DNA from: Adineta vaga
Lineage: Eukaryota > Animalia > Rotifera
Assembly: GCA_021613535.1 (NCBI GenBank)
Contig: CP075497.1
Span: 4,340,001-4,404,000, forward strand
Length of the DNA: 64,000 nt
Direction: 5' to 3'
In this document: one piece after another, positions 1 through 64,000 of the stretch
How positions within the stretch are numbered: position 1 is the first letter of the stretch
Layout of the letters: the number at the start of each line of letters is the position of its first letter
Notes under the pieces: model-generated
Database searches by the model: none
Told to the model about the DNA's origin: nothing
The model's input: the letters and a program-made list of their open reading frames with translations, nothing else
Position numbers and translations under genes: made by a program

Positions 1-705
1 GACGAAAATTTGAGTTAGAAATGACATTGTATGATATTGTGAATTTCTAAATAAAAAAAACAAATGGTAAAGCACTTTGATAGTTATGAAAAGATGAAAT
101 GAGAAAAACTTGTCAGAAAAGACAGGTTTAATTATGCATAAATGTATGATATAAATTGTTGAACTGTGACGAAGATTTAATGAATACTATGTATAATTTC
201 GTCTAATCATCTATTTATTTATCTTCTCTATCGACACTAAACATTCCATATGTCAATTTGAAACGAAAACAATGTAGATAAATATGATTGGTGTGGTCTT
301 GTTTTTCTTATGATGATTTCAAAAATAACAGATATATTACATGATAAATAATGGGTTTTTTATTACCTTATTTTTGACAGACTCGTTTACGAAACTAATA
401 ATTACATATCTTTCTATCATTTATTTGAATTAACCAGTTGATAGCGTTTATATAATATGAAATATTTCTCATCAATACTGCAAGCTCTATAACAGTAAAA
501 AACATACATATTCACGGTAAATATTTTTAAGCTGTCACGGTATCGATCGGAATTGGGAAAACCTAAACTCCGTAAAGGTAGATAGCATTTTTCTATTTCA
601 TATTCATTATTAATATTTTCCAAGTCAAACTAAGATGAGATTGTTTAGACTGTATCCAGTTGTTTCTAAACTATGATTTTTTTCAGATAAAATTAACTCA
701 TTCAT

Positions 706-1577
706 ATGAAAACCTTGATTATTTTGAATTTTGTGTTATGTTCTTTGGCGATTTCATCAAATGCAGCCCGATGTGATATGAAACTTGATAAACGAGCATT
801 AGTTGGAGGCATCAACCTATGGCCCGAAGGAATTGTTCCTTATAAAATCGATTCAGAATTTTCAGAAGATCATAAACAATCAATTGTAGCTGGCTTGGAG
901 GAAATTACGACTAGAACAGAGAATTGTATTCGTTTTGTTGAATACACTGAAGAACATTCTAATTGGGTAAATATTGTTGATAAATCTGGGTATGTATCCA
1001 AAAATTGATTATTCGGTGAAAAGTTTAATTTACAACGTAATTCATTTTGTTAGATGTTGGGTTGATACTATTGGTATGAAAAAGACACCTGGTTCTCAAC
1101 AACTCTCGCTTCATCATAGTGGCTGTGTGACAAGAGATACAATAATACATGAAACTATGCATGCACTTGGTTTTAATCACGAACAAATACGTACAGATCG
1201 CGATCAATATGTAAAAATTCTTTATGAAAATATTGACCCAGGTATGATATTGAATGAATTATCAATGGTCATTTTGAAAAGAAATTTTATTTAGATTTCT
1301 CATCTAATTTTGATAAAGCTCAGAATACAGGAGTAGAAATTCCTGAATCACCATATGATTACAGTAAGTTAATTAAATGATGAATACTTGATAGTAAAAT
1401 TAATCGTATTTAGTGTCTGTTATGCATTATTATTCTAATGGTTTCTCTCTCAATGGTCTACCTACAATAACACCTGCTTTGAAAATTCAAAGAAAATGGC
1501 GATATAAGATGGGTAGACCATCAACCGCTTCTGATGCTGATATTTACAGAATTAGGAAAGTCTATGGTTGCATTTAA
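706..1577 (+). CDS. Astacin-family (M12A) zinc metalloprotease, secreted, 4 exons
   Basis: Signal peptide, WPEGIVPY, zinc motif HETMHALGFNHEQIRTDRD, YDY-SVMHY Met-turn; short GT-AG introns; TAA at 1575-1577. Confidence 0.93.
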
Positions 1578-1675
1578 AATAAAAACTTTTCTCTTATAAG
1601 GAAAAATATTAGTTAAAAATCATAATTAAACATTTTTTATCTTATAAAAATAAAATAAATTTGTTTCTGATTTGT

Positions 1676-2584
1676 TCATAGTAATTGCGGAAGAATTTGT
1701 GCAGCTGGACCATGAAAATGATGACTAAAATGAAATGAATAAAAAAGAAAAATAAACGTTGCAATTGATGTTGTTATTTCAATATTGATTTTAACAACAG
1801 GAACATTTCTATCAGCAAGAATTGATGCGTAACCAGCTGCAGGATAAACAACACATGATGTTCCAATCTGAAAAGAAGACAAACTTACAACTAAAAATAA
1901 GTCACATAATTGGACTTCTTTATCAATTTTTTTCTAAAACATCAGACCAAATTTGTTCAGCAAAAACCAAACAATATGTGGACGAAGAAGAGATTGACAT
2001 TTATGACAACGTGAAAGATCTGTTTCATCTTTATTAAACATGCAAATTCTAATTATTATTTTATATTGAATAATTTCAATTAATCTTCGATTTCTTAAAG
2101 ATTCACATATTGGACTTAAATTATTTTCTCCAACTAATAAACACGAAGTACGACGAACCATAAAAAGATTTCGATGAATTTCAATTAAATTTTATGACCC
2201 AGCACGATAATGAAGTCTTAAAAGAAAATTATTTCAAAAGAAAATCGATCGAGTATTTACCATCAATATTTTGTTTAATAATATGAAATCTTTTTTTCAG
2301 CTTCTGCTAAAGCAAAATGGGTCTAAAAAGAAAAGAAATGATTTCATTTATATAAATTCAAAACAGTTCTTCACCTCGTTTGGTTCTTTTGTTCAAACAA
2401 GCGATGGTGAACGAGAAAATGCTGTTGGAGTTGGTAAAACCGTCGCTCGACATTGTCTTCAAAGTCCTTCAGCATCACGAAATGTTGGAATACTTGATTT
2501 AGCTGATAGGCCAGCACCGGTTAAAACAAGAACTGACCGAACGTTTGAAAATAAACGAAATTCATTAATTTTTGCACTCGTCTG
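1676..2584 (-). pseudogene. SIRT5: SIRT5/CobB-like (class III sirtuin) pseudogene retaining introns
   Basis: Minus-strand segments in the correct order: LTGAGLSAKSSIPTFR, QNIDG, IEIH, LLRPHIVWF, IGTSCVVYPAAGY, HFHGPAAQILP. In-frame stops (GL*R, SLV*, GS*N), frameshifts, and loss of the EFYHYRRE segment. Confidence 0.88.
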
Positions 2585-4239
2585 AAAAAAATACCTCTAA
2601 CTCAATTCTAAATTAATCGTTTTTCTTTAACATACTGTTGATGTCATCCTCCCTTTTTATCCAAAAAAAAATTTATTCAATTAAAGATTATCTTGTCTCT
2701 TTGGAAATCATTAACGAAAGAAAAGAGTTCGACATACTGTTTTATAACCTTTATAAGAAGAATATATAAAGATCTCGAAAAATTTGTTTCAGATTTGGAA
2801 ATATTTTGTAATCAAAAGAGATCTCATAATTAATATCATCGTATTATAGATTTCAATCAATTATTGGTTGACTTTTTTAGTCGGTAGAAAAAGGAAAGAG
2901 AATTCTTCTTTCATTCACACTATAAAAATAAAGAATCCATTGCAATCGACCAATATTTAGCGCCATATACTAACATAGAGGGTATATGCATACTGTTCTG
3001 GAATATGGCGAATTTTTTTTTCGAAAAATCCGTTATTAATTAATTGAAATTATTTTCCAATCATTCTACCTCTATTTTCTTTATATATTTCTTCATATTT
3101 AAATGGAAAATCAATCGGATAAACATGAAATTACCAAAGTTAGTCATTTGATTTTTCAATATATATTCTCGTATGCTCTACCAACAGTGAGTTATTTTTT
3201 GTCCAAAACTAAGAAGAAATAATTTGTTTATCATTCTTTCATTTTTTCTGGATCCTGGTGCTTATATTTCTGATCTTAAAAATTTATAAGTTTTTTCTTG
3301 GCCACACAAATGGAATTTATATTTTAATAGTAATATATGACATCGTTTATGCTGTATATTTATTTACAATGATTGTAAATAAATTTTATCAGGTGTACTT
3401 GTTGAAGATGAAAAACACAGTTTATCCTAATCAACAAAAATATCTATATAGCTGTACAGCAAGCAGATTTAATGATTCTATATCAATGTCTTTTTTTATC
3501 TTATAGGAGTTATTGATTCGATCTATGATAACGATTATAAATGCTTTTATTTTTGTCCATGTAATATATGAAAAACACGCATTTGAAATCGTAAGTGTTG
3601 ATGTAATATTATTGATTTTACTCGTATTTGTTTTAGATTTTAATGATTCCTATTTTTCTGTTATGTGTTCTTGACTAATGTTGCTATAAATTGGTCATAG
3701 TTAATATCAATAAAACTCCAGTCATTCATTTAACTACTCATCCTGCAACTGAAGGTCTTCGTGAAGAAAATCCACTGATAGAAATGCATCCAATTTGTCT
3801 TGAACATTTAGTTAGATCACACAGTACCTGAAATCAAATTATTGTGATAAATGATAAACATTTTTTTTAATATTTTTTGTCAGATACTGATGTTATACTT
3901 TTTCGAAAAACAGATCTTTAGTTTATTTGCTCATTTCTGATTTTGGATATAATTATTATTTAGTTCTACATATTATCAGTAAAGAAAAGATACAAAAAAG
4001 GACGATTTCTATTTGATCAATATATAAAAGTAATAAACAAAAGAAAACATTTCTATATTGCTAATATATAGAAAAAAACTAAAAATATACGTATCATCAT
4101 ATAGTAGAAAAGAAATAAAATAATAAATCTTTTATTAGCTAAAAAATTCGAAAGTACAAAAAATACCAAACCTAGAAAAAGTCAAGTTATTTTTTGAATT
4201 GAAAGAGAATGTTGAATTATTTTTTACTATGGTTTTTAG

Positions 4240-4579
4240 ATGAATACTGAAGAAGTTCAGGTAAATATATTATCTGCATCAAATAAAAGAATCTGTAAAT
4301 TGTATTCACCGTGGTCTATTCGAGTTCATCCATTAGTCTTTATTCCTTATTGGGTTATTCTTTTTGCATTAACAATTACCATATTTCATGGTTTAATAAA
4401 TTTCATTGTAAGTAGATGATCTTTATCAGCTAATAGTTATAATTAATATTTTAAATAATTTATAGAATACAACAAATAATCCAACACGATTATTATGTTA
4501 TATTTTTATGTTTATCATGGTATTAGTTTTACTTCCATTGATGATTATTCGTATCGTCGAATACTTAATAGATATGAAA
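4240..4579 (+). CDS. Possible small two-TM orphan protein (first two exons only; 3' end unresolved)
   Basis: ATG after an acceptor-like ttttag; two hydrophobic exons joined in frame across a gtaagt...ag intron. Confidence 0.35.
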
Positions 4580-6300
4580 GTGAGTAGATATTAAATTTGA
4601 TATACTTTTATAGTTACATAGATTTCTACCTGTCTGTTTCTTTTCCCTTTGCATAGTACAGGAAACGAAATGAGTTTTTGTCAAAGAACTCTTCATAATA
4701 GCAAATTTTTACTTTTATTATCTGTTTTTATTCGACTAAAACTAAATCGATACATGTATAAATAAGACTTTTTAAAACCAAATGTTTATTTTCACTATTC
4801 ATCTATTTCTTTATTTGAAATAGAAGATTATTAGTAGAATACAATATATCGTATCACACTAAAAGCATTGATGATAAATATTTGATTCTTTTTCCAGTTG
4901 AGTACACTATTTACGTGATTTTTTTAAAGGATTATTTGAAATTTCAAAACATTTCTTGTCTTGATCTTAATATATACAAAGAGGGAGGGACTAAAAGTGA
5001 ATATTGAATATTGGAAAATCAAAGTCTTCTGATTCTTTGTTCTGTATAGTTGATTAAGATGAATTTATATTATTTACTTATTATAATTTACTTTTTAACT
5101 AGACACTTTACCTCGATAACAACAGATCTTCGAATTTAACAGATATTGAATATGAACGATTATCTCTGATCTATATTATTAAACCTTATCTTCAAAAATT
5201 TAAGAATTTTATTTTTTTGAAATTTAAATATGTATATAAACAGAATGAAAATATTGTTTCTGGTATTAATATTGTTTAATAATGTTTTTTTTATGTATAT
5301 ATATATATATTTGTAATATTTGTTTCTTCGTCAATTAATGTAGGTTGTTCATTTTTTTTAATCAATTCAATTGGTATTTGTAATATCTTGATATTCAATA
5401 AAATACGATCTTTAAGAGAAAGATATATATTTATTGAAGAATACAGAGAGAAGAAAAACAGCAAGTAGAAAGAACAGAAAAAAGAAATATTGAATTATTT
5501 TTTACTATGTTTTTACTAATTGCTTGATAACAACGTTTCATTCAGTAATTTATTCAAACTGAAAATAAAGCTTTGTTTGGCGAGTGATTTAAGTTGTTTT
5601 AATTTTCGACATAAAAACTAATGTATGGTTTATAAAAAGATACTTGTTAATTCCTGATTCTAATGATAGCTTATTTGTATTATATGTGCACTATAGCTAA
5701 TAAAAGATAACGTTTTTTTTAATATACAGATGAAGCTACATAACCAAATATGAGTTGGGATATCATATGACTGAGCACACTCATATATAATGAATTTCAA
5801 GAAAAACTGATTTTCTAAACAATTTAAATTTGACAATAAAAATAAACATATTTTTAAAAACTATTTTCGAGGAAAAGACATGATGTAACAAATACAAATC
5901 CACCAATTGAAATCCGTATTGTTCGACGTTATACTTCACTATTTCAACTAAAGATAAAGAATAAAGAAAAATTAATTATTTCGAAATGTAAAATTATATG
6001 CACTATATCCTTTATTTTGAACAAAATTTTTCATAACTTTTAATAAATGTAGAGCTACAACAATATCTGGATGATAATCAAATATCCTCATAATGGAAAT
6101 TATATATATATAAAGTTTTGGTCTTTTTATTTGTTTGCTATATGCTCAATTTTTCAGTGGATCTCTAATTTTTTGACAGATATCACAAATTTGGTACTGA
6201 TGTTTATCTTCAGAACATGTGAAAATCTAAAAGATACTTTGAAATTTATCAAATGTTTCTTTGCGCCTTTTCGTTCATTTTGAATAAACAAAGAAAAAAA

Positions 6301-6711
6301 ATGACAACTATCCAACGAAAACTTGGCCGTCGATATCAGAGATATATCTCAGCAAAACAGATATTTGAAGATAAAGAAGATGATCCGAAGGAGATTTGGG
6401 AACGAATAATAAAAATGCCAGATATTCTATCAGCAATGGCAATTGATATTCAAACGAATGATATATTTCCATTGTATGGTTTAAATAACATAACTCGAAA
6501 TGATTTGAATATCTTTTGTCGAGAATATATTGAAATGGCAATTGATTTTTCTTTAAATCTAAATCCGATTGATGATGTCAAAGTTTTACGTTTAAGAAGT
6601 CATGAACGTGAAATTGTTATTACATACGATGATGGGACCATTTTTGTTATTGTACAATCATTATCCAAAGAAAAACATATTATGTCACCAATACTTTCAC
6701 TCGATCTCTAG
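6301..6711 (+). CDS. Roadblock/LC7 domain protein (divergent dynein light chain roadblock-like), intronless
   Basis: C-terminal LNPIDDVKVLRLRSHEREIVITYDDGTIFVIVQ resembles roadblock DP.[21 protein letters not shown].LIVIQ. Confidence 0.7.
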   Translation: MTTIQRKLGRRYQRYISAKQIFEDKEDDPKEIWERIIKMPDILSAMAIDIQTNDIFPLYGLNNITRNDLNIFCREYIEMAIDFSLNLNPIDDVKVLRLRSHEREIVITYDDGTIFVIVQSLSKEKHIMSPILSLDL

Positions 6712-7221
6712 TATAACTCTATGAATATGACATATTTTTCTGAGAGTTTCCATATATTTTGATTTTGCACTCGAAAATCAATCTTACTTATTAATGACAT
6801 ATAAGGCGGATAATACTTTCTCAAATATAGATTTAAAGACAAAAATCTATCACTGGAGTGAGTATTGGTCATAAGAATAAATAATACAGCAACGTTTTGG
6901 ACGAGATATCACTTATAATCATCCTGATAAACGATAGTACGCTATTGAATATTGATATTCTATTATCATAAATTTTTTCGTGCAAAAATGTTACGTTATG
7001 AAGGTTGACAGAATAAGTAGGGAATGTGTTTTGATTTTGATATGTTACATTTTATCTGATAGAATAGAAGTATTAAATGTCAATTTGCTGGAGGAATAAG
7101 AAGTAAGCAAATAATACAATTTTTAATTGAAAAAAAAACAAGTCAAATAAATAAGAGCCTTACCTTTTCTTTGTTGTTAGAAGAGAAACCATTTGAAAGT
7201 GAAAGTCGTTGATTATTTCCT

Positions 7222-9461
7222 ATGATGATGTATCTTTCTAGCACTATTTTTATTATCGCTTTTGTTTGTATCTCAAATTTTTGTTTTGCTACACCACTCG
7301 ATGATTATGTCAATACACCTGATCCAATGTTCAGTTGGAAACGTCTTCAAACTTATTCATTACCAACTTACACAGTTTTTATATTGAATATGACATCACA
7401 ACGATGGTTTGATGGTAGAATTAGTTTGTTTAATGGAATATTCAATTATTTCTCGTTATTATTTCATAGATTCATTATCTTCACAATCGATTTGGTGGCA
7501 TTATATGGCTATTACAGTTCCACGAAATGTTCGTCGTTATAAAACAGCATTTCTACTCATCACTGGTGGTGATAATACTGATCCGTAAGTAAATGTATTC
7601 CATTTGATTTAAACAAACGTATAAGCATTAGTTCGGAACTATTTTAGAGTACCTACAAACAATCCAATGACATCTCTGGCAATAAGAACAAGTAGTATTA
7701 CAGCAACAATTTGGCATATACCAAATCAACCATTTCGTTTTTGGGTAATTGATTTGTTTTATCGTGCGAACTATCATGATAATGAACCATTATCGATAGG
7801 CTGATCCATTGAATAAACTTCGCGAAGAAGATGCATTGATTGCTTGGACATGGAAAAGATATCTAGATACGAATGGTGTTGATCCTACTATACTTCTTCG
7901 TTTTCCCATGACTAAAGTAGAGAGAAATAATATTCAACAAATCATTTTTTTAATTCTCATCCTGTTGATCAACAATAGGCAGTCGTACGAGCAATGGATA
8001 CTATTGAACAATTCTTAAAACAAGAACGTATTACGGTACCACAAGAATTCGTTATTGGTGGCCTTTCAAAAGTCAGCTGTCTGTTCATATACATTTCATA
8101 CTTATATTGTAGATCGTCTTCTTTTTTAGCGTGGATGGACGAGTAAAAATATTATAAAAATTATATCTATGTTCTACTTTTAATTTTAGCATGGACAACG
8201 GCTGCTGTAGATAATAAAAGAGTTGTAGCTGCAGTTCCAATTGTTATGGATTTACTCAATATTCGACCTGTAAGAGAAAAAAAACTTAACTATAAGTCAA
8301 TCTTGATATTTCGTTCTTTTTTTCCATAGAATATGATGTCACATTATCGAGTAGGTGTTTATTTCATTGATAAGAATACCATTTCGTTTTCTAATAGTCA
8401 CTTGGTGGATGGACATTTGCATTTAATGATTATTATGAAATGAATATTACTCGTTATATGAATAATCCTCTACTTGATAAACTAGCTGATATGGTAGATC
8501 CATATTGTAAGATATTGATTAGCTTATTTGATTATAATTTTGATATATCTACTTTTTTCAAAGCGTATCTGGATCGATATAATAAAACAAAAATCTTTCA
8601 ATTGCAAGGTGCAGGCGATGAATTTTTTCTACCAGATGGCGAAGTAAGATTCTCTTCTTCATCTAATTTGTATCAATGAAACAATTGTTAGGATTTCTTC
8701 TGGAATGATTTACAAGCAGCTACTGGTGGATCATACTTAAGGTAAAATAAAGTTAAATTATGTGATCAATCTACTTTTCAAATTATTATTAGACGAATAC
8801 CAAATACTGGTCATAATATACAAGGATATGAAGATAGTTTAGCTAGCTTCTATATGAGTGTGGCAGATGTAAGTTAACGTACTAACGACTAAGTTTTATT
8901 GATAATTTACAAATATAGAGAGTACCATTACCATCTATGAAATGGACACGAACAGTGAATGACACACATGGTCGTATAAATGCTGTCATTGATTTTAGTT
9001 CAGGAAAACCAAAACCCACAACTGTCACTGCTTATCAAGCTCGTACTACTGATACATTGCGGTAGGATTAGGAAAAGAAAACTTTTCATAGAAATCGTTT
9101 AGATACTTTCAAAACATATAGACGTGATTTTCGTCAAGCAAAACTTGATTTAAGTAATGGAAACATTGTCGCTAATCCTGTTGTATGGGCAAATACTGCT
9201 GTTCAGTTCGAAGTTGTATCAGAAACCTTTCTTTATGAATAAATAATCGTTATTTTCTAGGGACAAAGTGGCTCAACTGCATCGTATTCATTGACAATTC
9301 CTATTCCATCCGATGGTTATTGGTTAGCGACATTTATTCAAGCTACATTCTCCGGTCGTCAAGATTCAATATTGAGTTTAACCACAGAAACTTTATTTTT
9401 ACCAAATACTTATCCAGTAAAAGAATGTGTCGATCAAGAATGCTATGGATCACTTGTTTAA
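7222..9461 (+). CDS. PqaA / AprA-like secreted alpha/beta-hydrolase family protein, many exons
   Basis: Signal peptide; TPLDDYV, LNMTSQRW, WWHY, EDALIAWTW, FPMTK, GGLSKRGWTTW, VPIVMD, VDPY and GDEFFLPD motifs. Confidence 0.85.
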
Positions 9462-10994
9462 TTCGTCATCGAACTATCAATAAAATATTTATTAGTAGAT
9501 GGTTAATGGGTTTTTTAAAAATGAAATAAATACAAAACAATATATAAAACGTTTCCAAAAGTTGAACGTGGGTAGAAGAACTTACATCTCAATCTACAAC
9601 ATTACAGGACGAGAGCATCTCTGCTAGTGCTGTGCACCCTTAAAATCAACTAGTACAAAGTTCAGTTGTTCCATTTCGCAAGATTTTTAGCCCTCTTGAG
9701 CTATTTTATAATCGTACAGGATTAGTCTTTTGAAGTATTTCTGATTGATATTTCGATAAAAGAAAATATGTCTTTGGTTTTGTTGGGTAGTAGTGTGTAG
9801 TATTACAGAACAAGTAATCGTTTTACTGAAACTTGAAAGAAATATGAATGTGAAAAATATTTTGTCGTTTGGTGCAAACAAACAATCCGACGATCAGAAA
9901 GTGTTTTTTTCTTCACTTTGACGTAAAATGCGGTTGGAATCGGCACGTTTTACCTGTCAACGCTTTTTGTGCGCTTATAAGCAAACGGGTTTTTTTCATC
10001 CAGATTAGGAGTGAGTTCTTGTTTCGTATAAGCTATTAAAAAGAAGTTATTCGTTTGTCATAAGTTATTCTATTTAAATATACTCATATATTGTTTAATG
10101 CTGTTCTAATGAAAGAAATTCCGTATTATGAGTGTCCAATACAGATGACAAAATGTTTATGACACGCCTAATCATTGAGTTTTCAATACAAAGTGCAACA
10201 TTTGATCAGTGATATTCATCTTTCAATTATTTTGGCGCTCGCTTTTCATTATATATTCTAAAATTTCTGCCATTTATATAAACGTAAGATGGCATGCTCA
10301 GCGTAGGTACAATACAAAACAGAAGATAACGTTGACTCGAGCTTTTTTTTCTCGTACGAATGAATTTAGACCGCAGTTATTGTAGCATATACCACTATAA
10401 TAGACATAAAATCTTTTGTGATATTACGAACAGATTGTAAAACTTTCAACCTATGAGAATAAATTTAATCCAGGCGAAACTATTTGAATAGATAGTTGAT
10501 AAGGATTTCTTTTATTAAATATTAACATCATTGCTTGTTACTTTTCTTATGAATGATTCTCCTTCAACATTTTTTTTATTTTAATATTGTTCTATTTATT
10601 TTTGACACACATTCATCGTTTATTTTCAAATAGTTTGAATAAAAAAGAAATTCAAAAAGCTTTTCTGTCCCTCTTAACTGTGTCGCAATAGTTTAAAATA
10701 AAATTGTTTCTTATAAATTCAAGTGTTCGAATATTCGAGAAGATGACGACATCTCAAAAACAATATTAAAAATTGTACTTCCAGCTTTATTCTATGGTAT
10801 CTTATTGAAATCTATCTGATTCAAAATTAATTAAAGCACTATATACTGTTGTTTAAATCAGTAATGTTGCTTTAGAAGAAAAGGTATCCATCAACTCCTA
10901 TTTTCTGTTAAGATCGACTGTGATAACGTAAACTGTAAGAGGGAAAACTGTTTCTAAGCGCACTTCATTAACTAGTACTGAAAAATATATTGAA

Positions 10995-11660
10995 ATTTAA
11001 TTCAGCAACAATCTGCCGATCTTGAAGATCCTTACAGTAACAGGTTGGAAGAATATGATGGAGAAGAACGAAAGAGCAACAGCAAAAGAAAAGAAAGAAA
11101 GAGGTGAAAAACATACAAGGGCAGAGAGAAATTCAACATTGACAATACTCTTTGTATCTAATTCGTATAGAGAGAAAGCGAAAGTTTTGAGATCAAACAA
11201 CACCAACAAGCAAAAGTACCAGAGAAGAAACGAGAAGAAGAGGAGAAATTAGAATGTTTCAGGGAAAGCAGCATGAGTTGTGGTGTGATTAATGAATCGC
11301 TTAGTTCTATGAACTTCTTTAACAGGACATTTTCTGTCAAGCCATATCTCACGGAAAAAATTCAAATTGGCTTGTTTGAGAACAAGTCTACCATCAGTCG
11401 TATCCGAAAGCGTAGTAAAAAAATTCTCCCAGTAAATCTTACATCGGTCTTCGAGTGATTTTTCATTTAAAGCATAGGCAACGAATTCGTTGCTAAAGTG
11501 CATACAACGGAAGACCTTCTGATGCAAACGAAGTAAATATGTTTCAAGTCCTGCTCTTGTTTCACAGTAAATAAAGGATATATGAGGAATAGCCAGACAG
11601 ATGAAGGATACATATGCGAAAAGAAAACGATACGACGTAGTGCGAACGATATACAGCTGA
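10995..11660 (-). mobile_element. 5'-truncated, frameshifted non-LTR retrotransposon remnant (ORF2 C-terminus plus 3'UTR)
   Basis: Intronless and more GC-rich than the flanks; WLFLIYPLFTVKQ...SLEDRCKIYW...DGRLVLKQANLN.FR.IWL resembles the post-RT tail of bdelloid LINE-like ORFs as recalled; frameshift near 11517; boundaries approximate. Confidence 0.55.
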
Positions 11661-11804
11661 ATAATCGGAATTAATTAATTAATTAATGCGATTCTTTATC
11701 TAATCTTAAGTTTATATGTCTCAATTAGCATACCAAAACCGATTTTGAGTTGATTGATTTTTTTCTTAATCTATTGATTTGATTTTTTTTTGGAAGTTTT
11801 AGTG

Positions 11805-12762
11805 ATGAATGCTAAACAAAAAGGTGTGTTTGCTACTTTCTTCGTCATCGGCTTGTTATCTATGATTTGGTTATGGAAATCTGACACAAAAGTAATTATA
11901 TTCAAAGAACAAACGACAACAACAACAACTACTATAAAATCAGTTTTCAAGAACACATTAAATGTTGATCCTACGTGGATAAGCCAGATTCCAGACAAAG
12001 AATTGAAAATTTTTTCACAAAATGGTGAAGATGGAGTACTCTTATGGATATTTACTAATATTGGTACTGTTAATTCACCACCGCGTTTTGTTGAATTTGG
12101 TACTGAAAGTGGTAAAGAATGTAATACACGTTTTCTTCGACAACAATTAGCTTGGGAAGGTTTGATGATGGATGGAAGTCACGATATTCCATCAATAAAT
12201 CTTCATAAAGAAAAAGTTACTCCAGAAAATATCAACATATTATTAGAAAAATATCAAACACCACGTTTACTTGACCTTCTATCTATTGATTTAGAGTATG
12301 ATTTTTTAGTTTCAGTTTGATTAATCATAGTCGCATTCTATTGATGTTGTATTTAGTTTTGACGATTATTTTGTTTGGAAATCCATTCTACAAGCAAATC
12401 GCTTTCATGCACGTGTCATTACCATTGAATACAATTATGAAATTCCGCCTAATGAAAATCGTCTTGTTGATCCTAAGCAAGACGCACGTCGATGGACAGG
12501 TACGAACCATTTTGGTGCGGGAATTTTAGCCATAGCAGCACTTGGTCGGATGTATAATTACACATTAGTATATGCAGATAAAAATGGCGTTAATTTATTT
12601 TTGATTCAAAAAGATATACTTGTAAAACAAGGAATTCTTGATAAAATTCGATCAGTTGCTGAATTGCATGTTGCAAAACCTACTACCGGTTGGAAACATC
12701 CTCAAGATCCTGATAAAACACGACGATGGATATGGAATGATACTATCTGGATACCCGACTGA
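11805..12762 (+). CDS. Type II membrane FkbM/Methyltransf_21-like SAM-dependent methyltransferase, 1 intron (12296-12356)
   Basis: N-terminal TM plus Thr-rich stem; SQNGEDG, FVEFG, DLLSIDLDFDDY and IEYN motifs; splicing restores the frame into ORF 12550-12762. Confidence 0.8.
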
Positions 12763-13215
12763 TTACATTTTTATTTATTATTTGAATGTTTTAGAATTGA
12801 AATAAAATCGTTATGATAATTCAAGGACATTTTGTTCTCATGTAATATAGCGGCATCTAATATGTTATTTTTACTCTGTTGATGTGAAAAGTCATAGTTA
12901 CCTGATAAAATATGGCTGGTGATGTGAAAAGAATTGCAGAAAAAAGAGATTCTTTTTCTTTTCAGAAAACCATCGACGGAAAATAGATACCGCGTTTTAT
13001 ACTTGGATAGTTGGAGAAAGAGAAAAACACATAAACATACTAGATCATGCAACGTTTTGAAAAAGAACGCAGCAACCTCAGCCGTGAGGTACACTTTTTT
13101 TTTATAGATCGTCAAAACAGAAAAGAAAACGTACATCTCAATGCCAACAAAACTGACTGTGTTTTTCATATGTTATATTTCTGTTTATAGATAAAACCAA
13201 TTAGTAATTATATGG

Positions 13216-14612
13216 ATGGCAGTAATCAGTTTTGGTTCGACAAACAACACTGAAAATGGTCAACGTCGTCGGAATGGCTTTTCATTACCATTGTATTATA
13301 TTCAAATACTCGCTTTTGTACTTATTCTATTTATTATTTTAATGAATTATCTAACATTATGTGTAAATATACCAACACATCCATGGCAATGGTTAAGTAT
13401 TGTGCTATCATCAGTGATTATTCTTCCATTTTCAGTTATTTTTATCGTCCTTATATTGAGTGATCCTGCTGAAGATGCAGTTAAAGATCAAAATCATGGA
13501 CCACGAACTGATTTCGATCGACGTTTACATCAACATGTAATAACAAATTTCTACTGTAATATATGTGATGCAAATGTAACGGAAAAAGCGAAACATTGTT
13601 CATCATGTAATAAATGTGTTTATGCATTTGATCATCATTGTATATGGCTTAATAATTGTATTGGTGGAAAAAACTATCGTCTTTTTCTTTCAATGTTAAT
13701 ATTACTTGTTATCGGAACATTATTTATTTTTATAAATAGTTTAATTCAATTTATTGCATCATTTCAAACTTCGTCTTCGGCAATTACTTTACAACCATAC
13801 TATTCTCCAGGTAATTCTATAGTAAAGAGGTATCTCTTGAAAAAGTATCGTATGATAGTTTATATTCATGTTGATAAAAATCACGATGACTGTTCCTAAT
13901 GTTTAAGTAGTTAGTACAAAGTTTCGTTTTTAAATAATGTTACTGAGAACTTAATTATTTCTCAAAAGCTGACTTACATTTACGATAAATCTGATGAAAA
14001 GAAAATGTAACGATTCAGTTAATTGAAAATAAGCATGAAAAACGGAATTTCTCAGGTTACTACGAATCGTTATCTAATATCTCTTTCGAATAAATCTGTA
14101 TTTGAAATTAGATCGATTTGCAATATTAATGATTCCATCATCTCGAATTGCATTTCAAGTTATATCAGCAATTGTAGCAGTGGTTTGTCTTGTTGCTCTT
14201 GGAATGACTGGATATCTACTTGGTTTTCATATTTTTCTATGTGAGTTGAAAAGAACTTTACCATCGGTTTCATGTGACCTTTTTTTTCTTCTTCAATCAT
14301 TAGGTTATCATGATATATCAACGTATGATTTTGTAATGCGACGAAGACATAATCGTACAATTGATCAAACAGTATCCCAATTCAATCAACTTGCTCAAAC
14401 TGCAAAAGAAGAACCGGCTCGTGCATCTAAATTTCTCCCGAAAAAAGTTGAAATTCTTTTGTTTTAAAATCTTTTAATTTCATTCTTTTCTTCTTTAGAA
14501 AATAAAAAATAATCAAATAGCAATTACAAATGGAAATGGTACAGTCTCCTATCGTCCAAATAATGATCATCAAAATGGACAAGTCTTCACTGTCGAAGAA
14601 AATTATGTATAA
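13216..14612 (+). CDS. DHHC palmitoyltransferase, ZDHHC1/11-like
   Basis: [10 protein letters not shown]...[31 protein letters not shown]...ISTYDF; 4 exons. Confidence 0.92.
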
Positions 14613-14918
14613 ATCATCAAAACATCGACATTGATTTCTTTCTAGTTCTTCTGTGTTTCCAATAGAATAATAATTTGCGATCTTTATCCATATGTCGTAA
14701 TATTAATCAACAATCTTATACTATTAATACATCATAACAAGATTCAAATGAATGAAAGTAATAGTAATGATGTGTAATTATAATTTCAACCGGTTTCTTT
14801 ATTTTTCTTTGTTGAATTGAATGTTATGATATTTGTTATTTGTTAAAAAATAAATGTGCTATGAAAACTATTGTGAATAACATAAACAAATAAATATATA
14901 TTACTTTTATTCTTACAG

Positions 14919-15573
14919 ATGTCTGAACATCAATTAGTTCTTTTGGATGCCATTGAAAAAGGACATACATCAATTCTTCTTAAATTACTACGAAATCATG
15001 TTAGTTTAGACTTTGCTGATATTTATGGTCGAACGCCATTGATGATTGTTCGTGGCTATTTTTTTCAAGTTTCTATTTAATAGAGAATCACAATTTTTCC
15101 TTTTTTCCTAGGCAGCAAAGTATGGTTGGAATGATATTACAAAAATTTTACTTGAACATATGAAAAATAAAGAAGTAAGTAAAGATCATGGAGGAAAAAC
15201 AGCATTACATTATGCAGCTGAAAGTTCACAATTACCGGTGAGAATCTCATTTGTACATACCAATCAAAATTGAATTGTATAGATCATCAAAATGTTATGT
15301 AAACGTGAAACGCCATCAATGACTATGTTAACAACAAAAACGAAACTAACACCATTGGATTATGCGCTTGGTAATGACGATATTTATCCATCATTGCACA
15401 AATATTCAAACGGTGGAGAAGTTAGTGGAGGTGATACAGATGAGGATGAGGAAGATACACCCATGCCTGGAATGTATGTGAAGCAAAAGAAGAAAAAGGG
15501 AAGTGGGAAGAAGAAAGGTGGCAAAAAATCAGGATCGAAAAAGAAGAAGAAAAGTGGAAAGAAGAAAAAATAA
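14919..15573 (+). CDS. Small ankyrin-repeat protein with acidic then Lys-rich C-terminus
   Basis: GRTPLMIAAKYG, GKTALHYAA, LTPLDYA; 3 exons; C-terminal KKKKSGKKKK. Confidence 0.82.
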
Positions 15574-15932
15574 AGGCTGATATTTTTATACATATTTTTT
15601 ATGTATTGTCTTCCAAATCTCAATAAAAATCGGATATAACTCATATATGTTCATTCAAAATGAATTTCATTCTCTTCAATCAAGATGTCGCCTCCATCTA
15701 GTGTCATTCATACAAATAATTTGGATGGTTATTGAATAGAAGACAAATTTGATGAATCATATTACCTCCCTCCATCATCATTCCTCTCCTCTCATCATAA
15801 TCACTTCTCTTTTATTGTTAGGTAAACTGTAAATAAACGATAAGATAATAAAACCATAGTTTTATTTCTATACTGACACAAAATTCTTGCTTTTTTAAAA
15901 TACTCTTTCTCTTCTACAGATAATTAATAAAT

Positions 15933-17799
15933 ATGACAGGGCGACTTCCAGCCTGCGTCATCGATAATGGTACTGGTTATACAAAATTAGGTTATGCTGG
16001 TAATAATGAACCACATTTTATCATTCCATCAGGTAAATAAATATTGTTTATTAGTATGAAAAACTAAAATTTATTTCTTTTTTTCAGCTATTGCTGTTCG
16101 TGAACGTCCTGGTGGTAGTCGAATTGGTCAATCAGGAGAAGATTTAGATTTTTTTATTGGAGATGAAGCATTTAGTGCTAAAGGTATAACGAAAAAAGAA
16201 AACGATTGAACAGAATTTTGTAAATTTTATTGAATACTTTTAGGTTATTCCATAAAATATCCTATTCGTCATGGTATTGTCGAAGATTGGGATCTGATGG
16301 AAAAATATTGGGAACATTGTTTATTTAAATATCTTCGTTGTGATCCAGGTTAGTGGAAATCTTCACTTTAAGAATTAATATATATTTGAATTTTGTTTTT
16401 TATCTATTGCAGAAGATCATCATTTTCTCTTGGTAAGTTGATATATTTGTATCGAATAGTTTAATCAAATTAGATACGTATTACTATAGACGGAACCGCC
16501 ATTGAATACACCAGAGAATCGAGAATATACAGCAGAAATTATGTTCGAATTATTTAATGTACCTGGCTTGTATATTGCTTTGCAAGTAAGTTGAAAATAT
16601 TTTCAATAGAATTGTTAATACATGGAATTCTATTTTAGGCTACATTAGCATTGTATGCATCATGGATTGCAAGTGATGTGAAAAATATGCTTACTGGTCT
16701 TGTTGTTGATTCAGGCGATGGTGTTACTCACGTTGTTCCTGTTGCTGATGGTTATCTTATAGGTATTTTCAATTCTTGACTTTTCTCATTTTCTTTCATC
16801 CATAACATGTCGATGAATTATTTAGGCAGTAGTATAAAACATATTCCGATATCTGGTCGTGATATAACTTATTTCGTTCAATCATTATTACGTGAAAGAG
16901 AACCAAATATTCCACCTGAACAATCATTAGAAACAGCGAAAGCAGTTAAAGTATAAATATTTCTCACTATTTCTTCCATTTCTATATATTGCAATCTTGT
17001 TTTAGGAACGTTATTGTTATGTGTGTCCAGATATTGCAAAAGAATTTTCTAAATATGATGAAGATCCACGAAAGAATTATTTGAAATTTTCAGGCGTTAA
17101 TTCGGTTACAAAACAACCTTTCAATGTCGATATTGGACATGAACGTTTTCTTGGACCGGAAATATTCTTCCATCCTGAAGTATGAAGATTGTGTTTTTCT
17201 ATTGGTCAATCAATCTACTAATGTTTTTATTCTAGTTTTCTAATCCAGAATATAATACATCACTATCGAAATTAATTGATGACATTATTCAAGATTGTCC
17301 TGTGGATGTTCGACGTAAACTTTACGGTGTATGTTGAAGAAATTTTCTGCTATGATAGTTAAATAATCCGATCGGATTTCTTTCTTTTAGAATATTGTTT
17401 TATCCGGTGGTAGTACAATGTTCAAAGGATTTGATAAACGTTTAAAACGTGATGTACAACGATTGGTTGATGGTCGACTTCGTGAATCCGAAGAACTTAG
17501 CAAACATAAAGTAAGTATTTTAGAAAGTTCGATAGGAAATCCCTTATAATCTTACTTTTTTTAGCCTGAACCTATCGATGTAAAAGTTGTCGCACATGCA
17601 ATGCAACGTTATGCTGTTTGGTTCGGTGGTAGTTTAGCTGCAAGCACAGTAAGAAATACAACTGAAATAAATCACTCATTATCATTACTATTGTTTTATC
17701 TTTTAGCCGAACTTTTACGAAGTTTGCCATACACGAAAAGAATATGAAGAAAAAGGTCCAAGCATTTGTCGTTACAATGCCGTCTTTAATCTTGTGTGA
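15933..17799 (+). CDS. ACTR3: Actin-related protein 3
   Basis: [66 protein letters not shown]. Confidence 0.97.
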
Positions 17800-18064
17800 A
17801 CAATACATATCTTTTTTGTTATTTGCTTTTTTCTCTTTTCCCTTTCTAACTTTCTACGGAATGAAGTTCTCTTTGTGTTCTTTTTCTTTGCCTCTTCTTT
17901 TACTTCATAGCTTGATCTTCCGTCGCATAGATTTATTCAGTTAAAAAAAAAGAAATTAGCATCGTTTTCTTTTGTGTTTGTTAACGGATGATCTCGCACT
18001 TATCTTCTTATCGCTTCTTTATATTTATACATTAAAAACAAAGCATTTTAAATAAAAATTTAAA

Positions 18065-19393
18065 CTAATATGTTGATTTGAAAGGATAAAGTTTTGTTTG
18101 TAATTTTTCATATGGAATAAGAAATGTTCGTTGTTGAAGAATACTTTGAGCTTGATGAAATGGAAACATGTATTCAATCGAACGATTCGTTGAACCGATT
18201 ATCGTTGGATAATTAATAAAAATATTCTTCGAATTATGAATAGGTGAAATATTGACAACAAAATTTGATTGAAATTCACAATTATTTAGTAGTGCACGAG
18301 TAATACGAACAATTATCATTGCTTTTGTCCAATGTGATCGAAGTTTAGAATGAATTGAAGTTTTCAAAGATTCTATTCGATTGAATTTTGAAGTAGAAGG
18401 AAGATTCGGCAATATAAGATATCTTGCTACAATCTTTTGACGAAAGAATAGATCAGTAATAAATGGTAATCGACGTTGAACATTTGTATATAGGGTTTCT
18501 TTGTTTTTTAGAATCTTTATTAAATTCCATTCTTCCGATTCTTGTTTTCTTGACACTACTAATTGATTTTCAGAACACGGTTTCGCTATTTTATTGATAT
18601 CTGTCTTTGAATAAATATCTGAACAACTAATTCCATCTACTGTTAAATGATCAGCTAAGATTGTTGTGCATGCATCACAATCTAATCCATTTCCTACTAT
18701 AGAAAATCCATTGACATGACCATGTATGTTTCCCATCTGTTCAAGTGTCGTTCTATGTGCATAAGCTGTATCAATACTTGCTCCAAGTCCAAATACTCGT
18801 CCAATGGGAAATTTACTAACACATGATGCAACATAAGTCATCAATTCATTTGGTTGTGTACAAACGATCAATGTGGCATGTGGTGAATATATACATACTT
18901 GAGAAACAACACTTTCAACAAGAGATGCATTGACTTGTATCCATGTCCATGTACTTTCATGTTCTATGAAAGAATGCACTCAAGAGAGCGATTTTGATTA
19001 GGAAGTCTACGCACCTAATTGATGATGTTGAACATTAATAATGATTATAATTGAATCCTTAGTTTCCCAATATGAATAAACCCGTTCCAAACGTACGTTA
19101 TTTCGATTCAATACAGCAGTTACTTGAAGATCATGAAGTATGGTACGAACATCTTCTTTTAAACAAATATCAAAGACTTTTATACTTTCAATTGATGTTG
19201 ATGGTCGATGAACAAGGAGTGCAGCAATAGATGAATAGGTCGTTTGATTAATACCAATAAATGTCATTTGAGCACAATAAGGTCGAGTTTGAATTGGAGA
19301 ATTTCGAATAAAAAGACGATTTTTAGTAGTAGACACTGAAGGATTAGGAGGAAAACAAGATGATGGATGTAGTTTCGATCGATGTTGCATCAT
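18065..19393 (-). CDS. Highly divergent LDH/MDH-fold protein, probably catalytically inactive; intron 19014-18964
   Basis: SPHATLIVCTQPNELMTYVAS...FPIGRVFGLGASIDTA aligns to LDH LVVSNPVDILTYVA..SGFPKNRVIGSGCNLDSAR. Confidence 0.7.
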
Positions 19394-19397
19394 TGAT

Positions 19398-19405
19398 TTT
19401 GGCGC
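19398..19405 (+). promoter_or_regulatory. E2F-like site (TTTGGCGC) in the LDH-like/PCNA divergent intergenic region
   Basis: Matches TTTSSCGC; PCNA is a classical E2F target in animals. Confidence 0.35.
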
Positions 19406-19711
19406 TTTTCATATTTGAATAGGGAATATATTTCTTCTTTACAGAACTTAGTGACATCTATGAAAGAGATCAACACACATACTTTCTATTGGTTTAATTA
19501 TGCCAATAGAATTTCAACGCAACACACAAAGGTACAAAGAAAGAAAGACTCGCCAACAATAAATTCGTCGACTATATGTCATTGCGTAGCTATGTTGCAA
19601 TTCATTTCATTTCATCTGTTTAAATTGTGATCATATTTCTAGATATTTTCATTCAGTATTTTTCTCGTCGAGTTATTCTATATTCATATTCTTTCCTTAT
19701 ACAAATCAATT

Positions 19712-20767
<1,056 letters not shown>

Positions 20768-20979
20768 GACAATGCCTATATGTCGAACAAATTTATATAT
20801 AAACTCGTCAGATGGATAATATTTTTCTTCTCTCTATTTTTTTGTTGTTGTTACTGTGTAATTGTATAAAGGAAAGAACATATTTTTCGATGTAGTAGAA
20901 TATTTTTCTTATTGAAATCATTCACTTATCATATATAACAATTGTCTTAATCTCTTTCGTGTTTTCAGATCTGATAAAA

Positions 20980-21849
20980 ATGAGTGACGCTGTAAGTTTA
21001 TCAAATTATTATGTAGCAAGAAAAAAAGAAAATTTATATTTCAATTACAGACAGGAACGAATGATGCTTCTAATAAACCCATAAAGGTTAACAAATGGGA
21101 AACAAATGCTGTTAAAAATGCACTAGATGATGCATGTAAAAAGGTAAAATTCGTTATGAGAAAGGCTAACTAACTTTTCTATGAATTATTTTCTAGTTTT
21201 TTAAAGAAACACTCAATTATACGGAGATTTATAGTTTAATGGATCGTCGTCTTTATATTTCATTTATAGCATGTTTAGTTTCGTTGTTTGCTCTCGTATA
21301 TGATTGGTTAAATCCATTTCCAAAATCTCGTTCGATTTTAATTATTTGTGTTATCTCGTAAGCGATAAATCTTCGTTTTTATGATTGAAATTTTCCTTTG
21401 TTTTAGTTATTTTACTCTTATGGGTATTCTTACATTCTACATGCAATTTATTGAAAGTGGTAAATTCTTTATTGGCAAACTTGGTAAATAATCTTTCCAA
21501 CATTCAAAAAGCGATGGGTAAATATTCTTCTTTTTTTAATTTAGTCGATAAAACTGGTATTGATCCTGGATCACGATGTACGTTAAGTTCAAAATTGAAA
21601 AAGTAAACAGATCTTAGACATAAATAATGCTTTTTCTTAACAATGAAACCTTCTAGATATGATGATAAATATGCTTTTACTTTGGAGTACAATGATGGTA
21701 AAGATAAATCAATGAATTCTTCAGGAGCATTCATTAGATCTGTTGGAAATTATTTTGATGAAAATGGTGTTTTATGTTACGATCGATTTACCAGTGATTT
21801 AAAAAACATCTATGATCAAGCACGATCAAATGCTCGAAAAGTGAAATAA
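20980..21849 (+). CDS. SPCS2: Signal peptidase complex subunit 2 (SPC25)
   Basis: KVNKWETNAVKNALDDA, PFPKSR, two TMs, SVGNYFDENG. Confidence 0.92.
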
Positions 21850-22113
21850 TCAAAAAGAAAAATCGATCTTTATCACCGTTATTCGTTGTGTTTTATGTCT
21901 CTAATAAACGATTTAAAACATCAATACTTTTTGTTTTTATTCTTAGAACTTATTTTCAGATAAATACTAAAAAACGAATAGATCGTCTCTGTTACATAAC
22001 AATATTCGCGCTACTTTCCTTCTGATAAATGAAAGATAAATCATGTTGAAAAAAACATGTATTTAAAAAAATTAATGAAAATCAAGAGAAAAAGAATCGA
22101 AATTCGTTGCAAT

Positions 22114-22635
22114 TTATCGTACAGATAAATTACGTTTATCGATTGTTGTCGTAACTAATCCAATTTTTCCATTCGATGTTTCAAATAATTTCGATTGTTG
22201 TACAAACCCATCTCCTTTCGGCATTGACGAAATATAATTTGATTCTTTCGTTGCTTGTTGACGTGCACGAATCAAAATTGGAACTGTTTTTAAACTTGCA
22301 ATAAGTTTTACTATAAGGCCAATTAAACAAAGTGTTTTAATAAGAATAAATATTGAACGTGGATCTGTATGAATTTCATAAGTTTCACAAACAATCGGTA
22401 CAATAGGTTTCTCTTTTGTTGTTGCAAATAGATTCCAAAACCAAGTGAAAATCGAATTTGTTTGATTAGTTCCTTGAGAAAAATCAATCGATGTTCGAAC
22501 AGATGGCATTGATGGTTTTGGACATTTCGAAGCGACAAGTGCTAATGATCGATAGCCATGTCGCATCCAATAATATTCACAATACGCACAAACCAAGCCA
22601 ATAAGAAGACAAATCATAAATAATTTATTTGTCAT
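22114..22635 (-). CDS. Intronless orphan membrane protein (2 hydrophobic segments, Cys-containing loop)
   Basis: 173-aa ORF with ATG, two hydrophobic helices and coding-like composition. Confidence 0.6.
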   Translation of the reverse strand: MTNKLFMICLLIGLVCAYCEYYWMRHGYRSLALVASKCPKPSMPSVRTSIDFSQGTNQTNSIFTWFWNLFATTKEKPIVPIVCETYEIHTDPRSIFILIKTLCLIGLIVKLIASLKTVPILIRARQQATKESNYISSMPKGDGFVQQSKLFETSNGKIGLVTTTIDKRNLSVR

Positions 22636-22802
22636 GATTTATTTGAGAGTAAAATAGGATATGAGATGAAGAGAAGATTTAGAAAAAGTTTTATCTACTT
22701 AACAACGAGAATGATTTGGAAAAAAGAAAATAACTAATGGCGCGAAAATTCAACATCTGTAACAAATCTTTCTTCGTTTTAGATCAATTTTTTTTAGAAA
22801 AC

Positions 22803-25800
22803 ATGAAAAAACGAATCTTACAGAATATCAGTCAAACAACAACCATAGAATCAACTGATCAAGTATGTAATTACGTAAATATTTTTTGAAAAAAGAAAAT
22901 TTTCGCATTGAATTTAGCCGGAAGATGCAGCGACAACAACACTTATTCTCGATAGTAAAAATCCATCAATCCCTCCTTCAACTCATAAAATTCGTCTTGT
23001 GGAAATTTCAACATCATATCGTCGTTTTACCGATTTTTCAAAACGTTTAAAAACATTAAAAACACTTCGAGAATATAATGAAACTCTTGGAGAATTCACT
23101 GACCGATTAATTCTCTTTCGTAATTGTATTGATGACTGTATCACGTAAATGAAATTCTACTATCTCTTTCAACATTCATTCAATTCAATTTTGATTTCTA
23201 TTTAGAATATTAATACAACATATTGTTGATACAACTGATTCATTAATTCAAATTGCTTTTATTAACACTTTAACAATTGTCGAACAGCGTTATTCAAACA
23301 GTTCAATCAAACATATTCATGAATTACTTGATATTGCTAAACAAACAAGTAAATCAAAAAACAAACTTTTCTTTCAATTTAATTCCTTTTCTCTACTCAT
23401 ACATAGAATCGATTAAGGTAGCTGGTGCTCTTCTTACATATTTTTCTATACTACCTGTATCAGCATTTCGAGATAAAGATGCATTCGTTCGTTATGCTAT
23501 TCAAGTAAATTTGCTAGAACATTTTTTTATTAGATTTATTTGTTAAAATTATTTAGTATTCAACAAATATTCATGTTCGTGTACAATTATGTGCATTTAA
23601 ATTACTTGGTAATCTAGGCCGTCTTTCTGATCTTGATGAATCACTGAAATTAACAATTATTAATAAATTATTACAAGCTATTGATCATGATGATGCACGT
23701 GTTCGAGCTGAATCATTACGAACGATTGTAAAAGATCTCTTTATGATTGTTAATATCAGTTTTCTATTGAATGAATTTAGGTTGATTTATTTAAATGTAA
23801 AGTTGGATTAGATCCTAAACATTATAGTTCATTTGTCGAATGTTTACAAGATTATTATCCCGAAGTGCGTTTAGCTGCATGTGAAGCATTATTTCTTCTT
23901 GGTATCAATGCACCAGATAGGTATTGAACGAAAGAACTGTTTTCTTTCTTTGAAATTCGATCTTTTTTTAGTCCTGTTCCATCGAGTTTATCAACTGATG
24001 AATCGTCAAAACTAATTAATCAAATATTTCGTGTGATTTGTGATTTAACTAATGATGAAGCAAAAAGTGTTCGAGTTCAAGCAATGAAAATGATTGTAAA
24101 TATTTCCATTACATCAAGAAAAAAGTATAGAACCAATTTTCTATATTTTTAGGGACAATTATGTCGAAATGGAGTTGATATTAATTTAATTCATCAAACT
24201 CTTGATAAAAAACTTCTACGAGTAAAATCTAATGAAACTTTGTTGTCTTTTTTTTGCTGAGATTTTATCGTTTCTATTAGATTACAAAAAAGAAAGCTTT
24301 TATTGCTAAAGTTGAACAATTAGACAGTGAAACGGATGATATTACTGTGCATGATGTTACTGTCGATGCTCAATCGGCATCTATTACATCCATAGGTCCT
24401 TGTGGTGCATTAATCAGTGGACTTGAAGATGAATTTTCAGGTTAATATAAATTATAAGGATTCTATTCAATGTTTACATACGAATTCATTTTCAGATGTT
24501 CGTGCTGCAGCTATTGATTCTTGTTATGATATTTCTTGTTGTTACGATGTATTTCAATCGAAACTTGTGGAATATATTGTTTCCATGTTTGATGATGATA
24601 TTGAACATGTTCGATTACAAGCAATGCGTATATTAGGTAAAATAGCTCAAGGACGTGTATTACGTGGCGAACAAGTATTATCCATTCTCACAGAATTACT
24701 TGTATGTTTATGAAAATCAAGAATTAATTGATATAAAGGATTTATTTTAGAGCCGTTCGTATGATATTCGTTCAGCACTTCATGATGTTTTAAGAGTTGT
24801 ACGTATTGGTGATCCAGATACATTATTTAAATTATTTCATCGTCTTGTGGAAAATATTCAACGATTTAAAACCGATACTCATTCTGTTCTAAGGTTAGAT
24901 AAGAATTTTTTCTAATCATTGCGATATTTGTCAATATTTCTATGTAGATGTTTAAGAGAATTAGGACAGAATAATAGTGCATTTATTGCACTTCTTCTAC
25001 CAAAATTATTACCAATGCATAGTTATTTAGATGTTCAAGAACCACAATTTTCCAAAATTGATCGTTTGTATCGATGAGAAAGTTCGCAAGGAAGTTCTAA
25101 TTCTTTCTCTTTCTCTAGATACTTGTGCATTAATTGTGGTATTAAATGCTACTCTACATCATCCTTCAATCATTTCTATTCTTCCTGATTACGTTTTTCG
25201 ACATTATCGGTATCTAAGAACGAAAGAACCTGATCTCACACCAAATCTTGAAACGGTAATCTTTACTAAGAAACGAATTGTAACAATGAAATAGTTTTGT
25301 AATTCTTTTCATTTAGAATTTTTCTCTTAATCAACTAACCACAACATTCAATGCTGATTCTTCCCTTCCAGTTACTATTCCATCATCACATGATGTATTT
25401 GAACGTATTTTAAAACTTTCTGAACAAAGTCAAGATCTTCATGCAAGTGATAGGCAAAAATTCTATCGAAATCTTGCTACGTATGTTCATATTTACTTTT
25501 GTCCATATCAAACAATTCTTTTCATCTTTCGTTCAGAGAACTACACAAAGTTGCCGAAATGGATATTAATCTTCTCGCTATATCCGAATGTATATCACTC
25601 TATTACCAAGTACTTGCTATTATAACTTATCAATGCAATACACGAACTTGTCTAAAGGTTTATTGAATTGATTTCGACGAAAAAAATAGCTTCACTATTT
25701 TCTTCTTCAAGGCATTATCTATATGTAAACGTTTATTAACTGTATTTCATGGTTATTCCAAAGATCAATTATTTATATTTCAACAATTACATCTCTATTG

Positions 25801-26851
25801 TCATTTACTTCTGATTTCCCTTCAAACAAAACTAACAACAAATGCTCGTCAACGTTGTTATAAACATATTCAATGGCATCGAGAAAAAATGAAAGATAAT
25901 CAAATTGAAATCGATATGGATGAAAAATTACTTTATACAAATTTAATTACGTATGCACAAAAATTTATGACTAAAATATCTCAACATGCTACATTCAAGA
26001 AAACAAATTTTATCAAAGCAAACGATTCTATTCGTATGATATCTGTGACATTTCTCGAACCCGAATCTGATATTGAACAAGTTTTGGAATTTCTACCTGG
26101 TCTATCAGTATCTATACCTTGTCTAATGAATGCAAAGAATCTTGATCGACAACGAACAATCAATATTAAAGTATCTGTTGTTCAAAATAATTTAAATTTC
26201 TAATTTTTTTCAATAGGTTACTTATACAGATGGACAATCTTGTTTATTACCAATCACGGATGATAATATTCGAACATTAACAGAAGATAATTCATTACGT
26301 ATTGATTCTAAAATAACATTTTCACATCAACATTGGCTTCGTAAGAATTAATTCAATAGAGAACAAAAAAAGCATCTTCAAACCTTTCTTTTAGGTCCAA
26401 ATTATGCATCATTTTCTGTTGTATTATTTCCATTACGTTCTCAATGTTTTGTGATGGATCCAAATGATGAATATATTGAAATAACTAAACCAATTCGTGC
26501 TTTACTTCATCCAAAATATCTTCGACATCGTTCACGAAAGAAACATAGTGTCGACGAAAAAACTCCGCTAACAACAACAACAGTTGCACGATTAGAAATA
26601 GGTAGGTTGAAAATATCATAACAGATATGAATAACTCATCTTTGAAATATTCTATCCTAGATATGGGTGATGATGATAATGATGAACACGAAACTGAATG
26701 GCTAGATGAAACTGGTGTTGATGAAGAAGAAACTGGACATATCGATGATGATGAATCAGAAATGGATATTAGTCAAGATGAAGAACAAATTGATTATGTG
26801 GAACGAAGAACAACAGCTGATAGTGATGATGATGATGATATGACACATTAA
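22803..26851 (+). CDS. INTS4: Integrator complex subunit 4 (HEAT repeats), multi-exon
   Basis: CGALISGLEDEFSDVRAAAIDS...MFDDDIEHVRLQA, TLDKKL, FRHYRYLR...PDL, YTDG; acidic tail. Confidence 0.88.
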
Positions 26852-27133
26852 AAAAATGTTCGTTAGATTTTTATTATCCATGTTTGTGTTTCGTTCTCTC
26901 TCTCTTTTTTTGTGTATATTGCATTTGTATGTATTAATGTTTTTTCTTTATGAATCTTTCTAGAAAAAAGTAAACGTTTACATAATTACACGATTGAATA
27001 TTGTTGTTTTTTTTATGTATCACCATCGAGGACAGATGTTTGATTGATTTGTAAAATAAAAACATTCGTGTTTACTCAATATCCTTTTCCCTTCTATTTA
27101 CTTTTGTTTGCTTCATTTTAGATTGAAAGAAAT

Positions 27134-28374
27134 ATGGCACTATTGAGTGGAAATATTTCCGAACTTTATCAATCGAATCTCAAACGTTTAGTCATCAGTA
27201 TTCTTGTTGCTTTTCTTCTTGTTGGTTCTTGGCGTTTATGTGGTTCACAATGTTGTACATTTAAACATGATCATTCACTTAAGATATCTATTTGGAATCG
27301 TATTGATCTCTCAGCATTTCGATTTTTTAATCGATGGTTACTTACAAGAGAGCATCATACACTAATTGCACGAATTTTTGTTGCACTGAATTCACTTGTC
27401 ATTGGCGAACTTATTTCTAATTTTACGATAATATCAGTTACTTCTATGATTTTTTCATCGAAATATATCTTTCCAAAACAAACATGTTCATTTAAAGTAT
27501 CGGTTGTATTAGCTATGATTATTTATGGAATGTTCGGGCAAATGTTATTAACAAAATTATCTAGAGATTTTCTATGTCCTAAACGACCATCACCATCTGT
27601 GGTGTTTCGTTTTTCAACAGTTAATCCAGAGAAACAAGCAATCTCATCATCATCAGATGATGTATTCAGTATTAATCGATTATTTGAAGAAGCTAAAAAC
27701 CGTGACCTTGTTAAAGAAATTGCTCATGATAGGTAGGTAGAATGACATTTTATCTAAGTGCATCTTTAGTATCGAGAAGATTCATTCGATTTTTAAGGTA
27801 ATAATTTGTTATTAAAAATGCTGTAAAACAAAAGGAAGCAAAAAAATGAGGAAATTAATTTTCTTCTTTTATTTCTATTCAATTAAGTCAACTATGAAAT
27901 ATCTTTGTTATATTAGTATTCATCGTTTTCAATGGAACAAGTTTGTACTAAGAAATACCATACACATTAAAATAAAAGATAGTTGTTCTCTATAGAGCAT
28001 TTGATTAATTTTTAACTTTACTGAATTAAACGGATATTCATTTCTCTTTCAATTCTAGTTGGCCGGGTGAACATGCAGCAGTCAATCTCATTTGGTCTCT
28101 ATTCATGTCAACTATTATCAGTCGATCAACAAATGGTCTATCAGGAGCGAAACGATTCTTTATGCATACCATCGTATGGTTTATTGCTCTTCTTTTTGCC
28201 ATAGCACGTCTGGTTAGCGGTGCACATTGGTTCTCAGATTGTTTTGCTGGTGGATTTAGTGAAGCTTTACTAGTCGTTGCTATTGGCATTTATACGCCAA
28301 TATTTCAATACATTACTAAGATTATTTATTTCTTAATCGATCGATCGAGATCAAATGTCAAAAAACTCTTATAG
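27134..28374 (+). CDS. PAP2-superfamily membrane protein resembling bacterial LpxT (YeiU); intron 27733-28058
   Basis: Spliced motifs SW...W..ID...F.FFN, KRPSP, KEIAHDSWPGEH, RLVSGAHWFSD versus LpxT KDASRDSFPGDH and PRVMIGAHWFTD. Confidence 0.8.
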
Positions 28375-29037
28375 ATCGTCATTGAATAGTTGAATGTTGT
28401 AATAAAATAGAAACGTTTATTCTCGAAAATAAAGTCATTTTAACGGTGTTTACGCCTATACCTCTCAGATCAAAATAATAATCTTGCATGACCTCGGTAC
28501 ACTCACTAATCCTAATAATTAGATTTTAAAATTATTTTATAACTTAATTTGTATTAGAAACATTGAATATGCATAAAAACAGCATAAGATAAGAATAGTT
28601 CAAAATGAAATTTATGGATTGATTCATTACTTTGATCATATGCGGCATGATTCAATACATCGATAGGTGGTCTGATAAAATGACAAATTTTGTTTGATTT
28701 AAGATTCATATCGAAAAGAAACAACTAGGTCTTGTTTTTCTTTTTGATTATATATCAATATGCTCTTTTGCAATTCCGATTAGTGGACTCAAGAATATGT
28801 ACAATCTGTTAGAATCATTAGAAAACAAAAATCGATTGATGATCCGTCGTTTCATGTGTCATTATCGAGCAACCAAAAAAGAAATAAAAGAAGACAATTG
28901 TTCGATTGATTGGCAGAACAAAAAATCTATCCATATCATTAGACGGAAAAGAAAAAGAGAGAGAGAGAGAGAAAGTGAAAGTTACATCTCATTTCACATA
29001 TATACGCCAACTAAATCAGAACTGGTTTGATTTCAGT

Positions 29038-29430
29038 ATGAATACTGATAACAAGAGTCGTCCAAAACGTCGAATGCCTTCAATAAATTCAAGTAATAAA
29101 TTATCATCAAATTTGAAATGGATTAAACCTCGTTATTTAGCCAATCAACGTGAACGTGATCGAACACATTCGGTGAATTCAGCATTTATCGAATTACGAC
29201 ATCTCATTCCAACGGAACCAGCTGATAGAAAACTATCCAAAATTGAAACACTTCGTCTTGCTGTTAGTTATATCAATCATCTTCATTCGGTATTAACATT
29301 ACCTAATATTACACAAAATCATTGTGCTTTTGTTCAAATGAGAAATAACGAAAATAATCATGGAGAACATGAAGATAATGATCAACATCTATGTACTTTT
29401 TGTGTTAATCATTCATCATTATCAATTTAA
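29038..29430 (+). CDS. Paraxis/scleraxis (TCF15/SCX)-family bHLH transcription factor
   Basis: [48 protein letters not shown] and C-terminal CTFC motif. Confidence 0.93.
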
Positions 29431-29711
29431 ATCTTGAAAAACTGTCTTTTTTTAATATTTGTATCTTTCATGAAAACGACTGGAATGTTTTTTTTTCTTT
29501 AATTTCTGAAAAAAATATACTATATAATTCATATTCTTTTCTTTATTAATAATGTTAATATATAGGAACAAGAGAAAAAGAAAGAATCTTTCACCTCGTA
29601 TGTCAAACAGACAATCTACTCAATATAAATATATAATTAAAAAGAAAAGTTCGATTTCTGCTGTTGACATAACAGTTACTTTTTTTTTCTTTTCTGTTTT
29701 CGAATCAACTC

Positions 29712-30845
29712 TTATACATCATCGAGTTTATTCAAAACAAAACTTGTCGATTGATCAGGACTGAATATTGGAACAATTTTTCGACATGTAATTGTTTGAA
29801 TAAATTCTGCACGAAATATTCGACTAGTTAAGCAATATAAATAGAAACTTGAACTATAATGGACATACATAAGAGATCGAAGTATACGAAATAGAAATAA
29901 CCAAAATGGATTATCGCGTGCAAAATTTGGCGTTTTTATACTTAGTCGTTCGAGAACAAGAAGATAGATTGATACAGGTACTGTCAAACAAAGAAATACG
30001 ATAACACATGCTGCCATCATTAAGGACATTTGTCGTTCAAGAGCTTTACGATGGATATTAGTAGTTTTTCTACTTGATGGCACACCGTTTAATGTTTGTT
30101 GTCTGTTTAATGGTGTTTTCGATAGTTCTTGTCCATCGGTATTTTCTAAATGATGTCGTCGTCGTTTAACAAGACAAATGATTTTTGCATTACATAAAAT
30201 CATCACAAATGCGGGTAGAAAACAAAAAACAAACAAATCAATTTTTGGCCAGATTATTTTTAGGAAATAGTAATAATTGGGATAGACATCACGATTTTCT
30301 AAACAATGTGCTGTTGTTCGATTTTCTCCACGTTCTTGGCCAATACCTGGTGAAAAATAATGTCCATTAATTAAACATAATATAAGAAAACATATGAAAA
30401 TCATGAGTGAAGCATTTCGTGGTGTACATAAAGTTCGTGAACCTAATGGTAACTTTGTTCGTAAATAACGATCAAATGCTAGGCCAGCAATACACCATGA
30501 AGATAAATCCATAAAAACATAAGCAAAAAACGTACGAAAACGGCAAGCAAGTGCGGAATAATTTTGCAATGGAATTGCAAATGCATCAGCCAAAAAAAAC
30601 CATAAGGACGTTATAAGTGCAACAATATCACTTATTGAAAGAACAAGAAGAAAGATACTACTTGAAATTTGACGCATACGTCGACTGGAAAATGTCATTA
30701 ATGCAAATGTATTTCCAATAAAACCCAATATGTAATTAATCATATAGATAATCGTTGTTATTCGATTACCTAATAAGTTATAATCAATCGACATTGTTGA
30801 GGAATTGATTGTCGAATGATTTAAGTAATTGTTTGTGTGTGTCAT
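29712..30845 (-). CDS. Rhodopsin-class peptide-type GPCR, intronless
   Basis: GN in TM1, LSISD in TM2, C...FDRY in TM3, FCFLP in TM5, FLCLTVP in TM6, FYLYCLTS.IFR in TM7. Confidence 0.92.
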   Translation of the reverse strand: MTHTNNYLNHSTINSSTMSIDYNLLGNRITTIIYMINYILGFIGNTFALMTFSSRRMRQISSSIFLLVLSISDIVALITSLWFFLADAFAIPLQNYSALACRFRTFFAYVFMDLSSWCIAGLAFDRYLRTKLPLGSRTLCTPRNASLMIFICFLILCLINGHYFSPGIGQERGENRTTAHCLENRDVYPNYYYFLKIIWPKIDLFVFCFLPAFVMILCNAKIICLVKRRRHHLENTDGQELSKTPLNRQQTLNGVPSSRKTTNIHRKALERQMSLMMAACVIVFLCLTVPVSIYLLVLERLSIKTPNFARDNPFWLFLFRILRSLMYVHYSSSFYLYCLTSRIFRAEFIQTITCRKIVPIFSPDQSTSFVLNKLDDV

Positions 30846-31404
30846 CTGTTTACTGATAAGAGTAAGAAGATTTGTATGAGTAAGGAAACTCTTTCTTCTT
30901 TTCTTTTTTCAAGAATAGATGACGACAAAAGCAGACAAGTTCCTTTCTTCTAAGAAGGTAAATTTATTCTTCATTTAATGCACCTATAAAGAAAAAAAAT
31001 GATAAAAATGAATATATATGATAGAAACTAACTATTGACATTCGATAGAAAAGAAGAATTCTTCTTTTACTAGTTGATTTATTTTCCTTTTTTTTTCCTT
31101 TCTACTATTTAACATCATCGAAAAATCAATATCATTTCTTTTCGCATTCAAAGGTTCAATATATTCAACTTACCGGTAATTATTTATTGCACTGAAAAAC
31201 CGCTCTTTTTTCTCTTTACTTTATATAAATAGAACAAAAACACGTACGTTTGCTTGTGACAGATTATATTCTTCTATTTGAAAAATTCAATACCATAAGA
31301 ACAAGTCTGAATGTCAATTTGTTTTATATACAAAGAACGTTTTCTTTCAGCACCTAACGATAAGAATACGATTGTTTCTCTTCGAAAGAAATTAATTCAA
31401 TATT

Positions 31405-33696
31405 TTATGGAAATAAGTGAAGGTTTGGTGCACGTTTTTGTGGTAATGGTATATGAAGATATTCACCATTCGGTAGAGCAATATTGACAATACATGATGA
31501 GTTTATTTCATTTCCAGTAGTATATTTTTTTGACGAAATGATAACATCAGATGACAGGGAAGAGATAACCGAGGATATTTGATGACAACTAGCAGCTCGT
31601 CCACGAGGTCTTAGTAAATGACGTTTCTCATATTGATTAAAATACGGTCGAATCCACGATGTTGCATCTGATGTTTTAAATCGATGTAAGTCGTCTTGAT
31701 TAATGTGTGAAGGAGAAAATTTCTTGGACACCGATCTGGCAGCCTAGAGAGAAGAGAGGAAGAAAAAAAGATCGATGAAACTCAAAAACGGAAATGAACT
31801 TTGCATGTTTTATAAAAAGGTATTCCTTTTTATTTTAAGAGATGAGTAAAAACGAGAAAAAACGGAAAATTTGAAGAAGAATTTGTTCAAAATTAGAATG
31901 CATATATCTCATGACAGCGGTTGTTCTCCGTGGTGTAAATGGAATCTATTTTTTGAGTGCCATTATAAGTAAAGAAAAAAGACATTTGCCAGAGGCACTC
32001 GTGATGAGCACTGTCTGTTTATACAAAATAAAAATAATTAATATCATCTTCTTTGGGAGGATTTTGACGAAAAAAGAGAAAAAGAAATAGTTTGAAGAAG
32101 TCAAGAAGAAACCAAATGAAAATTTTATGATTGAAAGAATTTCATATGCAAAAAGACCTTCTCTCTCTCTCTTTCTCGCGCTGAAAAGATTAGGATTATG
32201 TTAATCTTCTCAAAATTGACATGGAACATGTTTATGTTCATGTCAACATATAGATATATAAACATTTATGACAAAAAATATTTTATAGGTCATTATCTAT
32301 TATACGATTACGATTTTCTGACACTCGAAAGAATTTAGAAATCTTAGGGATATATTTGATTAAGAGGCTAATTTTAGCAAAAAAAACAAGAATTATAAAG
32401 TTAATTTGAACGTTCTAAACATGACAGAAGAAAAACAATTTAGTAAAAAACTTACGGATATTTTCTTGAAAAATGAATCTTTTCGATGATGATGTCGATG
32501 ATGTCGTTTTAGTTTAGTTATTTGTTGCCATTCATTTGTCGTACTAACAATTTCAGTTGTAAGTCGATCTTCGTATTTATTTTCAATCAGAAAACATACG
32601 ACACTTTTGGCATGTAAACGAAAACGTCGACTGACTAATGCACAAACAAAAAATTTATATCCATAAGAAAGAAATATAACGGATGTGGCTTCATGATTGA
32701 AAGTGATTAAATGTGTAAAAAAGGATACATAAGGTGGTAAGGTCATCAATAGAATATCACTACAACGTCCTGGTAAATTAAATAAGGCATGTAGAATACC
32801 AATCATTCCAGCAATATAATAAAATGAACTTGATTCTTTGCTGAGATATTTCGAAGTTTGACATGTTCGAAAGATAATTATTATTGAAAGAACAAATATT
32901 AATATACATGGTATAGCAACACCAATGATATTATAACCATAATTCGATGCATTTAAGAATGGTCGAGTTTTATTTTCGATAACACTGGCACATACACCTG
33001 GAACACCCTCTAAAAACGAACGCAATAATCGATTTTATTGAATAGCAAAACAAACAAACCTAGTTGATAATCTTGTAATTCTTCTTTCTTTCGATATTGC
33101 AATACTTCCAAGGGATAAATATTCACAACACTAAATATAAATACAAGGAAAACAGTTGAATACTTCGCATTGACATAATATAAACCACGATTCCAACATG
33201 AACGATTATTCGTTGTGTATTCTAATGAAAGAATAAGTTGATTAATAATTAAAAATAATAATAGCCAGGTCGTTAAAAGAACACTCATTTTTGCAATATA
33301 AGTAAAAAATTTACAACAAAAATCTGATACATGAATAAGATAATGTTGACCAGCTGATCGATCTCTATAGATAAGACAAAGAAAATTGTCGACAACATGA
33401 TAAATAATTAGAAGTGTGTCTATAAAAACCACTTCGAATAAGAATCTTTCAAACGATCCAGTCGGTTTTCTTGTTACATATGGTGAACGATATCGATGTT
33501 TACTAAATAAACCAATTCGCATTAAAATAACTAGAAGAAGAATATTCGATGGGAGACCAAATAATGCTGAACAGATAGCAAAGAAAACATATTTATGATA
33601 ATCTGTATCACCTAATCCATCATATGAAGGAGTATCAGTTCGATTATTAGCAAGATGTGTTTTTAATTCGTCAATATTGTCTATATGTGGTAACAT
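31405..33696 (-). CDS. Divergent 7TM GPCR, 3 exons (33696-33060, 33009-32457, 31744-31405)
   Basis: GLPSN, FCCKFFTY, IPC, FNLP, SRRFR; splice sites join the three ORFs in frame. Confidence 0.8.
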
Positions 33697-36069
33697 CTAT
33701 TTAAATAAATATCCATAGTAATGTATAGATAAAACAAAACAAAAAAGAAAATAACAAAGAAGAAACAGAAGAAACAATTTGTACTATAGTTTTTCCACAA
33801 GAGAAATATGTCACGCAAAGTTCTTGTTTATATATTCAACTAATCAAATTTAAATAACATTTGTTTGTATGTTGTTATTCTAATCTCAGTATGTTAATAA
33901 TAATACTATTATGAAACTGTTTTTATGCTAGATTGACTTTCATAGAATAATATTTCATTAGTATTCTTTACTTGAATAATTTTATTGATATATTGTATTT
34001 TAGATCATGAAACTACGATTGAATGCTCAGACAAAAAACGCACGCACACACATATATTATGTATTCTATAAAAAGTATGTGTTAAGATGTTAGGAATATT
34101 TAGTCGTCTTTTTTCTTTGAAAAAAAGTGACAGAAAGAAAAAGCTTAATAAAAATCGGCGTGAAGCACGTTCTTTGATGAAAATTTTCTAAAATCTGTGT
34201 CTGTTTCTATACTACTTACAATCAAAATAATGACAGTAATTAAACTAAACTGATCTTCTCGAAGTCAATTTGATCGTATTAATGAAACTTTTTTTTTTCT
34301 TTCCATAGCCAACTAATTATAATAGGCATATGAATATAATGCGTCAAAGTAATGATAGATAGAAGAGTAGTTGCCTTTTCCTGTTTTTATGTATAATTAT
34401 TCAAGACAGTAAATATACAGAAGTCTCTTTTTTTTCAGCAAAAGTTTTATACGATAGATGAATCATTAGAAATGTCATTCATCCTTCCGTTATTCTATTT
34501 GAAATAAATAAGGAAAGTATCTTACTCTAATAGAAATCAATTTCTTTTTCTTCATCCTATTACTATTTTCATCTGGCACTTGTCAATCTTATTAAGAAAG
34601 AAATTCTAAGTCTTACTGTCACCTTAATATAGCTTCAATTATGATATTGTTGTTTCTGTTCTTCATCAACATCCGACAAAAGAGCGAAGTAAAAATTTAT
34701 GACAAAAAAGGATGCTTTTAACGCCTCAAACATTAAGTTTCTTTTTCTCTCGTCTTCAATTTTCTTTCTCATTATTATTAAAATTTCTCATGCTATATAT
34801 TTATTGACATACACACATGTCGTTCATTTTTTCTTTGTTAGTTAATATTGTCCATTTCGATTGTATTAATATTTATGAGATCAGATAAACAACAAGAACA
34901 GTAGAAAAGCAAATATTGTCTCTTAATTAACCGACGAAACAGAACAAGATAGATTCTCATCGATATGAAAAGAGAATCACATGATTGAAGTTGAAATAAT
35001 TCGTCTCTGATTTACTGAAATTATCTCCTGTTAGTTTTTATCTATCAAAAATCGGATACAAGTCTGACAAGCTCTTCTATTACAAAGACATTATTATACT
35101 CATGAAATCAAATTGTCAGTTTATTCAAAGTACAAAAGACCTGGATTATTCTTTCCAATGAAATAACTCTAACTTCTTTATTAAAAATTTTATCAGAGAT
35201 ATAAAAGTCTATCATTAAAAAGAATTCTTAAGCTGGAACACAATTCTATTCTATTTCATTATTGTTAAGAATATTCAATGGTATTATTTACACGACTATT
35301 ATTGTTATCCAACAAAGAAATATCTTTTTTTCTCAAGAAAGAAAAAAGAAGGAGACACGTAGTATTTGATAATTCTGGAATATTCTAAAAGAAATTAGAG
35401 TTAGTAGTTATTCTGATGTATCTTCAAGCAAGATAGAAAGAAAAATGTGTTCCTATTGATAAAAACTTAATCAATATTAGTTTTTAGAACTTGCATCTAA
35501 CCATTCTAACAAGATTAAGTATTGTTAAATAATAATTTGTTAGGAAAATATTTGAATAAAGATAACAAATTCTTTGGAGTAGAAGAAAATATCTCTATTT
35601 CTCTATCCTTTACGAACTTCTATGGAAAACTTAATGTAAATCTGTTGGTTAAGATTGATAAATCATCGAACGAATTGTTTTGAAGTATACTTGAAGAATC
35701 TTTATTGGATGATGAATAAAGAACGAGTTCGCAAAAAAAGGATCCCCACATAATTAATTACATTCTTGAGATATATTTATCATATTCACATCGAGAATGG
35801 CAAAGTCTTGAAAATGATCGAATTACTATGTGTAGAGTTAACTATGAGAAATCGACATAGAGAGAAAATCTATTGCAATCGATTACTTGGAAACTAAAGA
35901 GATTGAGTATCTTTCAGGAGAATTCTAGTTCTTGGCAAATCAAATGAAAAGACTAATTGAATTGATTTCTAAAGAATTTGAGATGATCATTCCTATGTAT
36001 CATGATGAATATGAATTCAAAGATGAATAAAAAAACCAAAAAGAATTATAAACTTATTATTTCGTTAAT

Positions 36070-36357
36070 TCAAATGTCTAATAGTTCTCGATGATTTCGA
36101 AGAAAATCTTCACATATGTGAATCATCGAATTTCGATTTGATTTAACTGATAGAGTACGTTTCGATCTTTTTTTTGTTTTAGACTTATGTTTATTATGAT
36201 GATTAACACGGCGATGTGCACGTTTTGTTCGAATACCTTGATTATATGTTGGATACAATGATCTTGTATAAGGTTTCAATGACGATGAACATTGTGCACC
36301 TGTGTTTAACCAAGTTTTAATAATAGATTCAAGATAATTCATTTTTTCTTCCGACAT
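36070..36357 (-). CDS. Possible small basic orphan protein (95 aa)
   Basis: ATG-initiated ORF with a basic His/Lys/Arg stretch inside an otherwise ORF-free intergenic region; no recognisable homology. Confidence 0.4.
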   Translation of the reverse strand: MSEEKMNYLESIIKTWLNTGAQCSSSLKPYTRSLYPTYNQGIRTKRAHRRVNHHNKHKSKTKKRSKRTLSVKSNRNSMIHICEDFLRNHRELLDI

Positions 36358-37526
36358 AGTATGAAAAATGAAAATCAAATCGTAATCGAACAAAAGATTT
36401 CTATATTCCACTTAGCGCTAATTCATTGAAATTAATATCTTAGGATTCAATAGATGAAAACAAAAACTTCATTCTGTTGTTCATGACGTTCCCATAAACA
36501 AAAAATATGTTATTCGATCTCATCTTAACATCAACTCAATTATTGCACTTCACTCTAATGACAAAGATTATATTTCATCTTTCTATTGACAATTGATCTT
36601 CAACATATCAAAGATTTATTTTTTCGAAATTCACACAATAGAATAAAAATAATTGATCATACTTACATAACGATTGTATCGAAGAATTAGTTTAACGAGT
36701 ACTTGTTTATCCATTTCCATGATGAATCCGTACTAATAACTTTCACTCCTATTAGAAATCTTTAGAAAAAAGACTACAAGAAGTTGATAATGATGCGTGT
36801 TTTTTGTTAATTTTCAAAAGGAAAACTATTTTTATCTCTTATTTGTAAAAGATTCTATCGAATAGAACTTTATTATCTGCCGTGGGAATATTTTTTTCAA
36901 AAAGTCAAATTATTCTTCACATCGAGAAGAAAACTCTTCTATGAGCAGAAAAAGTGGTTGTAATGTTTATCAGATTATCTTCTAGTAAGTTTTTTTTCAT
37001 TATTAATAGAAATAAGATCAGTCAGAAAGTTTTTAACTGACACTTAAATGCATAGATCAAAACTCTTTAATCATTCATTTTTTCTGTAACATCAGTCGTT
37101 ATTTTCAAATCAAAAGAAATCAAGGACGACATATGTATATCTACGATTACTTTATACACCTATAGAGTAATTCAATCTGTAAACATAATCACATCAATGA
37201 GTAAAATCAGTCATTAAATGATAAAAGAAATCTTTATTTTAATTTTATATTAATTAAGAGTTATTTTTATTGTTGTATAAATCTGTGCACAAAATCTGGC
37301 TTTTCTTTTTTGCTGAACTATGAAAGTAACTTCTTTTCAACCGTAAAGGTGATATAAAAAAAATAAAAAGAAAAGATGAAAAAAAGAAAGAAAGGCAAAC
37401 TAGAAGCTGGATATGCATTATAATCTAATCATAAGTCGTCAGAGAGAAAGAGAAAAAAAAGGATTTTCTTCCTCGTCGTCTTCATTTTTGTCACGATCTA
37501 CGTGAAACAATCTTATTATCTAGACG

Positions 37527-39341
37527 ATGTCGTGTTGTTTTGGTAACGATACCGATGGTAATGAACCTCAAAAATCTATCTGTGGGCATCAAAAAAAATG
37601 ATTTCTAATGATTTCAATTTTATATTGACTGTTTTTTTTAGCTGATCCATCCGATCCGCCATCGAATAGACCGATTATTCCGGTAAATAAACCTGCAAAT
37701 TCAGGTCGAGTGTTCATATAACAAATTTTATAATGAATTATTCGTTTTTCTTTCATAAAAATAGAAATTGAATATATAGTTACAGTTAAAACGGGTGATT
37801 TTCGAAATTCGGGTACGAATGGACCTGTTTATATCAATATATTCAGTCGAGATGACAAACAAACGAATGATATATTATTATCAGCATCGGACAAACCATT
37901 TTTGCAAGGAAGTATACGAAAATTTCAAGTAAATGCCATTGATATTGGTAAACCACAACGTGTTATTATTCGACATGAAGATAAATCAACTGGTTGGTAT
38001 GTCGATTATGTTGAAGTCGTTGTTCATAATTTTCTAGTTCGGTAATGGTTTTGTTGAAAAATAATGAAAAATTTCTACTGAAAATATAGGTTTGTTGCTA
38101 ATCGATGGTTAAATCATTTGAAAAATGATCGAAAATTAGAAGTCGAATTGTTTGGATCGGAACAGCCAGGTTTGTACTGAAGAGAATGTGATTTTATCTG
38201 AATGATTTCTTTAATTTTAGCGGTTATTTACGAAATAGAAGTTCAAACTGGTGTTCAACAGATTGAAACATTAGATTCTCCAGTTTATATGCAACTATAT
38301 GGAACTACAACAAATACACCGAAACTTTTCTTAGAAGCAAAGAATGTTTTGTTTAGAAAAGATTCGATTTCGAAATTTCATGTTTCAAGTAATAATGTTG
38401 GAGAGGTATTTTTAGTTTAGTTAGTCAAGGATAATCTTTTATCTTTTCGAATGATTGATTTATTCAATAGATCGAACGAATTATTATTGGTCATGAAGGA
38501 TTAGGTACAATTCAAGATTGGCATTTAAAACATGTGAAAGTTCAAATGCTTTCTCAACGACAAGAGTTCGTCTTCTCATCAGACAATTTTTTTTTGTTTT
38601 AAATTATGTTTTTTATTGTTACGTTTAGATATGAGGTGGACAAATGGTTAAGTCCAACTCAAGGTGAACAAATTCTATTTGTTGAATTATCTAATACAAA
38701 ACCACAATCTCCATCACCGCCACCACTACCATCTCGTAATAGCAATCAAATTTATGCTTAAGATATCTTTATTTAATTTGATTTAGCTCCTCCAAAATAT
38801 TTAATCGCTATCGAGACAGGTGATGTAACAGAAATGATCGCTACAGACAGCATTGAAATCATTGTACGAGGATCGGATGGACAGATTTCTAAGATATCTT
38901 TAAAAGAACATGCAAAAGTGAAGGATGGAGAACTTTATCAAAAAGGAAATGTCGATGAATTTGAAATTGAACATCCAGATATTGGAACTGTAAGAGAAAT
39001 TCAACAAAATAAATTCGAAATTCTATTTTTTCATTTGTTTCAAATAGATCGAAAGTATTACTATTGGTTTTAGTGATAGTCGAAAAACAGTAGCTTGGTT
39101 ATTAGAACATATCAGTATTCAATATAAAGAAATAATCTATCAGTTTGTGTTTCGAATTTATAATTCTTATAATTCTCTTCTTTCTTTTTATCAATAGTTT
39201 TCAAGCTCATTGTTGGCTTTCAAGCCGTTTAGGTTCGAATTTTAGTTGGATAACTATTAAATCTGATGAAAGCAATGATGGTAAAATTTTGTTTTCTATA
39301 TAAATTCTTCTCGAAGCTTTATAAAAATAACTCATTTCTTT

Positions 39342-39379
<38 letters not shown>

Positions 39380-42300
39380 CCAATTATCAAAAACACGATT
39401 TATGCAGGGTTTCATTTCGACACTGTAGCCTTTTAACGTTCATTTATTTTCAACATAACACTATTATTCATTGCTATATCATTTAGTTTCTCTAACATAT
39501 AGATACACATATTGATTATTAAAATTATTGTTCTTTGAATATTGAGAAAAACTGAGAACAGTCGATCGAGAAGAAAAACATTTTGCATGTCTACCTTGTT
39601 TCAATGTAAACAATAGTTACTTCGTTGTCATATAATTTAATCTACATAAAGAGAAAGTGACATGCTATACTGAGTAACTTCATAGAATTTATTCGAGAGA
39701 AAAAGAAAGTGTATGTTAATGGCTCCTAAAGGTTTGTTTTGTCATAAAAAATTTATGAAAAAATGTCCTTATTGTTAATTGATAGATATCAATTACAAAG
39801 TGATTATCGTTACTGGAGAATCTGGTATTAGTGCTAATGTGATTCTATGTATTTTTGGTGACAAAGATACAACGACGAATTTACCTTTAAAAACAACGAA
39901 AGATGGTTCGATTGCTAGATTTGAGAAAGACAGTACACTTGAATTTGATATTAATGCAGTTGATGTTGGAAAAGTAAGTGTTATTTTCATTGACAATTGA
40001 TGCGATATATTGAAGAGGAAATCTTCTGTTAGATTAAAAAGATTAACATCGGTCATGATGGTAAAGATAGTGATCACGAATGGTTTTTAAAATCAATTCA
40101 AGTAGAAAAGATAGATGAACAATATACGTAAGTTGAATTATAGAAGAAACTTTCTTGATAAGAGTGTGAGTTAATACTAGTTTTCAAGCAAATCGATGGT
40201 TAAGTACAGAAAAAGATGATAAAAAAACATTTATTGATCTTATACCTGATGAACCAAAACCACCGACACCATTATCGAATAAAGGTAAGTTTTGAATCAA
40301 TTGATAATTTTCTGACTTTTTATTTTTATTCTATAGATCAATCGACATACTTAATTACGATTGTGACAAGTTCTAGAAAAGATGCTGGTACAGATTCCAA
40401 TGTATTCATGACAATTTTCGGTGATAAAGATATCACAAAACAATTTCAATTAACAAATACTAAACAAGGTGATAAAGCTTTATTTAAATCTGGCGAAACA
40501 AATGAATTCGAAATGGAATTAGATGATGTTGGAATTGTATGTCAAGTACAAATTTATTTAACAATTGTCTTCATGATTTTTCATATAGATTAATAAAATT
40601 AATATTGGTCATGATGGTCAAAGTCATGATTCACAATGGTATTTAGAATCAATTCAAATTCAAAAAGGATCAAACAAATATAAGTAAGAAAGAAATAATA
40701 TTGTATTTTTAGTTTATTTGAACTTTTTCTCTCTTAGCTTTGTCGTTAAACAACTTCTTGATCAAACAACATCATTTATTGATGTAACTCCAATATTACC
40801 AAGTATGATATAAGAAAAAGAATGCTTTTTTTTGTAATGTTTATGTTTCCTTTTAATCTTGTAGATACAACATCAAGTTCAGAGTCCATTCAAATGAAAT
40901 CATCACGTAGTATAACACCTATTAAAGGTTTGTTTTCTGTATTTATAACTATATTCATTTGTGGATCGAAATCACTTGATAGAAACGTCTTATAAAGTTT
41001 CAATTCAAACTGGTTCAACACAAAAAGATATGATTAAAGATAACGTGAATCTCTACATCGTTATCTATGGAGAAAATAATCAAACTGAAAAATTATATTT
41101 AACAAGTGGTTTGATATCAACAAAAACATTTACAATTAAAAAAGATGAGAAAAATGATTTTCAATTTAATACAGCTGATGTTGGCAAAGTTTGTTATTGC
41201 AATAAAATGAATTCTCAGTAATAATCTGTTTCACATATATATTTATGATAGATTACAAAACTTGTTATTGGACAAAATAATTCTGAAAATCCAATCATTT
41301 GGTATATTGATCATGTGATCATTAATGAAACTATAACGTAAAATTCAGCATCAAATTACGATTCTCAACGAAATTTTATGATTATGGTTTTAGATTCAAC
41401 GCAGAACAAACGCTAAATTCCAGTTCAGAAATTGAATTATATCCATCATCTATACCAAAAAAGACAGGTAGATCTCATTCTTCTATCAATTTATAGTTTA
41501 ATTCTTATGTTTTGTAGAAATTATATATAAAATTCTTCTTCAAACCGGTGCATATCATCAAGAAGGATCAGATAGTAACATCTACTTAACTATAGTTGGA
41601 AAAAATGGTCAAACAAAAAAACTTCCACTAAATAAAACAACACGAAAAAGTCGAAAGAATTCTTTCAAAACTGATGAACGAATTGAATTCGAATTGAAAG
41701 CAAAGGATGTCGGAAAAGTAAGTTTTATCAAGTCATTCTTTATCAACTATCATTCTCATTTTAGATTTCGAAAATTATTCTTAGTCAAAATCCGAATCAA
41801 CATGGAATTCATTGGCATATTGATCGTCTTACAATCATGCATAACAATGAAACAACAATGTAACATATTATTTTGTTTTTCTGTTTTCTTTTCTTTCAAT
41901 AAAATCAATTTTAGATTTCATATTCAACGTAAAAATGAAAAAATGATGGAAATTGAATTAATTCCTGTGTCTCAATCGAAACAATCAGGTAAAAGATGAT
42001 TTAAATCAAAAGAGAGATATTTCATTTATCTTTTTAGAATCACCACGAAAAATTATGAAAACATTAGATTCGATATCTAAAGTAGCTGTTAAAAGGAAAG
42101 GTAAGCATTGTGAGAAATAATATTTTTTGTTAATGTAATATGAAATACTCCCTCAAGAGACAAAGTAACAGAGCGAAGAGAAGAAAAAGAAAGAAAAAGA
42201 AAGTCAATAGTTACGTTTAGAAACATTAACAAACGAAAGTAAACTGACTATTTTTTCAATAAGTGTGTTCGTATAAAAATAAAGAAATAGATTCAGAATT

Positions 42301-44123
42301 CACTCTTTCCAATGAGCAGAATTCAATCAGTAAGATCGCCTCGTAAAACACGAGATGGTAATAAATATATCAGAATTTATTCATAACAATTCTAATCCAT
42401 GATTTTTAGATGCTGATTATACGATTATTATCACTACAGGTGAACAAGCCATTGAAGTACCAGTTTCAATGAAAATTCGTGGTGATTATGGTACCGTTAG
42501 TATTCCATTAAGTCCAACAAAAGGTGGTGAAAAAGCTTTTCAATCAAAAGCAACGAATGAATTTTCGTGTCAAACAACGGATGTTGGTAAAATTCAACAA
42601 ATAACAGTTGAACATAACGAAAAAGACAAAGATATTCTTTGGCATTTGAAAACAGTTCAAATAAAGAAAGGAAATGAAACCTATAAGTAAGACATGGCAA
42701 TGAAGAAAGATAAAAAAAGAGAAAAGTGAAACTTTTGATTTTAGTTTTAATGCTGATGTTCGTCTGGATCGTAATGACAATAAAGTTAATCTTTATCCTG
42801 TTGGTGCTTTATCTGGTCATCAACGAGATGATTATGTACAAAGTGAATTACGTCGATTACGAGAAAATCTTCGTTGTGAATCATCAAAATTACATCGACC
42901 ACCACAGTTAATCTTTCTTTTTTTCAAGTTATTTCTAATGAAATTCAACATCTTTTTATCTATTTAGTAAACCTCATGAACCATTTGTTTTCAATAATTT
43001 AAAACCTTATTTTGATACAAGTTCGGTAGAAAAAGCAATCTATTCAGTAAATATCTGAAGGGAAAGAATAACTTTTCATCTCGATTTTGTTTTTAAGCCT
43101 GTGAATATTCCATCGGGTTATTATACACGTGTAACTGCCCTTCGTATTGTTGAACCATGGGAAGCCTATGGTATGGATTACGGTGTTAATTATGATTTAT
43201 TAAAACATCGTAGAAATCGAACTTTAAGTGGTAAACCAATGTAAGTACCTATTTCGTTGTTTTCGTGTGTGTAACTTGTTTGATTTTGTAAATCTTTCAC
43301 ATATTTGCACAAATAATCCTACTGTTTGATTTCATTTGGTTTTGTTCGTCATTGTTCTTTTAGTAAAACTGTTTCACAATATGGTATGATGATGATTCCA
43401 CCACTCACACTACCTTTTGGTGGTCATATAAGACATATTAATACAGCTAAATTGGAATATCTGATGAGAGAACGATCACGTTTATCGAAACATCGATCTC
43501 TATCAAGATATAATACTAACATTACTATTAATAAAAGTTCATAATTTCATTTTAACATCTTGTTCTTTTTTGCTTTATGCTTCTTAATCATATGCGTTTA
43601 TCTATATTGTTATTTGTATGTGAAATAAATCTGTACAAATATCTTCCTATTGCTTTCATGCTACTTTATTTATCCATTATAGACCACCAAAACCCGATGA
43701 ATCAGCTGATCGTAAACAAGGTTCAACTCATTTACCGTCATATCCTTGTGTCAATATGCGAAAACCTCCTGAATATACACGACCATTAACCGTAAATGAT
43801 ATTCCCAAAATAAGGTTAGTTCACTTCATCGCTTCAGTGTACTGTTCTTTCTAACTTTTGTATAACTTAGAACATTGATTCGAACTCGTTATACCAGTCA
43901 AGCGGATACGCAAAAAGAAAAAGATTACAAACGAACACATGATGATTTATATCGTATGCAGTTAGACAATCTCGATGCATATCATGAAACTAATCGAGAA
44001 AACATGTTACGAGTTTATCATTCCTACTTAGAAAATACACCCGGTTCGAAGAAAGCATTACGTGAATTATGTGGTCAAATATCACCCAAAAATACCAAAT
44101 CAAACGACAAAACTGCAGTTTAG
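37527..44123 (+). CDS. Multi-PLAT/LH2 domain protein (LOXHD1-like), 8 PLAT repeats plus a non-PLAT C-terminus
   Basis: Repeated Y.I.V.TG...GT...V...I.G ... F.....D(V/I)G.I..I.IGHD....W.L motifs starting near 37765, 38221, 38787, 39786, 40338, 40983, 41518 and 42410. Confidence 0.88.
39348..39375. repeat. (CT)n microsatellite in a PLAT-gene intron
   Basis: ctctctct... run visible directly. Confidence 0.9.
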
Positions 44124-44633
44124 CACATACGTTTTTTTCTCATTTAATACATGAAAAGAAAAGGAAAAAGAAAGAAAAACTTTATATGTGTCATACACAA
44201 ATTTGTACCAAGAGAAAAGAAGAGCATTGTCGCCATCTTTTAACACATGATAGAACAAAAGAAATTGAACATACACTGCAGAAATAAAGTATGAAAGGAA
44301 AAAACAGATTGTTGACATAAAAAAAAAGCAGGAAATTCAAATACCGGACGGTCGACAATTGACAATGATGATGATGATAATGATGATAGAGAAAGGAAAA
44401 TAACAAAAACTCGAGATGAAGAAATTCAATTAGAATATCGAACACTAATACTGAGCACACATTCACACTCACAAAAAATTGATAATAAAACCTGAGAGAA
44501 GTCACCGTTGAGGAAACTTATATACATCTAAATATTTGACAAGTGTGCAATATAGATATCATGTAATCATCAAGACAGAAATATTGAGCTGACGAAGAGT
44601 ACAATGGCACTGCACCGGCAAACTATCTGGCAT

Positions 44634-46923
44634 TTAATTATTATTATTTAGAATGGTTTGTTGAGATGGCAATGAAATCAAAGTCGTCGTTGTTTGTTGT
44701 TGTTCACTAGGAGAATAATCAAGCCAACTATAATCCGGTTTCGTGTCAACACCATCAAGAAAATCAATTTCCATATCCTACAGAAAAATAGATTTTATCA
44801 TATCCATTGCATTTAAAGCGGATAATTTACATACTACTACGACATTCGTTGCTTCACGATGAAGAACTTCAAAAATACATTTTTGTACTTGTCCATCTGT
44901 ATTCATTTGTAAACAGAGAAGACGTTCCGCAACTAGAAATTATTTTAAATATATAGTTAAAAATAGTTTACTATGTTTCTTTTCAAATCTCTTACTTAAA
45001 GCATCAAGTGCACGTAGTTTCGATAATAATAGAAGTAATTTAGTAAAATGCATCGGATCATTCGCACGATTTTTTCCAATATGTAATCTTTCCACTTCAC
45101 AATAACGTGTTTGAAGTTCTTCTACTTTCAATCTTGTACTTTGCCCTTCAATACGATCTATATCATAGCAATAAACAGAATAGCATTTTCTATCTATGAT
45201 ATTTCTTGAAAAACTTACCATAACTGAAAAATACAATACAACAAAGTAATACAAACTCTTCAATTGTTAATTCTAATCGACTGAATATTCTACAGAATTG
45301 TAAAAATGTATGTCCATAACATCCAAAACCTTGTGTCATGAGTGTATGTTCATCAACACAAGCACCATTCGATAAATAGAGTTTATCTTCTTCGGGTTCA
45401 TATCGATAGGCTAAACGAAGTAAAGCTACTTCATGTGCACCTAATTTAAGTAAATGTGCACGTTCTTGAATCGATAATTCATTATTTCCAGGCATTTGCA
45501 TACAAAATTGTATGCATTGCATGATACCTTTTTGACTGAATTCATCTGCAGTTTGCCATCGAAGATCTGGTTTTTCCTTTAAAATGAAAAATAAATGTCA
45601 TTTATTCAACATAATAGAAAGACTGAAACAGGTTCTCAACAATTGTACAACTTACATCAATCTCTTGTGATGGTTTAAAATTGAATGTTGATTTATGTAA
45701 ATTAACACAAATTTTAATTAATTTGTCATCATCAGAATTATTGTCTATGATAGGTCGTGTTGTTGGTAATTTAGGTGCAAGAACAGGAAGATATTCTGCT
45801 GATGGTACATGATGTACTTCATCGATAGAACGTTTTATAATTGGTGCAGCTCGTTTTTTAGTAGGTCGTTCTACACGTACGTTTGCAGCCTTTGGATCTG
45901 CTTCATTTAATAGTTTTTTTGCTTGATTTGATAAGCGTAATTCTTCTTTACTCATTCCAACAGAAAAACATTTTTGAAAACGCTAAATAAAACAACCGAT
46001 AATTCAATGAAATTCAGAAAACGAATCGGTATTCATTACACAATATTGACAACGATTTCTTGTCATTTTGTTAATTTCACAATTTTGATCTTTATGACAT
46101 TGATATGTCATATTTTTCTGAACACTACGTCGAAAGAATCCCTAATAAAATAGATATTCATCCATGAATTATTAACATTCATCAGAACCAAATCACTCAC
46201 TTTACATCCTACAAAGAACGGATAGAAGAGAGATTCTAGAGAATAATTTCAAATCTTTTTTTCGTCTTACCTTCACAACTGGACACACCGTAATGATATC
46301 CTGAACTTTTATCACCACAAACTACGCATGGTTTATAAACTCTCGGTGGAGGAGGTGGTGATGCACTAACTGGTGTTGTTGCCGGTTTATTGATTGTCTG
46401 TAAATTGATTTGTTGAATATTATACATCGGTTGATTAGGTATAACTAAACAAAATTTTTCAAATCAGAAAAAAAGAATATTTCCTTCTTAAAATCAAAGA
46501 TTTTACTTGATGTATTATAAACAATATTATCAAATGTAAATGTTTGTTGTTGATTGCTATTAAATTGATTTGCATTGCCATTGAAATATTGTGTTGTTGT
46601 TGGAATAGTTCCTTCTGCTTTAATTACTTGTCCATTTGTTACATTAATCCCAGAGCTAAAATATTCATCCGTTGTCGTAGCCATCAAAACATTTCCTAAA
46701 CAATCATGTTTTGTTTCTTTATTGATATCAAGGAAACAATAACACTACCTATTTGTCGATTTTTAATCGGTGTATTACCATGATTAGGATTTAAATGTCC
46801 AAGATTTTCATTTGTTGATACACTGATTGTTTCTGCACATGCTAATGTATGATAATCATCTGTATTTTCAACGAAAAAATCGTTATAATCAAATGATTCA
46901 TGTAAAAGGCCGTTGTCATCCAT
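44634..46923 (-). CDS. RAR: Retinoic acid receptor (NR1B) orthologue
   Basis: [80 protein letters not shown]; [16 protein letters not shown]...SNG...GFG. Confidence 0.9.
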
Positions 46924-47456
46924 TTTGAATATACTTCAATGAATCATTTTAGAAATCTAAATGAGACATTTTTTTCATGATTTCTATTTTATCTAGTCAT
47001 TATTCCAGAACATACTTGATTGCAAAGAAAAAACTGAAGAACGCTCAATATGAGATGGACTATTATTGCTCAGTTGAGCTAAGCAACAAATAACATAAAC
47101 GGTGTGAACGTATATCGATACGTATGTGTATGTTCCACGCGAAAGCGAACGAACGAGAATTCTTTTTTTTTGTTTCTTTCCTTTCTTTCTTCCTTTTTTT
47201 TCCTATTATGACCATAGGACTGCATTGGTCAGTGTTTATCGTCCTCGATATGTCGTCGTCGTCGTGGCCGCCGTCAACGGCGGCGGCGGCCGTTTTCTTC
47301 CCGCTGTTCAATGATGTACAGACAATGATAAGCTGTTGGCACAATGCCATGTTTGACCAAGAACAAAAGAGAAAGAACGAAAGGAAAGAAAGAAAAAAGA
47401 ATTCAATTTCCTTTACTATGTGAACACTGGTAGTAATGACTTGAAGCTATTTTTGT

Positions 47457-47473
47457 TGAACTTTAGATGACCC
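47457..47473 (-). promoter_or_regulatory. Canonical DR5 retinoic acid response element GGGTCA-tctaa-AGTTCA
   Basis: Plus strand reads TGAACT ttaga TGACCC, an exact RGKTCA-n5-RGKTCA, about 530 bp upstream of the RAR ATG. Confidence 0.65.
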
Positions 47474-48129
47474 CTCGATGATAAGAAGAGGAAAGGATGT
47501 TTTTTATGTTCTTTTCTTTTGTCATGGATTTTGAAAATTGAATATTAGTTGATCAAAATCTTGTTAACTCAAATAACGGAAGAGAAATAAATATGTCGAT
47601 TGAATTAGTTTCGCAGATGAATGAATACATATTCGATTAATAATATGATCCTTACGTCAATACTGTAATATTGTATATTTTGAATCAATTTCAAATGATG
47701 AAATTTGACTATGAATGAACAAATCGTTTGTAGAAAGCTATAAGCATTTCAAGGATATCAATTGTTAAACCATTATCATATCTAATTTGTGCATCTATTC
47801 TTGATAATAGTTACCATATCAATATATCTATCAAATAGAACAACGTATCTAACTCTGTAACCAATCTTATCTTTATTCAATACGATATGTTTTGTCTCAC
47901 ATATCATTATTTTGAATACATATGCAATCAGAATGGTTTCTTCGAGTGAGAAATGCTGTTTTTATTTATATTACATGTAAATTCTTCGATATTTGACAAT
48001 GATACAAAGATTTGTCCAAACTGACATAAAATACATCATGAGAAATGCGAATCAAAATGTTTTTTTTTGTATGTTTAAAAGATTCTTAAAAACGAGAATA
48101 ATGTTCGAATCATTCGTAAGTACATTCAT

Positions 48130-49429
48130 TTAATATTTGGCGAAAAATATCTGTTAAAAATTTTCAACATTTTGATAAAAAGTTGCCTAAAATAGAAGTA
48201 TGTAAATAGATTTTACTCAATATACATTCATTGATCTACGTACTGGTGTTGGTGAATATTGTGCATTATTCTCTTCTCCATCACTATCACTACTATCACG
48301 TTGATTTGTTGGACGAGATTCTAAAAAAGAAACAAAATATTTAAGTAAAGTTGTTGTTGTTGTTTTATCTAATTACCATTCGTAGAATTTGTTGTGAGTT
48401 TAGAATAACAAGCATCACAAACACGAACGGATTTCGAATCTAAATGTGGTAAGAGAAAACGCTTCTTTGAACATCCATCACAAACGATGTAACCACAATT
48501 TCGACAATGCTATTCAAATAAATACATTAAACATCAAATATTATACATGCAAACGTTTTCATACATGTTTACGATTGTAGGCTGAGAATTTAGTCGTGCG
48601 ACAATGCATACAAGTATCAGATTTATCGTCTGGCACCCAATGTGCTGCAACAGTATTATTTTCAGAATGACGACGACCTTCTAAATAAATCATTTAAAGT
48701 TTCAAAGATCGTTTGAGAAATTTTCTTTGATTCAGACCACGAGTATGACGAATACAACGATCAAGGTGAGCTATCCATTCTTGCCTTTCGCGATCGGAAT
48801 TTGCACGAACAACAAAAGATTTTTTTGGACTACTGATTAACCATGAATAAGGATTTTCTAAGTAGAGAAATCAATTAAATCGAATACAATGTAACATCAA
48901 AGTTCTACCATCACAATCAGTTACATTACTAATTTGTATTTCACATAATGGAATGATTTTTTGTTGAGTATACTAAATAATAATGATCAATTATTTTCAA
49001 ATATAAGATTTTCTTCGAAATTACTAATATATTCTTACTTTACGTCCATTCATAACTACACGTCCATATACAAGAATATCATTAAATAAAAAGAAAGCTC
49101 GTTGTTTTGGTTTTTTTCGACAAACTTTCATTAGAATACCTTCACCAACCAATGCACGACCATCTCTTACCAAAGACTAAATAATTATTCATGTTTAAAT
49201 AAATATCTTTTGAAAAGAAAAGAAAAGAAATACTAACTTGACTGTTAACAAATTTATCTTGAACACTCTTAATTCTCTTGGCATTCTCTGTAGATCGACC
49301 TAGAAAAAAAAACCAACTAAACCTATTTCAAATTAATCCAGTGTCCTTCATTATACTTAATTGAGATAATCCATCTTCTTTCCCTGATGATGATTGAATA
49401 ATCAAGTCTTGTGAATCAACCGAAGTCAT
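48130..49429 (-). CDS. PLEKHF2: PH + FYVE domain protein (Phafin2/PLEKHF2)
   Basis: GRALVGEGILMKVCRKKPKQRAFFLFNDILVYG, AAHWVPD, RKHHCRNCGYIVC, VRVCDAC; the last mini-exon is uncertain. Confidence 0.9.
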
Positions 49430-50219
49430 TTCTACAAGAAACAAAACAATTTACTTTCATTCTTTCAAAAACACTATTCATCTTTCTCAACGCACTGTCT
49501 GAATCAGTAAGTAAAAGAAGAAGAAGAAGAAGAATGAAAAAAAAACTCTTTAAATGTATCGACAATCATTATTCGTATTCATTCATTCCATTGCGATGAC
49601 GTATTCATTCCCAAAAAACGCACATTACAGGAATGGAGAAATGTTTTAACCAATCGAAATAACGCACGAAGCCTTTTGAATTTAACAACTGATCGTGTTT
49701 TATATAGTGCTATTTCTGCTTGTCAAATAAATAATTTGCATGATTGTATGAATCATTATTACATAGAAGAAATAGTTAATCGTAGTGAAAATTCATACTC
49801 GAATATATTTCTTTTTAATCGAAAAATAAATCTATATAGTTTATTTATAAAAGAAATGTTATTCTTGTTTTTTCTACATATCCAATTACAGTATAACGAA
49901 TAATCGAAATCAACGTATTTCTTGTGATATTTATCGACGTATTCTGTAATATATACATTCATGCTACTGTCTTTTTCTCCTTCATTTATTACAATATATA
50001 CTACGACCTTTGATTTCTTTCTAATCAACTCCAATCTTGTAATATATGTATGAGTAGGTGTTCGTTTCATTTCTTTTTCTCCTCTCTCTTTCCTACTCCG
50101 TTCTCCTTTTTTTCTCTTACTCTCATATCGATACAGTATTACAGGCAAGTAAAATAATTGTATTGTAGGTATTTCATTCATCCTTGTCGTTTACAAACAT
50201 ACAGTTATACTTACCGAAT

Positions 50220-51919
<1,700 letters not shown>

Positions 51920-52348
51920 TCTAAATAGCATTCTAACTGTGATAAGAACTTTGATATGTGTATTTTTTTTCTCGTTTTTTTAATACATTTCATCATTATT
52001 TAGGTAATGTACTGTGATTTGTGACCGGAGTTCTAGAGACATATAAGTATTTATTCTTGTTCGTTTTTTCCCTTGGTCTAAATGTTAATAATCTCATTTT
52101 CTTTTTGATCGTTTCTTTAATTGATTAACCATTTCTACTAATATCTCAATAAAAACAGTATTTACTTTTTTCATACATCTAAATACAATTAAATAGTCCA
52201 TATATAATCGTGTATTTCTACATCTATAAGCGTTATGATACATAAAATATCACGAATATATATATATATATATCTAGTACAATAAGAGATTTTAAAAGAT
52301 AATAAATATTTACGAAAAAAGAACAAATTTGATAGAAAACCATTAGTT

Positions 52349-53947
52349 TTAATGTTCACTTATTACTTTAATTGGTGGTTTGATTTGTGAAAGCATGTTT
52401 GAATTATCATTTTCAACCTGTCGTAATGTATTATCCATGTAAGTCAATTGACGACGATTGTATGGATTATTTGGACTTGGAGATGGAGTATTTCGGTATG
52501 TATTATTTGGATTTGGAGATTGACGAGCATATGATGAACTATGTAGATGTGAAGGTTGATGTCGATAGGACATGCTCTCTGGATAGACAATTGGACGATT
52601 AGAGTTTATATTCATAGAGCTAGCACTGTGTTCATAGTAAGATGTGTTAGGTTTAACTATATCTTGTTCAGAAAACATCAAATAAGTATCACTTGCTCTT
52701 CGACTATCACGTTTAAGACTGTTCAAATTCAGTTGTGAACGTCTTTGTTCATCTGCATTCGATCTTTGTTGTCCTTGATCAAATTTCTTTCCATGAACAT
52801 ATAAGCCTTTTGCTATTGCCATAATAAATCTTCCTTCGAACAACTTTTTTATCCAATGTTCAGGAAGTCTCTGAATGCCATATACTGCACCCGCTAGTTC
52901 ACCATAAATAGCTGCTGTTGTATCTGTATCATCACCGATGTTCACAGCAGCGAGAGCACCTCTTTCAAATGAATCACCATCATTATAAAATGCCCATAAA
53001 GCAGCTTCCAATGATTCTAATACATAACCTCGACCACGTATACCATCATCATAGCCTTTCTTATGTTTATATGAACCTCGCGCAATTTCAAGAACATCTC
53101 TATGTAATGGTATATTAAGATAATCTTGACAGAAATTTGCGTGTAGAAGTTGTTTTTTTGAAAAACCATTGATAGCATGCCAAATAAGACCAGCATAGAA
53201 TTGACAAGCATCAACTGCTTTTTGATCACCATGTGTAAGTCTCGTTGATTCATCGATATATTGTTTAACACTATCATATGATTGAAAATAGAATAGAGGT
53301 AAAGGTGCTAAACGCATCAAAGCTCCATTACCAGCTGCATCTAATGTTCCACATTTGACATCAAAGCCAAACTGATGATAATAATATTCAATCAAATCAT
53401 CGTTCAGCGAAAAACTCCCATTACTAGAACCGTTCTGTTGCATTTTTAAACTTATAACTTGACGTTGTCGATTTTCGAATTCTTCAATAGCTTGACGAGT
53501 AGATTTGCCAATATCAAAACATCTTCCTGTCGATGATAAATATCCATTTCTAAACCAACGTTTATAGCGTGCAAATTGATCATAAGTATCAGATTTTCCT
53601 TTTATGATAAGACTAGCTGCAAGACAAAGTGCCATCGATGTATCATCCGTCCATTGACCAGCACGAAGACCCCATGTACCACCACTTTGCATATCTGTTA
53701 CTGGATGTTGTCTTAAAAATTCATATGGACGAAATTCTACAGATGCTCCAAGAGCATCACCTATGGCAAGACCCATAAGAGAGCCTTGAATCTTTCGAAT
53801 AATCTCACTATCACTTACATCTAATTCAGGATCATGAAGATATTTAAATTCTTTGTAAGGTTGATCAGAATCAAGTAGTTGACTCAACGTAGACACTGGT
53901 CTATCTTGCTGATCATTGTTAAAGTGTGCTACAAGGTACCTTGTCAT
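52349..53947 (-). CDS. ADP-ribosylglycohydrolase (DraG/ARH family), intronless, low-complexity C-terminal tail
   Basis: GLAIGDALG, GQWTDDTSMALCL, FDIG, GNGALMR, THG, GDDTDTTAAIYGELAGA. Confidence 0.93.
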   Translation of the reverse strand: MTRYLVAHFNNDQQDRPVSTLSQLLDSDQPYKEFKYLHDPELDVSDSEIIRKIQGSLMGLAIGDALGASVEFRPYEFLRQHPVTDMQSGGTWGLRAGQWTDDTSMALCLAASLIIKGKSDTYDQFARYKRWFRNGYLSSTGRCFDIGKSTRQAIEEFENRQRQVISLKMQQNGSSNGSFSLNDDLIEYYYHQFGFDVKCGTLDAAGNGALMRLAPLPLFYFQSYDSVKQYIDESTRLTHGDQKAVDACQFYAGLIWHAINGFSKKQLLHANFCQDYLNIPLHRDVLEIARGSYKHKKGYDDGIRGRGYVLESLEAALWAFYNDGDSFERGALAAVNIGDDTDTTAAIYGELAGAVYGIQRLPEHWIKKLFEGRFIMAIAKGLYVHGKKFDQGQQRSNADEQRRSQLNLNSLKRDSRRASDTYLMFSEQDIVKPNTSYYEHSASSMNINSNRPIVYPESMSYRHQPSHLHSSSYARQSPNPNNTYRNTPSPSPNNPYNRRQLTYMDNTLRQVENDNSNMLSQIKPPIKVISEH

Positions 53948-54682
53948 GTTGAGACCTTCAAAACGAAAAAGACGAAGCAAAATAACATATACATATGAAT
54001 AAATATGTCTATTTCTGAATATTACCTTCTCATAATCGATAAATAACACGTGTAAAGGGAAAAAATATGATCATCCAGAACTGACAGTTATGTTTGGGTG
54101 TAAGTTTTTCGTGTTTTTCTCTTCTCCATTCCTTATTATTGAAAATGTTTGGAAGAGGAACAAATCAGATATAAATATACTGTTCGAAATCAAATTAACT
54201 AATTTAAAGTTTCAAAATTGTTATAAATAAGCAAAAAAGAGAATTCAAAATAATTGTCGTTCTTGAATGTTCAATTGTTTTCTTTTAATAAAAATTCACA
54301 CAATACACTTATAAAGTATATAGTAGAAGAAATAAAACGAAACAAAAGACTGTATTTTTCTTTCGAGTGAAATATATAAAAATATATTTGTGAACAATAC
54401 TCAATGATAACAAGAAGAAGCAAAAGAGAGAAAGAGAGAGAAAATAAGTGCACTGCTCAGTAAGAATAATTGTGAGATTACTGAATAAATGATTTTTAAG
54501 AATAATTTCCAATTAAATTTTGTTCTTTCTGTCACTGTGCTGATTGACTGACATAAAGCACCGAGTTGTGTTTTGTCCAACAAAAAAATACAGATTTAAC
54601 GACTGTTATAATGACTGATAAATATCTGAATATCAATTTTTCTTTCGATTTCCATTTTTGGTGATTGAAATGAAATAAGATA

Positions 54683-57600
54683 TTAAACTGGATCTGTATC
54701 ATTATCTAGTAATGGATGAACTAAAACATCTGGAATAGAAATCTGTTCCTTTTCTTCAATATTTTGAATTGCTGGCAAAAAAAGAAGAAATCAGTAATCT
54801 TTCATTTCGATAAGAAATATTCTTACTTTGTATGAGTACTGTTTGTCCCTGATCTTCTTGATTTATATCAAATTGTGATGCACGCATACTGTTATATATT
54901 GTACGTCCAGTCGTATCAACCCAATCCATATTAGATAATGTTTCATCATCATCCGTTATATCACAATTATCACCTTGACGTGATTGATGACTTGGTAATG
55001 TTCGTTCAATATCTTCAACAAATTCGGATAATTTACGAAAACGTTCTTTGATTAATCTGCCATATATATTATTTTCTGTTTCTTCAGCTTCGTACAAAGA
55101 TGGATGACTCGTATCATCGGGCCCATTAACTGACGTTGACGAAGTACTTAATGTTGTTGCAGTAATACCTAAACGTTCGTCATTATTAGCAAATGCTGAT
55201 GTACCTGAGTATGCGCCAACAACAATTTGTGGTGGAGCAGAGGATGGTATTTGTATGGGATTCATAGCAGCTTTTCGAGTGTTAAAACTTGATGAACGTA
55301 TTGGTCGACTATGGCCTGAAGATGATAAGAATGATGATGTAGGTAATGCTCCTTCCTCTGGTGTGGATACAGCTGTGAAATTGAAAATGTCATCATCATT
55401 TGTTTCTTTTATTTTCTTGTCAGATGTTCGTGATGATGTCGATTCACCTAAAGTTTGTTGTTCGTTGGATGTTTTTCGCATATTTTGAACTAAAACATTC
55501 AATAGTTGTATAGTAGATGCTTGCATTTCTTCGAGACGTTGTAAACGTTCATCAAAATTGTGAAAGTGATTGATTTGTTGTGCACCATTTCGTTTCAATG
55601 TTTCGACACGTGTTAACATATGGGATACTCTAAATAGAATTTCTTTAATCATTGAATGAAAAGGAAAAAATTCAACTACCTTTCAGATGTAGTTGACATT
55701 CGTTCTTCTACAGTACTTTTTTCTTTATCTTCTTTGGCGATAAGATATTCGTGAACACATTCTTCTTCAAAATCACGTAATTTTTCGATTTCTTTAGCGC
55801 TTAAAAATAATTTTAAACCACGATTGAATGTACGTTTACGATGGCGGCATATACGATAGATTATTTTGATAAAAAGAATAATATGAGAAATGATGATGAA
55901 AGGTGGAGCTAAGAATGGTTTTTGTTCGTATTGAAGAATCGTATGGTATCGTTGAAATTTCCATACCTAATATTTAAAAAGAAAAAAAGGATTCTCTAAT
56001 CTACACCCTCAAGACGAATGTTTACCTGATCGGATAATCGACTTAATCTCATAAATGTAGATGTAAATTGAGCCATTAACATTGATAATAGAAGTATATT
56101 ACAAACAAGAAGAAATGCTGTCATTGTTATAGGAGTAATAAAATGTCCAAATTGACATGATGGATTATTTGGATCTTCTGTTCGATTACAAGGTGGATCG
56201 ATCTTTTCCGCATATACTTCACCGTATATCTAATATACACAAAAAGTATAGTAGGGTGTGTGTTTACTTTCAAATTAGTATACCATAAAATAAGGTTCGA
56301 GAAAGATTTCCTTTACTGAATCCCATTTCCAGTCTTCATTCGGATATTTAATCGCTTGTCTTGATACACCAAAACTCATTAGTACAATCAAAACAATTAC
56401 AATTAGACGAAGTAAATCGATGATCTAATTTGAAGAAATAATAAAAACGAAATGACTTACAAAAAAACTATCTTGATATCTACATTTCTAGCTGCGATAT
56501 GAATATAAGGTCCCACTTCTTTTGAAACAACCAAAAAATGAAACATTCGAAGATACCATAAACTCAAATTAATGCATAATAATAATCTGCCAACAATCAT
56601 AAACGTCGATGTTAATCTTAATCCAAATGCTAATGCAAACATAAGACAACAAAATGTATCATATAAATGTAAAACATCATGAAAATAAACTGATAAACAA
56701 GTTTTCCATCTTGTTCCATTCATCATTAATAATTCTCGGATTAAATCCATAGCAACTGTTGTTAAATAAGTCATTAAAATCCATTCCAATACAGATGGTT
56801 TCGGTGGTGTTTTAATTAGCACAACATAAGTAAAAATTGACAAGAAAATCGTAAAGAAAAGAAAATCTTGAAAAAATTTTGTTACAGGTGCATTATAAAA
56901 TTCATAGACTTTTTTTGTAAATGGTATCTGATCAGTACTTGAATCATTATCAGCTTTTCTCCACCAACGATAACGACGAATACATCGTTGTATACAATGT
57001 GTAACGAAACCAAAAAAACGATCTCTTATGGAATGATGAATAGCTACATGAACATTTGCTAGACAACGTCGAACGAAACGTCGTGAACGGTTCACATTTG
57101 ATAAGTTATTGATTTCATCTTGTTCATTAATGGATATTGATGTAACTGCTGTCATTGGTGATGGATGATGATTACCAGATAGATCATTCATTGCAAGTAG
57201 ATCTAATTCATCGGAATGATGATTCGTATTTATATTGTTTGTATTGATCGGAGGTGATGGTGGTTGATCATCGGGATGAACAGAACTACTATTTTGTTTC
57301 TTACGTTTTTTCTTGCGACTTCTCCTTTTACGTTTTCGTAATGTACTTGTTTCATGTTGTAATTCATCATTGGTTTGATCATCGTCTCGATCAGTATTAT
57401 TTACTGGTACCGCTAATTCAGGCGATTCATCTGACGATGATGAACGAGAATCATTGGAACTATTATCACTTGAACTACCATCATAATTATCACTATCGAC
57501 AGGATCATCTTCATCTAAACAAGAAAACAAAATATTTGTTTATCAAAACAATGTTCGATTCTTACTTTGAAAATATTCTTCTTCAGTTTGAGGCATGAGC

Positions 57601-60600
57601 TGCAATTCTGTTGATGATTTAAAATCGATTAATAGAAGTGCCGGTGGAAAGAAAAGTGCAAGTAAAACCATCCATTTTAAATATTTTCGCACATTCATTC
57701 CACCGATCCATAAATCAGATAATAATTGTTGACAGCATTTATGTGCGACAAAATCTCGAAGATAAGCAGTAACAGAAAGGTCGAGACATGTCCAATTTGA
57801 CCAATTTTCTAATTCACAAGTGAGAATTTGAGTAGCATTTACATCATCTTCTTGATAACATTGATCGAGAAGTGCTAGTGCTCCTAAAAAATAAATAAAA
57901 TCATAGTTGATTTGAAGTATTTATCCACTCGATAATATGACAATTACTTTGTTGAAAATCTTCAGCATATAATAAAAAATCATCAGCAATTTCCGTTTCG
58001 AGTTCATCGTCTTGTGCTTCACGTGCTAAGCTTTTATTTAATCGACAAGCAATTAATGCTTTTGCCAATGCTTCTTCTCCATGTGCCCAAAAGAATAATG
58101 ACATTTCATGTCTTTTTGTTAAAACAGCAAAAACAAGTAATTCATTATATGGAAAATCAAATGGTGGATCGTCACAAATCGAATTCCTTTTTACATCATC
58201 ATTCACTTGATTCGTTTCATTCATTTGTGAATGTTGTTCTTTTTGTTCAGCATCTACATAGACATTAAAATTTTGTCGTTCACTAACTGTTTGTCGCATA
58301 CATAGATGACGTATGATACGACGTGTATACGAAGAACGATAACCATGTCCAATAAGTTTTTCAATGATTAAACCGATTTCATATAAAGAATATATTCTTG
58401 ATTGTGTATGATGATTAACACCACGAATAACATCTTTGGCGATTAGATGTAATGTACTATTTGAACCACATGCATTATATAAGGCTTGTAAACGATTAAA
58501 TGTGAGAAAGTTTTTGATTGAAACACCATTTTCAATAAGTAATTTAACATATTCAACACGATTATCAACAAGAGCTTCGAACATACAAACATCTAAGTGA
58601 GCTTGTGTTAATTCAGTACGTTTTGTTAATAAACAAGTTTGAGCGATATCAGGTCGATTCCATGAAAGTGTTAGACGAAATTGTTCAAGTGCACTGGCTT
58701 TATGATTTCTTTGAAAAAAAATAAGCAAATTAAATTCGAAAAAAACTTGCTCTATTTATGTCTTTTTGAATCACTATTTATGCAAACGATGTGACAAATG
58801 ACTTCCAGAGAAAACTTTGTTCTTTTTCTATATCATTGATAAAAGAATCACAATATGATCAAACGAAACAACTCATTTCATATGCAAATCATCTAACTTG
58901 AATAAACTATCGCTTCTCATTTTCTTTTCTCTACACACTCAAAGAATATTTGAAAATCTAGCTCATAAATAATTTAACATAAAATAAACTCTTGCATACT
59001 AATAGAAAAAGAATATTTTACATTCTAAAAACGAAATATTATCACTATACCTGAGTAAAGTTCTTAATATAGCTTGATCCACATCTTCTTGTTCAGTTGA
59101 ATCATCATCATCCAATCTATAAATAGTTATATATTGTCGTTTGCTTACACATATAATTAATTCAACATAGACACTTTCTGCTTGTCGTCGATTATAATTA
59201 AAGACTTTTTCAATGGAATGTAATAACTGTTCTTGTAGATCGGGTGCCATTGTTCTAGAACAAAAGATTGATTTATTGTTTGATTTATTAGAATGTAATC
59301 ATACCCATCGCTTTGTGCATGTTTGTATGCAAATGCAATAAGATCAGCAGCACGACCACTACCATCAATTACTACAACAGAAACCTAAAAAGACAAACAA
59401 TGAAGATAAATGCAAATCAAAATCAATCTACCGGCGGTTCTTCTGTAACATATTCTATAACTGTTGGAAATGTATTTCTTCCACCTTCAACAATAACACA
59501 GACAACGGGAATATTTTGTTTACCAACATGACCTAAATAATGAACAAAAGATATGTAATGTAAACAATTGTTTATCATTGATTTACCATGAAAAGATATT
59601 TTTTGTTGTGAAAGATATTTTTCAAAACGTTTTCGAAGTATTATTTCTCCTCCGTATTTTCCTACAGTTCCATTATCTACCAATAAAAAACAACTGTGTG
59701 AACTATTCAATGTTGCACAATTATCTTCGGTAACAACAGCTGCTGAATGATAAGAAACTGTTTGCTTTAAAATAGAAAAAATAACGACACAATAATAATA
59801 ATAATAATAATAAAACTTTCGCTTTATCAACAAATATTTACATTTTGTCCTTTTAACAGTTCACGCCCTTGAATAACACCCCACGGTGCGATACCAACTA
59901 CTACGATATTTGATCGAATTTTTGATCTCATAAACAGCGCGTCACCAACATGTTTAACAACACCAGTATTAATACCTGATGTAAAGATCCATGCACCAGC
60001 AGTTTTGGCTGCTTTCAATAGACCACGTTTGAGAACTTGTCGAAGACGTGGTTGTAATTCAAAATTTTGTATACCACCATGTATGCTAACAACCTAGAAA
60101 CGATGTTGATTAAGTTTTTACTATTAAGATCATGTTTGTCTTACAAGATTTGGTAATTGTAATCGCCATTGTTTGGTAAAAAGATGAACAATTTGAGATG
60201 GATTTGTATCATATGTTAATCGTAAATAATGTGCTTTTGCCGGATGTAACATATTTTCAAATTCAATAATACCATATGCGTTTGTTGGATAAAGTGTTGT
60301 ATGTTTTGCAACATTCCATCGTTCACATTCATGTTCAAATTGTTCATAAGTAGAACTGGTTAGTAAACGTTTTGATGAAACTAATTTTAATGCACGATTA
60401 GGTGGTTTAATTGGGAATATGATTCGATGTTCAGCACTATCACTATGTTCAGATTCTGAACGACCACAACAACAACGAAGTGGGTCAGTCACTGTAGGAA
60501 TAAATTTTCTGCATCGTCGTCGAAAAAAGACCATACATAAATTGGGATCATTTACTGTAGCCTAAAAACAATATTTCATATTAATTAAATAATCATAATG

Positions 60601-60661
60601 AAATCATCAAGTGTCTTACTAAATGTCCATAAAGTCTATTCAACATGTTATTTTTCGCCAT
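54683..60661 (-). CDS. TRPM cation channel (TRPM1/3/6/7-like), with no kinase or NUDT9H domain
   Basis: MHR motifs ([38 protein letters not shown]), [18 protein letters not shown] box WKFQRY, coiled coil. Confidence 0.95.
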
Positions 60662-61711
60662 TAGTTTTTCTATCAATATAGATTCTATACTCAAGGGAAA
60701 ATTTCTTCGTTTTCTATCATCATCCAAGTCACGCAAACATCTTCTATTTCCTACGATGATTAACTCGAACGACAAGAAGAAGAAGCAAAGAAAAAAGACA
60801 AAATTATTTGTATATCGTCAATAAGATTTTCCGTAGCATATGGGAGAATAGAAAAAGACGAAGCAGAAGATTTTCTTACTTCTTGATTAGCCATTGCCCT
60901 ATCCAGCACCAATAGAAGATATATAATACCAATGATGTTTCTTCACAGTTAACTTTTGTATCATCAATAGTGAAACATTCATAAAATTTAAAATGTATGT
61001 TGGATGCAATAAAACGTCTGAAAATAATCAAAATAAGGTAGAATTAATCGAAAAAACAAAGTCAAACAGAATATCTGTTTTGTTAAATAAACGAAAAGTA
61101 AAACTCGGTTAAAAATGTCTTACGAAATATTTTCATGACACATTTATTATTTTTCGCAGGATGAAAATAAAATTCATTGAATTGTGTATAACATTTAGTT
61201 TTTTCTCTTGAATGAAAACACTTCAAGCAATCGGTAACTAACAATAAATAAAAGACGACGTGCTCACAATTTATATATGTGACTACCTAATAATCGGAAA
61301 TAAAACCATCCTAAACCTATTAGTAAATATTAATAACTCAACATTTAAAAACCATCTTTTGATTTTTTTTCTTGCCTCGAAGCTATCATCATCATCATCG
61401 TCGTCGTATTATTGGTGAGACGAAGTATGTGAGAGAAAAAAACGAAGAATTTTGCAGTATGCATTTCGAACATACCAAAAACAGATTTCTTCTCAGTATG
61501 CCGCACTTGATTGCGTCAAACTTGAAACGATTTGCACGTAGAAACATATGCATCCAATTTTGTTGTTTACTCGTTTTAGACAAAGTAAAGGAAAGAAAAA
61601 TAATTTCATACACTTTGTTTTGTATTCAATCCTTTGGTATAGCTATCTTGATGTGGGCATGCCTATTATACAAGGAAAAACGACGCCATGATTGATGTCG
61701 ATTTTAGATCA

Positions 61712-61720
61712 AAGATGGCG
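61712..61720 (+). promoter_or_regulatory. YY1-like motif AAGATGGCG upstream of the APC-like gene
   Basis: Matches AANATGGCG, about 160 bp before the ATG. Confidence 0.3.
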
Positions 61721-61878
61721 CTACAATAGTGTTCTAAATGGTTGAACATAAGTCTTTTGTCTTGCGATTTAATCAAATCAGCTGTCTGTCTACTTTTCGA
61801 TTCGGGATCAAATATGAATAGATAATCATTCATCTTCACAAATTTGTTTTATTAAAAAGCTCAAATTCGATTCTCGAT

Positions 61879-62919
61879 ATGTCTAATTCGAATGATGAAC
61901 GACAACGAGAGCTACTTGATATTAATATTAACAATGAACAAATTTCACCATTGTCAAATCGTTTTCTCGTTGCACATTCATCTCCAGTCCTTGAATCAAC
62001 AACAGAAGTGATTATTCGTGCACAAGATGATTCATTTCAATCATCATCATCAACATCTAATTCGAAAAGTAGTTCAAGTACAACAAGTCGTTCATCTCGT
62101 CTTCATTTTTTAATGATGCAACAACATTCGGCTGTTAATTCGCCATTAATGTATTCTCGTTGTACTTCACTTGGATCATTATCAAGTTATGATATTCGAT
62201 CTTCATGTAATGATTCTTATACATCTGAATGTAGTTCAGTAAAACCATCTGGAATAATTTCACCAAGTGATATACCGGATTCACCACCATGTGAACCTGA
62301 AATACTTGAAGAAGAAGAAGAAGAAGAAGAATATCGACAGATAAGAACAAATAACCGAACATTAACAATGAATACAACAGCAAATAATAATCGAACAACA
62401 ATATTAAGTGAAACAGTGATTGAAAAAACACTTACACTCAATCAACATGATTCATTTTCAAATCGAATTAATAATATTGATGATGAGTATCAAAATAGAA
62501 GTCCAACATATTTACCTGATCATTCGAACTGGAACTCCAACCATATCAATAGTTCTTCTCATGAAAATGAACTTTGTTTTGATGATGATTATCCTCGAAT
62601 ATTTAATAGTGAAATGGATGACGATGATTCTTTAATCGATGATCAAATTCAATATGATGCATCATTTACTGTTCCTTCTCATGAAAATCTTAGTGTTATC
62701 ACAGAAGAATCATCATTTATTGAAGAAATCAATTCGAACGATGAAGCAAATAGTATTAAAATTCTCTATGATCTTATTAAAAAACCACATTGGACAAATA
62801 AATCTACTTGTAATCAACAATTACCAATCAAATCTTCTTATCTTGAAGAAAATACCAATACTTCAATTAGCAGTAATCCAAGTAGTCTTAGTCTTGATAG
62901 TAATGATGGGAATCAAACC

Positions 62920-62973
<54 letters not shown>

Positions 62974-63493
62974 TATGATCAAGAAAAAGGTCGACAATTA
63001 ATACAACGTCTTATTGAAGAAACTCTTGCTAGAAGGTAAAACGAACCGTTAGTACTTCTTTTTTTTCTATATTTTCTCTTTCTTCCAGATCTGTTCCAAC
63101 AGATTATCTTCATTCAACCTCGTGTGTACTTTGTCCATTGAATACACCAATGACTACAGCAACACGAAGTGTCTCATCTTCTTCGAGTTCAATATCTGCA
63201 TCGACAAAGTCTTGTACGTGTGTTACAAATCGATCGACAAATTCTGTTTCACAACCACAACGAAGCCGAAGTTCACCAGCTAGACCTTCGTCAACTAGTG
63301 TTGATGATTCAAAGCGACAAACAAGTCGACAGAAGGTATTTTTCTATTAAAAACAAACTTAATCTTCATATTTCGTCTTTGCTTTATTTACCTATCCTAG
63401 GAGAATACAGTGCATCACACTCGTACTTCATATTTACGTCTTCGTCAAGCTCAACAAAATAAACGATCCCATCAACATGATAAAAAATCCTAA
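61879..63493 (+). CDS. APC-like protein fragment gene (20-aa repeat 2 + CID, acidic/SAMP-like segment), no Armadillo repeats; 3 exons
   Basis: SPLMYSRCTSLGSLSSY...SGIISPSDIPDSP versus human APC TPLMFSRCTSVSSLDSF...SGIISPSDLPDSP; in-frame exons 61879-63035, 63089-63334, 63401-63493. Confidence 0.78.
62920..62970 (+). repeat. (GAT)n coding repeat giving poly-Asp
   Basis: Uninterrupted gat run in the APC-like ORF. Confidence 0.95.
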
Positions 63494-64000
63494 TCAAATA
63501 TAATATTGTTTGAATTTCTTTTCTTTTTTTTGTATTACGTCTGTAAATTATGTATAGATTGTTGACGTAGGTGTGTCTCTCTTTTTTTGCTTCTATTTAA
63601 TAATAACAATATGACATAATTGGAAAAAATAAAATTAAGCGGAATGTTTCTTTTTTGTAAAAACTCTAAGAAACTCAAATACGAAAAAAAGTGAGAAAAT
63701 ATAGAAATGCAACAGCTACCTATGCTTTTGGTATATGAGGAATACGAGCTATGTACACCATATTTTTATTACATATACTTTCAACACTAGCCATATGCGT
63801 ATGCCTCTATCATTATTACCAAGTCGTACTCCTTTATAATCATGAATAACACCATTGCTATCGATTTTTCTCGGCATTTTTCAAAAAAATAATGGCATGT
63901 GTATAGAGTAAAAACAGAAACACATTATCGACGTCATTGATTTAAAAAGAAATATAATGTTTTGAAATCAATGACACAATCAAATTGCACTCCAGTTGAA

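What the first reader, a model, noticed from the sequence alone, without database searches (positions are those of the whole stretch)
27134..28374. Animal gene resembling bacterial lipid A phosphotransferase LpxT, with an acquired intron
The spliced protein follows the LpxT/YeiU pattern along its length (SW, W..ID..F.FFN, R.SP, INR, K....DS[W/F]PG[E/D]H, R...GAHWF.D) rather than the eukaryotic SFPSGH PAP2 type. LpxT transfers phosphate from undecaprenyl-PP to lipid A, substrates that animals lack. A 326-nt GT-AG intron splits the C2 motif, and the gene lies between INTS4 and paraxis, which argues against contamination. Inferred: a domesticated horizontal transfer, perhaps acting on dolichol-PP or on dietary LPS.
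Basis: partly seen in the sequence, partly recalled or inferred. Interest (0 to 1): 0.78.

Follow-up and report, generated by a model that had tools for sequence, protein, structure and literature searches.

The report
Rotifer ER enzyme from bacterial LpxT
A bdelloid rotifer carries a spliced, conserved gene that resembles the bacterial lipid A-modifying enzyme LpxT, likely captured from bacteria long ago; it has gained an intron and an ER-retrieval-type tail and is predicted to work as a lipid phosphatase inside the animal's endoplasmic reticulum.

Summary
Observation confirmed. The gene (27134-28374, 304 aa) is identical to Adineta vaga I4U23_028617. Its 326-nt intron is spliced in contigs of 3 of 4 runs laid. 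Orthologues occur in Adineta, Rotaria and Didymodactylos, and 7 of 7 complete metagenome copies have the same intron. Synteny with INTS4 and the bHLH gene is conserved, and dN/dS against the window is 0.23-0.32. Of 112 non-bdelloid hits among 1.84 billion representatives, 109 are LpxT-type. So it is a real, old, domesticated gene of likely bacterial origin. Limits: trees put it beside, not inside, sampled LpxT, and AU tests reject no placement tried, so the donor is unknown. It also scores below true LpxT members. Two new features point to function. 15 of 16 bdelloid proteins end in KKxx (1 of 136 LpxT-type proteins), and they carry a complete R-X6-RP phosphatase motif (0 of 93 LpxT-type). Best guess: an ER enzyme with a luminal active site that hydrolyses a lipid pyrophosphate such as dolichyl-PP; action on dietary LPS is unlikely. 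Activity is untested, and A. vaga keeps a DOLPP1-like gene. About 10% of bdelloid genes are foreign, which tempers the surprise.

The parts
27134..27732 (+). Exon 1: residues 1-199 plus two bases of the Ser200 codon; predicted TM1-3, LpxT-type N-terminal signature, C1 motif R144-X6-R151-P152-S-P, K194
27733..28058 (+). 326-nt GT..AG phase-2 intron; same position in 7 of 7 complete metagenome copies (80-218 nt there)
28059..28374 (+). Exon 2: C2 (W201-P-G-E-H205), C3 (R250-X5-H256-X3-D260), predicted TM4-6, tail and stop
28360..28371 (+). C-terminal KKLL, a KKxx dilysine ER-retrieval-type motif
   Evidence: 15 of 16 bdelloid proteins, 1 of 136 LpxT-type
28375..28467 (+). 3' UTR with AATAAA at 28401 and 28428; a contig of X5 ends in A8 after 28467
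25667..26851 (+). 3' part of the INTS4 gene, upstream neighbour (context)
29040..29430 (+). bHLH gene, downstream neighbour (context; paraxis/scleraxis-like is recalled, not tested)

Best explanation
This spliced, conserved bdelloid gene encodes a PAP2 membrane enzyme likely derived from bacterial LpxT by an old horizontal transfer, predicted to sit in the ER membrane with its active site in the lumen, where it most likely hydrolyses a lipid pyrophosphate such as dolichyl-PP. Shown: gene structure, splicing, synteny, purifying selection, PAP2 catalytic residues, LpxT-type signature, KKxx tail. Inferred: (1) Transfer predates the split of Didymodactylos from Adineta and Rotaria. (2) Six membrane helices with both ends cytosolic, so the periplasm-facing site of LpxT becomes lumen-facing and KKxx is exposed to COPI. 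(3) His256 (= LpxT His190) attacks the terminal phosphate to form phospho-His, helped by Asp260, Arg250, Arg151 and Arg144, and His205 protonates the leaving lipid and then activates water. (4) With no lipid A to accept the phosphate, water does. The complete R-X6-RP motif and the loss of LpxT-specific residues fit a shift from transferase to hydrolase. (5) Dolichyl-PP, released in the lumen by oligosaccharyltransferase, is the host lipid most like LpxT's donor C55-PP.
For: Origin: in E. coli K-12 the bdelloid profile hits only lpxT at E<=1. All 16 plasmid-collection hits of P0003 lie at places that E. coli LpxT hits at 62-100% identity, 16 of its 19 places. 109 of 112 non-bdelloid representatives score best against E. 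coli LpxT among its four PAP2s. An HMM of 79 LpxT-type non-bdelloid proteins gives the bdelloid proteins 123-136 bits, YbjG 40, PgpB 7 (members were found with the rotifer profile, so this is partly circular). 23 columns unite bdelloids and LpxT against the outgroups, 2 the reverse. The careful tree gives LpxT plus bdelloids 99/94 against 5 other PAP2s. Domestication. ER: KKxx in 15 of 16 bdelloid proteins while positions -5 to -8 vary; KKxx is a COPI retrieval signal (PMC3521961, abstract start in listing). The model (pLDDT 84.8) has the PAP2 fold (Z 13.4-12.4 to acid phosphatases, B. subtilis PgpB, LpxE, G6PC1). LpxT's site faces the periplasm (PMC7356881 passages). [quoted passage not shown] Hydrolase shift: R144-X6-RP in 7 of 7 full-length bdelloid proteins and a complete [KR]-X6-RP in 0 of 93 LpxT-type proteins with a readable motif. 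The LpxT Arg62 column (83% conserved) is lost, and Pro183 and Asp149 are changed.
Against: No activity or localisation was measured. A. vaga keeps an expressed DOLPP1-like model (FUN_006001, best hits only E 2e-12, no Pfam PAP2 listed; PMC12220480 supplement), so the gene is not an obvious replacement. E. coli LpxT alone does not supply enough C55-P to rescue loss of the other phosphatases (PMC7413402 passages), so the parent is a poor hydrolase in vivo. AU tests do not reject a grouping with YbjG-type proteins, and the Didymodactylos protein scores 26.4 bits with YbjG against 21.3 with LpxT in the single-sequence test. One bdelloid copy (P0237 = L008) ends EKLP, without the full KKxx. The 16 tails are related and partly redundant, so they count as one conserved gain. 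PAP2 motifs do not predict substrate.
Confidence: 0.42

Rival explanations
1. It is still a phosphotransferase: in the ER lumen it would move the terminal phosphate of dolichyl-PP onto a host lipid or glycolipid (ceramide, a GPI intermediate, a lipid-linked sugar), coupling carrier recycling to a lipid modification not described in animals.
For: Most LpxT-specific columns outside the universal PAP2 core are kept (W33, W54, D58, F62, N86, S153-P154, K194, G203, T279), which a generic phosphatase would not need. Retention beside a native DOLPP1-like gene suggests a distinct job. Other PAP2-fold enzymes (Aur1, SMSr) are lipid phosphotransferases.
Against: No acceptor is known. C1 is complete as in hydrolases, and several near-invariant LpxT residues are changed. 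The kept residues may be structural.
Confidence: 0.22
2. It is an ER-luminal phosphatase for another substrate (phosphatidate, DGPP, sphingosine- or ceramide-1-phosphate, or glucose-6-phosphate as in G6PC).
For: Same localisation and motif evidence. PAP2 enzymes such as PgpB are promiscuous (PMC7413402 passages). G6PC1 is among the structural matches.
Against: No sequence similarity to human G6PC1 or PLPPs at E<=10. A. vaga has other PAP2 models annotated as PLPP-like and S1P phosphatase-like.
Confidence: 0.22
3. It acts on lipid A from eaten bacteria, removing or adding phosphate to detoxify it.
For: LpxT ancestry implies a lipid A-binding surface. Bdelloids eat bacteria (general knowledge). 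The related LpxE removes lipid A 1-phosphate (PMC6581854, listing).
Against: A conserved KKxx tail predicts ER residence, away from gut lumen and lysosome. LpxT adds phosphate rather than removing it.
Confidence: 0.08
4. It is not LpxT-derived: it comes from an unsampled sister family, or it is a fast-evolving native PAP2 that resembles LpxT by convergence.
For: Sister rather than nested position; AU tests not decisive; score below held-out LpxT members (123-136 against 172-268 bits); no eukaryotic PAP2 was in the trees.
Against: Full-length colinear signature. No closer family among 1.84 billion representatives. No non-bdelloid eukaryote is named among the hits looked up.
Confidence: 0.06

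Closest known systems
LpxT (YeiU), C55-PP:lipid A 1-phosphotransferase of Gram-negative bacteria
   Same: Colinear over the whole length; N-terminal SW and W..D..F..N elements, R.SP, K194 (= K139), PG[DE]H (H205 = H150), R250/H256/D260 (= R184/H190/D194), TP.
   Different: Animal host without lipid A or C55-PP; intron; KKxx tail; complete R-X6-RP; Arg62 column lost, Pro183 to Ala, Asp149 to Glu, Phe146 to Trp; longer loops with conserved Cys36/40/41/148; scores below true members.
DOLPP1 / yeast Cwh8, dolichyl-PP phosphatase
   Same: PAP2 enzyme of the ER with a luminal site and cytosolic ends (PMC4281381 passages); the proposed functional analogue.
   Different: Different lineage: no such protein is evident among the hits. 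About 238 aa and four TM segments against 304 aa and six predicted. A. vaga has a separate DOLPP1-like model.
YbjG/PgpB/LpxE bacterial C55-PP phosphatases
   Same: PAP2 fold; hydrolase-type complete C1.
   Different: No NCBIfam YbjG hit and only 14.6-16.9 bits to the PgpB model in 2 of 6 proteins; they lack the LpxT signature columns.
Other domesticated bacterial genes of bdelloids
   Same: Old, expressed, intron-bearing foreign genes are common, about 10% of genes (PMC11258130 passages). Other foreign PAP2-named transcripts are listed in PMC4632278 (supplement rows).
   Different: The eubacterial rows there have best bacterial scores of 82-348 bits, against about 76 for this protein, so they are probably other genes. 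No LpxT or YeiU label was found there.

Membership tests
PAP2 superfamily | Pfam PF01569 above the curated cut-off | tested here: met
   49.2 bits, cut-off 27.2
PAP2 superfamily | C1 KX6RP, C2 PSGH, C3 SRX5HX3D (motif as given in PMC7413402) | tested here: met
   R144-X6-RP, PGEH205, AR250-X5-H256-X3-D260; catalytic residues invariant in 7 of 7
PAP2 superfamily | Helical PAP2 fold | tested here: met
   Top 18 VIA rows are PAP2 or haloperoxidase folds, Z 13.4-9.4, rmsd 3.4-8.2, next row 6.8; Foldseek gave no match at E<=0.001
LpxT | Closest E. coli PAP2 is LpxT | tested here: met
   Profile hits only lpxT; 6 of 7 single proteins score best with LpxT, Didymodactylos with YbjG
LpxT | Family signature outside the universal motifs | tested here: met
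   23 columns against 2; hhalign 99.95% over 233 columns
LpxT | Score within the range of members | tested here: not met
   123-136 bits against 172-268 for 56 held-out LpxT-type proteins and 209.5 for E. coli LpxT
LpxT | Near-invariant Arg62, Asp149, Pro183 (E. coli numbering) | tested here: not met
   Variable, Glu and Ala in the bdelloid proteins
LpxT | Nested inside the LpxT clade | tested here: inconclusive
   Sister at 99/95 and 64/77; AU p 0.34 nested, 0.40 and 0.35 with YbjG-type
LpxT | Transfers phosphate from C55-PP to lipid A | not testable with these tools
   Needs an assay; both substrates are absent from animal cells (general knowledge)
Metazoan DOLPP1/PLPP/G6PC | Best hits are eukaryotic PAP2s | tested here: not met
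   109 of 112 non-bdelloid hits are LpxT-type; human PAP2 chains in the PDB are not matched at E<=10 by P0003 or the bdelloid profile
Metazoan DOLPP1/PLPP/G6PC | Groups with them in a tree | not tested
KKxx ER-retrieved membrane proteins | Lys at -3 and -4 of a cytosolic C-terminus | tested here: met
   15 of 16 sequences; the cytosolic side is inferred from the model and PAP2 topology
KKxx ER-retrieved membrane proteins | ER residence that depends on the lysines | not testable with these tools
   Needs imaging

The most novel reading that the evidence does not exclude
Bdelloids have rerouted a bacterial lipid A phosphotransferase into the ER, where it still transfers phosphate, from dolichyl-PP to a host lipid or glycolipid. 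That would be an ER-luminal phosphotransfer reaction and a lipid modification not described in animals, kept across all sampled bdelloid genera.
Probability: 0.22. Interest if true: 0.8.

Novelty: new variant of a known kind. Interest (0 to 1): 0.5.

Why it matters
It appears to be an undescribed eukaryotic offshoot of LpxT, an enzyme whose donor and acceptor are both bacterial. It shows visible steps of domestication in one small gene: an intron, an ER-retrieval-type signal and a remodelled active-site motif. It offers a natural comparison for what makes a PAP2 enzyme a transferase or a hydrolase, testable by simple complementation in yeast and E. coli K-12. Its best bacterial BLAST score is only about 76 bits, so score-based screens could miss or mislabel it. 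Against this, foreign genes are routine in bdelloids and the function is not shown.

Tried and rejected
No whole genome is held for the window, so paralogues and the native PAP2 set could not be listed directly. The genome-contig scan with the bdelloid alignment found nothing (49 pattern matches, none confirmed), and the LpxT alignment was too diverse to scan with, so no named donor loci were obtained. NCBIfam gave no LpxT-specific match, even for E. coli LpxT. The ESM Atlas gave only generic prokaryotic PAP2 clusters at 0.91-0.92. No RNA holder is on record; RNA status is read from splicing. Contig depth was not used to rank expression. The AU test of a placement with E. coli LpxT did not finish. 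Contamination was rejected, as was a pseudogene (open frames, dN/dS below 1). Literature: searches found no paper on an LpxT-like rotifer or eukaryotic gene; the one hit was the string LPXTG, and the other hits were judged from listings only. Supplements searched without an LpxT hit: PMC11258130 (12 of 16 files, plus file 13; one file too large to read), PMC10809525, PMC3499245, PMC4632278, PMC12220480. The PMC12220480 table is cut (last rows shown near 6,300), so this gene's row and any HGT flag could not be seen. Subscription papers and bioRxiv supplements were not searchable. Earlier scan findings: none.

Full report
Observation. The window is AT-rich, intron-rich animal DNA. Exon 1 used as a query returned a 304-aa protein identical over all 199 residues, NCBI I4U23_028617 of Adineta vaga (P0003). 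Joining 27134-27732 and 28059-28374 gives a 915-nt CDS that translates exactly to it. The intron is 27733-28058, 326 nt, GT..AG, phase 2 in Ser200. Contigs of three runs from three studies skip exactly these 326 nt along with INTS4 introns, one ends in A8 at 28467, and a fourth run covers the intron without a joint. The tool does not record these runs as RNA; I read that from the splicing. Pfam gives PAP2 for the protein, INTS4_C upstream and HLH downstream.

A domesticated bdelloid gene. Named orthologues are in A. ricciae, A. steineri and Rotaria sordida (73-77% identity), Rotaria sp. Silwood2 and Didymodactylos carnosus (56%). Of 8 metagenome loci, 7 hold both exons, and all 7 have a GT..AG intron at the same codon and phase, 80-218 nt long. 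All 5 loci long enough have INTS4 upstream and the bHLH gene downstream; two of these are near-identical. Their bdelloid origin is inferred from identity and gene order. dN/dS (Nei-Gojobori) is 0.23-0.32 against the window and 0.20-0.56 over all 28 pairs. GC is host-like: CDS 0.34, GC3 0.21. The intron was not checked in Didymodactylos.

Affinity. HMMER over 1.84 billion representatives returned 118 proteins: 6 bdelloid-type (105 bits or more), then a gap to 62 bits. Of the other 112, 109 score best against E. coli LpxT among the four E. coli PAP2s. Most are unnamed. Names seen are Thioglobus, Pseudomonas, Micavibrio, Nitrincola, Ca. Ruthia, Burkholderiales, Rhabdochlamydiaceae and two 'Kdo2-lipid A phosphotransferase' labels; calling the rest bacterial is inference. 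Two tests are not circular. The profile finds only lpxT in E. coli K-12, and all 16 hits in the plasmid collection are places that E. coli LpxT hits at 62-100% identity. Twenty-three columns unite bdelloids with LpxT against six other PAP2s; two go the other way. Human PAP2 chains in the PDB are not matched.

Results against a simple reading. The bdelloid proteins score 123-136 bits on an LpxT-type HMM, below 56 held-out members (172-268). FastTree (151 rows) and IQ-TREE LG+C20 (56 rows picked from them) place them as sister to all sampled LpxT (99/95), with LpxT plus bdelloids at 99/94 against five outgroups. On 29 rows the sister position falls to 64/77. AU tests, with groups named after seeing the trees, reject neither nesting among gamma/beta-proteobacterial-type LpxT (p 0.34) nor grouping with YbjG-type proteins (p 0.40 and 0.35). 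No eukaryotic PAP2 was available for the trees. So 'LpxT-derived' rests on profiles and signature residues, and the donor is unresolved. I file it as LpxT-like, not as an LpxT.

Anatomy. The model from 86 sequences (pLDDT 84.8) has the PAP2 fold with six long helices read as membrane-spanning (16-41, 88-107, 118-147, 204-221, 229-253, 258-278). His205, Arg250, His256 and Asp260 match LpxT His150, Arg184, His190 and Asp194. H190A abolishes LpxT activity (PMC2904496 passages), and the site faces the periplasm (PMC7356881 passages), the equivalent of the ER lumen. First, 15 of 16 bdelloid proteins end in KKxx while the residues just before vary, against 1 of 136 LpxT-type proteins; the exception ends EKLP. 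These are related sequences, so this is one conserved gain. KKxx is the COPI retrieval signal (PMC3521961, listing). Second, 7 of 7 full-length proteins have a complete C1, R144-X6-R-P, against 0 of 93 LpxT-type proteins in which the motif could be read, while the LpxT Arg62, Asp149 and Pro183 columns have changed.

Mechanism. I infer an ER-resident enzyme that forms phospho-His256 from a lipid pyrophosphate in the luminal leaflet and releases the phosphate to water. Dolichyl-PP is the likeliest substrate, because it is the host counterpart of C55-PP and is recycled in the lumen (PMC4281381 passages); confidence 0.42. Against this, A. vaga has an expressed DOLPP1-like model, though with weak hits (PMC12220480 supplement), and E. 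coli LpxT cannot replace the other C55-PP phosphatases (PMC7413402 passages). Rivals are a retained transferase acting on a host lipid (0.22), another ER substrate (0.22), dietary lipid A (0.08) and a non-LpxT origin (0.06).

Novelty. Five paper searches and supplement searches of five bdelloid papers found no mention of it. Some files were cut or unread, so it may sit unlabelled in a bulk HGT list. About 10% of bdelloid genes are foreign and most transfers are old (PMC11258130 passages), so the transfer itself is expected. The retargeting and active-site change are the new part. Verdict: real, new variant of a known kind, interest 0.5.

Noticed in passing
window 7213-7542 (+): ORF piece matching Pfam PhoPQ_related (PF10142, 23.4 bits, cut-off 20.3); possibly another gene of foreign origin.
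   Followed up: no
window 52349-54070 (-): Uninterrupted 573-aa ORF with an ADP-ribosylglycohydrolase domain (253.6 bits), just downstream of a TRPM2-like gene on the same strand; origin not checked.
   Followed up: no
window 22114-22638 (-): 174-aa ORF with no Pfam match above cut-off, head to head with INTS4, conserved at 65-74% in L011-L013.
   Followed up: no
window 18065-18979 (-): 304-aa ORF with only a weak Ldh_1_N match (21.7 bits, below cut-off).
   Followed up: no
window 29092-29141: One contig of X12 skips 48 nt (GT..AG) in the 5' part of the bHLH ORF, while an X5 contig runs through it; possible alternative intron.
   Followed up: no
window 61822-63039 (+) and 54756-55682 (-): Long ORFs (405 and 308 aa) without a Pfam match.
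   Followed up: no
L008:885-1202 (P0237): The one bdelloid copy whose tail lacks the -4 lysine (ends EKLP).
   Followed up: partly
PMC12220480 supplement rows FUN_003050, FUN_003051, FUN_006300, FUN_006001: A. vaga has other PAP2-superfamily genes with non-animal best hits (Bacteroidetes inositol-phosphorylceramide synthase-like; a fungal-like lipid phosphatase) with an empty HGT cell, and its DOLPP1-like model matches Brachionus only at E 2e-12.
   Followed up: no

What the first reader, a model, noticed from the sequence alone, without database searches (positions are those of the whole stretch)
47457..47473. Perfect DR5 RARE directly upstream of an invertebrate RAR: possible ancient autoregulatory loop
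Seen: GGGTCA-tctaa-AGTTCA on the RAR coding strand, about 530 bp upstream of the ATG and just beyond the probable 5'UTR. Known: vertebrate RARbeta2 is auto-induced through a promoter DR5 (GGTTCA-ccgaa-AGTTCA), which has the same downstream half-site and spacer end. Inference: this animal's RAR/RXR regulates its own gene. A rough estimate at about 30% GC puts a chance match within 1 kb on the order of 1 in 1000.
Basis: partly seen in the sequence, partly recalled or inferred. Interest (0 to 1): 0.85.

Follow-up and report, generated by a model that had tools for sequence, protein, structure and literature searches.

The report
Conserved DR5 site in rotifer RAR promoter
A textbook nuclear-receptor binding site (two six-base half-sites five bases apart) sits at the far edge of the promoter of a bdelloid rotifer's retinoic-acid-receptor gene and is unchanged in every bdelloid copy examined, so it is almost certainly functional, though whether the receptor binds it itself is untested.

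Summary
GGGTCA-tctaa-AGTTCA lies at 47457-47473 on the minus strand, 534 bp upstream of the ATG of an RAR (NR1B) gene and about 350 bp upstream of the mapped mRNA 5' end. DR5s are not enriched genome-wide (97 in 100.8 Mb against 107 for a reversed control). GGGTCA-n5-AGTTCA occurs only twice, and the second copy lies upstream of the RAR ohnolog on another chromosome.

Introns of the two ohnologs no longer align, yet a promoter block of about 320 bp does (z=15), and it begins exactly at the DR5. All 10 other bdelloid genome loci (Adineta, Rotaria, Didymodactylos) keep the DR5. So do 7 of 7 metagenome contigs found through other promoter blocks. Both half-sites and the 5-bp spacing are invariant, while the spacer sequence varies. 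Brachionus plicatilis has no such site.

The reading is partly supported. This is a selected, nuclear-receptor-type element older than the bdelloid genome duplication. RAR/RXR self-regulation is the leading candidate: RXR is present, the RAR DNA-binding domain is RAR-like, and annelid and mollusc RAR/RXR bind DR5. Binding, retinoid response and homology with the vertebrate RARbeta2 element remain untested. The scan had already noted a DR5 upstream of an RAR gene on another piece of this genome (s1-484518), probably the ohnolog.

The parts
47457..47473 (-). DR5 element GGGTCA-tctaa-AGTTCA. The 5' half-site GGGTCA is at 47468-47473 and the 3' half-site AGTTCA at 47457-47462. The flanking G (47474) and AC (47455-47456) are also conserved.
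   Evidence: only match in the window. (one of two GGGTCAn5AGTTCA in the genome). (half-sites invariant in 17 distinct bdelloid sequences).
47110..47474 (-). Conserved promoter module whose distal boundary is the DR5
   Evidence: collinear matches with the ohnolog start at 47474. Alignment z=15 against shuffles, compared with z=1.5 upstream of the DR5 and z about 0 for six intron pairs; 10-sequence alignment with invariant blocks.
47400..47411 (-). Invariant block GGAAATTGAATT; binding factor unknown
   Evidence: longest exact shared word with the ohnolog (13 nt).
47336..47349 (-). NFI-like palindrome TGGCA-ttg-TGCCAA (TGGC-N5-GCCA) with a variable centre
   Evidence: invariant arms in 10 sequences. 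(TTGGCtaagaGCCGA in Didymodactylos).
47327..47332 (-). CTTATC (GATAAG on the plus strand), a GATA-like motif next to the palindrome
   Evidence: The motif name rests on general knowledge, not on a test.
47224..47228 (-). CCAAT motif (gaCCAATgcag)
   Evidence: CCAATACAG in both ohnolog lineages, shifted in the alignment.
47208..47215 (-). Conserved ATGGTCAT block, followed by a polypurine tract at 47160-47204
   Evidence: 9 of 10 sequences identical.
47016..47109 (-). Non-coding first exon as far as the mRNA contig reaches. The true start is at or upstream of 47109; a conserved Inr-like CTCATTC (TTCGTTC in this copy) lies near 47150.
   Evidence: run X1 record 1, 2264 nt, spliced. for the conserved TCATTC. 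The exact start position is an inference.
46955..47015 (-). 59-nt intron in the 5' UTR. The aligner places it at 46955-47013; a GT..AG reading is 46957-47015.
   Evidence: joint 46954>47014. The ohnolog has a GTAAGT..TTTTAG intron at the same place.
44634..46923 (-). RAR (NR1B) coding region. Exons: 46748-46923, 46507-46694, 46270-46444, an 8-nt micro-exon near 46203-46210, 46040-46141, 45655-45982, 45219-45576, 44996-45157, 44834-44932, 44634-44776.
   Evidence: Joints. Pfam zf-C4 and Hormone_recep. Best PDB matches are RARs. Named relatives outside rotifers are almost all RARs.

Best explanation
The 17-mer is a functional nuclear-receptor response element of the DR5 type. It forms the distal edge of the RAR gene's promoter in Adineta vaga. 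The most likely occupant is an RXR heterodimer with RXR on the upstream GGGTCA and RAR itself on the downstream AGTTCA, so that the level of RAR feeds back on its own transcription. This loop has been kept in both duplicated RAR genes and in all bdelloid lineages sampled.

Shown: the element, its promoter position, its selective constraint, and the presence of RAR and RXR genes with canonical DNA-reading residues.

Inferred: which receptor binds, the direction of the feedback, and whether any ligand is involved.
For: 1. Rarity; single match in 64 kb (expected 0.04); 97 DR5s in 100.8 Mb, and the exact half-site pair GGGTCA/AGTTCA occurs only at C6:4387457 (this site) and at C3:11305551. The C3 site is 452 bp upstream of the ATG of the RAR ohnolog, on the gene strand. 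The chance of that is about 5e-4 per kb per strand.
2. Neutral decay; four-fold sites are 55% identical between the ohnologs; six intron pairs align no better than shuffles, whereas the promoter block gives z=15 and starts exactly at the DR5.
3. Cross-species conservation; one DR5 on the gene strand, 427-555 bp upstream of the ATG, in A. ricciae, A. steineri (two copies), Rotaria sordida (two copies), R. socialis and Rotaria Silwood1 and Silwood2. Didymodactylos carnosus also has one (AGGTCA-ctcag-AGTTCA).
4. Unbiased test; a metagenome scan anchored only on other promoter blocks returned 7 genomic contigs, and all 7 carry the DR5 56-78 bp upstream of the anchor.
5. Pattern of variation; across 17 distinct sequences, G-RGGTCA and AGTTCA-A are invariant, the spacing is always 5, and the spacer letters vary. 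This is the pattern expected of a dimeric receptor site.
6. The receptor; the gene has the CEGCKG P-box. The second-finger exon is 27/34 identical to human RARalpha, and its top 5 PDB hits are RARs. The LBD exon's top 20 PDB hits are RARs.
7. The partner. RXR orthologues at C2:11180277 and C5:8213017 (E 6e-31 to RXR DNA-binding domains).
8. Literature. [quoted passage not shown] Mollusc RAR/RXR binds DR5, including the AGTTCA variant (PMC5398557). Vertebrate RARbeta is autoregulated through a promoter DR5 (PMC10218549).
Against: - There are no binding or expression data of any kind.
- This genome encodes a large nuclear-receptor set (at least 163 zf-C4 exon matches), and several receptor classes use DR5 or single AGGTCA-type sites.
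- The conserved A and A/G just before the 3' half-site would also suit an NR4A-type partner (own knowledge).
- HNF4alpha acts through a DR5 in the RARbeta promoter.
- Rotifer RAR ligand-binding domains are very divergent: Brachionus keeps 3 of 25 retinoic-acid contacts (PMC6947571). A retinoid-driven loop is therefore doubtful.
- The site is absent from the Brachionus plicatilis RAR upstream region.
- The site is about 300-350 bp from the RNA start, unlike the TATA-proximal RARbeta2 element.
- Low-depth RNA contig cover extends over 47093-47533, so weak transcription through the site is not excluded.
Confidence: 0.5

Rival explanations
1. The site is a genuine nuclear-receptor DR5, but another receptor pair uses it (RXR with an NR4A/HR38-type partner, a COUP-TF or HNF4-type homodimer, or a rotifer-specific receptor). 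In that case RAR is a downstream target of a different hormonal or orphan pathway, not of itself.
For:: at least 163 zf-C4 exon matches in the genome. COUP-TF-like and HNF4-like DNA-binding domains are present; conserved A and A/G 5' of the AGTTCA half-site, like the A-rich extension read by monomer-type receptors (own knowledge). HNF4alpha works through a DR5 in the RARbeta promoter. The conservation data fit any receptor with an EGCKG-type P-box.
Against: In the systems studied, strict DR5 spacing is the preferred geometry of RAR/RXR. The element sits in the promoter of RAR itself in both ohnologs, which parallels the vertebrate RAR promoters. No positive evidence points to any particular alternative receptor.
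Confidence: 0.35
2. The two conserved blocks GGGGTCAT and AGTTCAAC are read by one or two factors that are not nuclear receptors, or they act as a boundary or termination element between the upstream gene and RAR. The match to a DR5 would then be coincidental.
For: Conservation extends one to two bases beyond each hexamer. In the C3-type lineage the site lies only about 70 bp after the stop codon of the upstream BTB gene. The same promoter carries several other invariant blocks with no receptor likeness.
Against: Both hexamers fit RGKTCA exactly in 17 of 17 sequences. The only change in the hexamers is G to A at position 1, which stays within the consensus. The spacing never changes while the spacer letters do. 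In the window's lineage the upstream gene's RNA ends at least 460 bp away (47937-47977), so a 3'-end role does not fit there. A chance DR5 match in a conserved 20-mer is about as rare as in any sequence (roughly 1e-6 per base).
Confidence: 0.1
3. The site is a chance occurrence, or a piece of a repeat, transposon or non-coding RNA gene, with no regulatory role.
For: DR5s are no more common in this genome than a reversed control pattern (97 against 107). Many of the 60 other sites examined lie in long open frames or short repeats.
Against: The region has no other copies in the genome apart from the ohnolog. There is no Rfam match (only a sub-threshold snoU83D at E=0.82 elsewhere). Conservation across about 17 distinct bdelloid sequences while introns are randomised excludes neutrality.
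Confidence: 0.03

Closest known systems
betaRARE of the vertebrate RARbeta2 promoter (GGTTCA-ccgaa-AGTTCA; Sucov 1990 and de The 1990, as cited in PMC10218549)
   Same: A DR5 of RGKTCA half-sites, on the coding strand, in the promoter of an RAR gene. The 3' half-site AGTTCA is identical. It is conserved among related species. Mutating the half-sites abolishes function and mutating the spacer does not, which matches the variation pattern seen here.
   Different: The 5' half-site is GGGTCA, not GGTTCA. The site is about 300-350 bp from the RNA start rather than next to the TATA box (own knowledge for RARbeta2). Retinoid inducibility and RAR/RXR binding are unknown. It is absent in the monogonont examined, so common descent with the vertebrate element is not supported.
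RAR/RXR binding to DR1, DR2 and DR5 in lophotrochozoans (Platynereis, PMC5821490; Nucella and Reishia, summarised in PMC5398557)
   Same: Protostome RAR/RXR heterodimers recognise DR5, including the AGTTCA variant, whether or not the receptor binds retinoic acid. The bdelloid RAR has the same P-box and an RAR-like second zinc finger.
   Different: Those studies used synthetic consensus probes. I found no report of a natural, conserved DR5 in an invertebrate RAR promoter in the searches run. Nothing has been measured for any bdelloid receptor.
Brachionus RAR (NR1B) described in PMC6947571
   Same: It is the rotifer orthologue of this gene. It groups with the bdelloid proteins in the tree and is their best non-bdelloid relative.
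   Different: Brachionus is reported to keep only 3 of 25 retinoic-acid contact residues. The A. vaga protein keeps the equivalents of Lys236, Arg278 and Ser289, with Leu233 changed to Phe (ungapped offset to RARgamma numbering). The B. plicatilis upstream region has no DR element.
NGFI-B/Nurr1-RXR heterodimers on DR5 elements (own knowledge)
   Same: They also use DR5 sites, with an A-rich extension 5' of the downstream half-site. This resembles the conserved A and A/G before AGTTCA here.
   Different: No NR4A orthologue was identified or tested here, and the downstream hexamer is AGTTCA rather than AGGTCA.

Membership tests
DR5-type retinoic acid response element (RARE) | Two hexamers fitting RGKTCA in direct orientation | tested here: met
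   All 17 distinct bdelloid versions fit the pattern.
DR5-type retinoic acid response element (RARE) | Exactly five spacer bases, tolerant of sequence change | tested here: met
   the spacing is 5 in every sequence, and spacer positions 1-3 and 5 vary.
DR5-type retinoic acid response element (RARE) | Lies in the regulatory DNA of a gene, outside the main transcript | tested here: met
   the main spliced mRNA contig ends at 47109, 348 bp downstream of the site. Low-depth cover over 47093-47533 leaves minor upstream transcription open.
DR5-type retinoic acid response element (RARE) | Bound by an RAR/RXR heterodimer | not testable with these tools
   This needs EMSA, DAP-seq or ChIP. Only the presence of the RAR and RXR genes was shown.
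DR5-type retinoic acid response element (RARE) | Confers a retinoid response on transcription | not testable with these tools
   No expression data after retinoid exposure were available.
Retinoic acid receptor, NR1B (the gene downstream) | C4 zinc-finger DNA-binding domain with P-box EGCKG, and an RAR-type second finger | tested here: met
   the top 5 PDB hits are RARalpha, beta and gamma (E 5e-16, against 6e-11 for the next class), with 27/34 identity to human RARalpha.
Retinoic acid receptor, NR1B (the gene downstream) | Ligand-binding domain closest to RARs among nuclear receptors | tested here: met
   the top 20 PDB sequences are all RARs (annelid RAR 9e-16), with EcR next at 2e-9; with a full-length bdelloid relative as query, the named hits outside rotifers are almost all RARs.
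Retinoic acid receptor, NR1B (the gene downstream) | Falls inside the RAR clade in a tree that includes other NR1 subfamilies | not tested
   The tree holds only RAR-type proteins. Placement of the Brachionus orthologue in the RAR clade is taken from PMC6947571.
Retinoic acid receptor, NR1B (the gene downstream) | Residues that anchor the retinoic-acid carboxylate (Leu233, Lys236, Arg278, Ser289 of human RARgamma) | tested here: inconclusive
   the ungapped match to full-length RARgamma (offset 220) gives Phe, Lys, Arg, Ser, so 3 of 4 are kept. The other 21 pocket residues were not scored, and binding is unknown.
Autoregulated RAR promoter of the RARbeta2 type | RARE close to the transcription start of the RAR gene itself | tested here: inconclusive
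   The site is in the RAR promoter, but about 300-350 bp from the mapped RNA 5' end. The start site is known only from an assembled contig.
Autoregulated RAR promoter of the RARbeta2 type | RAR mRNA rises (or falls) when the receptor is activated | not testable with these tools
   No suitable data.

The most novel reading that the evidence does not exclude
RAR self-regulation through a promoter DR5 is an ancestral bilaterian circuit. On this reading the bdelloid element and the vertebrate RARbeta2, alpha2 and gamma2 elements descend from one site in the RAR promoter of the protostome-deuterostome ancestor, and the site was lost in monogononts. The bdelloid RAR, which keeps three of the four carboxylate-anchoring residues, would still be a ligand-controlled receptor running a positive feedback loop.
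Probability: 0.07. Interest if true: 0.85.

Novelty: new member of a known kind. Interest (0 to 1): 0.62.

Why it matters
RAR autoregulation through a DR5 is a classic vertebrate circuit. Outside chordates, natural RAR target sites are almost unknown, and it is debated whether protostome RARs act as ligand-controlled switches at all.

This is a natural DR5 in an RAR's own promoter, preserved with base-perfect half-sites and fixed spacing. It has survived a whole-genome duplication and the whole sampled bdelloid radiation, while neutral DNA has been scrambled. That gives a concrete 17-bp probe and two paralogous promoters for testing several things:
- whether a rotifer RAR/RXR binds DNA like its vertebrate counterpart;
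- whether the receptor regulates itself;
- whether any retinoid or other acid ligand is involved.

If RAR is the binder, the same feedback motif has either been kept since early bilaterians or been reinvented. Either answer bears on how nuclear-receptor networks evolve. If another receptor binds, the site identifies the upstream regulator of RAR in an animal group with no receptor genetics so far.

Tried and rejected
- **Chance.** Rejected by the ohnolog copy and the cross-species conservation.
- **Genome-wide DR5 enrichment or a DR5 regulon.** Not found: 97 sites against 107 for the reversed control. I fetched 60 of the 97 sites; the other homologous pairs among them all lie in long open frames, apart from one 35-bp repeat.
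- **Repeat or transposon.** Rejected: the region has no extra copies.
- **Known RNA family.** None found.
- **A stem between the CT-rich and GA-rich tracts at 47365-47400 and 47160-47204.** The CT tract is missing in the C3-type lineage, so this is not a conserved structure.
- **Conservation in monogononts.** Not found in B. plicatilis. B. calyciflorus and non-rotifer RAR promoters could not be fetched because the look-ups were exhausted.
- **Transcript contigs of other species** (L006, L007). They carry no promoter DNA and no DR5.
- **Exact transcription start.** Only assembled contigs were on offer.
- **Complex prediction for RAR and RXR.** Not run: no full-length RXR protein id was at hand, and DNA cannot be modelled.
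- **Joined coding sequence.** Every search with the window's gene was made exon by exon, by reference. A scripted concatenation had the micro-exon out of frame, was discarded, and was never sent to a search. Full-length comparisons used database proteins (P0139-P0153, P0264, P0256).

Full report
**1. The observation**

The pattern RGKTCA-N5-RGKTCA occurs once in the 64-kb window, at 47457-47473 on the minus strand, as GGGTCA-tctaa-AGTTCA. Dinucleotide-preserving shuffles predict 0.04 matches.

**2. The gene**

The minus strand below 46923 carries a nuclear-receptor gene.
- Pfam finds zf-C4 and Hormone_recep in its exons.
- The sequence reads CEG|CK|GFFRRS, which is a P-box EGCKG split by an 8-nt micro-exon.
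- A 2264-nt spliced RNA contig from run X1 confirms nine introns inside the coding region, the micro-exon, and a further 59-nt intron in the 5' UTR. It reaches up to 47109.
- The second zinc-finger exon matches the five RAR entries of the PDB best (E 5e-16; next receptor class 6e-11) and is 27/34 identical to human RARalpha.
- For the main LBD exon, the top 20 PDB sequences are all RARs, led by the annelid RAR 6eu9.
- A full-length bdelloid relative (P0003) finds annotated proteins of A. vaga, A. ricciae, A. steineri and four Rotaria species. Beyond rotifers, the named hits are almost all RARs.
- A rotifer RAR is already known from Brachionus (PMC6947571).

The C3 contig length (20,354,754) equals the contig of A. 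vaga protein I4U23_014373, so the genome is Adineta vaga. By elimination, the window's gene is probably I4U23_028624 (P0145), the other annotated A. vaga RAR.

All searches with the window's gene were made exon by exon by reference.

**3. Is the site more than chance?**

DR5s are not special genome-wide: there are 97 in 100.8 Mb, against 107 for the reversed control pattern. On its own, such a figure would be weak after allowing for the motif variants a reader could have accepted.

The decisive point is that the exact pair GGGTCA...AGTTCA occurs only twice in the genome. The second copy (GGGTCA-tcgag-AGTTCA, C3:11305551) lies on the gene strand, 452 bp upstream of the ATG of the RAR ohnolog on chromosome 3.

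**4. Selective constraint**

The two ohnologs are old.
- Four-fold degenerate sites are 55% identical (70/128).
- Six orthologous intron pairs align no better than shuffled sequence (z from -0.7 to 1.1).
- By contrast, window 47110-47560 aligns with the C3 upstream region at z=15.
- The 460 bp upstream of the DR5 gives z=1.5.
- The collinear blastn matches begin at 47474, one base before the DR5.

The DR5 is therefore the distal boundary of a conserved promoter module of about 320-365 bp.

**5. Other species**

I fetched genomic loci for annotated orthologues. Each of the following carries exactly one DR5 in its locus, on the gene strand, 427-555 bp upstream of the ATG:
- A. ricciae;
- A. steineri (both ohnolog types);
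- Rotaria sordida (both types);
- R. socialis;
- Rotaria sp. Silwood1 and Silwood2.

Didymodactylos carnosus is sister to the other bdelloids in the protein tree. It has AGGTCA-ctcag-AGTTCA followed by the same NFI-like palindrome and TTATCAT block. There the site is 3.7 kb from the ATG exon, presumably across a long leader intron.

To avoid circularity, I scanned JGI metagenome contigs with a pattern built only from other conserved promoter blocks (GAAATTGAA...GTCAAnnATGGCAnnnnGCCAACA). Seven contigs matched. They are genomic DNA, because introns are present. All seven have a DR5 56-78 bp upstream of the anchor. One of them (L030) is a divergent bdelloid copy of the C3 type.

Across 17 distinct sequences:
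- G-RGGTCA and AGTTCA-A-(C/G) never change, except G/A at hexamer position 1, which stays inside the consensus;
- the spacing is always five;
- the spacer reads T>A/C, A/C, T/C, A, A/G.

Invariant hexamers with a fixed but sequence-tolerant spacer are the signature of a dimeric nuclear-receptor site. The protein tree shows the C3-type copies of Adineta and Rotaria as one clade. The duplication, and with it the DR5, therefore predates the split of these genera.

**6. Limits of 'ancient'**

The Brachionus plicatilis RAR locus has no DR1, DR2 or DR5 between 1.6 kb upstream and 0.6 kb downstream of the annotated start, even with one mismatch. None of the other bdelloid promoter blocks is present either. 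The element is thus old within Bdelloidea. It is not shown to be shared with monogononts, let alone with vertebrates.

**7. Promoter anatomy (minus strand, window coordinates)**

- DR5: 47457-47473.
- An A-rich stretch.
- GGAAATTGAATT: 47400-47411.
- A CT-rich tract.
- NFI-like palindrome TGGC-N5-GCCAA at 47336-47349, with a variable centre, followed by CTTATC (GATA-like) at 47327-47332.
- A GC-rich core.
- CCAAT: 47224-47228.
- ATGGTCAT: 47208-47215.
- A polypurine tract: 47160-47204.
- An Inr-like TCATTC (TTCGTTC in this copy) near 47150.
- The mRNA contig start at 47109.

If transcription starts between 47109 and about 47150, the DR5 sits at roughly -300 to -350. Two uncertainties remain. 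Run X1 shows low-depth cover (1.2-1.9, against 11.2 for the mRNA contig) over 47093-47533 and none from 47534 to 47974. Contigs cannot show true RNA ends. A minor upstream start is therefore not excluded. The upstream FYVE/PH gene's RNA ends at 47937-47977, so in this lineage the DR5 is not part of that gene's 3' end.

**8. Who binds?**

This cannot be settled with these tools.

In favour of RAR/RXR:
- the DR5 geometry;
- the location in RAR's own promoter in both ohnologs;
- the canonical P-box and RAR-like second finger;
- RXR orthologues at C2:11180277 and C5:8213017;
- published binding of annelid and mollusc RAR/RXR to DR5;
- the vertebrate precedent of RARbeta autoregulation through a DR5, where half-site mutations, but not spacer mutations, destroy function.

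Against:
- the genome has a very large receptor set, including COUP-TF-like and HNF4-like domains;
- other receptors can use DR5 sites;
- the conserved A and A/G before the 3' hexamer would suit an NR4A-type partner (own knowledge).

On ligand control, Brachionus RAR is reported to keep only 3 of 25 retinoic-acid contacts. The A. vaga LBD exon aligns without gaps to full-length human RARgamma (offset 220). It keeps Lys236, Arg278 and Ser289, with Phe for Leu233. These are three of the four residues that PMC6947571 names as hydrogen-bonding the carboxylate. That leaves an acidic ligand possible but proves nothing.

**9. Verdict**

A selected nuclear-receptor DR5 in the RAR promoter is near certain (about 0.9). 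RAR/RXR self-regulation is the best single explanation (about 0.5). A different receptor is the main rival (about 0.35). Descent from the same element as the vertebrate betaRARE is unsupported.

I found no report of this element, or of any natural conserved DR5 in an invertebrate RAR promoter, in the literature searches run. Those searches cover open-access papers only.

The scan itself had already flagged a DR5 upstream of an RAR on another piece of this genome (s1-484518). This is probably the C3 ohnolog, which I found independently.

Noticed in passing
window ~46203-46210 (- strand): An 8-nt micro-exon (GATGTAAA) supplies the Cys-Lys of the P-box CEGCKG, between two introns of about 60 nt. 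RNA contigs of runs X1 and X6 carry 7 extra letters at the 46141>46270 joint. A variant contig in X5 carries 6 (possibly the ohnolog).
   Followed up: partly
window 47327-47349 (- strand); L005:1150-1180; L021:4556-4590: An NFI-like palindrome TGGC-N5-GCCAA with invariant arms and a variable centre, followed by a GATA-like CTTATC. It is conserved in all bdelloid RAR promoters, including Didymodactylos. It looks like a second dimeric-factor site in the same promoter.
   Followed up: partly
window 47072-48063: Run X7 (labelled as a different organism) gives only short 151-243-nt contigs over the promoter and intergenic region, and almost nothing over the exons. They are identical to the window at the DR5, with 3 differences at 47521, 47549 and 47559. 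The library type is unknown. It could be low-coverage DNA or an open-chromatin type of library.
   Followed up: no
window 47093-47533: Low-depth RNA-run contig cover (1.2-1.9, against 11.2 for the mRNA) upstream of the main mRNA contig end, stopping before 47534. This could be a minor upstream start or DNA carry-over.
   Followed up: no
window 45220-45576 (- strand): The A. vaga RAR ligand-binding domain keeps the equivalents of RARgamma Lys236, Arg278 and Ser289 (Leu233 becomes Phe). The Brachionus RAR is reported to keep only 3 of 25 pocket residues. Bdelloid and monogonont RARs may differ in their ability to bind a ligand.
   Followed up: partly
L021/L022 (D. carnosus) 3001-10404; L014 (Rotaria Silwood1) 3001-9308: Public gene models look wrong here. 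The D. carnosus protein P0264 (792 aa) fuses the upstream BTB gene with RAR across the promoter that holds the DR5. The Silwood1 model starts about 3.1 kb upstream of the ATG exon that matches the other species.
   Followed up: partly
L008-L011, L015-L016 versus L012, L017, L020 and the window: The C3-type ohnolog lineage has a BTB gene between the FYVE/PH gene and RAR, ending about 70 bp before the DR5. The window's lineage lacks that gene. A PLAT-domain gene lies downstream, on the opposite strand, in both lineages.
   Followed up: no
G000:C2:3034509-3034525 (-), locus L082: Another DR5, GGTTCA-tctga-AGTTCA (close to the vertebrate betaRARE), lies about 2 kb upstream, on the same strand, of a different intronless nuclear-receptor gene (zf-C4 hits at C2:3032209-3032469). 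It sits inside a 105-aa open frame, so it may be coding.
   Followed up: no
G000 genome-wide; C5:12522355 and C2:5045237: The nuclear-receptor repertoire is very large (at least 163 zf-C4 exon matches). It includes an ohnolog pair with an oestrogen-receptor-like second finger (GCKAFFKRSIQG...) and tandem clusters on C2 near 9.39-9.41 Mb and C4 near 8.10 Mb.
   Followed up: no
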